Source: Eledone cirrhosa (Eukaryota). Taken from it: 64,000 bases of DNA. Under the pieces are notes generated by a model. It did no database searches, was not told the origin of the DNA, and saw nothing but the letters and a program-made list of their open reading frames with translations. Location of the stretch: the NCBI GenBank assembly GCA_964016885.1, contig OZ024743.1:8060001-8124000 (forward strand), written 5' to 3'. This document shows, in pieces, positions 1-64,000 of the stretch. Every line of letters starts with the position of its first letter. Position 1 is the stretch's first letter. Position numbers and translations under genes: made by a program.

Positions 1-323
1 CGTTTCATTCTTATTAGAAATCTTCAGGATTACATATCCAGTGCTTTTATCGAGAATGACACAGCTAGAGACTTATAGAATACTTAGCTGTGTACAGAAA
101 CTGGTTTGAAAGAGCGGTTGCCGGTCCGGCAGAAATTAGAAATTGGATTAAATGCTCTGAAATAGCGATATATATTCTAATAAGAATGAAACGCGTAGGT
201 TACTTCCCTTGCTTTTATCGAGAATCTAATTGTAATACGTGACGTATTCTATTCTATAGCGATTAGGTCTTCAAAATGTTTATTATAAACATACAGAATA
301 TTTTCGAATATTCTATGTCTATC

Positions 324-367
<44 letters not shown>

Positions 368-417
368 TACTACTGTACGTATGTATACATATATGTATGT
401 ACGTATACATACATACT

Positions 418-463
<46 letters not shown>

Positions 464-574
464 TTTCGTATATCTAAAGATATACGAAATGATTAATAAA
501 TAAACATTCTGAAAGCCTCAGAAAGCTGAAGGACAACGCCATCTAGCGGAATCCAGCAGAAGCAAGGGGGGATA

Positions 575-618
575 ATTGTCTATGCATTTCAAACTTAGAT
601 GGTTTTAATCAGGACAAT
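575..618 (-). ncRNA. Degenerate minimal hammerhead motif (core CUGAUUA)
   Basis: auuguc CUGAUUA aaac-caucuaa-guuu GAAA ugca UA gacaau; stems covary relative to 48730-48773. Confidence 0.6.
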
Positions 619-641
619 GCTTCCCTCTGCCTACTGCTGGA

Positions 642-692
<51 letters not shown>

Positions 693-885
693 AAAAGGGC
701 GATTTATTAGGTGTTCATCACATTTATTGAGTAGTGACGCGTGTTCCGCTAGTGATCAGCTCAAGGTTCGATCTGTATCGATCTAGCCCGACTCTGGAGG
801 CAAAAGCTCGTCGGGACTTTCTGTTGTGGTAATGTCATGAGAAACACCGCCCCTACGACTGCCACAAGATTTACATGAATATGCA

Positions 886-1028
<143 letters not shown>

Positions 1029-1252
1029 TCATATCAGCTTAGGAAGACGACCGGTACATTCTAACAGAAATATCCTGATAGCAATGTCTACTTTGAATTA
1101 GATATCTTACGAACACTGGGATAAATAAAAGTGACTAAACTCCACTAGCATAGTCGCAATCCTGCTAGTGAAACCAAATAAAAGATAATAAAAGCCTCTT
1201 TATACCTGTAACATATAACATGGAAACGTTTCGTTGTGAAACCTATGACCTT

Positions 1253-1297
<45 letters not shown>

Positions 1298-1311
1298 TTA
1301 ATATAGATGAG

Positions 1312-1358
1312 ATTCTACAGGACTAGAACTGTTTCATTCTTTAGAAATCGTCAGGAAT
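1312..1358 (-). ncRNA. Type I hammerhead ribozyme motif with closed stem III
   Basis: Minus strand: auuc CUGACGA u uucu-aa-agaa u GAAA cag-uucuaguc-cug UA gaau; lies between two (TA)n tracts. Confidence 0.7.
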
Positions 1359-1364
1359 AACGTA

Positions 1365-1440
<76 letters not shown>

Positions 1441-1615
1441 TATAGCAATATATACTGTATAATAGCACTTTTCACCACTTATGTAAAATTAATATTTATG
1501 TTCTCAATAGAATTTTTTCATATATATATATGAAAAAATTCTATTGAGAACATAAATATACAGTATATATTGCTATTTCATTAATTGTAATATATATACA
1601 ATTATATATATATAT

Positions 1616-2055
1616 TTCGTTTCCGAATTTGTTTAGGAAGATTCTTTATCTGAAAACTTTGTGTTGAAACCGATATTGTTATGCTTTGGGAGGGTCATGT
1701 TGCCAATAAGGAACACACGCACCAGTTGCTTTCACTTCAATTTATTATAAATTAAATTTATAAATTTAGGAATTTATAAATTTCTGGTTGGTACACACAC
1801 AAAAACAAGATGGCGTAGGACAGAACAAAAGAGATGCACAAAAACAAAGAAAAGAATCCCCAGTCGCTGAAGAGGTCACAGAATGTGTGACGAAAGAAGT
1901 TTGACAATATATGAACAATCGTCTGGTTGTGAAACCAACCAACCGGAAATTTATAAATTCCTAAATTTATAAATTTAGTTTATAATAAATTGAAGTGAAA
2001 CAACTGGTGCGTGTGTTTCTTGTTTCTTATTGGCAACATGACCCTCCCAAAGCAT

Positions 2056-2060
<5 letters not shown>
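1616..2060 (+). mobile_element. Fold-back PLE-derived insertion (family A) in (TA)n
   Basis: Inverted arms about 1673-1792 / 1938-2063; unpaired overhang 1616-1672; hammerhead-like core at 1863-1905; ends homologous to the PLE at 55548 and 57387-57456. Confidence 0.8.
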
Positions 2061-2145
<85 letters not shown>

Positions 2146-2554
2146 GTATATACATTACAATTAATGAAATAGCAATATATACTGTATATACCACGTTTCA
2201 CCACTTATGTAAAATTAATATCTGTTCTCATTAGAATTTTTTTATATTGTACATTACTTTCGGGTTCATAGTTGAAGACTTACAAATAATTGATTTCAAT
2301 GTCCAGTAAAAACAATAGTTCTGTGTATTTGACACTCAGTGAAACTGTTTAAATTTTAACTTTTATATAAAACTGAAACGAATTACTTTGTGTCAAATTA
2401 ATCTTACAATATAATCGATGTACCTCCCTCATACAAAATATTTGATGAACATTCCACATACAAAATATTTAACGTATTCAATCTCTCATAAAGGTCCATC
2501 AAATTAGATTACTCTGTTCTATAGAATTTTATATTTCTAGATAACATTATCTTG

Positions 2555-2943
2555 TTGGCAGTATCGATAGAGAGTCGGACGCCATGCTTTGACGCATAGA
2601 GTTACGGCCCTTGCCATTCTGAGTTCGAATCCCATCGAGGTTAACTTTGCCTTTCATCCTTACGGGGTCGATAAAATAAAGTACCAGTAATGCACTGGGT
2701 AATTGCTGGCCTTGTGCCTAATGTAGAAACAATTATTTTTTTTTAAAAAGGGCGGTGGATTGACAGTATCGGTAGAGGGTCGGACACCATGCCTTGACGC
2801 GTAGAGTTACGGCGCTTGCCATTCTGAGTTCGAATCCCGCCGAGGTTAACTTTGCCTTTCATCCTTACGGGGTCGATAAAATAAAGTACCAGTAATACAC
2901 TGGGGTAATTGCTGGCCTTGTGCCAAAAGTAGAAACAATTATT
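2555..2943 (+). mobile_element. Two tandem copies of tRNA-type SINE family 1
   Basis: A-box-like TGGCAGTATCGG, B-box GAGTTCGAATCC, core GCCTTTCATCCTTACGGGGTCGATAAAATAAAGTACCAG, tail GTAGAAACAATTATT. Confidence 0.9.
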
Positions 2944-4357
2944 TTTTTTTTAAAACACTATAATAATTTATTCATGGAATATATTATGTAAATACAGTTT
3001 AATAGAAAAAGGAAAAAAGAAAGGAATATAAAATAGGAAAATATAAAGAGAAAAGAAAAAACGGAAAAGGAAAGGAATGACAAGAACTTTAGTGTCACAG
3101 AAGAATAGGAAGAGGGAGAGGAGGGGGATTCTGCTCAGAGCCTGGGGCACACGGCAAAGGGGCTGTGCCCTGCGGACAAGACCACAAAAGCATTCCTGCA
3201 GACAATGGCCAGCCACACCCGCTGCAACAGCCACCCGACCTTGCGGGCTCTTTCCTCGGACGGGCTGGAGCTCGATGGTACATGGTCCAAGTATGCCTGA
3301 AGTCTCGAATAACTTCGTATATAAAAACAAAATCAGTATTTGTAGCTAGCTAAATTACATCTCTACGTAGAATTACAAATGCCATTTATTTCAACAATTG
3401 CATGTGTAATTTGGTTTCAGTGACAGGACTGAGACCACACTGATTTCAAATTGAATCTAACTTATGACTTTCAGAATCCCGTTTACTTAATAAAAGATTT
3501 TGGACATGAATATTTCGACTTTTTTAATGCCATATTTTATATTATATATTTCATACACCATATTTTTCTGCCTTTTATACCTGCCTCCAGATTCCATTGT
3601 CTATTGGAAATGAGTTTCTAATTATAGTATTACAGAAAGAATATACGATAGTGGTTTCTAACTCTCTTTTCCTGGTGGCCGTTGACTCTAACATTTTAAG
3701 AAAGTAATATAAAATGCAAGGCGGCGAAGTGGTAGAGTCGTTAAGGCGTTGGATTAAAAATTCCTCGGAATTTGTGTTACCGTTCAAACCTCGTCAAATC
3801 AACTTTACCTCTCATAATTTTGAGATCGATAAATAGTTCAGTACTGGAGTAGATTCTCTGTCTCCGATGTGGAGAAGGATGGGCTCAGTCAAGCAGAGAA
3901 AAAAACGATATGCCTTGTGTCAGGATGGTTCCCATGCGATCTGCCAGAAATTAAGGGCTCCTTATATTAAAAACGTAAGTATTTCTCAGAAACTAGTCAA
4001 TCATTGAACTATTTCTAACCAAAAATCAAAACTAGTTTGTAAATACCGTACGACGAGCATTTTAACGTTACATTATATTTCCAATATTCTTCTTGAAAAT
4101 TAAAAAAATTTTTTTATGTACCAAAGATTTTGAATTTATTTAACAAATACCCAAATAATTGACGCCCTGCTTTTAATAATATGCTGTTCAAATAATACAC
4201 CATAAACTCTAAATTTATTTATGATTCTTATTCTCGCTTATCTATCATTTCATATTATTTATATACTTTTGACATTATACAAAATTATGATATGATATAT
4301 CAATATTCATAACAACATATGTTCGTTTCAGTAGAAAGTATATTTCTTGCCTAAGAC

Positions 4358-4675
4358 GGCGAATTGGCAGTCGTTAGAACGTCGGATAGAATGCTTTGTG
4401 GTATTCGTTCCAGCTTTCTGCTCTCTGAGTTCAAATCCGAGTCAACTTTGCCTTTCATCCTTTCGAGGTCGATAAAAAAAGTACCAGTCTAGTACTGGGG
4501 TGGATTCTTCTTCTATATCTCTTTCTTGTTTCATTTCTCTTACTTTCTATCTTTCTCTGGAAGAGATCTGCTGTACTCAGGCCTGGAGAGGGATGGGCTC
4601 CGCCATACTTAAAATGCCCAAGAAACACCGTATGTCAATACGGCACCCCTACAGATCTATCAAGAGTTACGTGAC
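4358..4675 (+). mobile_element. SINE family 1 variant with alternative long tail (also about 17239-17566 and 59389-59714)
   Basis: Same head and core, then a CT-rich tract and GGAAGARATC...AATGCCCAAGA...CCGTATGTCAATACGG tail in three copies. Confidence 0.85.
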
Positions 4676-5288
4676 CATATATACTTATTTCTTGCCAGTA
4701 ATTAAAGATATATCTCTACAGTATTTTATCCATTCTGTTGCTGCTGATAAACTCTGGTGTTGGTATTTTACAGCAACTATCAATAAAGACGATCCTTTAT
4801 TCTGTCCCTTGACCAACTATAAATGTCAGACAAATTTCCTTCTAATCACATCTCAAGTCTGAATATAATTAGAAACGTTTTCAGATATATGTATAATGTA
4901 CTTGATCATTGGTATATATTCCTTTATATCACCGCTGACCTGCTCACCACAGCAACTACTAATAACATTATCTCAAAACGGGTTCCTATACGGAACTAGA
5001 GTTTTCTCCTTGTCATGCCACACTTGTTTTCTTTATAATTCTTACCGACACAAATTTCCTGTCGCCTCTTCAAATTCTAATGTCTAACATTACATATTTT
5101 AAAAGTAATATCTTTAGAAGATCTCAGGTGTTTACTGCCTCTCTGAGAAACTTGTAAAGTCTTTACTAACCAAATAATATTTAAAAGGAATAATCAACAA
5201 AGAAATTGTATTTATTTTGTAGTGTGGCTGACTTTTTAACAGTTTGGATAATTTCGCTGATTAAACACATTCTTATATATATATATAA

Positions 5289-5754
5289 CTAGCAGATTTA
5301 CCCGGCGTTTCCCGGGGTTTGAAATTATGCTAAGAATGTACAGCTAGGAAGTAAATTGAATGAAAAATCCCATAAGGATTTAGTTTGTATGGGTTTGCTG
5401 ACACAGGCATGTGACTTAGAAGAAAATCGATGCTCGCTTAAGAGCCTTGTAGTGCGGAGAATAAACACCTACAATTTTGTCGCAAGTGACAAAAAAAATG
5501 TGCAAGCTACAGCTGAAAAGTTGTAGGTCCCAACACTTTGAATGGAAAGTCCCATAAGGATTTTGTTTTGATTGATTTCTACCTTACATCATGCCCTTTA
5601 GAATAATAATTTTGCTATCGATTTTTTATTGCTCAACGTGGGTCGATTTGAAAATGTTTTGTGATGTGACCATCTTAGCGACAGGTGCCACGTGCACAGA
5701 AACTTTGGTCAAATTCAGTTGGGAACTGTAAAAGCCTTAGCTGTCCAAAGTTGT

Positions 5755-5830
<76 letters not shown>

Positions 5831-6257
5831 CCTCGCTTTTATATATATAGATTTCGCAGCTCTAGCATCACGCCTTCAGAATCAGCCAAAAAACTTTTCA
5901 ACCCAGATTTGTATACAATACACAATTACTTGTCCTAACAGGCTTCCATAATCTTTTCATCTCCTCACTCCTTTTTTCTCCTCCCCTTCAACGCATCTGC
6001 CTACCTCTTTCCGCCACTCTTACTTACTCCGTCTCTCTCTGTTTGTGTCATTTCTCCTCTCTGTCTCTTTTCCCCTCTCTTTATATTTAATCTGCCCCTC
6101 TATTCATTATCGCTTTCCGCTCTCACTCTTTTGTATCACTCCTCTCTTTCTCTCTTTGTATCATATCTCCCTCTTTCTCTCTCTTTGTATCTCATCTCCC
6201 TCTCTGTCTCTTTTTATACCATATCTCTTCTCTCGCTCTCGCGCGCTCTCTCTCTCT

Positions 6258-6289
<32 letters not shown>

Positions 6290-6461
6290 ATTTGTATCAT
6301 ATCTCCCCCTTTCTCTCTCTCTCTGTCCCATATCTCATCTCTCCCCCTCTCTCTCTCTCTCTTTGTACCATATCTCCTCTTTCTCGCTCTGTTTCTGTAC
6401 CATATCTCCCCTCTCTCACTCTCTTTATACCATGTCTCCTCTCTCTCACTTTATGCCATAA

Positions 6462-6498
<37 letters not shown>

Positions 6499-6866
6499 TG
6501 TACCATATCTTCTCTCTCCCTCTCTCCCTGTACCATATCTCCTCTCTTTCTCTCTCTGTAATATATCTCCTCTCTCTCCCTCTGTACTATATCTCCCCCT
6601 CTCCCTCTCTACCATATCTTCTCTCTCTCTCTCTCTCTCTCACTCGCTCTCTCACTCTCTCAGTGTTTCCTCTACCACTGATTCTGACCTCCGTAGCCTT
6701 TCATACTCTGTACACACACATCCTTTTTGTGACGTGACCATCTTAGCGACATGTGCAACGTGCACAGAAAATTTGGTCAAATTCGGTTGGGAATTGTAAA
6801 AGTCTTAGCTGTGCAAAGTTGTCCACAGACACACACACACATCCTCGCTTTTATATATATATAAGA
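5289..6866 (-). mobile_element. Non-autonomous Helitron with duplicated 5' end
   Basis: Minus strand A|TC start at 6866 (second TC start at 5851); GC hairpin followed by CTAG|T end at 5289; about 5665-5850 repeats at about 6733-6862. Confidence 0.8.
6120..6660. repeat. CT-rich minisatellite (TGTACCATATCTCCTCTCTC units) inside the Helitron
   Basis: More than 12 degenerate units visible. Confidence 0.85.
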
Positions 6867-9759
6867 TATAAGATATGAGAGAAAGTTTTCATTTTGGAAA
6901 CGAAGCTGGATACTGATTTCTCAAACATGAAGCCGAATTTATATATTTACATTAACACTGTCACATACAGTGAAGCATCAAACAGGCAAAGTTACTGCAG
7001 CTAAGATTAACCACAAATACAGTTGGAATGTACATCACTGAGTTCGCTTTGATCACATCTACTTTCTCCACCACAAGATTCTACAGGCATATAGGCAACC
7101 TATCGATAAGACCTCTACACCACCACTCGACCTATAAGACATTTCAAGACACATTGGGTAATGTAGTCTTATATACACTACATTTGGACAAAAAGAAATG
7201 TTTAAAAAATGAAGTCGTAACAAATAGAATGCTTTTAAGCACAATTCTACTCTTGATCAAGGCTAAGCTGGGGCATAACAAGCATAGAAATATAAAATGA
7301 AATTCAAACTGGATTGTAACCAAGGAGAATATCACGATAAATAGGATTGTATTAGTTTGCTTTCCAGATGTCTCCTCTATCCCAGCATTGTTTTATGTGA
7401 AATAGAAATAATAAATTTAAAATATTTTCGTTTAAAACTCATGAAATACGAAGTAGATTTCATCTTATATTTAATTACAATAACTTACATTTAAAATAAT
7501 ATCATATGGTATAGGAAAGGAAGTCTTTGAGCTTATTACACTCCCTGGATTTTAACTGCACATTGTGATTAACATGATCCATACTTGCCCGGAGGAAGTG
7601 TAAACAAAATGAAACTTTTAGTTGCAACCTCCTTGTTACACTTCTATAAATCTACAGTTTAAAGCTTGTATAAACATTTCATAGCATAAACAAATAAATG
7701 TTTTCCTCCATCACCATATTTTGGACTTCCTTTACTAAAAAAAAAGACAACGCATAATCTGACACTCGGTGAAAGAAAGAAAAAAAATGTTTTAATTTAT
7801 TTCTATGCTAATTGAATTTAGATTTTAATAACTGCTTCCTTTCCTGTCTGACTAACTTAATTTAATACTTTGAAATAATATTATATCTATTTCCCACCAT
7901 TAAACCATAGGGATCTACGGAAACATTACGTGCATCCAACTCCAGCGCTTAATCTCTTCAAAACAAAGAAGGAAATTATATATGTAATGTCATAACATGA
8001 ATACGAACATGCTTTTTCTTTACTGTTTGTTTTGTTAATTTGAAATATGATTTTCTTACAAAACTTATTACTTCTGAATCGTTGATAAACATAAATGAAT
8101 GAGAATCCTATCAAAAGCAATTGAAAATATAGCAGGTAGCTATTTTATTTTAAGTGACAAACTTTAAGAGAACGATTTGATTTTTCATCTTAAAATCTAG
8201 CAAAGATTTTTATATTTTAACATGTCATTATTCGGTAGAGCTTTGCAGCATAGAGTTATGGCTCTTTACATTCCGAGTTCAAATCCTGCCGAGGTTAGCT
8301 TTGCATTTCATCCATACGGTGTCGATACAATAAAGCACCAGTAATGCATTGGGGAAATTGCCGACCTTGTGCCAAAAGTAGAAACAATTATTAAGATGAG
8401 TCCTGTGTATTTATCATTCATTTCATCACATGATCACTAGTTCAGTGCACAGTCCAGCAGATATTCTCAAAAGGTTTTGCAGCGAAGATCTATACATTGC
8501 TGGTACTATACTATGAGTTGCATATATGAATCTGCAATGCATTGTATTAAAGAATGTGTACAAATCTGTAACGAATAATGTGCACCCAGTCTTCCATTTT
8601 CAACCAAATCAAAATGTTTGAATGCTTAGTGTGCCATAGTGAACATGCGATTCATAGGGTCACACTATATATATCATGGAATATGAAAAATGATTATTTC
8701 TACATTAGATATAAGACCTTGGGAAAGTGTTTTGCTTTGGTATATAATACAAAGGTTGTAACAAGCTAAATAAATACTGGGACAAAGTCGTATATCACAA
8801 ATCTATAAATGTTTAAATGATTAACATACTAAATGGACTAAAGAGTTCCACCAACTTTCCGGAATGGTATTTCTCACGTAAAAATCTTCAATCTTTTTTA
8901 ACGAGAAATGGAATATCTTCAACGACACCTGCGAGGTGCACGGATGTCCCTTACTCGGAATGCAACTGATCAAGTCATCTGGTTAGTGTTTTCTGATGAT
9001 GCCAATTCAAGCAGGTGTAAATTTTAAGGAAACAGTAATTCAGGTACAAAACAGACACGTTAAGGTATTATCATGATAATGAGGAGGGGTGGTGGTTAGA
9101 ATTGGCCTGTCCAGTTATTGATATAATTGATTAAAAAGTATTAAATTAATTGTTGGTATTATTGTCCTCTATAAAACAGTGATATTTACTCGTGAAATAA
9201 TTATTCTAAAACACCAATAATCTTATCCGGGAATATGTATAGGCAACAAATGGGGGAAATAATTGTTTCTACTTTAGGCACAAGGCCAGCAATTACCCCA
9301 GTGCATTACTGGTACTTTATTTTATCGACACCGTATGGATGAAATGCAAAGTTAACCTCGGCGGGATTTGAACTCAGAAGGTAAAGGGCCATAACTCTAT
9401 GTTACAACGCATGATGTCTGACGCTCTAGACACCATGCTTTTGGGGAGAATAATATTGATTTACTAGTGTGCTTTAAACTGATAAATTTCACTTAAATGT
9501 ACTTCCTTCATTCAAACATCTTATAGCAAATGTAAATGATTAAAAAAAATAATAATAAATTCAAACGTTGATTACGTTTACATATTGAAAGATTAAACAT
9601 TGAAAGATTATTAGATCTGTTCTTCATAAACTAATGTTTAAAGACAGTAAATTGGAATAGAGTTATAAAATTGTTTGTAAAGGAATGTGCATAATTCTTC
9701 AGTGATGAAATGAATATGTCTATAACAGTTATGATAGTCAACCGTATGTTTTACACTTA

Positions 9760-10255
9760 CCGCATATGCCGGCGTACAAGTCGACATTTGGAGCCTAAAA
9801 AATCTCTCCGAAACCAGGCGTCGACTTGTCCGCCGAATATAAAATGTGAACCTTTACAACTGAAGGGTAAACAATGCCTAACACTTGTACACCACTTACC
9901 AGAATTCTAGCAGCCCACCACAATTATTTCCTACTGAATCTCATATTTGTTAAGTCTATTTAACATAGACATTATAATAATATCAATGACTTGCTGTAGC
10001 TCATAGGGTAGGTTACCATAGGTTCGTTAATGTTAGGTTAGACTGGTTTACTCAGTGAGTTAGAACTCACTTGCGACTGAAATATTTTAGAAGTGTCTAA
10101 GCTTTAAGCGCGCGACTAAATTTTTTGAATTATTTCCCCTACCTTATTTTTTCGGGTCGTCTTATTCGGCGAATATAGGCTTAAACCTGAATTACACCTC
10201 AGAATGTTAGGGGTCTACCTATGCTCCGGATCGACTTGTACGCCGGCATTTACGG
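9760..10255. mobile_element. Tc2/pogo-like MITE (another right end at about 11540-11599)
   Basis: TIR CCGCATATGCCGGCGTACAAGTCGA / TCGACTTGTACGCCGGCATTTACGG; TA on both sides. Confidence 0.8.
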
Positions 10256-11364
10256 TAATTTTGTATTCTTTTAAAGTGGGAGAATATATTTCTACAATAT
10301 ATTCTTGCAGGATCAAACAGTTTATCATTTGACAAAGGTATATCTATTTTACAAAATATGACCTTTTAAGCTTCTCTGGAAACCGTGATTTCGTCTTAAA
10401 AGTTTATTAACTTATAGTGACAATTATCAACTAACTTCTATTCATATAACTGAAATCCCACTCCTTCATAGGGAAAACAAATAGGGATATATCAAAAGAA
10501 GTTCAGCTGTTGACCTTTTCTCTATCAGATGCAAATGACTCTTAAAAACTTAGGAGCGAACAAGATTCGCCTAAGTTATTAATAAAGAAAGGTCAACATC
10601 CGATCTTACTTTTTTGATAGAATTTGGCACAGTAGTTACATTTTGTCTTAAGAAGTCAACCATAACTGAACACTTAAGTTGCCACTTTCTTTCCGGTCGT
10701 AATATCTTAGGATGTACCAAAATGAAGAAATATTAAACCCCATTTCATTAACACTAACGCAGACGAGTCTACTCAAATATTTATTCATTATTCAAAATAG
10801 CTCAGCTGAACAGTTAACTTTTAGTCTTGGTTTCCATATTATTAGTATTATTATTTTTATTATCGGGTGGTGGATTGGCAGTATCAGTAGAGGATCGGGC
10901 GCCGTGCTTTGCAGCATAGATTTACGGCCCTTTATGATCTGAGTTCAAATACCGCTGAGGTTAACTTTGCCTTTCATCCTTACGGGGTCGATAAAATAAA
11001 GTACCAGTAATACACTAGGATAATTGCTGGACTTGTGCCAAAAGTAGAAACAATTATTATTTTTATTATCTTTGGTGGTTGATGTATACGGACGTATTAT
11101 TTTGGAGCTCTTGTAATTGTTGTTGATTTAACCTCTTATATTGTTGGACTTTTTGGTTTTAAAGAGGACATAAGGCATTGGACTTAGTTCCAAAGAAATG
11201 AGACCTCATAATATTTGGGCCTTTGGCCCAAATATTCGAACTTTATTTTATTCGAAAAAAACATTGATGGAACACGCCCCCAAACGTTAAGCCTGTCATC
11301 ACGTAACAGCGGTTCGAGCGTTGAGCTAAGTGACACCTCTCCTAGCACAAATTTAGGCAGTATT

Positions 11365-11530
11365 GCCAACAACCAAAAAAACAGACGAAAGAAACAATGA
11401 CAACAAAAACAACAACGAAATTAACAACAACAACAACAACAACATGAACATGAACAACGACAGCATCAACAGCAACAACGATACAAGTCAAGAAAACAAC
11501 GGCAACAACTCCAAGAACAACAATGAAATC
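11365..11530 (+). repeat. Degenerate (AAC)n tract
   Basis: Directly visible. Confidence 0.85.
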
Positions 11531-13430
11531 AAAAATTACATCCCAGAATTTTAGGGGATGACCTATGCGCCAGATTGACTTGTACGCCGGCATATTCGGT
11601 ATATGTTGAAATCATTATTATCATTATATTTCTGTAATGATTGGTTAATTGACAGTTGACTCCCAATCCTATGCATATTATACAATTCAATTCATATGAG
11701 AATTGAGGATAACAAAAAACTAGTGCGATGACTTGAGCGCAAATGTTTTTAAAAATTCATTAAATATTCGTCAACATTACATGTATTGTGTTTATTAAAC
11801 ACATCATATATTTATATAGCACATTCGTCAAGATTTTATTTATATTTAGAGCTAAGAGTAATATATCTCTGAGCGAAATTATAGAGCTCCCATTTGATTC
11901 GAATTTCAAGAAGATTAATCTATACACATATGTATAGGGAATACGTATTTTCCTTTGAATGCAATTGAGTGAATTTGAGTATGTAAGCTGTACCAGTGTT
12001 ATTAAATCTGCGATGAAAACACAATTTTTCATTCTTCTACTAGTCAACCAGCTTGAATAGTTACAACCTGGTATTTTTAGTAAATGGGAATTGAAAAGTT
12101 ATAACGTTCACGTTTTACCCAAAGGCAACCCAGTATTAAAGTCTGTTCTCGGACGCGGCCTGTTAAGAAAATTACCTTTGCTCAACGAAGATAACTTCAG
12201 AAAATATTAAGAAAACACAAGGGGGACAGAGATAATAATAGAATATTACATTTTATAAGCTTCACTACTGTTAGTTCGGAGTTCCACTGTTTTGAGGTGA
12301 GAATATAACGGTGTTATTTCTCAGTTGAAATTCTGTCGGCGTCAGCTTTGCTTTTCCATTCTCAGAAGCCAGTGAATTAAATACAATTCATGTTTGAGGG
12401 ATTAATCCAGTTTCTGCCAGTTTTACTTGCTATCTACCAAAAATAATGTTGAGCTCATTGAAAAGTCTCTACTGAGGCCAGTCCTAAGCTCTCTTTAAAA
12501 AATTGCTTGGCAACCAGCCAGAAATCAAGCCATATAACAACAGAAACTGCTATAGAAATCAATAATGACAGGTACAGATATAGCAGCTTGTCTCGAAAGG
12601 AGATAATAAAACTAAAAAAGGACGAATGGACCTTCAGTTTTTGCTAATAAGCAATTGGTACCCTCACCCTCGACAAAGTGTTATTTTTATGACACATTTC
12701 GGAATGTACAATATACAGAATCTGCACAAATTTAACAAATTGATACAACTTTTCGGAGTGCCTGAGAGATACCAACTAGACATTTAAGGAGTAAGTAAAA
12801 TGAATAGATGGATATATATTTTTTTGTTTCTATTTTAGGTACAAGGCCAACAATTTCAGGGGTGGTGGGGGGTCCATTAAATCGACCCCAGTGTATTACT
12901 GGTGCTTTATTTTATCGGCCCCGTAAGGATAAAAGGCAAAGCTAACCTCGGCGGGATTTGAACTCAGAACGCAAAGGGCCGTAACTCTATGCTATGTAGC
13001 ATGGTGTCCGACGCTCTACTGATACTGCCAATCCACCGCCCTGGAAATTAATTAACAAGATAGACAGGGGTATTGTTTTGTGGTATTTAGTAATGTCATT
13101 TTACGTTTTATGTTCAAATGACGACTGAAAGACCATGCTGTATTGAGGATATGAAAAACGTGTGAGATGTCGATAACATTTGAACAAAACCAAATAAAAC
13201 AAACAACAAAGAAGGTTAAGGAGGCCATAGAGTTTAAAGGAGTTGTAACCAAAGAAAAAAACTTAAGTACATTATAGCCATTAGTAACGAAAACTCAACA
13301 ATATTGTTGCTGGGTCAACTAGGATTCTGAAAACTCCTAAGACGTGACAAACATCATTAATGTATCATAGAGCATCCAAGAGATATATCTCGTAACATTA
13401 CAGGCTCACACATATTGAATATCATTTGGT

Positions 13431-13658
13431 TTAACCCTTTAGCATTTAAACCGGCCATATCCGGCCAGAATTCTCTCACCTCTTTCTATTCAAACTAGCC
13501 ATAACTGACCGCTCATACTTATGTTAAGGTATTGTTCTCAAAATAAATAATATCAAAATCTCATAGATTCGATATTATGTGAGATAATTTTGTGAGGTAA
13601 AACCTTTAGCATGAAAATCTATAGTATATATAGAGTAATGTAAATGTTAAAGGGTTAG
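13431..13658. mobile_element. piggyBac-like MITE family (copies at about 33418-33663, 41879-42115, 45227-45428, 46146-46357)
   Basis: TTAA-CCCTTTAGCATT ... AATGCTAAAGGG-TTAA type ends and a shared body of about 220 bp. Confidence 0.75.
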
Positions 13659-15354
13659 ATGATAGTTAAAGGGTTAGATGATAGTGACTGATAATGATTG
13701 AGAGAAAAAGGCACTCAAACAAGAAATGAAAGAGAAGGGGAACGTTGTAATTAAATACACCTGAATATGCGTATATATGTATATATGTGTGTATGTATGT
13801 AATGAAAGGGATGCTAACATAGTGAGCCTAAATATTTTAATTAATCAAAATTAAATCAGTACTTCCAGCTTCCAGGCATCACCATCAATAATTTTTTTTG
13901 TTTTGTTTTCTAAACAGAATACGAGTATACTTGAAAATACATTATCCAATCTATTCTTCCTTCCTTAAAGATGATAGAGTGTGATGCGAGGCACATTTGA
14001 TAGCTCTTTCTAACATGTTCACCAATGACGTAGAGGCTCCTTCATTGGCTCAGTTAATCTGTGATGCGTAGCGAATATTTAACTGTCCGTTAGTTGACCA
14101 TGTTTTTTTTGTGTATTTAAGACTACATTTTTTCATTATGTCCTTCGCTTTTCCAAACCACAGGGCGGTGATATGGGGGAGATTCGGCTGCTATTTCTAG
14201 CAGGCAGAGCAACTAACCAGTGGTTTTCTTATTGGTTCGTGAATATTTATGTTTAGATGTAAAAGCTTGTGGCTTAGTGATTCGAATGTCCGTAAGGTTA
14301 TAAGTTTGGTTCCAGGCAGCGCATTGTGCCCTTGAACAAGACACTTTATTTTAAGTTGCTACATTCCACTCAGCTGGTAAAACTGAGCTGTATCTGTAAT
14401 TCAAAGGACCGGCCTTGTCACACACGGTGTTATGCTGAATCCCATGAGAACTACGTTAAGCGGACACGTGTCTATAGAAAGTTCAACTACTGGCAGTCTA
14501 ATTTCACGAACAAGCTGTTCCGTTGTCAGAACAAATGGAAAACTCGTCGGAACCGACGGAAGTCCTACAACAGTGGCAGTTTATGGCAAATACGTGCACG
14601 AAAGAGAGAAAGGCAAGTTATCTGAATCAAACCTGCCAACTTTCCCAGTCCGGCGAGAAGATCTCCCACCCACTTTGGGCTAGCTGAGAAATCTCTTCTC
14701 TAGTGAAAATGGGTATAACTTTCATTATGTAAAATTTCTCGGTGGATTGGCAGTATCGGTAGAAACGCCATGCTTTCCAGCATAGTTACGTCCCTTTACG
14801 ATCTGAGTTCAAATCCCGCCGAGGTTGACTTTGCCTTTCATCCTTACGGGGTCGATAAAATAAAGTACCAGTAATGCACTGGATAATTGCTGGCCTTGTG
14901 CCTAAAGTAGAAACAATTATGTAAAATTTATCCATTTTGCCTCATTTCACCCCATTTTGAGGTACTTTTTTTCATGGTACTCCCTGTTTGGGTTTTTAAA
15001 GGTTAGCATGTCTGCTGAATGTCTGAACAGCTTGTTGAAGAATGAACAACACTGTGTTAACATACAACCGTATTTCTAAATGATTTCCTGTATTATAAAA
15101 ATAACTATTGTAAAGATTAGTGAATAGGAGAAGATCTATGCCGAACTTATGAGAAACCTGTAGATACTCCATCCTGAGTATAGCTATAGGTCTGTACCTG
15201 AGATCACTATGGCACTTATGGATATATTACTAACTCTTGAAGAAGGGCTAACGTACGACACGTCGAACTTTCTTTCCCCTCTTCCATATAAAGCGTGAAA
15301 CTAATGACACTTTTTGTATCTCTGTTTTGTCGTTTCCTTGAATTATATATATAT

Positions 15355-15630
15355 TAAAATAACAGATTAAAGTTTAAGCAAAGAATCGCTGCTTTCACCC
15401 TTATATATACATACATTTACATAAGCACAGATTAAAAGCAAATAATTTGTGCTTTCACCCTAAGCGGGGTCAATCTGTAGACGCAGAAGTAAATACTTCA
15501 AAACATTACGACCAAATATTGCCTTTAGAAAATAGAAAGACATCGATAGCGTTCCAGATGACCTCCGCTTAGGGTGACAGCAGAAATTATTTGCTTAAAC
15601 TTTTAATCTGTGCTAATAATAAATATGTGT
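15355..15630. mobile_element. Fold-back insertion plus adjacent partial copy
   Basis: Arms about 15424-15476 / 15556-15614; 15359-15402 nearly identical to 53884-53927. Confidence 0.6.
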
Positions 15631-15812
15631 TGTACGGGTTCATATATACTTATATAAATATATAAGTATATATGTCCTCTCTTGACTTTGGTCTTTGTAT
15701 TTATTATTACTAGTGGTAAGAAAGTCTCAGGAGAGCTGGACAACAGAGGGTCTTCGGAGAAGAAAAACCCTCAAGCGAGTGTTTTGGCCTTTATATATAT
15801 ATATAGAGAGAG

Positions 15813-16117
15813 AGAGTGTAGGAATTATCCAAAAAAACGGAAAATCAGTGATGCATCTGGACTTAGTTTATTTCGTGTTACAAATGTTTCGCCGGCATGT
15901 AGCTCGAGTCATGGTCCTTGTATGGATCTGGCTGATTCTACTTCTACGGGTTCTTTCAGACACGTCTGTTATGTCCGTAACAAATTTTATCACTCAGTGA
16001 TAAATGTCCAGATGCATCACTGATTTTTCGGTTTTTTGGATAATTCCTACACTCTACTCTGATGAATATCGAGTGCTAATTTTGGCATACCGCCTACGGA
16101 AGCACCTTAGCTACCAC
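15813..16117. mobile_element. Fold-back insertion in TA/GA microsatellite
   Basis: Arms 15813-15862 / 16006-16055; overhang containing TCGAGTGCT. Confidence 0.7.
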
Positions 16118-16125
16118 TATACACA

Positions 16126-16158
<33 letters not shown>

Positions 16159-16271
16159 TGGTAAACGGAAAAGAAAATGCTGACAAATTGTTCCCAGTGA
16201 AAAATAGTTTAATTAGGAATAAGTAAAAATTAGTAATAGTATTGGTTAGTATTCAGTTTTGGTTATTCTTT

Positions 16272-16315
<44 letters not shown>

Positions 16316-16970
16316 AATGTGTATATATATATATATATATATAAATGTGTGTGTGTGTGTGTGTGCACATATATAATTCCGATCCTAGAGATCCAAAGAT
16401 GCAATGATATCCCCCACCCAAAGACCTACATACATGCAGGCAGACAGACGTAGTTGCCTTTAATCTTTTCTGTTGTAAAGTTCAATGAAAGAGCTTTCTT
16501 TCTATACTAGAAATAAACTTTCTCTCTATTAATGAGAAATACCCCCTCCCCCTCCCACCAAAAAATCCAGAACATACACGTATATATACAAACGTATATG
16601 TGTGTGTGTGGGGGGGGGGTGTAATAAATGTAAACGTTTGTGAGTTTGTCTTAAAACAACGTCACCATTTCTCAACGAATCTTTATATAATTTGGCAGAC
16701 ATTCAGATCCATCCCTGAATAACCTGTGAACAAAGCAATCCTGACTCCCACCCTCCCCTCGGGTAAGCAGTGAGTATTTCATATTGGAGATATAAACTGA
16801 AAGTTCTGTGATGGTAGTCATCATTCAACTGCAAGCTCTCCCTTTAATCCCCCCCTCTCTCTCTCACACACACACACACATTTTTTACATATACGTCAGT
16901 GCGTATGTATGTGTATATATTCATATACACGCATGTGTTTGTATTTACGATTGTGTTTATATGTATGTAC

Positions 16971-18545
16971 ATCATCATCGTTTTACTGCCATTTTTTACA
17001 TGCTTGCATGGGTTTCATGGGTCTTTTCCAGTAAAGTATCTCTCCTTTATGAGATTCAGTGATTTTGAGGTCAGCTTTCACAACTTCTGTCCAGGACTTC
17101 CTTGGCCTCTACGGTACATCCCTTTCATTGGAATTTCCTGGTACCTTTCCATCCAACGTCCATACGCATCACATACCCATACTAGCGCAGTTTTCTCTAC
17201 TTCTCACTACATTTGATTCCTTTTATATCCAGCTTTATGGCGGCGAATTGGCATAGTCGTTAGAACGTCGAATAGATAGCTTTGCAGTATTCGGCTCTCT
17301 TGAGTTCAAATCCTGCCGAGATCAAATTTGCCTTTCATATCCTTTCGAGGACGATAGAAAAAATGTGCCAGTCTAATACTGGGATCGATTCTTCCTCTAT
17401 ATCTCTTTCTCACATATTCTTCTCTCTCTCTCTCGATTTCTATCCTTCTCTGGAAGAAATCTTCTGTGTTCAGACCTCGAGAGGGGATGCGCTCCTGGAG
17501 AGGTGATGCCCAAGAAATGCCGTATGCCACTACGGCGTCCCTACGACTCCACCAGGAGATACGGGACCACACCATATCCAGCTTTCCTTTCAGTTCTTCC
17601 ATGTTTATCGTTCATACACAATAGCATTGTACATCCATTGGAGCGTGTTTGCTTCATTTCTCTCTAGCGTTCGCATGCCCTCTGCATTCATTTTTCATGT
17701 CTTATTCCCATGCTAAATCGTACTTTGCGCACAGACATCCTACAACCGGCCTTTCTTTCATAGAATAGAGAGAAACCTTTGGTTGTCAATAGTGGTAGTT
17801 GCTCCCTCAACTTTTTCCATTCTGTTCTTATTCTAGCTACTATGTTCTCAGAGCAACCTCTTCCACAGTTAATGAGAATCCCCGGGTAGCGGAAGCTATC
17901 AGTCACTTCTATGGATCCTTCCCGTGATTGGAAAAAGTTTATTTCACTGATGCTCTTACTATCAACTATTCCTATACACCTGCCCCATTAAAAGACTACT
18001 TTTTCTCTTAGTCTGCATGCTATCCGTGTGTCCCCATGATTTTCATTGTATACATTGTATAGAGTTTCCACCTACTCCTTTTCTACATATCAAGCGGGGT
18101 TACTTCCCTGATGGGATCAAAGGCTTCTTTTCTTTCCTACTTAGCAAAACTTTTGTTTTTACGACATTTACTCTACGACCTTTCTTCTCTAGCCGTTCCA
18201 CTGATTTGGCTATGAGAACCAGGTCGTCGGCATACAGAAGTTTCCATCAACAGCCTGTCTTCAACTCTTCTGTTATGGCCTGGTGAACTATAATAAACAG
18301 GAGTGGGCTGAGGACTGAGGACTGAGTCCTGATGAACAGCTATCTGCACATAGAGTTTCTCATTAAACTCATTACCTACTCTCACTTTACTTACAGCTTC
18401 TCTATACAAGGCTTGGACTTTTCTCACAAACCATTCTTCTACACCTAGTTTCTTTAAGGGCCACCAGATGACAGATCGTGGTACTTTGTCAAAAGCCTTC
18501 TCCAGAACAGTTGAAATTAGATATAGCGGCTTACACTTAGGAACT
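16971..18545 (-). mobile_element. Decayed RTE LINE interrupted by a SINE
   Basis: Remnants 'REAVSKVRVGNEF', 'VHQDSVLSP', 'ARIRTEWKKLREQLPLLTTKGFSL'; CATCATCAT tail at 16971. Confidence 0.8.
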
Positions 18546-19271
18546 TCAATACATGTGCCTATGCATTCATATTTACAGATTATGTGTTTGTAAGTAAATC
18601 TAGGTGTATGTGCGTAAGCAAGTTTTTAATAAATTCATAAACACGTATAATAGGTTTATGTCAGCGCGCGCGCACGTATATAGATGTATATGCACACATT
18701 ACAGGTTTGTATGTTTGTGTATAGATTCATATTGTGTTTTTATGTATATGTGTGTGTATGTAAATTCATATATACGCATTAGGGGTTTTCGTGTGTGACT
18801 TTGTGTGTATTTTTGATCTTGCCTCTCGTTGTGAGGTGTGTGTATGTATGTAAATGTGTGCGTGTGTATGTAGATATGTATATTTCGCGGCCTAAGAATT
18901 CATATATATGCTTGTAAATCTTGCTCTGCATGTATTCTCGGGTCCCAAATAATACGGGGGGGGGGGGGTCTTGGACATTTACTTAAATTCTTATAAGCGG
19001 GGAGTGAGATAGAATAAACAGGGGGGGTCGGTAATTGTATAGTGTACGTTGGTAAATATGGGATTTCTTGTAATGTTCTTTTTTTGTCATATATATTTTT
19101 TTTAATGTAAAATAAAATTATTATAAGATTCTCTAGCTGCAGTATCAATATGAATCACTTACAATAAAATTTCGTCGGAGATAGATTAGTAAAATTTAAT
19201 AAGCGAGGATTGGGAAACATCTGAAAAATTAATAAGCGGGGGTAGGGACGATTATTCAAGACTTGAGTATA

Positions 19272-19319
<48 letters not shown>

Positions 19320-19503
19320 CAAGTGTATGTGTGTGTGTCATCGAAACAGTGGGTACACAGTTTTTAATCGCTATGCAATTTGTAGGAACTTCATAAAAAC
19401 TATCGTACTCTAACTCGCTAAAGTTTAACAAAAATCAAAACAAAACAAAATAAAGAAACAAACAAAAACACTACGTGTATGGGTTTGTATATGTGTGTGT
19501 ATG

Positions 19504-19572
<69 letters not shown>

Positions 19573-19656
19573 GGCCTATTACCCACTCTACTATCCAAAG
19601 TATCGAGTACTTTGGTGCGTTATGGTCCACCTGGTTCCTTACTACACTTCCTTCGT

Positions 19657-19689
<33 letters not shown>

Positions 19690-20102
19690 TCACTATACAC
19701 ACAAGGACAAACATATATTTTTGTATATCAGTAACACATTTTTTAAAGTAGAATAATTTTTGCAAATAACAAAAATTATTATATGATCAATATGTAGTGA
19801 ATTTTCAGCCAAAAATTATTGATTATACAGACATTTATAAATAGAACATTTACACACAGAATATGATTTAGAAAATAAATGAATCAATAGAAATTAAGCA
19901 GGAAAAGAAAACTACTAAATTACAAAATAATTTATATTTGTAGAGTTTAGTTATCCAGCGTTTGGTTGTACAATAACCCCTTTGTGTTGCAAGTGACATT
20001 CTGTTAAAGCGTCCGGAACATTACAATTGCTATTTTTTGAAAGTATTAATCAACTGTATATAAAGTTCTTTTGTTTCTATCCGACCTGCATGGATTTCTA
20101 GG

Positions 20103-20143
<41 letters not shown>

Positions 20144-21062
20144 TATTCATTTATTTGGGATCCACTTTCACTTTGTCAAACCGCACCTAGTATTATTGTG
20201 TTTGGCGGCGAGCATTCTGGGGTTTATATATATATATATACACACACACATTATATATATAAGAAAAAAACAAGGGGTAGCTAATTAATCCATTGTTTTA
20301 CTATCGTTCCAGAGATCAAAATTATCGATAGTCTACCCTGATTAAGTACAACACACACACATGTATGTGTGTGAGTGTATGTATGTGTGTATGTAAGTGC
20401 GTATATATATATATATATATATATATACGATATTAAACAAATGGAAACTATATTTATAAAACCATATTTATTTCGTTATATATATTTCTGGGATATCATA
20501 TTAAAAATATGGTATGCCCTACTCCAAAAACTGTTGAGTGCTTTTATATCAGTTATAAAATATTTACTCGTTGTAACCCAACAATTTTAAATAAATCTTT
20601 TGCATATATATATATATATAATGTTTATTGAATTCCATCTAATTCGAAGAAAGACAAAAGCAATATCGACGCAAAAGAAAGACAAATCATCTTTGTTTAT
20701 AATTATTGCTTTTCTTTCGAGTAAATTTGACTTTTGTCTCTTTTTCGAGTTTAGTAGAAAAATAAATAAAACTGTTGTGTTAACCCCAGTTACAATGTGA
20801 TAGACAAAATGATAACTGTAATTTAACAAAGTGAAAGTGGTTCCCTATATCCAAGGTTCGCTGAATACATATTCTACGAACCTAAACATTCTGCGAGAAA
20901 TGTTTTGTAAACATTGACAATGCAAGTTGTTCATTACAGCAGTCTATTTTTAAAATTACGACCGCACACCAGACGGTTTTTAACAAAAATCAGCTGCTTT
21001 TCTCCCTTCACTCAATTTTTCTTTCTTACATTCTCGTTATAAGCGATTAACTTTCATTTAAA

Positions 21063-21105
<43 letters not shown>

Positions 21106-21479
21106 ATCGTAGAAAGCTAATAGCGATACTCCGATAAGGAGTTGACGGACCCAGCATATTTAACAATATATATATATACTCTTTTACCTGTTCAAGCCAT
21201 CCGGCTGAGGCCATGCTGGGGCACCGCATATATATATAAATATACATTATATATAATATACATAATATATATATATATATACAATATATAATACACACAA
21301 TATACATATATATAATATATATTTGTGTGTGTGTGTGTGTGTGTGTCTAAAATATATATATATATTAAATTTTGAAAATATGAAATATGTTAGCTTAAAG
21401 TATGTTGCTTCAACGCAGGCTTTTTTACTATAAAAAAAATGGTCAAACAAGTTGGGCACATAAGCCCCTAGTAAAGGGA

Positions 21480-21625
21480 AAAGGCGGAGGGCAGCATCAC
21501 CTGTGGGATTTGAACTCACACTTGCCGTACGCCGGACATATATTATACATACACGCGCGCGCATACGTCTATTCGTCCATACGGCATAATTCGAACGAGA
21601 AGACTGTGGTCGCTTTACCTGCAAA
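21480..21625 (+). promoter_or_regulatory. Candidate CpG-rich promoter / first-exon region of FBXL14
   Basis: Non-repeat CpG-dense patch (GGCGGAGGG, CCGTACGCCGG, CGCGCGCGC) about 450-600 bp upstream of the ORF. Confidence 0.35.
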
Positions 21626-22065
21626 AAATAGCAGCAAAATCACACCTTACTATTTTAATTAAAGGATACACTGGATAATATAGTTCCTGGCGTATAAAAT
21701 ACTGGGTAGTCACGGTTGGAATACGAGCAGTCATACGGCTAAGCAACAACTAATGTGCTTATATTTATTAACTATACACAATACATGAGCAGTTGTATTT
21801 CAGTTTTTATTCAATAAATATAAAAGTTTACACTTGAAAAGATAATTATAAATATTTATCGACCGTTATTAACATGCAGGTGCTTTGTTGTCTAAACAGT
21901 TCTGATATAAACACATTTGAATGGAACACAGTGTCATGTGACCTCCTTCTAACCCTCTCCGAAACAATAAACCTCTGTAAGGAGTGTTCACAATATACTT
22001 TGTTGGGAGTCGTATCAGTGTAAATAAAAGAGAAGGGGGAGTAACTACCAATGTGAGGAGGCAGG

Positions 22066-24066
22066 ATGTTTGTTAACCTTTGCTTGGAGAAGTGGCACCA
22101 CCACCACAGATGTATAATAAAAATGGAGTCCAATGAAATGGAAGAAAGCGGCCAGTATAACAACACACCAACTACCTGTACGGTAAGCAGTCCTTTGCTT
22201 TTTAGAAATGGCAACACTCACTCAACTAATAAGCGAGAAGAAAACAAAGCCACTCCTTACAATTTATCGAATAGCTGTAAGATTTCTAGTCGAACCAAAC
22301 ACGAACTGCTTTGTGATGGAAGTAATTCTTATTCTCAATGCGACTCAGAAATCCGATCTGAATCTCGTCGTTGTCCTTCTGAAAGTCTTCGATCGTCATC
22401 TGCTGTTCACCACCAAGCATCACATTCTGAAGTACTTCTGCATTCTACCGGCAAAAGTAGCAGTAGTAATAGTAATTCGAAGCACCACAGCCACCGTAAT
22501 TATCACCAACCCCGTCACCATCATAGCCATCGTAAACACTATAGTCGTTTGAAAAATAATCGTAGCCCTAACTACCAAACATCTCAGTTCGATGAAAACA
22601 TTCAAATGACAACTTGCCACGGACGACGATCGGCAGATAACTGCCTGTATAACAAAAGTAGTCGGAATCATCACAATCATACGATCACCAATAATACAAG
22701 TTGCAGTAATAGTAGTTGTGGTATTGGCAGCAACTGCATGAAGGTTTCTCCGAAATTTTCTTCCTCAGTCTCTATACATCGGTCTACCTCCAATAACAAT
22801 CGAACAAACTCCAACTTGTCTCCACCACCTTCTTCGGACAGGATATTGCCACCTACCTCTCCATCTCCCCCTCCAGTGACTGAAGAGCCCGTTCACAGTT
22901 TGTTTCCTGAGTTACTGGTAATGATATTCTGCTATTTAGATGTGAAGAACAAGGGTCGTGTGGCCCAAGTATGTAGTCGCTGGCGGGACGCTGCTTATTC
23001 TCGCACTGTGTGGCGTGGAGTTGAAGCTAAAATCCACCTTCGTCGTTCAAACCCTTCTTTATTCCGTAGTCTTGCCAAACGTGGAATCCGCAGAATTCAA
23101 ATACTAAGCTTAAAACGAAGCCTTCGTGATGTTGTAGCTGGTATTCCAGACCTGGAAAGTCTTAACCTGAGTGGATGTTACAGTATCACAGATGCTGGTT
23201 TAGGCCAAGCTCTTCTCTACCGGTTGCCTTTGGTTAGTGAACTCAATCTCAGTCTGTGCAAGCAGACAACAGACTACAGCCTGAGCCGGATTGCTATGTA
23301 TCTTAAAAATTTAAAAGTATTACATTTAGGTGGTTGTTCTCTCATAACGAATGCAGGTTTGTTTGTTATATCCTATGGACTAGTCAACTTGCAATCACTT
23401 GATTTGAGGAGCTGTCGTTATCTTTCAGATCAAGGGATTGCTTACTTGGCAGGACTTGGTAATGATATAACTACGCAGGGTAACCTAGCTCTTGAACATC
23501 TTTGTTTACAGGACTGTCAGAAACTTACGGATCAGTCACTACACTATATGAGTCTTGGGTTGAAAAATTTGCTTAAAGTGAACCTTAGTTTTTGTGGTGG
23601 TGTCACTGATACAGGATTACAATATTTGGCCAAAATGCCCAGCTTGCGTGAAATTAACCTTGCCAGTTGTGATTTAGTGACTGATACGGGACTTGCACAT
23701 TTAGCACGTGGTGGTTCACATATTACATCTTTAGATGTGAGCTTTTGTGATAAAATCGGAGATGGAGGCTTGAGCCGTCTAGCTGAAGGACTCTTTAACC
23801 TTGAATGTCTCAGTTTGAGTGCATGTAACATCAGTGACAATGGTATTGGCTATATCACACAGAATATGCATGGTTTAACAACATTAAATATTGGTCAGTG
23901 TCATCGTATTACTGATCGTGGACTGAATCTAATTGCAGACAATCTGAAAAAACTCTCCTGTATGGACCTCTATGGTTGCACACAAATATCTGCAAAAGGT
24001 CTTGAACGGATTATGCAACTGCCAAGTTTATCAAGTTTAAATTTGGGTTTGTGGCACAAAAGGTGA
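22066..24066 (+). CDS. FBXL14: F-box/leucine-rich repeat protein 14 (Partner of paired-like), single uninterrupted ORF with long low-complexity N-terminus
   Basis: 666-aa ORF. F-box 'HSLFPELLVMIFCYLDVKNKGRVAQVCSRWRDAAY' is followed by 'VWRGVEAKIHLRRSNPSLFRSL', cysteine-containing LRRs (LNLSGC, LNLSLCKQ, LQDCQKLTD, NLSFCGGVTD) and the ending 'LNLGLW', all typical of FBXL14/Ppa. True start uncertain (22066 or 22123). Confidence 0.95.
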   Translation: MFVNLCLEKWHHHHRCIIKMESNEMEESGQYNNTPTTCTVSSPLLFRNGNTHSTNKREENKATPYNLSNSCKISSRTKHELLCDGSNSYSQCDSEIRSESRRCPSESLRSSSAVHHQASHSEVLLHSTGKSSSSNSNSKHHSHRNYHQPRHHHSHRKHYSRLKNNRSPNYQTSQFDENIQMTTCHGRRSADNCLYNKSSRNHHNHTITNNTSCSNSSCGIGSNCMKVSPKFSSSVSIHRSTSNNNRTNSNLSPPPSSDRILPPTSPSPPPVTEEPVHSLFPELLVMIFCYLDVKNKGRVAQVCSRWRDAAYSRTVWRGVEAKIHLRRSNPSLFRSLAKRGIRRIQILSLKRSLRDVVAGIPDLESLNLSGCYSITDAGLGQALLYRLPLVSELNLSLCKQTTDYSLSRIAMYLKNLKVLHLGGCSLITNAGLFVISYGLVNLQSLDLRSCRYLSDQGIAYLAGLGNDITTQGNLALEHLCLQDCQKLTDQSLHYMSLGLKNLLKVNLSFCGGVTDTGLQYLAKMPSLREINLASCDLVTDTGLAHLARGGSHITSLDVSFCDKIGDGGLSRLAEGLFNLECLSLSACNISDNGIGYITQNMHGLTTLNIGQCHRITDRGLNLIADNLKKLSCMDLYGCTQISAKGLERIMQLPSLSSLNLGLWHKR

Positions 24067-24724
24067 CACAAGTAATCAAATTGATTTATTGTCTTTATTT
24101 TTGTGCAGGTTAAATTTATCTCCTGTTTGTCTGTATACTTGTTTGATTTTTAACCTGGAATGGATGATGTCAGACTGTTCATATAAGAATATATTCTTAT
24201 GGCAGTTAAAAATACTGAAATCTGCATGTCTTGCAATTTGCTTGATTTCATTTACCTGAAACAATGCCTTTATTCTTCGATCCAAAGTCAACTTAGGAAC
24301 CAGGAATGCTGCAAAATATGTTGGAAAAAAAAAAGAAAAGACAAACATTAGGGAACATATTGACACAAAAATGTAAAAAAAAAACAAAAAAAAAAAAAAA
24401 CACCTAAGTATACAAGCTATAATATTTATTATTTTGATCAGAAATGTTTTATATTTTGCTTATAAACAGTAAATGCATTTTGTTCAGTCATTTATTTAAT
24501 TTTTTTTTATCTCTTGAAATGATATTGAGAAGCAATAATGATATGAAAACAAGGTCAGCAGATTGGTTAAAAATCATATTCAATTGAACCATCACTTCAG
24601 AATTAAAAAATACAAAAAATGATTATTAACAAAGATGCTTTATTGTTGTACACTTATTAGTCTATATTTCATAGGAAATATATAGTTGCTAGAAATGTTT
24701 TTGTTACCACTAATTTTTGTGGTG

Positions 24725-25232
24725 CATACATGGCTGGGAGGTTCAGTTTCACTGTGAGACACCTTCGGTAAGTTCCACTGTGTGACATCTGCTATAGCCT
24801 GGATTTGACCAGTGCCTTGTGAGTGAAATTTGATAGACGGAAATTGTAAGGTGGTTGTGCTGGTGCCATGACAAAAAGCACTCAGTCCACCCTGTAAGAT
24901 GGTCATACTGGTGTCATAATAAAAGCACCCAGTCCACCTTGTATGGTGGGCATGCTGGTGCCATGACAAAAGCATTCAGTCAACCTAGTAAGTTGGTTCT
25001 GCTGGTGTCACAACAAAAGTGTCTAGTACACCCTGTAAGGTGCTGGTGCCACAAAAAAAAGTTCTAGTACATGATGTAAAGTGATTGGCATTAGGTAGGG
25101 CATCCAACTGTAAAAAAAAAACAATCCAAAACTGGTGTATGAAGAAGACATGGTTACCTGATCTGATTATTCTCATAAAGTGACAGCCCATCTAACCCAT
25201 GCAAGAATGGAACATAGACATTAAATGAGGAT
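24725..25232 (+). mobile_element. RTE-related SINE with about 40-bp internal tandem units (relatives at about 29165-29460, 29960-30130, 39823-39980)
   Basis: Units GGTGCCAYGACAAAAAGCACCCAG..CTGTAA, then a TTAGGAAGGGCATCCA.CTGTA-like motif and a (GAT)n-type tail shared with the RTE 3' UTR. Confidence 0.7.
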
Positions 25233-25625
25233 GATATATATATATTTCAAAATGTGAGAATCCTAGACTCAGAAAATACATTTGATTACTATAGATAATA
25301 GCTGAAAAATTTGGATAAATTATCCTTAGCGATGGAAAACAGTGGCCAGAGACAGCTATAAGGAATCAAAACCTGTAGCTCTTGAATACCACTTGGGTGT
25401 GTTACTTTTATGCTAAGGTGTAACTGAAAATTTCCCATCTATTTTAGGATGCTATACTATACAGGTTAGGATAAGAGTGTAGCCAGAAGTAAACATACTC
25501 TATGAATTATCAAAGGGCTTTGTGTTTTGAAATGTAAAAATCCCAAATGCAGAAAATAACTGCAATAGCAGTCGATTGCTATAGATAATGTCTGAGAAAA
25601 TCAGGTAAATTATCCCTATATATAC

Positions 25626-26310
25626 ATCATCATTTTACGCCCGCTTTTCCTTGCTTGCAAGGGTGGGACAGGTCCTTTTCAGCACAGCATCTCTCCATTC
25701 ATCACGGTCCTTCATCATCTCTGTGAGGTCAGCTCTCACCACCTCTGCCCATGTTTTTCGTGGTCTTCCTCTACTGTGTCTTCCTTCCACTGGGGTTTCT
25801 TGGCACTTGTTCACCCAGCGGTCATCTTCCATGTGCATCACATGGCCATACCAATGCAGTCTTCTCTCCCGCACACTACAGTTTATCCTCCTTATACACA
25901 GTTTCATTCTCAACTTGTCTATGCTTGGTCGTTCATGCACATTGACATTGCACATCCATCAGAGCGTGCTTGCTTCATTTCTCTCCAGCCGTTGCATATC
26001 CTCTATAGTTGCTGCCCATGTCTCACTACCATACAGCATCGCGCATCTCACACAGGCATCATATAACCGACCTTTCATATATAGGGAGAAACCCTTCGTT
26101 GTCAACAGAGGAAGCAGCTCCCTAAACTTCTTCCATCCTGTACTTTTTCTAGATACTATGGCCTTGGAGCATCCTCCTCCCTTGTTAATCTGATCTCCTA
26201 GGTATCGGAAGCTATCAACCACCTCTATAGATCCTACCTGCATTTGAAAAATGTGCCTATCACTGGCACTTCTATTAAATTTCCTTGAACATCTACTGCA
26301 TATGTGTATG
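25626..26310 (-). mobile_element. RTE LINE 3' fragment (subfamily of 37773-39254)
   Basis: ORFs 25959-26243 and 25635-25955 match the RTE C-terminus; CATCATCAT tail. Confidence 0.9.
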
Positions 26311-26634
26311 TCCCCTCATTTATGTTTACATTTGTACCTGTATATGTGATTATAGCCTGCAACTTAGTTTGACATTAATAGAGATTGATAATATAAGTAC
26401 TAGACTTGAGAAATTAAGTATTGGTGCTTGATGTACTCAACTAAATTCATATATATGTATATATATATCATCACTACATAACATATATTTTCCACGTTTG
26501 TCGCTTTATGAGACAATTCAATTCATGTGTTTATATAATGTTCATATATTTATATATATATATTCACATATAAATATATACTTGGTAAATATATCTAGGT
26601 GCTACTGTACTTCTATGAATACAGGAATAAATGT

Positions 26635-28200
26635 CTCATCAGGTGGTGAAGTAACTTTAAAGGGGTTTCAACTCCATCCACCGCACCACTAGAGCTACTT
26701 GGAGCCCTCCACTGATGTAGGTGACAAAACTCCTTCAACAAAATTTTATGAGTCTGATGTTGCAACTTTTGGCCAGATGTCTCAGAACAACATGAAATTT
26801 GATTGGCCTGACGTTATGACTCCACGCAAGGTGTCTCCATCCACCTCAATGTGTCAAGTGCACCATTCATCTTTCTTGAGCCAATATGCTTTCTGAGCTA
26901 TCTCTGATAATGTCTTTTCTTTTGCTGCCAGTCCAAGGTCCCTGAGCAGTGAGTCAACCCTGTTTCTGAAAAGTCCTCAGACACCTATCACTAAAGAGAA
27001 ACATGTTACTTACCAACAAATGGTTTCACAATGTTCAACTGGCTCACTGTATCTTCTGATTTTTCTGTCAAATGCATCATTGATGTCTGCTTCCTATTAG
27101 ATAGTAATCTTTACTGTCTTTACCACCTTCCTTTCATTGCATCACAAGATGATGTCAGGTCTCTTAGTGGTAAAAAGGGGGAAGTGGTATTTGCTGCCCA
27201 CATCAACCGAGACCTCCCACCCCCATTTGGGGCCAGTCTTCTTTCTTACAGATGCTGGCTTGCAGTCTTCTCAAAACTTACAAAACTTCATCATCTTATC
27301 TTCTCTTCCAATGCTCTAATCATCTGTTTATGTTCTTTAAATACAGAGGGCAATTAGACAGCATATGCCTCATTGTTTCAGCCTTCCCACATCTGTGCAG
27401 GCCACTTCTACTTTCCAACAGTTTAAGTTTGTGGGATTAGGAAGCATGTTATAGAAGGAACAAACCAAAAGGCTTGCTCTTACTGGCTCCTATAATCAAC
27501 GTTCCTTCTATTTGATTTTCTGCTCTACCACAAACTCTTCCCAAGACTGTTTCTGTTGGTCACATTGCACTAACGCCCCTCAGATACTTCTCACCTTTTC
27601 CTGATTCATGTTATAGAATGGTCTGAATTCAAAATTTCCAGGGCTGTTTCTATTGGTCAATTCAGGACCTACTGTGTCTTCATATCCGAGAGGCCACAAA
27701 ATATTCTGTTGCATCCTATTCCATACATTTTCTCCCAGTCATGAGTCTCGATGGGGATTATTGGATATCAACATTTGAATAGCACAGAGTCAGCACAGTT
27801 CACACCATATCACATTTGTACAGCTTGACTAATGATGTGATAGATAATTCTATCAGACCACCATTTCTGTACAGAGCCTTACTTGCAAAGGTTTGTAGCA
27901 ATCATAGCCACTTGCAAACATAGATATTACATTTCTACTTAATAATCTTAAGCTGTGTTAGTGTGACTTTACACAACATCAGTAACCACCACAGTCTTGG
28001 GTACAGTGCAAACTGCATACACTAGAGTTTGAAATTGCCTGGGAACAATATTTTGTTGAAAGTCTATCCTAGTTCATCTTTTGGATTTTAATTTCCTAAC
28101 TTCTATCGTTAAGTGACCTATAGTACAACCACCCCAATCTGTTCACAGACTTCTCAACTATCCTTGGTATGACCTCTCCTACAACCTTGTACTTCATTTC
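26635..28200 (-). mobile_element. Decayed HERO/NeSL-type non-LTR retrotransposon (restriction-like endonuclease)
   Basis: Minus-strand remnants VGEVIPRIVEKSVNRLGW, FPGNFKL*CMQFALYPRLWW, CFSLVIGV*GLF..SLLRDLG..LSEIAQKAYWL resemble HERO RT/RLE motifs as recalled. Confidence 0.65.
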
Positions 28201-28249
28201 TTTTTGCTTATATATATATATGGTGTGGCAAGTTATGAGCTAGTCAATT

Positions 28250-28800
28250 AGTACAGGATGGTGTTGTATCCAATGACTGATGCAGCATTATCATTCTAAA
28301 CTACAAGGATAAAGGAGATGCATTAGAGAAAAGTAACCACAGAGGCATCAAATTGATGGATCACGTCATGAAAGTTACTGAAAAGATTATAGCATAACTA
28401 ATAAGGGACAGACTTGTGAAGACCATGCAAGCCATGTATAAAGGTGCAACCAGCAAGTTGAGAGCTGACAATGAGTACAGTGATGAATTTGAAGTGCAGG
28501 TGGGGTCCACTAGGGCTCAGTCCTCACTCCACTTCTATTTATCATTGTCTTTCAGGCCATAACTAAGTTTAAAACTGAAACTCAATAGTGCTTATAGCTG
28601 AATCTATGGGAGTCTTGATAATTACCAAGTATGGAAGAAAAACTGTGTTGAAAGGCCAAAAATAAACTTAGCAAAGTCAAATGTCTTAATCAGTAGGGAA
28701 GAAGGAAATAGGTCAGAAAGCAGTTACCATGAAGGAAGTGGTTTTGTTCAAATTGTCAAAAAAGAGTGGGCAGAAATTCCATAAGGTGCACTGGGTGTAC
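28250..28800 (+). mobile_element. Highly decayed RTE RT fragment
   Basis: Reads YKDKGDALEKSNHRGIKLMDHVMKV and GSVLTPLLFIIVFQAI. Confidence 0.75.
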
Positions 28801-29006
28801 CTTATGTAGAGAAAAAAATAGGTTTTGGAACTGCTGCCTTAAACTTTTTGATATCAACCTGCCCCAAACCACTGTTCCTGCCTGTGTTTTTCCCGCAGAC
28901 ATCAACTTGAGGTAACTTTTCAAGAGGAACATTAACAACATTGATATCAGCAGTCTTGCAGGGCCTGTGAAGGCTTTTGGCCCAGCCCTTTTCTTTAGAT
29001 TGATTC

Positions 29007-29044
<38 letters not shown>

Positions 29045-29669
29045 ATTATATTAATTTAATGCTTAAAATAATAAAAGTCTTAAAATGTTGGATGCTAGTT
29101 TTTCTTCAGAAAGGAAAGCACAGAAAAAAAGAAGATTATTTTGGACATTAATGATATTGTAAAGTTTGTTGGTATCACAAAAAAGCATCCAACCTACACT
29201 GTAAGGTGATCATGTAGGAGTCACGACAAAAAACACCCAGCACACGCTGTAAAGTGGTCGTGTAGGAGTCACAACAAAAAGCACCCAGCACACATTGTAA
29301 ATGTGGTTGTCGTTACAAAGGGCATCCAGCTGTAGAAAACCAGCCAGAAACAGTTCTATATGAGCAAGACATGGTCACCTGACCCAACTTGCCTCTTTTA
29401 TGAGACAACCCGTCTAACTCATGTTAGCATGGAAAATGGATGTTAAATGATGATGATGATAATATATATATATATATATATGTATACAATGACTTAGCCA
29501 TACGATAAATGTTGCTACAAAATGTTAGAAAACTCATTTGTAAAGTGGTACTGTTGGTGCTACGATAAGATATACCCTGTACATCCTGCTAAGTGGTTGA
29601 CATCCAGCTGAGGAAATTATGCTAAAGTATGAAATGTGTGAGCAAGACCTGGACCTTGATGCATCTAAC

Positions 29670-31446
29670 CCAGAGGTTCTCAAACATTTGGGGCCACGTA
29701 ATACCCTCAATGCCCCAACCCCTATTTCCAGAGAGACCTGCCTACATGCAAATTGTAAATAATATGTAATAAATGAAATTGTTAATTTATATGGAGGCAC
29801 ATGGCTTAGTGGTTAGAGCATTGGCCTTGCAATCGAAAGGTTGTGAGTTCAATTCTTAGGCTGGGTGATGTGTTGTTTCCTTGAGCAAGACACTTTATTT
29901 CACATTGCTCCAGTTTACTCAGCTGTAGAAATGAGATGATAGTGACTGGGGTCCATATCATTCCACTGTAAAGTGGTCATGGAGGTGCCACGGCAAAAAA
30001 GCACCCAGCACTCACTGTAAATGAGGTTGGTGTTAGGAAGGGCATCCAGCTGTAAAAATCAAGCCAGAATCAGTTCCCGTCCCACCCTTGCAAGCAGGGA
30101 AAAGCGGACGTAAAATGAAATGAAATGAAATAATATACTATGTATAAATAAATATATATTTTTATTTCACTGCGCAGAGTGTAGGAAAGGCGAAGGTAGA
30201 AATTCCATTTTGTGTCCCAAATGCAAAGTTTGGGTGCATAAAAGATGTAGTGGGATCACAGGTAAGCTAACTAAGAACAGATTTTACATGTGGCCGGTGT
30301 TCTGGGGAAATAAGTAGCAGCAAGTGCCCACAAAATACTAGCTCTTTCAACTGCGCAGAGGGTTCTATAGAAATAGTGGACAGCTTCCGTTACCTGGGTG
30401 ACAATATCAGCAGTGGGGGAGGGTGCTCTGAAAGTACAGTAGCTAGAGTCAGAACTGGGTGGAAAAAGTTCAGAGAGCTTATACCACTATTAGCCGCTAA
30501 AGGGTTCTCCCTAAAAATGAAAGGCAGGCTGTACGATGCCTGCATACGAACAGCAATGTTGCATGGCAGTGAGACCTGGGCATTGTGTGCAGAGGATATA
30601 CGCAGACTAGAGAGAAACGAAGCTTGCATGCTCTGCTGGATGTGTAATAGTAATATACGTGAACGACAAAGCATAAACGAACTTAGGAAAAAATTAGAAA
30701 TAAGAGGGATCAGATGTTGTTTACTAGAGAGAAGGCTACGTTGGTATGGTCACGTGATGCGCATGAAGGACGATAGCTGTATAACAAAGTGCAGGGCAAT
30801 AAAGATAGACGGTAGCCACTGAATAGGCAGACCCAGAAAAACCTGGGACGAGCTGATAAACTCCGACCTCACACACTTACACCTCACCAAGACAATGTCA
30901 CTGGACCGAGACCTTTGGCGGTACTCAGTAATAGAGAAGACCCGCCTTACCTAAATACAAAGTAAAACCTACTACAGTCAGTAGGCATCTCTAACAAAAT
31001 ACACCCCCACCCCATCCACACCGCCCCCTTCTATGTAAAGTTATGTTGGTGCCACACCATCCAGGCCGAAACAAATGAGATCGTGTAGGTGTCACGACAA
31101 AAAAAAACACAGTCCACGCTGTAAATGTGGCCGTGGAGGCAACACGGTAAAAACCTCCCAGACCCACACTGTAAATGTGGTTGGTGTTAGGAAGGGCATC
31201 CAACTGTAGAAAACCTGCCAGACAGTCCTATGCGAGCAAGACAATCACTCTTGCCTCAAGTGGGAATACCCCCGTCCAAACCCATGCAAGCGTGGAACAC
31301 GGACGTTAAACGTTCATGATGATGATGATATATAATATGATTCATTTAATATTTAATGTACTATTATATCATCTTTATCGACCCCAGTGACCTCCGGAAC
31401 CTTCTCAATGCCCCCAGGGGGCAGTAGCACCCACATTGAAAACCTG
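29670..31446. mobile_element. hAT-like MITE split by nested SINEs and an RTE fragment
   Basis: CAGAGGTTCTCAA ... TTGAAAACCTG ends; flanks ATCTAACC / ATCTAATC. Confidence 0.55.
30179..31329 (+). mobile_element. RTE LINE 3' fragment, same family as 33826-36060
   Basis: ORF 30376-30822 nearly identical to the C-terminus of the 553-aa ORF; same 3' UTR; (GAT)n tail. Confidence 0.92.
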
Positions 31447-32569
31447 ATCTAATCCATAGCAGCATAGAATGCAGACATAAAAATGATGATATGGTATGTT
31501 GCTCTAAATAAGCCTTGATTAAACAGACTCATGAGTAAAAGAATTCCAATCAGAGCAATCCTGTCATTTTACCAAGCATAGTGCACCCAGGACCCCATTA
31601 TACATTCTTTCATTTTTTTATGACTGGTACTACCAAGAGCAGTGCCCCAGCATGGCCTCAGCCAGATAGTTGGAACAGTTAAAAGAGTATATATTATGGA
31701 TGAATTATTTTGTGAATAGTAGTGTCATTGGTTTTAGGTTTCATATAGCCAATCATGGGCTCACTGTAATTGTAATGGCAAGAGAGATAAGGAAATACCT
31801 GAGATGGATAGAATATATGTCATTAGGTATTTATGGTCAAGTGCATTAGTTTATTGGTTTTCTCACTGATGTGTACATTTTTTTAAAACATACAGAATGG
31901 GCAATTTAAACTAATTGTTCTCAAAATAAATTTGTTCTCAAAATTTTCAAAATTTAAATATGCTTGCCCAACACTACAATATATCTTCTGATTTCATCAG
32001 TGCATTATTTCATTCTCTGTCCTATTTAGTTTAGATTAAACAGAGCCTTCTATAATAATTTTCCACCCTCATAATTACAATTGGGAAAATGTTTTGTTTG
32101 AATTTTTCCACTGAAACAAAAAGTCTGCTTGAAAACTTTTAGTTTGTCACTAAGTATCCATTGTTTGTAGTTCTCATAGAATTTAGATAGATGAACCTCT
32201 GTTGATTTTTGCATCTTGTGGTTCCAGGTTTGATTCCACTGAGACTAGTCAGCGAAAGAGTAGAACATATATGATTTCCTGGAGACTTGATCTGGTTTGC
32301 AGTGGAGTGGACTTCACTAAGGTCCCAAAGGCCAAGAGGTAGTGAACTACTTTAGAAAAGTTACTGTCTTCCTGCACAATTTACAACTATTCAATTTAAC
32401 TCGAATTATGGAATAAAATACTTATCCTAAGTGTCATGTGGTAGGATAAAACCTTGAACTATGAAATTACATGGTTCTCTAGTAAACTATGTAAAATATT
32501 TCCTTGCATTTCAAGGTTTTTAACCATTTTGATACCCAAAATCACCTCTGATTCTATGAAACGAAACAG

Positions 32570-33010
32570 CCCCTCTTCTTCTTTGCCCACTTATTCCTGA
32601 GAGGGTCATGGGGCAGAGTCATCAAACACTACTTCCAGCAGGTCCTGTCAAGCAACCATCTCCAACTGATCTGGCTGAATCCCCAAGTGAGACCAGCCAA
32701 GCTCATGGATATTATCCAACCATCTTGCCTGGGGTCTACTGTTGGTTGGTTTTTGCCCATAATATCTGTCCAGTGATTCTTTCCTGAGACATTCTAACCA
32801 CATGTCCATCATATTGGAGCTGTGATCTCTCAATTTGGAGAAGTAGCAGCTCTATCTGGAGTGACTCTGACCTCCGAACTACGCACTCTACTGAGTAACA
32901 TTACTCCAAAGACCCTTCGAAGGAACCCCATTTCAGCTACTTGTATTCGTGATTGTATTTTTTCGGTCATTATCCAAGATTCATGACCATAGGTAAGGGT
33001 TGGCACGATA
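32570..33010 (-). mobile_element. Decayed RTE-like LINE 3' end of another family (relatives at about 41025-41425 - and 41530-41760 +)
   Basis: Minus-strand PTLTYGHESWIMTEKIQSRIQVAEMGFLRRV; tail shared with 41025-41240. Confidence 0.7.
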
Positions 33011-33825
33011 CTGAATTAAGATAGTATTTGTAACATGAGGTTCTAATGTCAAATTATATTAGAAGATTTTAATTTAAATATGACTTTTGTTGTAAAAGCC
33101 AATAAAACAACCCATATTTAAATTTAAATCTTCCAATATATTTGATATAAGAATCTTATATTACAAATACTATCTTAATGAAATAATTATTTTAGTAAAT
33201 AGCTCCAGATTCTCCATTAATGAATTCAAATACAGTGTAATTTATTATAAATATGACATTGAAAGGGTTAATAGGTTCCCATTAGCTATAGTTTGGCGAT
33301 AAAGGAGAATCAGGCATGAACAATAAAGGCAGCTATATTATTATGCTATGTTATAGTCTACATTTCTTGTGTGATACATGCTTTGTATGACATATCCTGG
33401 AATGTTGCAGTGTGAGTTAACCCTTTAGCATTTCATTACTCTATATTTACTATTATATTGTTGTAGTGCACTTACACAATAATTTATTATTATGTTTTCA
33501 TGGTAAAGGCTTTACCTCACTTAATATCGAATCTATGAGATTTTGATATTTATTTTGGGAACCATACCTTAACATCAGTATGAGTGGCTGGTTACAGCAG
33601 GTTTGAAAAGGAGGAGGTGAGAGAATCCTTGCCGGATATGGCCAGTTTAAAAGCTAAAGGGTGAAGTAAACTTGTCTGACCAGCTTCTCAGTTTATTCTT
33701 CATTGGACAACTTGATCTTTCAGATGTATTATACTGAAATGCATGTAGCTCTTGCATCCTAAGAGTTATTTAACATTTACACATAGCTAATTGAAGGATA
33801 TATGTCATTGTTTTGTAGAAGTGGT

Positions 33826-36060
33826 CATCATCATCATCATCATCAGGTTTAGCGTCCGTGTTCCACGCTTGCATGGGTTTGGACGGGGGTTTTCCCACTT
33901 GAGGCAAGAGTGGTTGTCTTGCTCGCATAGGACTGTCTGGCGGGTTTTCTACAGTTGGATGCCCTTCCTAACACCAACCACATTTACAGTGTGGGGCTGG
34001 GAGGTTTTTACCGTGTTGCCTACACGGCCACATTACAGCGTGGACTGTCTGGCGGGTTTTCTACAGCTGGATGCCCTTCCTAACACCAACCACATTTACA
34101 GTGTGGGGCTGGGAGGTTTTTACCGTGTTGCCTACACGGCCACATTTACAGCGTGGACTGTGTGTTTTTTTGTCATGACACCTACACGATCTCATTTGTT
34201 TCGGCCTGGATGTTGTGGGACCAACATAACTGTACATTGAAAGGGGCGGTGTGGATGGGGTGGAGGTGGTGGGACGGGGGGGGGGGGGGGTGTTTTGACA
34301 GAGATGCCTACTGACTGTAGTAGGTTTTTACTTTGTATTTAGGTAAGGCGGGTCTTCTCTATTACTGAGTACCGCCAAAGGTCTCGGTCCAGTGACATTG
34401 TCTTGGAGAGGTGTAAGCGTGTGAGGTCGGAATTTATCACCTCGTCCCATGTTTTTCTGGGCCTGCCTACTCCGTGGCTACCGTCTATCTTTATTGCCCT
34501 GCACTTTGTTATACAGCTGTCGTCTTTCATGCGCATCACGTGACCGTACCAACGTAGCCTTCTCTCGAGTAAACAACATCTGATCCCTCTTATTTCTAAT
34601 TTTTTCCTTAGTTCGTTTATGCTTTGCCATTCACGTATATTACTATTGCACATCCAGCGGAGCATGCAAGCTTCGTTCCTCTCTAGTCTGCGTATATCCT
34701 CTGCACACAATGCCCAGGTCTCGCTGCCATGCAGCATTGCTGTTCGTATGCAGGCATCGTATAACCTGCCTTTCATTTTTAGGGAGAACCCTCTAGCGGC
34801 TAATAGTGGTATAAGCTCTCTGAACTTTTTCCATCCAGTTCTGACTCTAGCTACTGTACTTTCAGAGCACCCTCCCCCACTGCTGATTTTGTCACCCAGG
34901 TAACGGAAGCTGTCCACTATTTCTATAGAACCCTCTGCGCAGTTGAAGGAGCTAGTATTTTGTGGGCACTTGCTGCTACTTATTGCACCAGAGCACCGGC
35001 CACATGTAAAATCTATGTTCTTAGTTAGCTTACCTGTGATCCCACTACATCTTTTATGCACCCATACTTTGCATTTGGGACATAAAATGGAGTTTCTACC
35101 TACGCCTTTCCTACACACTGAGCATGGCCATTTCCCAGATGGGACTGCCGCCATATTTTCTTTCCTACAAACTAGAACTTTTGTCTTAGCCAGGTTAATT
35201 TTAAGGCCTTTTGATTCTAGGCCGTGCTTCCATGTTTGGAATTTCTTCTCTAGTTCGGTCATTGATTCAGCTATGAGCGTTAGATCATCTGCGTATAGGA
35301 GTTCCCATGGGCAGCCGGTCTTGAACTCCTCTGTTATAGCCTGAAGGGCAATAATAAATAGTAGGGGGCTAAGAACAGAGCCCTGATGGACACCAACTTT
35401 TACGCTAAACTCTTCACTATATTCGTTGTTAATTCTAACCTTACTGACTGTTTCTTTATACATGGCTTGTATAGCTCTCACAAGCCATTCGTCAACACCT
35501 AGTTTTCTAAGAGACCACCAGATAATGGAACGGGGGACTCTGTCGAAGGCTTTCTCCAAGTCGACGAAAGCTAAGTATAGGGGTTTACTTTTAGCTAGGT
35601 ACTTCTCCTGTAGTTGTCGTACAATGAAAAGAGCGACTGTGGTACTTTTGCCTGACACAAACCCAAACTGCATTTCATCTAGATCAATTCTCTCTCTGAT
35701 TAGTTGCGCTATTACTTTTTCCGTGACCTTCATGACCTGGTCGATTAATTTAATGCCTCTATAGTTACTCCTATCTAGGGCATCTCCTTTTCCCTTATAG
35801 CAATTAACGATGATGCTGCTACGCCAGTCCTTCGGAACAACCCCATTCTGTATGACTTGGTTAACTATCCGGGTGACCATGGTGTGTCCCACCGAACCAG
35901 ATGCCTTCAGCATTTCAGCAACTATTTCCGAAGGACCAGCCGCCTTACCCGTCTTCATATCTTTGATTGCCTTGCTTATTGTACTACCCTGGACTAACAC
36001 TGCTGGTCCCTCTATTGGGTCGATGTGGGGGAGACTGTCTTTCTCCCATTTGTTCTCCTG
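33826..36060 (-). mobile_element. RTE-clade LINE, 5'-truncated, with 3' UTR and (GAT)n tail
   Basis: Open 553-aa RT ORF 34339-36000 (AFVDLEKAFDRV, GVHQGSVLSPLLF, LLYADD, internal Cys/His finger, RRLRWYGHV, GRPRKTW); (CAT)n at 33826-33845; possible GTGGT target duplication. Confidence 0.95.
34339..36000 (-). CDS. RTE LINE reverse transcriptase, lacking the N-terminal endonuclease
   Basis: Uninterrupted ORF with all RT motifs. Confidence 0.85.
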   Translation of the reverse strand: MLVQGSTISKAIKDMKTGKAAGPSEIVAEMLKASGSVGHTMVTRIVNQVIQNGVVPKDWRSSIIVNCYKGKGDALDRSNYRGIKLIDQVMKVTEKVIAQLIRERIDLDEMQFGFVSGKSTTVALFIVRQLQEKYLAKSKPLYLAFVDLEKAFDRVPRSIIWWSLRKLGVDEWLVRAIQAMYKETVSKVRINNEYSEEFSVKVGVHQGSVLSPLLFIIALQAITEEFKTGCPWELLYADDLTLIAESMTELEKKFQTWKHGLESKGLKINLAKTKVLVCRKENMAAVPSGKWPCSVCRKGVGRNSILCPKCKVWVHKRCSGITGKLTKNIDFTCGRCSGAISSSKCPQNTSSFNCAEGSIEIVDSFRYLGDKISSGGGCSESTVARVRTGWKKFRELIPLLAARGFSLKMKGRLYDACIRTAMLHGSETWALCAEDIRRLERNEACMLRWMCNSNIREWQSINELRKKLEIRGIRCCLLERRLRWYGHVMRMKDDSCITKCRAIKIDGSHGVGRPRKTWDEVINSDLTRLHLSKTMSLDRDLWRYSVIEKTRLT

Positions 36061-36116
36061 TGGTACACACTTATATTTATTTCAGAAGACTACTGGTAAG
36101 TGAATTGATATATATA

Positions 36117-37002
36117 CGAGGTGTGTCAGAAAAGTTCCAGGACTGATGTCACAAAAGATTTATTTCAAGCCCAAACTTCACACTAAGAGTTTTCTCCTTC
36201 AAAGTAATCCCCCCGGAGTCTAATGCACTTTTCCATCCTTTTCTGTCACGCTTGCATGCACTCCTGGAAGGATTCTTCTGGGATCCTCCACAGTTCCGTC
36301 GTCACGGCCTTTTTGATGTCATCCACGACTTCAAAACGGGTCCCCTCCGGGTCGTACTCGAAGATCCATGACTCATCACCGGTAATGGCTGTCCCCAATA
36401 AGTATGGTTCGGTTTCAAGACGCTCGAGGATGTCCTGGCACACTTGCATGCGTCGACCCTTCTGGTCATCATTCAGCAGTTTTGGCACCATCTTCGCGCA
36501 GACTTTCCGCATGTCCAAATCTTCAGTGAGAATCTTCCAGATGCTATCCTGATTCATGCCCAGCTCCTTTGCCATCAGTCGAACAGTCAGCCGACGATCG
36601 CTACGCACCATCTGCCTGACGCGCTCAACGTTGACCTCAGTCCTGGTTGTTGAGGGCCTTCTGCTCCTGAGGTCATCTTGCACCACTCAAAAACACGTGA
36701 GCGTGACATCGTCTCATCTCCATACACTTGCTGCAGCAATCCCAGTGCTTCTGATGGAGTTTTCCCCAACCGTACCAGAAACTTCAAGTTTGTTCGTTGC
36801 TCTGTGCTCATTGCTTGACGACCTGAAACAGAGAACATGTATATAAAATTATGAAGAAAAAGGTTTGATTGCTGCAGAGAGCTAAGATTACAGTTACATA
36901 CTCCAGGGGGATTACTTTGAAGGAGAAAACTCTTGGTGTGAAGTTTGGGTTTGAAATAAATCTTTTGTGACATCAGTCCTAGAACTTTTCTGACACACCT
37001 TG
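36117..37002 (-). mobile_element. Internally deleted mariner element with about 103-bp inverted ends
   Basis: TA on both sides; transposase pieces 'EQRTNLKFLVRLGK', 'KVCAKMVPKLL', 'ITGDESWIFEYDPE', 'GDYFEG'; second and third catalytic Asp regions deleted. Confidence 0.93.
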
Positions 37003-37772
37003 TATATATATATATATATATATATAATCATCATCATCGTTTGACGTTTATCTTCCACGCTAGCATGGGTTTAGACAGTATATATATATATATATAGTGA
37101 TAGAGTGAAGAATAACATGGTCAGCTGCACAAAAAGGATTTTATTTACAGTATTAACAATTGTTTCATGGACCAGATGAGTCTAAAGGCCGCTGATCACT
37201 CGAACCTCTAACTGGATTACCTAAAAAGATAACTTGTTATCCCATATATATATACAAGTCTTTCAATAATTTATGTTGCTTTTCTGGTGGTCATGTTGAT
37301 TGATGAATAGTAGTGAATATCTGTTTTCATATTTCAACTAAAGTCCCCAGCATCATTTACTCATGCTCATAGAGCGTCACATAATTCTAAGGATTCATAT
37401 TTGTGTATGAAGTCAATATTAACCATGTTTATTTTAAAGTGTGTATATTTAACTAAATAACTTCCATCATAATTTTCAACAACTGAGAAATTTAGTTATA
37501 TTACTAAGTACATACAATGTCTTCATTATTTGACAATCATAGGCAATCTTTCATTTGAAATATGATAATGAAAGGGTTAAAGAACTAACAAATTACTTGA
37601 CTAGGCTATGTTAAATTACATAGTTGATTCTGTTAAACCCTAGTTCAGCTCTTATTCAGTTGATGTATGATCAAAAGCATTCCAAGCTTGATAATTCCAC
37701 CTTTTCTCTGGCCATTTCAACATTATCCTAAATACCATTCTTTTTCATTATTTTATGACTGCGATGTGATAT

Positions 37773-39254
37773 AAGGAGAGGAGCAATTATAGGGGTATAA
37801 AACTGATGGATCAGGTTATGAAAATGGCAGAAAGGATATTAGCACAACTAATTAGAGAAAGGGTCAAACTAGATGAGATGCAGTTTGGTTTTGTGCCTGG
37901 CAAGAGTACAACAGATGCCCTCTTCTTGATGAGACAATTGCAAGAGAGGTTCTTAGAGAAAAATAAGCCACTATACTTAGCCTTTGTTGACCTAGAGAAG
38001 GTCTTTGATAGGGTACCCCGATCTGTCATCTGGTGGTCCCTAAGGAAACTTGGTGTTGAGGAAGGGCCTGTGAGGACAGTGCAAACTTTGTACAGAGATA
38101 CTCTCAGTAAAGTCAGGGTAAGAATGGAGTTTAGTGAGGAATTCCAGATACAATTAGGAGTACATCAAGGTTTGGTCCTCAGCCCGCTCTTGTTCATTAT
38201 AGTCCTCCAAGCCATAACAGAGGAGTTTAAGACTGGCTGTCCATGGGAACTTCTCTATGCTGACGATCTGGTTCTTATAGCAGAATCAGTAGAGGAGCTA
38301 GAGAATAAATTCTGGCTATGGAAACAGCAGTTGGAAGCAAGAGGACTGAGAGTGAACCTAGCTAAGACAAAAGTGTTGAGTAGAAAAGAGGACAAAACTC
38401 TGATTCCGTCAGGGAAATGGCCATGTTCGATATGCAGAAAAGGAACTGGCATAAATTCTATAAAATGCACACAATGCAGATCCTGGGTACACAAGAGATG
38501 TAGTGGGATAGCAGGCAAACTAACAGGTAGGGAGAAATATGTATGCAGTAGATGTACAGGGAAATTAGACAGTAGAAGTCGCATTGATAGACACATTTTT
38601 CAAATGCAGGAGGGTGCTATAGAAGTGGTGGATAGCTTCCGGTACCTAGGAGATCAGATTAGCATGGGAGGGGGGGTGTTCCGAGGCCATAGTATCAAGA
38701 ATAAGGACGGGTTGGAAGAAGTTTAGGGAGCTGCTTCCTCTGCTGACGAAGAAGGGTTTCTCCCTGCGTACGAAAGGCCGATTATATGATGCCTGTGTGA
38801 GGAGCGCGATGCTGCATGGTAGTGAGACATGGGCAGCAACTGCAGAGGATATGCAATGGCTGGAGAGAAATGAGGCAAGCATGCTCCATTGGATGTGCAG
38901 TGTAAATGTGCGTGAACGACACAGCATGAATGTGTTGAGAGAGAAACTGTGTCTGAGAGGGATAGAATGCAGTGTACGGGAGAGGAGACTGAGGTGGTAT
39001 GGACATGTGATGCGCATGGAGGATGACCGATGGGTGAAGAAGTGCCAGGAAATGCCTGTTGAAGGAAGACGTGGTAGAGGTAGACCACGAAAAACATGGG
39101 CGGGAGTGGTGAGAACAGACCTCAGATCGTTGAAGCTCACGGTGGAGATGACGAAGGACCGTGACGAGTGGAGAGATGCTGTGCTGAATAAGACCCGTCC
39201 CACTCTTGCAAGCAGGGAAGAGCGGACGTAAAATGATGATGATGATGATGATGA
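37773..39254 (+). mobile_element. RTE LINE, second subfamily, 5'-truncated and frameshifted
   Basis: ORFs 37806-38726 and 38797-39231 with RT motifs; frameshift in the G-run near 38670; (GAT)n tail directly after the stop. Confidence 0.93.
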
Positions 39255-39325
39255 TATATACATATTCATGAATGGTTATATATGTATAGACGCACATACA
39301 CACACACACATATATATATATATAT

Positions 39326-39813
39326 TACTACAGTCAGTAGGCACCTCTATCAAAACACACCCCCGTCCCACCACCTCCACCCCACCCACACCGCCCCTTT
39401 CAATGTAAAGTTATGTTGGTCCCACAACATCCAGGCCGAAACAAATGAGATCGTGTAGGTGTCACGACAAAAAACACACAGTCCACGCTGTAAATGTGGC
39501 CGTGTAGGCAACACGGTAAAAACCTCCCAGCCCCACACTGTAAATGTGGTTGGTGTTAGGAAGGGCATCCAGCTGTAGAAAACCAGCCAGACAGTCCACG
39601 CTGTAATGTGGCCGTGTAGGCAACACGGTAAAAACCTCCCAGCCCCACACTGTAAATGTGGTTGGTGTTAGGAAGGGCATCCAACTGTAGAAAACCCGCC
39701 AGACAGTCCTATGCGAGCAAGACAACCACTCTTGCCTCAAGTGGGAAAACCCCCGTCCAAACCCATGCAAGCGTGGAACACGGACGCTAAACCTGATGAT
39801 GATGATGATGATG
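39326..39813 (+). mobile_element. RTE LINE 3' UTR-only copy (family of 33826-36060)
   Basis: Near-identical reverse complement of 33826-34320, including the internal tandem duplication. Confidence 0.9.
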
Positions 39814-42800
39814 ATATATATAGTGTTAGGAAGGGCATCCAGCCTTAGAAATCTAGCCAAAATCAATTCTGTATGAACAAGACATAGTCTTCTGAACTCG
39901 ACTTGCCTTGAATAGGACAACCTGTCTAACCTATGCTAGCATGGGAAATGGTCATTAAAAGGGTGGTGATGATGATGATATACACATACATAGACGTGTG
40001 TGAATGAAGAGTTTTGGATATAAGATCAATGTCATGGGTTTGATTCCTGAACTGGGAGGCGGGTTCTTTTCTTGAGTAAAACACTTCATTTCACCTTGCC
40101 CTAGTACACTCAGCCTAAACTAAGTACCAAAGTAACTGGGACTTAGTCCTGCAATGGACTTATGTACTGTCTAGGAGGGTGTCTTGTATTCTCAATTACT
40201 TAATGCCGAGGAAACTGGGATAAGCACTGAGCCTCTGGGCTTGAGACAGACTTTAATTTTAAGTATATATATATATGGGGGTGGGTTGTATAAGCGTATA
40301 ATTATATTTGTGTTCATAGACATATTTTTCAAATGCTAACTAGCCTCTTACCACCCTTCTTCCACCATGCTGTCCTCATCCACTCAGCAGAATGTGTGCA
40401 TGTATATCCACTTATCGACAAATGTTAAACATTTTTCCATTCTAGCATAGATTATGAGGTTTCAATACAGCACCCATCCAAGCTTGACAAAACCACACTA
40501 TTTCATCTGCATTAACACAAGTTTCTCTAGCTTCTACATTCCTTTGTATATTATCTAAACAGCAGAGTTTAGTATTCCCCAGCAAACAGACCATGGTCTT
40601 CAATCTGTCACTAATGCCGGAAGCAATTTTTAATTCCTGTAAGAATTTGGCAAATTTAGAGATAATTCTATTTTCCTGTAGATTCAATGCTTCTGATTTA
40701 GGAATAAGTACATATCAGTAGCATAAATAAGGAGAAACTAGTTCAAATAAGAACCAAAATCAAGCAGTGGTGTAGTAGCCAGGAGCCTCGGCTAGCTCTA
40801 CAACATTCATACACCATATTTCCTATTCCTTCATGTATGTAGTAAACCAGTTACTTATTGCTGGTCTTCAATAATGGACACCATTACTAAATATTACCTT
40901 ACACCTTGACAGATTCATTTTCAGTCTTTTTTAAAAAGAAAACACACTTTTGTAAACAAATATTTTAAAACAAAAGTGAATATGAAATAAAAGGTTTCCT
41001 GATTTCTAAGTTTACAGGCATTCCTTCTTCTTCGCTCGCCTATTCCTGAGAGAGTCATTTGAGCAGAGTCCTCTAACACACCTTTTTTGGGTCCTATCAG
41101 AAACAACCGTCTCCAAATGGATCTCCAGATGAGACCACCTGACCATTTTGCTTGAGTCTCCCTCCGGGTATCATCCTGGTTGATTTTGCCTGTAAAATCT
41201 GTCTTGTGATTCTTTCCTTAGACATTCTAACCATGATATAGTTGTAATCTCTGAATGGAGAGGTGACAATATGCACCCTTGACACAGTTTGACTCTTATA
41301 TTGAATGGTCTTGACATAGCACTATTTATCTGAATACAAATACTAGGGCATTCATATAGGTACTTCAAGGCAACAAAAAGCTCTCCACCGATCTCATACT
41401 GTTGCTGAATCCTCCACAACAAACGAGGTAGGTGTAAAAGTCAAACTTGTTATTTTCAGTTCCTACCTCTACCTATAGTCATAATCAAAAGAAAATGATC
41501 ATGTATACAATCGAGCAAAATGGGGTTCCTCTGAAGTATTGTTAGAATGTCTAACCACTTGTTACAGTAGAGCTGCAAAGAGTGCGACATTTGTCCTATC
41601 AGTGCACTCTGCATGTGAGAGGATTTATACTGAAATAGGTGGAGAAGTTCAAGTATATCAAGGCTGTTTTAACGAATGATGGAAGGCATGAGGCTGAAGG
41701 AAATGCAAGAATTGCTGGAGCTGGTACAACAATGCACCAGCTTCAGCACTTGGTCATCAGTGTACATTACACATTTATTGATATAATTCATTCTTTAGTT
41801 CAATTGTAAATCTTCACATTGAAAGAAATTCACGAGAAGATGATAATCTACTTATTGCAAGATCTTGAGTTTGTGGATTTAACCCTTTACCATTTTAGCA
41901 TTTACATTACTCTATATTTACAATTGTATTTTCATGGTAAAGGCTTCACCTCACATAATGATCTCACATAATCTTGAATCTATGTGATTTTGATATTATT
42001 TATTTTGAGATCAATACCTTAACATCAGTATAAGTGGCCTGTTACAGCCAGTTTGAGCAGAAAGAGGTGAGAGAATTCTGGCCGGATACGGCCAGTTTAA
42101 ATGCTAAAGAGTTAAAATATTTTTTTGTTTAATAAATTCAAAATAAACAGGTAATTTGTTCCAAGTCTATTTGAGACTTCATAAATTAACCCAGTGATTT
42201 TGATCTGCTGTAAGGGGTGAACGAATCTAACATTTGGGACACTTGTCCTTTGGAAGGAATAAAAATAAAATACAGATAAAATATTGCTTGAATAGTAATT
42301 TGAGATTTTTTAACCTTTCTAAACCTTTCTAGTTGTCTTCCAGAGGACTATTTCTACATATGTACTTTTACAAGATCTTCCATTTATGTAAATCGCATAG
42401 AGGAAAAAGTACAGTAGTAAACAAAAGAAACAAAAGAAGAAATACGTATAACTGTTAAAAACTGCTTATTATACAGACTTCAGCACAGCACGATGGTCAT
42501 TATTTAAACTAGTTGATTACTCCTAAATACGGTATGTATATATGCATACTGTATATACCCAAACGATTGTAGGCACATGCAGTATGTAAATACGACCATT
42601 CTCACTCCAATCAGTCTACTAACCCTCAGCAAACACCCTAAACCAAACACTAACCTGTACCCATGACTCCTGCCAAGCAAAACTGTACTCGCCCTCCAAA
42701 TTCGGCAATTCAAACGTGGACCATCCATCCTCCAAAACTCAACATACGTAACCAGATGACAATAGTCACCTAATGGAGGAAAACAGCAGCTGTAGTTTCT

Positions 42801-42923
42801 ATATAATAAAACCAAAGCCTGCACTAAGATTCCAGGTTCTAAATCTGCACCATTAAATTCTAAATTTAAACATCATAAAGATATGTGTTACTCCAATATG
42901 GCAATGAAGAGAGAGAAATACAA

Positions 42924-43343
42924 ATAATTGTTTCTACTTTAGGCACAAGGCCAGCAATTACCCAGTGCATTACTGGTACTTTATTTTATCGACCCCGTAA
43001 GGATGAAAGGCAAAGTCAACCTCGGCGGGATTTGAACTCAGATCGTAAAGGGACGTAACTATGCTGGAAAGCATGGCGTCCGACCCTCTACCGATACTGC
43101 CAATCCACCGAGAAATACAAATAATGGTTTCTGATTTAGGTACAAGGCCAGCAAATTTTTTTGGGGGGTGGGGAAAGTCGATTAAATCGACCCTAGTGCG
43201 TAACTGGTACTTTATTTTAGCGACCCGGTAAGGATGAAAGGCAAAGTTTAACCTCGGCGGGATTTGAACTCAGAACGTAAAGGGCCGTAACTCGATGCTG
43301 CAAAGCATGTTGTATGACGCTCTAACGATACTGCCAATCCACC
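42924..43343 (-). mobile_element. Two tandem SINE family 1 copies
   Basis: Reverse complement of the family consensus, twice. Confidence 0.9.
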
Positions 43344-44031
43344 AAATAATGGAGTTTAAAAAGTTGGAAAAATCCATAATATTCTACGAGGTACTTCTCG
43401 TTGAGGATTAGGAGAGATGTATATTGTCTCTCCTCCTGTCCATTCTAATCGTGGATTTTATTTACAGTAATAACAACAATAATAAAAAAAGAAAAGGAAA
43501 CAAATGAAAAAATAGGAAAATAAGAGAAAGAAAAACGGGAAAGGGAGGGGATGGCAAAGGAGAGGATGATTGGCTTTGGGCCTAGGGCGAGGAGGCAGAA
43601 GGGCTGCGGCCAATGGCCAGCGACTGTGGAGAAGAGTGAATGAACAAGGAGTCCTAATACCGTGGACTACAGGACGATGTCTTACAGACCTTCACTTTGC
43701 GGATGGCATTCAATTGTTTATTTTCCTTTGTTCAATGATCTCCCAGGCTTCTCATGTGCATTGGTTACCCAAGCCAGTTATTTAAATGCATCTCTTCCTC
43801 TTTAATCTGGTAAAGTTTTCTTATCAAAATATTTCGCCTGCCTTTCACAGTCTGACAGGAATTTCAATTCTAAAGTATCCGTCTTTGGACAAGTCAGAGT
43901 GTTCTGCACACAACCAATAACATTTTTCTTTTCCAGGTTATACGCACAGTCCATTCTCTTAATATATATGTATATATATAAATATATATGTATATATATA
44001 TATATATATATATAGATATAGATAGGTAAAT

Positions 44032-44405
44032 ATACACGGGTGTGTATGATTGTGTATAGAAGATTATATTAATAAGAGGAATTCCAACTTTGTCTGATTT
44101 ACTCGTTTTATTTACAATCCTTTAAAATATATATAATAGTATTATAATGAAATAGTATGATAGAATATTAAATTCTAAGTGTTAATTGAACAAGTACTTT
44201 CATGCTTTCGCAATCAACTGAAAATTGCAAACTCGACTGTCACCACATATCATGAACCTGAAGATTGCGAAAGCATGAAAGTACTTGTTCAATTAACACT
44301 TAGAATTTAATATTCTATCATACTATTTCATTATAATACCATTATATATATTTTAAAGGATTGTAAATAAAACGAGTAAATCAGACAAAGTTGGAATTCC
44401 TCTTA

Positions 44406-44411
<6 letters not shown>
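44032..44411 (+). mobile_element. Fold-back insertion with about 150-bp near-perfect arms in (TA)n
   Basis: Arms about 44066-44215 / 44263-44411, 47-nt spacer; hammerhead spans spacer and right arm. Confidence 0.8.
44253..44291 (+). ncRNA. Minimal type I hammerhead ribozyme motif
   Basis: ugaac CUGAAGA u ugc-GAAA-gca u GAAA guac UU guuca: 5-bp stem I, GNRA-capped stem II, palindromic AGUACU stem III. Confidence 0.75.
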
Positions 44412-44458
<47 letters not shown>

Positions 44459-45525
44459 TGTCGGGATATTAAAGTAATTAAGTAAATATTTTTTCTTATC
44501 TTGTTTGCTTTTACCAGATACAATTATATATATAATGTGTGTGTGTGTTCCCTGATACACACATACCTTTGAAAATATGTTTGAATTTGGAGTAAGCTAC
44601 AATACAGTTAACTATAGATAATAATTGAATAAGCCGGGTAAAGTACCCTTGGAGACAACGCCTGGGGAAATCGATTCCCACGGGTGTTTGTTTACTTTTT
44701 CGAGAACAATTACATCTTATAGAACTGGTATGTCAAACTAAGGGTCCCCCGAGGGCCACGTGGGTCACCTACGTGTTGCCAGAGGGCTACACACGACAAC
44801 TAATTGCGCACATTACAACTAATTTTAAAAATTTTATATTGCGAAGATAAAACATGCTCACACTGTAAAAACCTTTGTGCGGGCTGCAGATGTGCTTGTA
44901 AAGGGCCGTATGAGTCTTACCTGTAATTCAAAGGGCCAACCTTGTCACATTCGATGAATATACCTCGCCAATCTTTCAGAAGTTCTAATCTTCTCAAGAA
45001 CTTTATTTATATCGTAAAGTCTGGGGAGGAGAAGCAGTAGCCGTAACTCTTGTGAGTCCTCACATATCTACTAGGAAGTTATTTAGCAACTTCGTCAATC
45101 GTCGAGTTGATTCTAAATTCTATTTAGAATTGATTTGACGTGTTCCTTCCATTTTAGTGAAAAGTGAGATTGACCAAACTAGGTTTTGAATTATAAAACT
45201 ATTGGCTTGTTAGTTACTAACAATTATTAACCCTTTACATTTACTATCATATTTTCATGGTAAAGGTTTTACCTGACATAATTATCTCACATAATATCAA
45301 ATCTGTGAGATTTTGATATCATTTATTTTGATAACAATACCTTAACATCAGTATGAGTGGCCAGTTACGGTCAGTTTGAACAGAAAGAGGTGAGAGAATT
45401 CTGGCCGGTTTAAGTGCTAAAGGGTTAAACGCAATGTTTTCACTTTTGTAGTAACTTGACTTCGCGCAGTTAATCTTGTATTGATGGAGTTTGTGTTTTG
45501 AATATCATTTATAAAATCACTTGTG

Positions 45526-45852
45526 AAGACGCGAGGCTTAGTGGTTAGAACGTTGAGCTCACAATTGTATGGTTGTGTGTTGAAGTACTGGACTGGGCGG
45601 TACGTTGTGTTATTGAGCACACCACTTTATTCCACGTTGCTCCAGTTCACTCAGCTGGCAAAAATGAGTCGTACCTGTAATTCAAAGGGCCAACCTTGTC
45701 ACATTCAGTGTCACGCTGAATCTTCCTAAGAACTACGTTAAAGGTACGCGTGTTTGTGGAATGCTCAGCCACTTCCACGTTAATTTCACAAGCAGGCTGT
45801 TCCATTGATCGAATCAACTGGAACTCTCGTCGTCGTAACCGACGGAGAGCCA
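45526..45852 (+). mobile_element. CORE-type tRNA SINE (relatives at about 14255-14550 +, 29793-29940 +, 40030-40260 +, 52940-53052 -, 60897-61150 +)
   Basis: tRNA-like head GGCTTAGTGGTTAG followed by a TTGAGCAAGACACTTTATTTCACGTTGCTC-type core. Confidence 0.75.
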
Positions 45853-47545
45853 CTAAACTAAAAATAAAATCACTTGAAGTCTGTTTTACAATGTAGGTGA
45901 TATGTTTAGTAACTATAGGTAACTTTTCAATAAAAAAATAATCTTTAAAAAACAAAAACCATGGGACTTATCGGGTTTAAACCAGATATAAGCTAACCCT
46001 TTTTGAGCAGTGGTCCGCATAAAATGCGGTTCATCATAAGGCGGGCCGCACTACTAAAAAGATTAAGGACAGTTTTAAAATTAGATATTCAGAAAGCCAA
46101 ACGAGTTGCATGCGACTCGCGGGCCGCAGTTTTCCCATGACTGGTTTAAACCTTTAGCATTTAAACCGGCCATATCCAGCCAGAATTCTCTCACCTATTT
46201 CTGTTCAAACTGGCCATAACCGGCCACTCATACTGTTGTTAAGGTATTGTTCTCAGAATAGATACTATGAGAATCCCGTAGATTCGATATCATATGAGGT
46301 AAAGCTTTTACCACTAAAATTCAATAGTAACTGTAGAGTAATGTAAATATAGGTTAAACTTTTGACTAAAGTTTACTCTCAGACAATCTAAAAGTAGTAA
46401 GTGCTGTTGAATAAGGATTAAGTATTTTGTGATTACAATTTCAGTCCCTGGTTGCAATAATTTCCCTTTGCTTCCGTCTAAATTTCTTTCAATTCGGCCA
46501 TTTTCCCCCTCCTCCCACTATTTATTATTATTATTATTGCATCAACTAATTAACTATTTACTGTCTACTTAAGTACTTCCTCTATTAAAAGTAGTACCGC
46601 AAGATGAGTGAAATATCATCCACTATATAAAAACTACTTGTAGCCACATACATGTTTGTAATTATATATGAATTGTTTTTAATCGTTAAAAGTTAATGAT
46701 ATCAGTTACACATTTTCCAAGTTGGGATAGTTTCAGTTCAAAGATATTAAGAAAAGATGAAATGGTATTCAAGTAGTTTCTATTTTAATAGCGAAATATT
46801 ACTGTGATGACTCTAAGGGTTTCCAAATTCTAGTTTTATTATATCTGTTAATAGAATTTATTCCGAAAGGACCTGTACTTAATCGAAGATCTGTACTAAA
46901 GTTTGGAAGTATATACTTAATGTATCTTCCAAAGTTGATATGATGCACTTCCTAAATGTAACATTATTCAATATTTGCATAACTTCGTAATTCTGTTATA
47001 CAATCTAAGAAATATTGCTAAGCAATACACGGGGATATTTCAAACATGATATGTAATCCTAGTACTAGAATATTGACTAGACGAGAAAATCATACTGCGT
47101 GTCGAGAACAAGGGAACTTGCTAGTTGGCACAATACATACAAGGCAGGCATAACTAGAGATTTTATCTTTAACACTTTTCATCATCCCATTTACACACAA
47201 AGAGCAACATACGAAATTACTTTTTGCATTTCGGAGACTTTTGACTCATCTCCAGAAAATAATTACAACTATGATTGAAGTTAAAAGGTTTGTCTGGAAG
47301 AGGAATAGTATGTTAGAATAAATTGCATGTCAATAAGAAGTGATCTCGGAGATCTAGGTTGGATCGGAAACCGTGGATGTTAGAGAAGAGGGTAGAGAAT
47401 TCTTCAGTAAGTTCAATTATATTATTCGACATTTAGGAAGGGAATTGGTGCTGCGTAACATCATGGTAAATACTAACAACCTGGTCCGAATGCTTGTAAT
47501 ATAGTGAACTCCGATAAAGAGAGTCATGTATCAGGTGGTGATGGC

Positions 47546-47711
47546 CAGGGCCTATGAGAGGGGGTGGGGCAGTCAATACTTTGTTCCGGGGCCCAAGAGC
47601 TAAGATTGCCCAACAACAACCATGCAACATCTATTTTGAAAAAAATCTTTGCCTCCTTCGGGCCCCAAAGGGATCTTGTACCGCCTTGTAAAATTTCTCT
47701 TGGAGGCCCTG
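47546..47711. mobile_element. hAT-like MITE
   Basis: CAGGGCCT / AGGCCCTG ends; 8-bp flanks GTGATGGC / GTGATGGT. Confidence 0.7.
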
Positions 47712-48729
47712 GTGATGGTATTAAACCGGACAGTACCGATGTGCACCTCCCCATCTAAAAAACAAACAAACAACAACAAAAACATAAAAAACTATGGAAT
47801 ATTTACACTTTATACTACAGGAATTTATTAGATAAATGAGAATGTTAGAGACAACAGAAACTAAAGTATCACCCAATTGTTCTTAATTCTTCTCTTGTTG
47901 TTTAGTTTATATTTCTGGGGTTATTTATTGTATAAGACTCAATACTCACGCACATACAACACACACAACAATACATATATATGTGCATGTTAAAAATCTC
48001 CTCTGGCATTTTACGTATTTTATATGTATGTGTGTGTTTTAAAATTCTTTTACTGGTTTCAGTCATATCAACAAAGTATTATTTTATCGATCTCCGAGGG
48101 CGGTGGATTAGCAGTATCGGTAGAGGGTCGGACGCCATGCTTTGCAGCATAGAGTTATGGCCCTTTATGATCTGAGTTCAAATCCCGCCGAGGTTAACTT
48201 TCATCCTTACGGGGTCGATAAAATAAAGTACCAGTAATACACTGCGATAATTGCTGGCCTTGTGCCAAAAGTAGAAATAATTATTTTATCGATCTCTTTT
48301 TATCGCTAAGTTAACTCACAAATAATGTAAACACACACACAGTTTCTTTCAACCAAATTTCTATGATAAGGTATTGATGCTGTAATAGAAGATACTAACG
48401 CAGTAGGACTGGACCTAAAACAACGTTCTTGCGAAGCAAACTCCTTGATCACCCGAGATCTGTGCACGAATACACACACACACATATATACATACATTCA
48501 TACATACAGTGGCGGACTGGCCAGGTTGCCCAATGGCAAGTGGACCCCAGGGGGCCCACGGTAACATTGCAAGAGCCCATAGTAGTATTGCAGGCTCCAC
48601 TGTAGTATTTTAGGGGCCAATGCTTTGCTTTCAAAAAATACCTGAAATCTAAGAGAAAGAATAAAATTAAAATAAAAAAAAATAAAAGAATTAAGCAAAG
48701 CATTTGGTCAACGAGAAGCAAGGGGGACA

Positions 48730-48773
48730 ACCGTCTATGCATTTTAGGCTTGACTGGCCTTCTTCAGGACGGT
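48730..48773 (-). ncRNA. Degenerate minimal hammerhead motif (GAAA changed to AAAA)
   Basis: accguc CUGAAGA aggc-cagucaa-gccu AAAA ugca UA gacggu; homologous to 575-618. Confidence 0.6.
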
Positions 48774-48984
48774 CCCTCCCACCGCTTGCAACTGCTGGAC
48801 TAGAAGACAGGCGAGAATATATAGTTTTCTCGTCTATGTAAATGAGGTGATTAATCTCATTTGCATAGCTACGGCTTCCTAAATGTTTCCTGTAAACATA
48901 CCTACGTGTTTCTTTAGAAATACGAAATTTCTATACATATCTGTATAAAGCTATGCTTGAAGAGAAATCCTATTTCTAACATTA

Positions 48985-49358
48985 AGAAAGACATGCACGA
49001 CACCACAATACTTTGGTTTGAAAATTTTGAAAGTAGGTTTATAAATATGAATTTTCATAAGTTTTTTTGTAGCTGTCTCTGTAACCTAGTGGGATGTACT
49101 AGAGACGGTGGAGATCCTGACCATGGGTTCAATCCTGGTCAAGAGATACATGTAGTCTTTTTCAATTTTTATTTTACAACCAATAAAAAAAAACTGAAAA
49201 GGTTAACTGGGAACCTTACTCCCGACCAGGATCACCACCGTCTATGATTCCTCCAACTAGGCCACCGAGACAACTACGAAAGTATAATGAAAATTGTTAA
49301 GTAGAAACCTACTTTCAAAATCAAAGTTAAAAAGATGTGGTGTCGTTCATGGCTTTCC
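48985..49358. mobile_element. Old MITE-like element with diverged inverted arms of about 145 bp
   Basis: GACATGCACGACACCACA...GACGGTGGAGATCCTG mirrors CAGGATCACCACCGTC...TGTGGTGTCGTTCATGGC. Confidence 0.6.
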
Positions 49359-50017
49359 TAGAGCTATTAGTAATATTTAGGGTCGACTTTTGGTTATTAT
49401 TGAAAGTCTCTGGATTTCGCAAAATACATATTTTTTATTGGTGAAGGTAAGATATTTTCCCCCAAAAATTTGATTGCACTGTTCTGTTTCCACTTATGTA
49501 TTTTTCGAAAATGTTATTTATTCATTATAAAAATTAAATGATAGCATTCTATATGTAGGTGGCCCCTTCATCTCCTGGCAACCAATATTTTTAGACCCAG
49601 TCTGCCACTGCATACATATATATCTGTGCATATGTGTGTATATATATATTGAGAAATATCTAAATATTTATATGTGCATATGTGCGAATATATGTATATC
49701 CGCGCGCGGACACGCGCACACAGACATTGAGGTGAAACATATTCTTGTACATGATCGATGCCATAAGAAGTCCACCATCGTTTTACATAAAAACAGATTA
49801 TTTGCGTTTTTATCATACACACGAATTTTGTTTACCACTTATCAAAACACATTGACATACACAGACGTGAGCGCTTTGGCAAGCACACACCTCCAAACAT
49901 ACAAACAAACACACCGATACACACAAAGACAACATATTCGCACCAATAAACAGGCGTACTCACATATACAAAATGTATTAACAACATACAGGCACGTGCG
50001 TACACGAAACGCGGGAT

Positions 50018-50354
<337 letters not shown>

Positions 50355-52049
50355 TATATATGCATATGCAGAGGTTATATTTAATTTGTTGGGATTCAAC
50401 AAGCTTAAACATTTTTATAACTGATATAAAGCACTCAACAATTTAGTGGAGTAAATACACAATATATTAATAAATGGAAACTATATTTATAAAACCATAT
50501 TTATTTTATTATATATATTTCAAGGGCAACCAAGGCAAATTATGGTGCGCTTTCATCAGATAAAATACAGATTTTTTTTATAAATAAATATTGACATACC
50601 CGGAAAAAAGACAACCTTAAAGGTTGGAGCTTCCTGGATAGTGACTATCCAGGAAGCTCCAACCGTTAAGGTTGATGCTCCACATCACAAACACACAGAG
50701 GCGTGCGTACATACACACACAAGCTCACCCAATACAGTTGCATCATATGAACATGCAAACTTTCCCCCATACACAAATACAGTATTAAAAACACACTCCA
50801 CACCTTAGGCTTCGAACAATCTATAGCTCCGCCTCTCCACTCTCTCTTTCTCCCCCTCTTTCTCTCTGTGTATGTGTGTATGAGCATGTATGTTTATGGT
50901 GTGTGCATGTTGTGTGTGCTTATATGTATGTGTGTGAATACATATACGCACACACAGACACATATATACATACATACCTACATACGACGATGCGCATAGA
51001 CGATTGTGCCCCTTGCTTCTGCTGGACACCACCAGAGGGCGTTAGCCCCCCCCCCCCCGGTGTTTGCATAGCTACGGCTTCCTAAGACCGTATTTCTTTA
51101 GAAATATGAAATTTCTATACATAATATATATATATATCCATATCCTTTGACTATTATACCTGTTCCAGCCATCCGGCTGAGGCCATGTTGGAGCATCAAC
51201 TTTTCCCAGAATATATCATAATTTTATGAACACTGGCTCCCCACAGTCAAGGGCCTGTTTATTTGATATAATAAATATCTTATTAAGTTTTTTTTTTTTA
51301 TATCTGAACTTCATTTGAATATATAAAATGTTATTGTTTCTACTTTAGGCACAAGGCCAGCAATTACCCAGTGCATTACTGGTACTTTATTTTATCGACC
51401 CCGTAAGGATGAAAGGCAAAGTCAACCTCGGCGGGATTTGAACTCAGATCATAAAGGGACGTAACTATGCTGCAAAGCATGGTGTCTGACCCTCTACCGA
51501 TACTGCAAATCCACCGCCCTTATAAAATTTAATTAGCGTAAAATGTTACTTATGTGATATGGGTAAGGCACCATAAGCAATTTATGCTCCTTTAAGAATC
51601 AACAAATGTTGATTTGTCCCCTTCACATTTTTAAGCCAAACGAGGCCCCTGCCCACAGGTGACCAACGATCACAGGCATACAGCCACGCACATTTCTACA
51701 CACCACCCACATTTTCTTCCCATTAACCTACCCTTTCCATAATCATTTTGGCTAAAGTCATTCTCTCTGACATCTAACATGGCTACCATTTGACCACATG
51801 TTTTCACCTTCACATTTTCTTCCTTTTTTATGGAGTGGGGCGTTTTCTTTTTTTTTTCCTTCTTCCCCAAACAATCACTCTGTTGTGTCTATGTTTCTCT
51901 TTCTGATGAAGGACTGGCGCCCAAAACTTTAAGATTCTTTTGTTATTTATTTTAAGTGTATATCTAATGTACTCATAATGTAACGCAATGTTCTCTGGAG
52001 TAGTTCTTTCATTTTCTTTATTTACACGCCCCCCCCCCCCATATATATA

Positions 52050-52250
52050 TATAATAAAGAGTCGGGACCCGACGGCTGATCTCTTGCCGTTTCAACAGCC
52101 AGTTCCGGAGTCCGGAACTGCCTGTTGAAACGGCTAGAGCTCAGCCGTCGGGTACTGACTTTTTATTATATAGCCATACTCTACTACCCCAAGTATCGAG
52201 TACTCTGTTGACTAATGGTTTAACTGTTTTTAAACTGGTTCTATTCTTCT
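52050..52250 (+). mobile_element. Fold-back insertion: about 60-bp GC-rich hairpin arms plus overhang, in (TA)n
   Basis: Centre GTTCCGGA-G-TCCGGAAC; right arm has GAAA-cggct..agccg-TC (3' half of a hammerhead); relatives at 19568-19657, 55328-55445, 62980-63138. Confidence 0.75.
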
Positions 52251-52649
52251 TTCTATATATCTATATATCTATATATCTATATTTTATGAAAGATGGGTGA
52301 AAGTGGCGAGAATGGCCCGTGTGAATGGGCCTTCACTCTACATCAGACTATAGGTGAGGAAGATGAAAGATCAAGGGAGAACCCCCTCTCTGTGCTTCTG
52401 AGGAGAAGGGTTGCACACTTTTTTTCGGGGGTGTGTGCGACCCCCAAGGCGCCTCCTCCCTATTGAGGATTGTGTTATATTTTATTTTATTTTTATACTT
52501 TTATATTTTGTTGTTGCCTCCTCCATATTGAGGACGCCTTTGCATGTAAACTCCCCCCCCCCCATTGTACTTGTCCCACTTTTGATGCCCTGGTGGCAAA
52601 TAAAAAGAAAGTTATCTATCTATCTATTTCTATATATGTACATATACAC

Positions 52650-52690
<41 letters not shown>

Positions 52691-52710
52691 CACACACACA
52701 TACATACATA

Positions 52711-52748
<38 letters not shown>

Positions 52749-53051
52749 TACATACATATATATATATATACATATATACATATATATATATATATGAATA
52801 TATATGTATGTATGAATACATATATATATATTAAAGGAACGATCGACTTTCGTCAAATCGGACCGAGGGAACAATGTTTCCGTTGGTCTTTCCAATTGCT
52901 AATACTATCTATCGGTCGCAATTCCAGGTAGAAGGAGCAACGTGAAATAAAGTGTCTTGCTCAAGGACATAACGCATCGCCTGGTCCAGGAATCGAACTC
53001 ACAGCCTTACGATTGCGAATCCAATTCTCTAACCACTCAGCCACACGCCTT

Positions 53052-53092
<41 letters not shown>

Positions 53093-53334
53093 AAGTATGG
53101 GTTTATCGAATAATAATAATAATAATAATTGTTTCTACTTTTGGCACAAGGCCAGCAATTTCCAGTACATTACTGGTACTTTATTTTATCGACCCCGTAA
53201 GGGTGAAAGGCAAAGTCAACCTCGGCGGGATTTGAACTCAGATCGTAAAGGGACGTAACTATGCTGGAAAGCATGGCGTCCAACCCTCTACCGATACTGC
53301 CAATCCACCGCCATTTTTAATAATAATAATAATA

Positions 53335-53660
53335 TTTGATTCGTTTCAATCAAACGGCCTTACTATACTAAGCTGTGCCTTGATCACTAATCGTCATCCG
53401 TTTGTTCAACAATAGCATCAAGGAACAATCAACATGTTTCTGGGTCATTACCCTTCATCAGGACTGTATACCTCTCTGCTACTCGATTGAACTGTTAAAA
53501 ATATGTAGTATTTTCTAAAGTATAAATCGACTGATAAAGGGTAATGACCCAGAAACATGTTGATTGTTCCTCGATGCTACTGTTGAACAAACGGATGACG
53601 ATTAATCATCAAGGCTCAGCACAGTATAGTAAGGTCGTTTGTTTGCAAACGAATCGAATG
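53335..53660. mobile_element. Fold-back insertion with a hammerhead motif in each arm
   Basis: Arms about 53335-53461 / 53531-53660. Confidence 0.75.
53426..53466 (-). ncRNA. Minimal type I hammerhead ribozyme motif
   Basis: Minus strand: caguc CUGAUGA a gggu-aaug-accc a GAAA caug UU gauug, with palindromic ACAUGU stem III. The mirror copy at about 53531-53566 (+) has CUGAUAA. Confidence 0.75.
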
Positions 53661-53843
53661 TTCCGCCGAGGTTAACTTTGCCTTTCATCCTTACGGGGTC
53701 GATAAAATAAAGTACCAGTAATACACTGGGATAATTGCTGGCCTTGTGCCTATATAAGAAACCATTATTATTATTCGATGAACCTATACTTATATTTATG
53801 TAATCCACTATGCTAGAGCGAAAAACCAAATTTTAATTTTGTT

Positions 53844-53876
<33 letters not shown>

Positions 53877-54849
53877 TTATTAAATAACAGATTAAAGTTT
53901 AAGCAAAGAATCGCTGCTTTCACCCTTAACGGGATCTTCTGAAACTAACAAAGTCAATCTGTAAACGCAGAACTGGATATTTCAAAAAACGTTGCAACCG
54001 GAGGAAGACACGGGTATGTTCTTTGTAGAAATATTCAGATGTTGTTTCTGCATGATGAATATAAGTCAGTAGAGTGCTCAACCGAGGGAGCCAAATAGTA
54101 ATAATAATAAATTTGAAGACTTAGTTGTCCACTCGATGTTAATGTAATAAGTAAAGTACAAGAAAAGGCGGATTTGGGAATACCCTGTATATCATCTTCA
54201 ATAATTGATGATCAATTTGCAGAACGAGTACCCAAGACATATGTTCAGTTTAACACCTATTTTTATCGGAGCTACAGGACATATACCTACCCGCTTGAAA
54301 TAAAATAAGACTGAACTTGGATTTGTGGAGAAAAAACGCAACTCTTTAATTCATAAGCTATAAATGGTCGCAATGTCTAGAACCTTCGAAATCTATAAAA
54401 CGTTCTTACGATTCAAAGGATGAAACATTGCAAAAAAGACGACGAAAATTTAATTTTCTTTACAACCTTGCTCCTGAGAAGGTGACCAGCCAAAAATGAC
54501 TATACAATGACTCAAAACGTATTCGAGATCAGTTTTATTTGTGTCACCCTGCATATACGCATTTCTGTACATATATACATATATATATAGAGAGAGAGAG
54601 AGTCAGGTAAGATCGAAACAGATCGAACCTTGAGCTGATCAGTGGCGAAACGCGCGTCACCTACCAATAAATGTAATGAAGGAGTAACCAATCGTCCTTG
54701 ATATCCTTTCAATATATTACACTCTGTATAGCTCTACACCTCAACACAGAAGTGAACCTAAACATCAATTGCTCTCCCGAGTGAACCTGCAGTAACTCCC
54801 TATATATCTATATATCTATATATATATATATATATAGATACTATATGTG

Positions 54850-54922
<73 letters not shown>

Positions 54923-54928
54923 GGTGTC

Positions 54929-54960
<32 letters not shown>

Positions 54961-55444
54961 CCACCGTCATTTGACATAACTAGAACGTGAACAAATTTTA
55001 ACCAAACCCACGGTACACGCGAATTCAAGAAAACGCAAACTAAACAAATACATATATGCATGAATATACACACACATAGAAACGCATGCCCAGACGTACG
55101 CACTTCTGCATACTTCAATGCACATATATATATTCACACTCTGTCTGCTTGCCCCTGCGTCACTCTCCCTTTCCTATTGTTCTTCTTTCCTTTTTTCTGT
55201 ATCTAACCTTGCCTTGTATTGTATTGATTCACAATTATATCAATGTAAATATACACAGCGTTTACGTAAAACACACACAGCGTTTACGTAAAACACATAC
55301 ACACACACAATATATATATATATATATCAGGATTAAACCAGTATTAAACTAGTTAGACCATTATTCCTCAGAGTACTCGATACTTGGGATAGTAGAGTGT
55401 GACCATATTAGAAAGAATCGGGCCGGACGGCTGAGCCTTTGCCG

Positions 55445-55490
<46 letters not shown>

Positions 55491-55751
55491 CGTGTATCCC
55501 GGGTTCAATCGGAGGTTTATGTGTGCACATATATATATATATATATAGTTATACTTGGGGAGGGTCATATTTGTGTAATATTGCCAGAATTAATAAGAGA
55601 ACACACTCATTGTTTGGTTGGTTTTCGCTTTTCGCTTCTGTGTCTTTCATATCGGTAATCTAACTTACTCGGTCCTCAATGTTGCCATTGACTGACCGAC
55701 GGTCAAAAATAATACAGATACAATATAGACACAAACACATATATATAGTTT

Positions 55752-55793
55752 ATCATAAATCTTTCGTTGCATATCTGCAACATCGTCAGTGGT
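55752..55793 (-). ncRNA. Minimal type I hammerhead ribozyme motif in the PLE 3' region
   Basis: Minus strand: acca CUGACGA u guugca-gaua-ugcaac GAAA gauu UA ugau. Intact core, 6-bp stem II, one mismatch in stem I. Confidence 0.7.
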
Positions 55794-56032
55794 GCTATAT
55801 TTTCCTCCTGTTGTATTGTATGTCTACGCCATTTTTATTCAGTCTGTCTATATATTTATTTATTTATTTGCTTGTTTGTTTATTTTATTTTGTCTTCTTT
55901 GCGCATGCGTTTGCGTGTGTGTATAGTGTTATGTTTGCTGTGTGATGGGTGACTAGTGTGTGTTTATGTGCTTGTTGTTATTGTGCTTGTGTATGTATTT
56001 ATTTATTTATTTATTTTATTTTATTTACTTAT

Positions 56033-57390
56033 TTATACTTCTCTTAGGTCAGTGTTGTTTGTTTGGGTGTTGTTGTTATTCCATTCATTCTTTCTGTTTA
56101 GTCTTGGTCTTCTAATTTCTATTTCACTGACCTCTCTGATTTGCCTATCTGCTGGGTCATTTCTATGTTTAGATATTATTCTAATTTCTATGTTGTCTAT
56201 GTTACCGTCATGTTGTTGTCTAGCATGTTCGTATAGTACTGACCCGTTTTTTCGTCCTTTTAGTTCCCCCCAGTGTTGGTCTATCCTTTCACCTATGCTA
56301 AGAGCTGTCTCACCTATGTATGTTGTTGTCATGTTTCTGCAAGTACCCTCTGTACATCTTATGCTATAGACTACGTTTCTAGTTTTACAGTTTATCCGGG
56401 GGTTCACCTTACATATGATACATTTCCTATTGGTACAGTGGGTTTTCTTAAAAGGGTAGGTTTTGCTGATCAGGGATTTTATGGTGGTTCCTGGCTTTTC
56501 TACCACCTTTATTTTTAAGTGGGTCTTTCTCAGGCCTTTCTACACTGGTTAGCTAATTTCCCTCCAGGGGTAGCGTCCACAAACATGACACTCTGGTATC
56601 TCTGGTTGTCGTACCATGAGGTGGTTTTCCCTATCTTATGTCTAACCCTATCTAAGCTATTCCATGATTTGCTACTGTATAATGGGCAAATTCCTTTCAT
56701 GTCCAGTTCTATGAGGTTCTTATACTTCTCCATGGCTCCTTCGTATACTCTGACTCTGTCTCTTTGGTTGTAGCCAGAGAACTGCATGCGGTTGATGAAG
56801 TGTTGGATGTGTCTTTCCATTTCTGTTGGGTCGCACATGCGGGACACATTCTTCATCACTCGTACCAAATCTGCGATCAGAATATTAAACTTAGCACTAC
56901 TGGACATTGCTGAGTTTTTGAGTATCAGGTATTTGGAGGCCATGGGTTTAGCATAGTGTGAGTGGAGAATTTGGGCTCTCTCGTCTATAGTGTTAATCCA
57001 GAGTTCTGTGTCTAATACAGGTAGTCTATTGTTAGCGTGTTTGGAAGGGAAGTCGATAGTTACAGTTATACTCTGGTGTATGGAATTAGCTATCTTCTGG
57101 ATGCTTTCCATCGTGCTACGTTCTAAATCAAACTTGTTAGTGCTCTCTAGTGGGGGTGTTCTTATAACTATATTGATATCGTCTACATAACGAGAGTACA
57201 TGATGAGGTCTATGGAACTCTCATTAAGGAGATCTTTAAGTCTCCTTTCCCACCATACCATGAAAAGGTTGGCAACATCACCAGCTATGCTGACGCCGAT
57301 GGCTGCTCCCTCATTTTGGGTGTAGATCTTCTCGTTGAACTTAAATATGTGGCCCTTTAGGGTAGTTTTGATACTAGCCCCTATTGCAAG
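56033..57390 (-). pseudogene. PLE reverse transcriptase + Cys-rich linker + GIY-YIG endonuclease, one frameshift near 56532
   Basis: RT motifs 'YTQNEGAAIGVSIAG', 'YSRYVDDI', 'LPVLDTEL'; linker 'HCTNRKCIIC..C'; endonuclease 'NVVYSIRC...YIGET...RIDQH...LYEHARQQH...LNRKNEW'. Restoring one base gives continuous ...CRKALRKTHLKIKVVEKPG. Confidence 0.9.
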
Positions 57391-57455
57391 TATAACAATA
57401 TTTGTTTCGACACACGATTTCATATAAAAAGCCTCGCAAAACTAATTCATCGCCG

Positions 57456-57522
<67 letters not shown>

Positions 57523-57864
57523 GAAACTGGAAACGATATAGTCTTATGTATGCAATAGTGATTCTATATATGTGTATTCATTAACTCTTTATGCGCATTC
57601 CTTTTTGCTTGTATGTATGTATGTGTGTATATATATTCAAGTGTATGTGTATGTATTTATGTATATATATAATAAACTTGCTTATATACTTGTATATCTT
57701 TATATACATGTATTTTTCTATGCATGCGTGTTTGGTGTTTTGTATGTGAGTATGCGTATAAGTTGTGTATTTTGTGTGAGCTGTGTTTGTACTTGTCTTT
57801 GTATGTATGTCTTTGTCTCTCTTTCATTCTCACACAGACAGACAGACACACAAACACACACACA

Positions 57865-57947
<83 letters not shown>

Positions 57948-58004
57948 TCTCTCTCGATCTCTCCCTCTGTGCGTGTGATTGTGTGTCTAACGAAGACAAC
58001 TTCT

Positions 58005-58563
58005 TCACATTTCTTCCCTTGAAAAACCATATAATAAAAAAAATTGAATCATTGGCATAAATAATAACGAGTCACAGCAAATAAACCAGCACCAACATAA
58101 CATAGCTTTTGAAATACTTCACTTTATATCTCTCCTTTATTCCTTCCTCAACCCCCTTTCATTTTTTTTTTTTTTTTTTTTTTTGCTTTTTATCCAATGC
58201 CAAATTACTCTTTCTTCTCGCCAGCTCGTTTAGTGTTGAAACCTTGAAGTGGGTCTTTGAGCCTTACTTGACTTTTTCTGATTAAAACAGGAAAATAAAT
58301 AAATAAACATGATAACAGATTTTTCTTTTGATCTTTAATGTTTGGCGAATTAATAAAATTCTGTCAATATTTTTCACAATTTTCACAGTACCATTACTCA
58401 TGTGAATGGTGAATCAGACACTGCGTGGCGCTAGTCATATCGGGCACGCAGCCCTTCCCGCAATTTTCAAAGGAAGCAGTGTATGAGGAATCGTAGTCGG
58501 AGCATGTTTCTGGTGACTCAGTTTTTACCATTGAAACATTGGGGAAAAGGAGGATTTTTTCGG
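58005..58563 (-). CDS. Candidate last coding exons of an unidentified gene (58563-58398, 58277-58209, 58017-58005)
   Basis: AG/GT boundaries with matching phases give an open peptide ending ...RAGEKKEEEM*; no recognisable domain. Confidence 0.35.
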
Positions 58564-61500
58564 CTAAACATATCGAAAACACATGATCAAGCAGAAAGAA
58601 AATGTTCTGAAGAAATAGAGACAGTGAATGAATGACTTGAAAGGTAAAACAGAGAAAGCAAAAATAATGTAGAATAATAAATTTTATATAGATGTAAAGA
58701 AAGAAAACAATGGTAAATGCAGATAAAATAACATTTCAGGAACTTTGAAGACAGGTTAAAAAGAAGCCAATGGAAAACAAGAAATATTAATAGAATAAAC
58801 ATCTTTGATTAAGAAAATTAAGGCGGGAAAACATATAAAGGAAGAATCTGAATAAAGCCATAGAATGTTCGATATTACAAGCGAGAAGGGAAATAATATA
58901 CTGGTGGAAGAGATTACAGTTTAAAGTCTGTAGAACTCCCGAAGAGTCAATGATATTAGATATTTTCCCCTCTTCTGCAACTTTGAATAAAAGAATCTCA
59001 ATAACAGAATCTCACTACAAATGCATGATTAGAAGGCTTTTCTGATTCGTCAAGATCAGTTGCATGTAAACAACTTTAGTATTTTAGCAAATGAAGTGAA
59101 GAGTGACAGTAGTGGTTTATTAGTATTAATAACTTATTACGGGTGATCGTGTAGACAGGAACGCTAAGGCACCGGATTAAATACATTTCATCATTTATTC
59201 CCGTTTTTTTAAGTTCTGAGCTCAAATAGCTTTTGAATTGACTTTTCATTTCATTTCTTCGTATTAAAAAGATGCATTTCTAATAACATTTGAACCTTTG
59301 TATCAAGTAATAGTTAAATAGATTCGAACAAAACAAAATAACTAATTTGAAACACAGTGCATTTTTTACTATCTTAATTAGATAATTGAGGCAGCGAATT
59401 GGCAGAATGGTTAGAAGGTCAGATAGAACGTATTATGATATTCGTTCCGGCTATCTGTTCTCTGAGTTCAAATCCAGCCGAGGTCAACTTTGTCTTTCAT
59501 CCTTTTGAGGTTGATAAAAAAGTACCAGTCTAGTACTGGGGTCAATTCTCCCTCTATATCTCTTTCTCATTTCCTCTCCCTACCTTTCTATCTTTCTCTG
59601 GAAGAAATCTGCTGGACTCAGGCCTGGAGAGGGACGGGCTCCGCCAGGCTTAAAATGCCCAAGATGCCGTATGTCAATACGGCGTACCTACAACTCTATC
59701 AGGAGTTACGGGACGATACAGACATTTAGTAATTATACTACAACTCATTTTCAAAGCAGTTCCAAATTTTAATGGATTGAATTAATTAAAGACTAATCTA
59801 CATTAGAGAATTTTAACGACGTTAAACATAATTAACACATTTAAAGATGAAATCTTCGCTAATGATTTAAATTATATATTTCTATGGAAATTTTATCTAA
59901 ATTATAATTTGATTCTGGGCAATAGAGCATAGTGAAATAAAATACATGTATTATGTTTGTTTAGCTATTTTAAAAACTAATGCTGGGAAATCAGAAAATT
60001 TCATAAGCAATTAATGTTTAAAATTCTGCTCAGTTGAGACACTAAAAATAAATCTTGCTAACTATATATCGTATAGTGGTAGCCTATACATGGTCGCTAA
60101 ACTTGCTAGAAATAACAGCTAAATCTTCAAAATTAATCATACCGTTTTAAATAAGGAAACAGCATTTTGAATACTGATTTCTAGTATAGGCACATAGCTA
60201 GTAATTTGGGGAGAGGGGAAAGTCGATTAAACCGACTGGTGCTTTATTTTATCGACCCCTTAAGGATGAAAGGCAAAGTTAACCTAGGCGGGATTTGAAC
60301 TCAGACCGCAAAAGGCTGTAACTCTATGCTGCAAAGCATGGTGTCCGGCTCTCTACCGATTGTCGCCCTAGATATACTTCTATACGATGTGGTGGTCATG
60401 GCTGGAATGTTTTTTATCAAAGATTTGCGCGTTCAGAATTGTCCTCTGTATTCACAACAACCTATCGTACTCTCTAAGCAATTGGGGAGCTTCTATGTGG
60501 AAGCTTTATTGAAAATAGCCGTCAAATCTCTCTAAAGACACATCTATTGTCTTTAGAAAGGAAGGAAACATTTCAAAATGATGTCTCGGATGTGCTGTGT
60601 CTGAAAACAAAGTGGGATGGTGATGGCTAGAAATCATTTGAGTATAAATGTTTTCGATAAAAACTGACTTAGTGTTATGCAACATTAGATATTAAACATC
60701 ATTAAGGATTAAACATCAAACATCATTATGCATCTATTAAACTTTCTATAATTCTATGAAATACGCATTCAATTTTAATTTTCTTATTCAGTGAAAAATT
60801 ATGATCTAGTCAATGTCCCTGTAGATTAAACATCTACAAGCTTTGTCGCTGAGAATAAAGTTAAATATTTTAGAAACTGCATAAAATCGGTAGCGTAGAG
60901 GCAGGTACGGTTGAGTGCTTAAGAAATTCGGTTCGTAATTACGAGGACTCGAGTTCGATTCCATTACGTGACATCTCGGGTTGACCGAAGCCTTGTGAGT
61001 GAAATTTGGATAGATAGAAAGAAGCGCTCGTCTGATCAATTGTACCTGTAATGCAAAGTTGTTTCAAGTTGTGTCACGATGATGCAGCGTGGGAATTATG
61101 TTAAGAGTACACATGTCTTTGGAATACTCGACCACTTGTTAATTCATGGGATGGACTTTTAACTGATCGCACTCATCATATGTGTCGAGAATACAAAATC
61201 TCCCAATCAACTTGTTATTTGCAGCACATTTCTTGAGTGATGCACATTACCAATTTTATAAGCTGAGATAGAGAAACAAATCCTAAACCCCTCGCTTGAT
61301 TTCTATCACAGATCTACCAAACAAAACCTTTTATTCTCGCTGTGTTGACTATTTGCGTCCTGCCAAGGGGGAAGTCTTGTACTCTCAGTCGCTTCACGCC
61401 ATGAAACCAGGATAAGTACCGGCCTAACATCCTTCTGGCTTAAGACAGACTTTAGACTTTAGGAATTATACTTTCAGAAACTTAGGTCTCGAAATATTAA

Positions 61501-62259
61501 ACTGAAACCAATGTTTGAAGTCTGGAAGGCAAATGAGGACATTACAATTCTTTATACACACAGTCATACACACTTTTACAGTATATTTAATGACGTTCTG
61601 ACCAGTTAATTGTTTTAACACTGTTCATGTTCTCCCGAAAATATCGACCTCAGGGTACTGAAGCTTGGCATCAACCGCCTTAATCATATTCAGTCTGGGA
61701 GGACTTAAAAAGTGTTATATCATTTTCCTTCTCCTCTAACTTATTTAAAAATTGGATATCACATAAGAGTTAACTTTTGATAAACATTAATACCCAGCAG
61801 CAAATAACATTAGTGGATTTTATTTAACTACATTTTTATAACTATATTTATAATAATTATTCACATAATAATAGTATCGACTTGAAGCGTTTAACCAATA
61901 ATTGCAGACATAGAGTCAGACACGAAGATTGTATTAAACGGCGAGACATGAAAATGTTTCGTGGTTCCGGCAGACAAAAGAGCGAATGCATTACCTCGAA
62001 GAATGGTAATAGCATTTGTTTTTGTGTTTCTATTTACAACACTTATTTCTGTATGTCACAGTTGCCTTAGCTGATGGATTTTTCTAGATAATCAGTGAAA
62101 AGAATTACTGTCGGATAAATTTAAACACAGAAGTTGTATGTACGAGTACATTAATATTTGTATTTAGACACACTTTTACATCAATCTACCACCTTACTCT
62201 TCACCCCCGACACTGTTGTCCGACCCACACGGTTTTTGACACATTAACAAGTCTTTTAA

Positions 62260-62560
62260 CATACAGCTAAATTTGAAGTGCCCGCTGAGTTCCTTAGCTG
62301 TAATAGTAGTGTTAGTTTCAACAGCAGCAGTCAGTGCCTCAGAATCAAGTCCTTTCGGGTGATCTTCTGAAACAGGAAAAGCATCTCTATGTTATTTCAC
62401 ACTCTACTCCATCACTCTATGTTCTCTCGTTGGATTTTGCTGCAGCATTTGCATTATTCTTTCTATGAAATTCATGACAAACGTGTTTTTACTTAGAGAA
62501 AACCTGAAACCGATTTGGAAGGTTTTGCTTTAAATAATTTTCACAGAATCTGAAATAGAA
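62260..62560 (-). mobile_element. Decayed mariner transposase N-terminal remnant
   Basis: HEFHRKNNANAAAK and HPKGLDSEALTAAVETNTTITAKELSGHF resemble mariner HTH regions. Confidence 0.5.
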
Positions 62561-62604
62561 TGTGATATATTATTCATCGGACATCGGCAGATGTGGGTTA
62601 GATG

Positions 62605-62695
<91 letters not shown>

Positions 62696-62702
<7 letters not shown>

Positions 62703-62904
62703 ATCAAAAGATGGTTAAAAGAGTTCCATGTATTTTATTATCCCATGATGATATTTGTTTTTGAAATGCGCATAATAAAATACATGGAACTCTTTTAACC
62801 ATCTTTTGATCTTATATTATTTATACTCCAGTCTTATAAACTGTTGAGTGCTACTTATCCGATATTTGCATTGCTTTATTGCGCTACAATAAAACTCACC
62901 TCCT

Positions 62905-62905
<1 letters not shown>
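62696..62905. mobile_element. Fold-back insertion in (TA)n
   Basis: About 45-bp arms 62696-62741 / 62773-62817; spacer with degenerate TGATGA...GAAA; overhang with TTGAGTGCT. Confidence 0.7.
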
Positions 62906-62982
<77 letters not shown>

Positions 62983-63154
62983 AAGAGGGAGTATCAAGAT
63001 ACCAGGTGGACCATAACGCGCCAGAGTACTCAATACTTAAGGAAGTAGAGTGGGTAATAGGAAAAGATCCGAACTAGATTCGGATCTAGCTGTCGAAACG
63101 ACCGAAGCTCAACCGTCGGGGTCCTGACTCTTTCCCCATATATATATATATGTA

Positions 63155-63679
<525 letters not shown>

Positions 63680-63681
63680 AT

Positions 63682-63724
<43 letters not shown>

Positions 63725-64000
63725 ACTGGAAGGTAATATCCGTAGTGGTAGAGCACTCAGTCCATGGGACGAGTTAGGTAGAAGTTCATAATGGTCATGG
63801 TTATACGGAATAGGAAGGACAACCGTATGAACGCGTATGCGCAGAAACGGTCACTTCATCCAAGCAATATAAAACCACGGGCGAGAGGTGTAAGGGAGAT
63901 AACTGCGAAAGCCCAAAATTAGTTCTAGATGGTAAGAAAATTAGGATGTTGTGATTCAATCCGGAGCTTTGTAGTTATGTAAGAGGTGTTTCCAGACATG

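What the first reader, a model, noticed from the sequence alone, without database searches (positions are those of the whole stretch)
55548..57456. A coding Penelope element explains the palindromes: same ends, same overhang, same ribozyme position
Seen: the PLE 3' end reads ...ATGACCCTCCCCAAGTATAAC then (TA)n, matching ...ATGACCCTCCCAAAGCATAAC at about 2038-2058 and the copy near 63495-63517. At its truncated 5' end, 57387-57456 is an inverted piece that continues past that terminus (AAGTATAACAATATTTGTTTCGACACACG...), homologous to the overhangs at 1616-1672 (reverse complement) and 63522-63574. The hammerhead lies about 150-250 nt from the end in both the long element and 1616-2060. Inference: the template extends about 60 nt beyond the point where the main copy ends, and a second, inverted synthesis event copies that extension. 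Short and long insertions are then products of one mechanism.
Basis: partly seen in the sequence, partly recalled or inferred. Interest (0 to 1): 0.75.

Follow-up and report, generated by a model that had tools for sequence, protein, structure and literature searches.

The report
Penelope retrotransposon with one-sided tail
This is a cut-short copy of an abundant Penelope-like jumping gene whose reversed end piece is the start of its own protein gene, a layout already known for this class; mirror-image insertions almost always carry this piece on exactly one arm, which likely means that both ends of the cut DNA start copying one RNA at two neighbouring points.

Summary
55548-57388 (-) is a 5'-truncated Penelope-like element (PLE). 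57387-57457 (+) is an inverted piece: 10 terminal bases plus a 61-base overhang. The overhang is codons 8-27 of the element's own 1209-aa ORF, from the next tandem unit: the published PLE 'tail' on an inverted copy.

- The overhang end is not fixed. Genome-wide, ends fall at 0 (6,885), +48/50 (1,998) and +61 (2,521).
- The tail is on the shorter arm in 17 and the longer arm in 11 of 30 pairs.
- The two short palindromes belong to sister families with their own coding relatives, not to this element.

Added here: in 80 sampled loci, 35 of 38 head-to-head pairs carry exactly one tail and none was scored with two (independence p=3e-8). This favours coupled priming of both target strands. Short arms pile up at a likely RNA start about 285 bases upstream. 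The endonuclease is Nematis-like, but the reverse transcriptase has an extra ~68 residues between motifs A and B.

Earlier notes of this scan reached the same readings on other DNA of this genome. Known architecture, modest mechanistic gain.

The parts
55548..57388 (-). 5'-truncated PLE body (family F1): 3' 1.84 kb of a ~4.1-kb unit
   Evidence: 92-98% identical to 39 other scored copies; intact 1209-aa tandem copies in L263, L264
56533..57387 (-). C-terminal half of RT (from ~aa 759: motif B, YVDD, thumb); one frameshift near 56535 separates it from the EN frame
   Evidence: tblastn 96% to intact ORF; Pfam RVT_1 E=0.0025, below cut-off
56033..56539 (-). Linker CX4CxxC zinc-finger motif and GIY-YIG-type endonuclease with CCHH motif, stop codon
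   Evidence: motifs read and compared by eye with PMC8557442 Fig S2; no Pfam hit
55827..55835 (-). AAAATGGCG motif where short arms pile up; likely just downstream of the RNA start
   Evidence: promoter role inferred (YY1-type motif recalled)
55740..55803 (-). Minimal type I hammerhead motif, predicted cut near 55756
   Evidence: stem I weak in this family; activity untested
55548..55568 (-). Terminus = first 7 codons of the ORF (MTLPKYN); proximal start site of reverse transcription (inferred)
   Evidence: 13,199 exact copies of a 24-mer
57387..57396 (+). Inverted 10-base piece of the terminus, 2-base microhomology with the body
57397..57457 (+). 61-base tail = ORF codons 8-27; distal start site at its end (inferred)
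   Evidence: tblastn aa 5-27, E=1.8e-8; 2,521 ends at this site
55529..55547 (.). (TA)n target, left; any target duplication is unreadable
57457..57518 (.). (TA)n target, right
1616..1792 (-). Palindrome A, left arm: 115 bases plus 62-base tail (sister family FA)
   Evidence: 92% to coding FA copy in L046
1793..2063 (+). Palindrome A, right arm: 266 bases, no tail, hammerhead at 1853-1917, starts ~17 bases before ATGGCG
63154..63348 (-). Palindrome B, tail-less arm (sister family FB)
   Evidence: 82-89% to L086, L098, L104
63360..63572 (+). Palindrome B, arm with 57-base tail, hammerhead damaged

Best explanation
This locus is one insertion of an endonuclease-bearing Penelope-like retrotransposon into a (TA)n run, made of a long tail-less copy joined head to head with a 71-base copy that carries the start of the element's own ORF, and it was likely built by both cut DNA strands priming reverse transcription on one RNA at two start points 48-61 bases apart. 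Shown: the tail is codons 8-27 of the next tandem unit; ends fall at a few discrete sites; inverted pairs carry one tail; either arm can be the longer. Inferred: the endonuclease cuts both strands of (TA)n; one 3' end primes at the proximal site (after codon 7), the other at a distal site (+48/50 or +61), with 2-5 bases of TA pairing fixing the register; both cDNAs stop early and are joined by microhomology. Priming at the front junction of an RNA that starts ~285 bases upstream would give the short palindromes; priming at the rear junction of a read-through tandem RNA would give ORF-bearing copies such as this one. Palindromes A and B are the same kind of product from sister families.
For: Read-through copies show terminus+tail = ORF start; intact tandem units with period ~4,145. 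End counts 6,885 / 1,998 / 2,521; read-through 358. A better 5-base TA match at +30 is used only 23 times, so position and not pairing alone picks the site. Census of 80 loci: 35 one-tail, 3 no-tail, 0 two-tail of 38 distinct pairs; 18.9/11.1/8.1 expected if independent, p=3e-8. Several inverted arms are tail fragments that stop before the proximal site (L196, L222, L229, L233, L252). Arm lengths: 83 of 129 are 300 or less, 14 at 270-299 versus 2 in the flanking 60 bases, p=1e-5. In vitro a PLE protein nicks and extends both strands, starts at two internal sites that bound the tail, and is predicted to be a dimer (PMC11167929).
Against: Arms that overlap by hundreds of bases need strand displacement or a second RNA. 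L254 joins an F1 arm to a sister-family arm (4-base overlap, both tail-less), so two RNAs can supply one junction. Two-tail pairs exist (L002, L076, L084; L188 by eye). PMC11167929 saw no strand difference in start site and no primer-template homology, and PMC8557442 ascribes the tail to endonuclease resolution. The extra-G (cap) test at the presumed RNA start was inconclusive: G 32, T 40, A 28 in the first 100 of 438 matches (counted by eye). The RNA start is inferred, not mapped.
Confidence: 0.6

Rival explanations
1. Two RNAs on an asymmetric protein dimer: each cut strand primes its own RNA, one subunit at the proximal and the other at the distal site.
For: Explains long overlapping arms without displacement; either arm may be longer; cross-family join in L254; predicted dimer (PMC11167929).
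Against: Needs built-in asymmetry to give 35 of 38 one-tail pairs; the L254 join is tail-less on both arms; tail-only arms that stop short of the proximal site fit blockage on a shared RNA better.
Confidence: 0.22
2. One synthesis with fold-back: a single cDNA self-primes (or an antisense template self-primes, as proposed in PMC3846280) and the endonuclease resolves the hairpin, removing the tail from one side (PMC8557442).
For: Gives one tail per pair naturally; short fold-backs are seen at some 5' junctions (L192, L207, L209, L220); L208 is a perfect 69/69 hairpin; the Penelope endonuclease recognises the tail (cited in PMC11167929).
Against: Simple fold-back makes the tail-bearing arm the longer one, but it is shorter in 17 of 30 pairs; here the tail-less arm holds 1.8 kb that the tail arm lacks.
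Confidence: 0.12
3. One reading: a fixed main end, then a second inverted event that copies a fixed overhang, with this coding element as the source of the window's palindromes.
For: Fits this locus, L016 and L043; termini are significantly alike.
Against: Two main overhang ends; tail on the long arm or on un-inverted copies; palindromes A and B match sister families.
Confidence: 0.04
4. Independent insertions side by side, or assembly artefact.
For: (TA)n runs attract repeated insertions; 4 outward-facing neighbours had a TA run between them.
Against: No TA run at this junction; thousands of junctions with different inversion points; one-tail rule.
Confidence: 0.02

Closest known systems
EN+ PLE insertion unit: inverted 5'-truncated copy plus one-sided 30-40 bp tail (PMC8557442 Fig 2; Pen2a_Av in PMC3846280)
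   Same: Partial tandems, head-to-head inverted copy, tail on one end, pLTR includes the first ORF codons and the tail extends them (12 to 22 aa in Pen2a_Av; 7 to 27 aa here), hammerhead in the pLTR, (TA)n targets.
   Different: Tail is 48-61 bases with two main ends; the one-tail rule is quantified here; N-rich segment lies in the N-terminal part of the ORF.
PAc (Poseidon, Anolis) internal initiation at two sites (PMC11167929)
   Same: Insertion ends inside the start of the ORF; the tail is the stretch between start sites; AT-rich targets.
   Different: Sites are 21 and 69-82 bases into the ORF rather than 111-118; all main ends overlap the (TA)n target by 2-5 bases, whereas PAc was reported to start without homology; different clade.
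Nematis clade (Nematis_Cr, _C4, _Pp as shown in PMC8557442 supplementary figures)
   Same: C-terminal GIY-YIG EN, short CX3-5CxxC linker with 7-8 residues to the next Cys, CCHH motif, VEKPG-like stretch before the linker.
   Different: RT motif A-to-B distance 128 aa versus about 60; DKSG motif; 1209-aa ORF. No tree with named references was built.
LINE-1 twin priming (recalled, not read)
   Same: Two target strands prime on one RNA, giving a 5' inversion joined by microhomology.
   Different: In L1 the second primer anneals anywhere upstream and the arms do not overlap; here both sites are fixed, adjacent, and the arms duplicate the terminus.

Membership tests
EN+ Penelope-like element | Single ORF with telomerase-related RT and GIY-YIG endonuclease | tested here: met
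   1209-aa ORF; model pLDDT 90, five best fold matches are telomerases; EN recognised by motif only, no Pfam hit
EN+ Penelope-like element | Tandem or partial-tandem units forming pLTRs | tested here: met
   L261-L265, L184, L203
EN+ Penelope-like element | Inverted 5'-truncated copy and one-sided tail | tested here: met
EN+ Penelope-like element | Hammerhead motif in the pLTR | tested here: met
   not found by Rfam; cleavage untested
Nematis clade | C-terminal EN with short CX2-5CxxC linker and CCHH motif | tested here: met
   against Fig S2 rows
Nematis clade | Canonical short RT3(A)-RT4(B) interval, no fingers insertion | tested here: not met
   128 aa here; 126-131 in 66 of 79 homologues, 60 in one, not scorable in 12; about 60 in the Fig S1 Nematis rows
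Nematis clade | Groups with Nematis in an RT phylogeny | not tested
Neptune clade | Long (~25 aa) spacer after the linker CxxC | tested here: not met
   7 residues
Penelope/Poseidon clade | No linker zinc finger | tested here: not met
   CX4CxxC present
Naiad/Chlamys | N-terminal endonuclease, no canonical hammerhead | tested here: not met
   EN is C-terminal, hammerhead present
Hydra clade | CxCX5C linker, CCHH absent, elements under 3 kb | tested here: not met
Non-autonomous element derived from this family (palindromes A, B) | Same family, fixed internal junction | tested here: not met
   A and B match sister families; spans of 26 pairs range 165-932

The most novel reading that the evidence does not exclude
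Penelope-like elements integrate by a coupled twin-priming step in which the two ends of one break are assigned to two different fixed start sites on the same RNA, so that the tail is the footprint of a dimeric reverse transcriptase; short hammerhead palindromes are run-off products from the front of the mRNA. This family also belongs to a widespread Nematis-like branch with a 68-residue fingers insertion that the papers read here do not describe.
Probability: 0.45. Interest if true: 0.55.

Novelty: new member of a known kind. Interest (0 to 1): 0.33.

Why it matters
How PLEs build their inverted ends and one-sided tails is still open: PMC8557442 asks for mechanistic work and PMC11167929 leaves the steps after priming unvalidated. 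A young family with over 13,000 ends and intact tandem copies gives a sharp prediction for the existing in vitro assay: the two strands of one target use different start sites. The architecture itself is known, so the gain is a quantitative rule, not a new system. It also means that many hammerhead palindromes in this genome are PLE by-products rather than a separate element class.

Tried and rejected
Rfam: no hammerhead at gathering or E-value thresholds. Pfam on three long ORFs: 0 of 3 hit. PDB by sequence: none. One search used a wrong frame; one search used a mis-registered structure string and is superseded. Fixed overhang end: rejected. Ends chosen by TA pairing alone: rejected. Palindromes as derivatives of this element: rejected. 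RNA-level constraint on the tail: synonymous identity between F1 and FA 13 of 20 versus 260 of 458, p=0.31 (first 15 codons 10 of 12, p=0.06), so protein and RNA constraint cannot be separated. Cap-derived G: inconclusive. Junction microhomology statistics were too noisy to use: overlap in 17 of 30, four of them inflated by cross-matching references. RNA folds around the start sites gave no shared structure in F1 and FA. Sequencing runs: no RNA holder listed. L173 looked like an intact ORF but is a chimera. Literature searches for twin priming with Penelope, for tail and mechanism since 2022 and for a fingers insertion listed nothing that states the one-tail coupling or the insertion; subscription papers such as Arkhipova 2006 were not searchable.

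Full report
Observation. On the minus strand the element ends at 55548 in (TA)n; at its truncated 5' end, 57387-57396 repeats the last 10 bases of the terminus in reverse and runs on for 61 bases to 57457, then (TA)n. Comparison with an intact copy shows a 2-base microhomology at the joint. Terminus plus overhang align among the element, palindrome A (1616-2063) and palindrome B (63154-63572) at 72-78%, scores 85-99 against shuffle maxima of 41-50. A hammerhead core lies 242 and 192 bases before the ends. Rfam misses it, but the fold is 91% paired in 20 copies with compensatory changes in stem II; these are inherited between families and count as few events.

What the element is. The genome (3.0 Gb) holds 39 further scored copies at 91-98% (40 of 4,604 candidates scored) and 13,199 exact copies of a terminal 24-mer. 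Intact units of about 4,145 bases lie in tandem and encode 1209-1210 aa (L263, L264). The window copy covers about aa 759-1209 with one frameshift near 56535. The model of RT plus endonuclease is confident (pLDDT 90) and its five best matches are telomerases. The nearest named protein is an Octopus vulgaris hypothetical protein at 67%. The linker CX4CxxC with 7 residues to the next cysteine, and the CCHH motif, match the Nematis rows of PMC8557442 Fig S2 and not Neptune, Poseidon, Naiad or Hydra. However, the RT motif A-to-B interval is 128 aa, and 126-131 in 66 of 79 homologues, against about 60 in canonical PLEs. I therefore call it Nematis-like, not a member; no tree with named references was built.

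What the overhang is. Read-through copies show that the last 21 bases of the element are the first seven codons of its ORF and the overhang is codons 8-27 (tblastn E=1.8e-8). It comes from the next unit of a tandem. This is the PLE tail: PMC8557442 describes an inverted 5'-truncated copy and a 30-40 bp tail often at one end only; PMC3846280 notes that pLTR and tail cover the first 12 and 22 codons of Pen2a_Av; PMC11167929 shows in vitro that the tail is the stretch between two internal start sites and that both target strands are cut and extended.

The main end is the commonest (6,885 ends into TA). The overhang end is not fixed: 1,998 ends at +48/50 and 2,521 at +61, with 358 read-throughs (exact patterns, lower bounds). 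Each site overlaps (TA)n by 2-5 bases, yet a 5-base match at +30 is used only 23 times. Inversion points vary. For a census I fetched 80 regions covering 81 of 87 clusters listed for the first 42 Mb of contig C1. The script found 46 outward-facing neighbours; 4 with a TA run between them were set aside (all one-tail). Of the other 42, 39 had one tail, 3 none and 0 two; counting the five tandem copies in L251 once gives 35, 3, 0 of 38, against 18.9, 11.1, 8.1 if arms chose independently (p=3e-8). By eye, 2 of the 3 no-tail pairs carry a tail, L188 looks two-tailed, L223 and L228 have intervening DNA, and the script missed several tail-only arms. Unpaired ends were 36 without and 19 with tail. 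Very short tail-less arms are hard to see, which undercounts no-tail pairs but not two-tail pairs. In 30 pairs chosen for clean junctions the tail arm was shorter in 17 and longer in 11 (four lengths inflated), so the tail does not mark the short or second arm.

The palindromes. A matches a coding sister family (L046; RT-EN 65% identical) and B has coding relatives at 52-58% (L086, L098, L104). Their pairs follow the same rule, 23 one-tail, 1 none, 2 two-tail of 26, but that sample is biased by tail-bearing queries and includes the window's own copy and one place twice. The shared ends are the conserved N-terminal codons (21 of 27 residues identical versus 64 of 157 further in); RNA-level constraint was not demonstrable.

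Short versus long. Some lengths are underestimates because of older subfamilies and later insertions. This fits run-off at an RNA start, so short palindromes and long copies would share the chemistry but use different junctions of the template. The cap-G test was inconclusive.

Mechanism. Best reading (0.6): both ends of a break in (TA)n prime on one RNA, one at each start site, and the two cDNAs are joined head to head. Tail-only arms that stop before the proximal site fit this. Against it: long overlapping arms need displacement, and L254 joins arms of two families, which keeps a two-RNA dimer model alive (0.22). Fold-back with endonuclease resolution (0.12) cannot give a tail-less arm that is longer than the tail arm, as here.

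Literature seen. PMC11167929: parts 1-2 of 4 of the text plus passages; supplements not read. PMC8557442: passages, two parts of the supplement and search rows. PMC3846280 and PMC13282606: passages. bioRxiv 10.64898/2026.07.22.740005: part 1 of 5. L1 twin priming, the YY1-type motif and dimeric minimal hammerheads are recalled. Searches listed no paper that states the one-tail coupling or the fingers insertion; Arkhipova 2006 and other subscription papers were out of reach.

Verdict. The one-tail rule is a useful, testable addition, and earlier notes of this scan reached like readings elsewhere in this genome. New member of a known kind; interest 0.33.

Noticed in passing
L173:1843-5211 (-): Open 1123-aa frame in which the first ~670 residues of this family are fused in frame to the C-terminal half of a Hydra-type PLE (CxCX5C linker).
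   Followed up: partly
L254:496-3298: An F1 arm is joined head to head, with a 4-base overlap, to a coding arm of sister family FA; both ends are tail-less.
   Followed up: partly
L251:501-2028; G000 C1 near 42,149,500-42,150,400: Short one-tail palindromes amplified as tandem arrays (five copies, period ~314).
   Followed up: no
window 55686-55706 and census loci: Arm ends cluster at -139 to -159, at a short self-complementary stretch of the pLTR.
   Followed up: no
window 1560-1603 and 2143-2186: Palindrome A sits in a TA run at the centre of a larger inverted repeat of another family.
   Followed up: no
window 62700-62820, 63085-63140, 44022-44456: Further TA-embedded palindromes unrelated to this family's termini.
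   Followed up: no
window 22057-24066 (+): 669-aa single-exon frame that reads like an F-box/leucine-rich-repeat gene (by eye).
   Followed up: no
window 30271-39800: Several fragments of an RTE-like LINE, including a 580-aa RT frame at 34339-36081 (-), and a mariner-like fragment near 36246-37027 (by eye).
   Followed up: no
L263 ORF aa ~245-410; L046: Asparagine-rich low-complexity segment in both sister families, reminiscent of the N-rich inserts in rotifer PLEs (PMC3846280).
   Followed up: no
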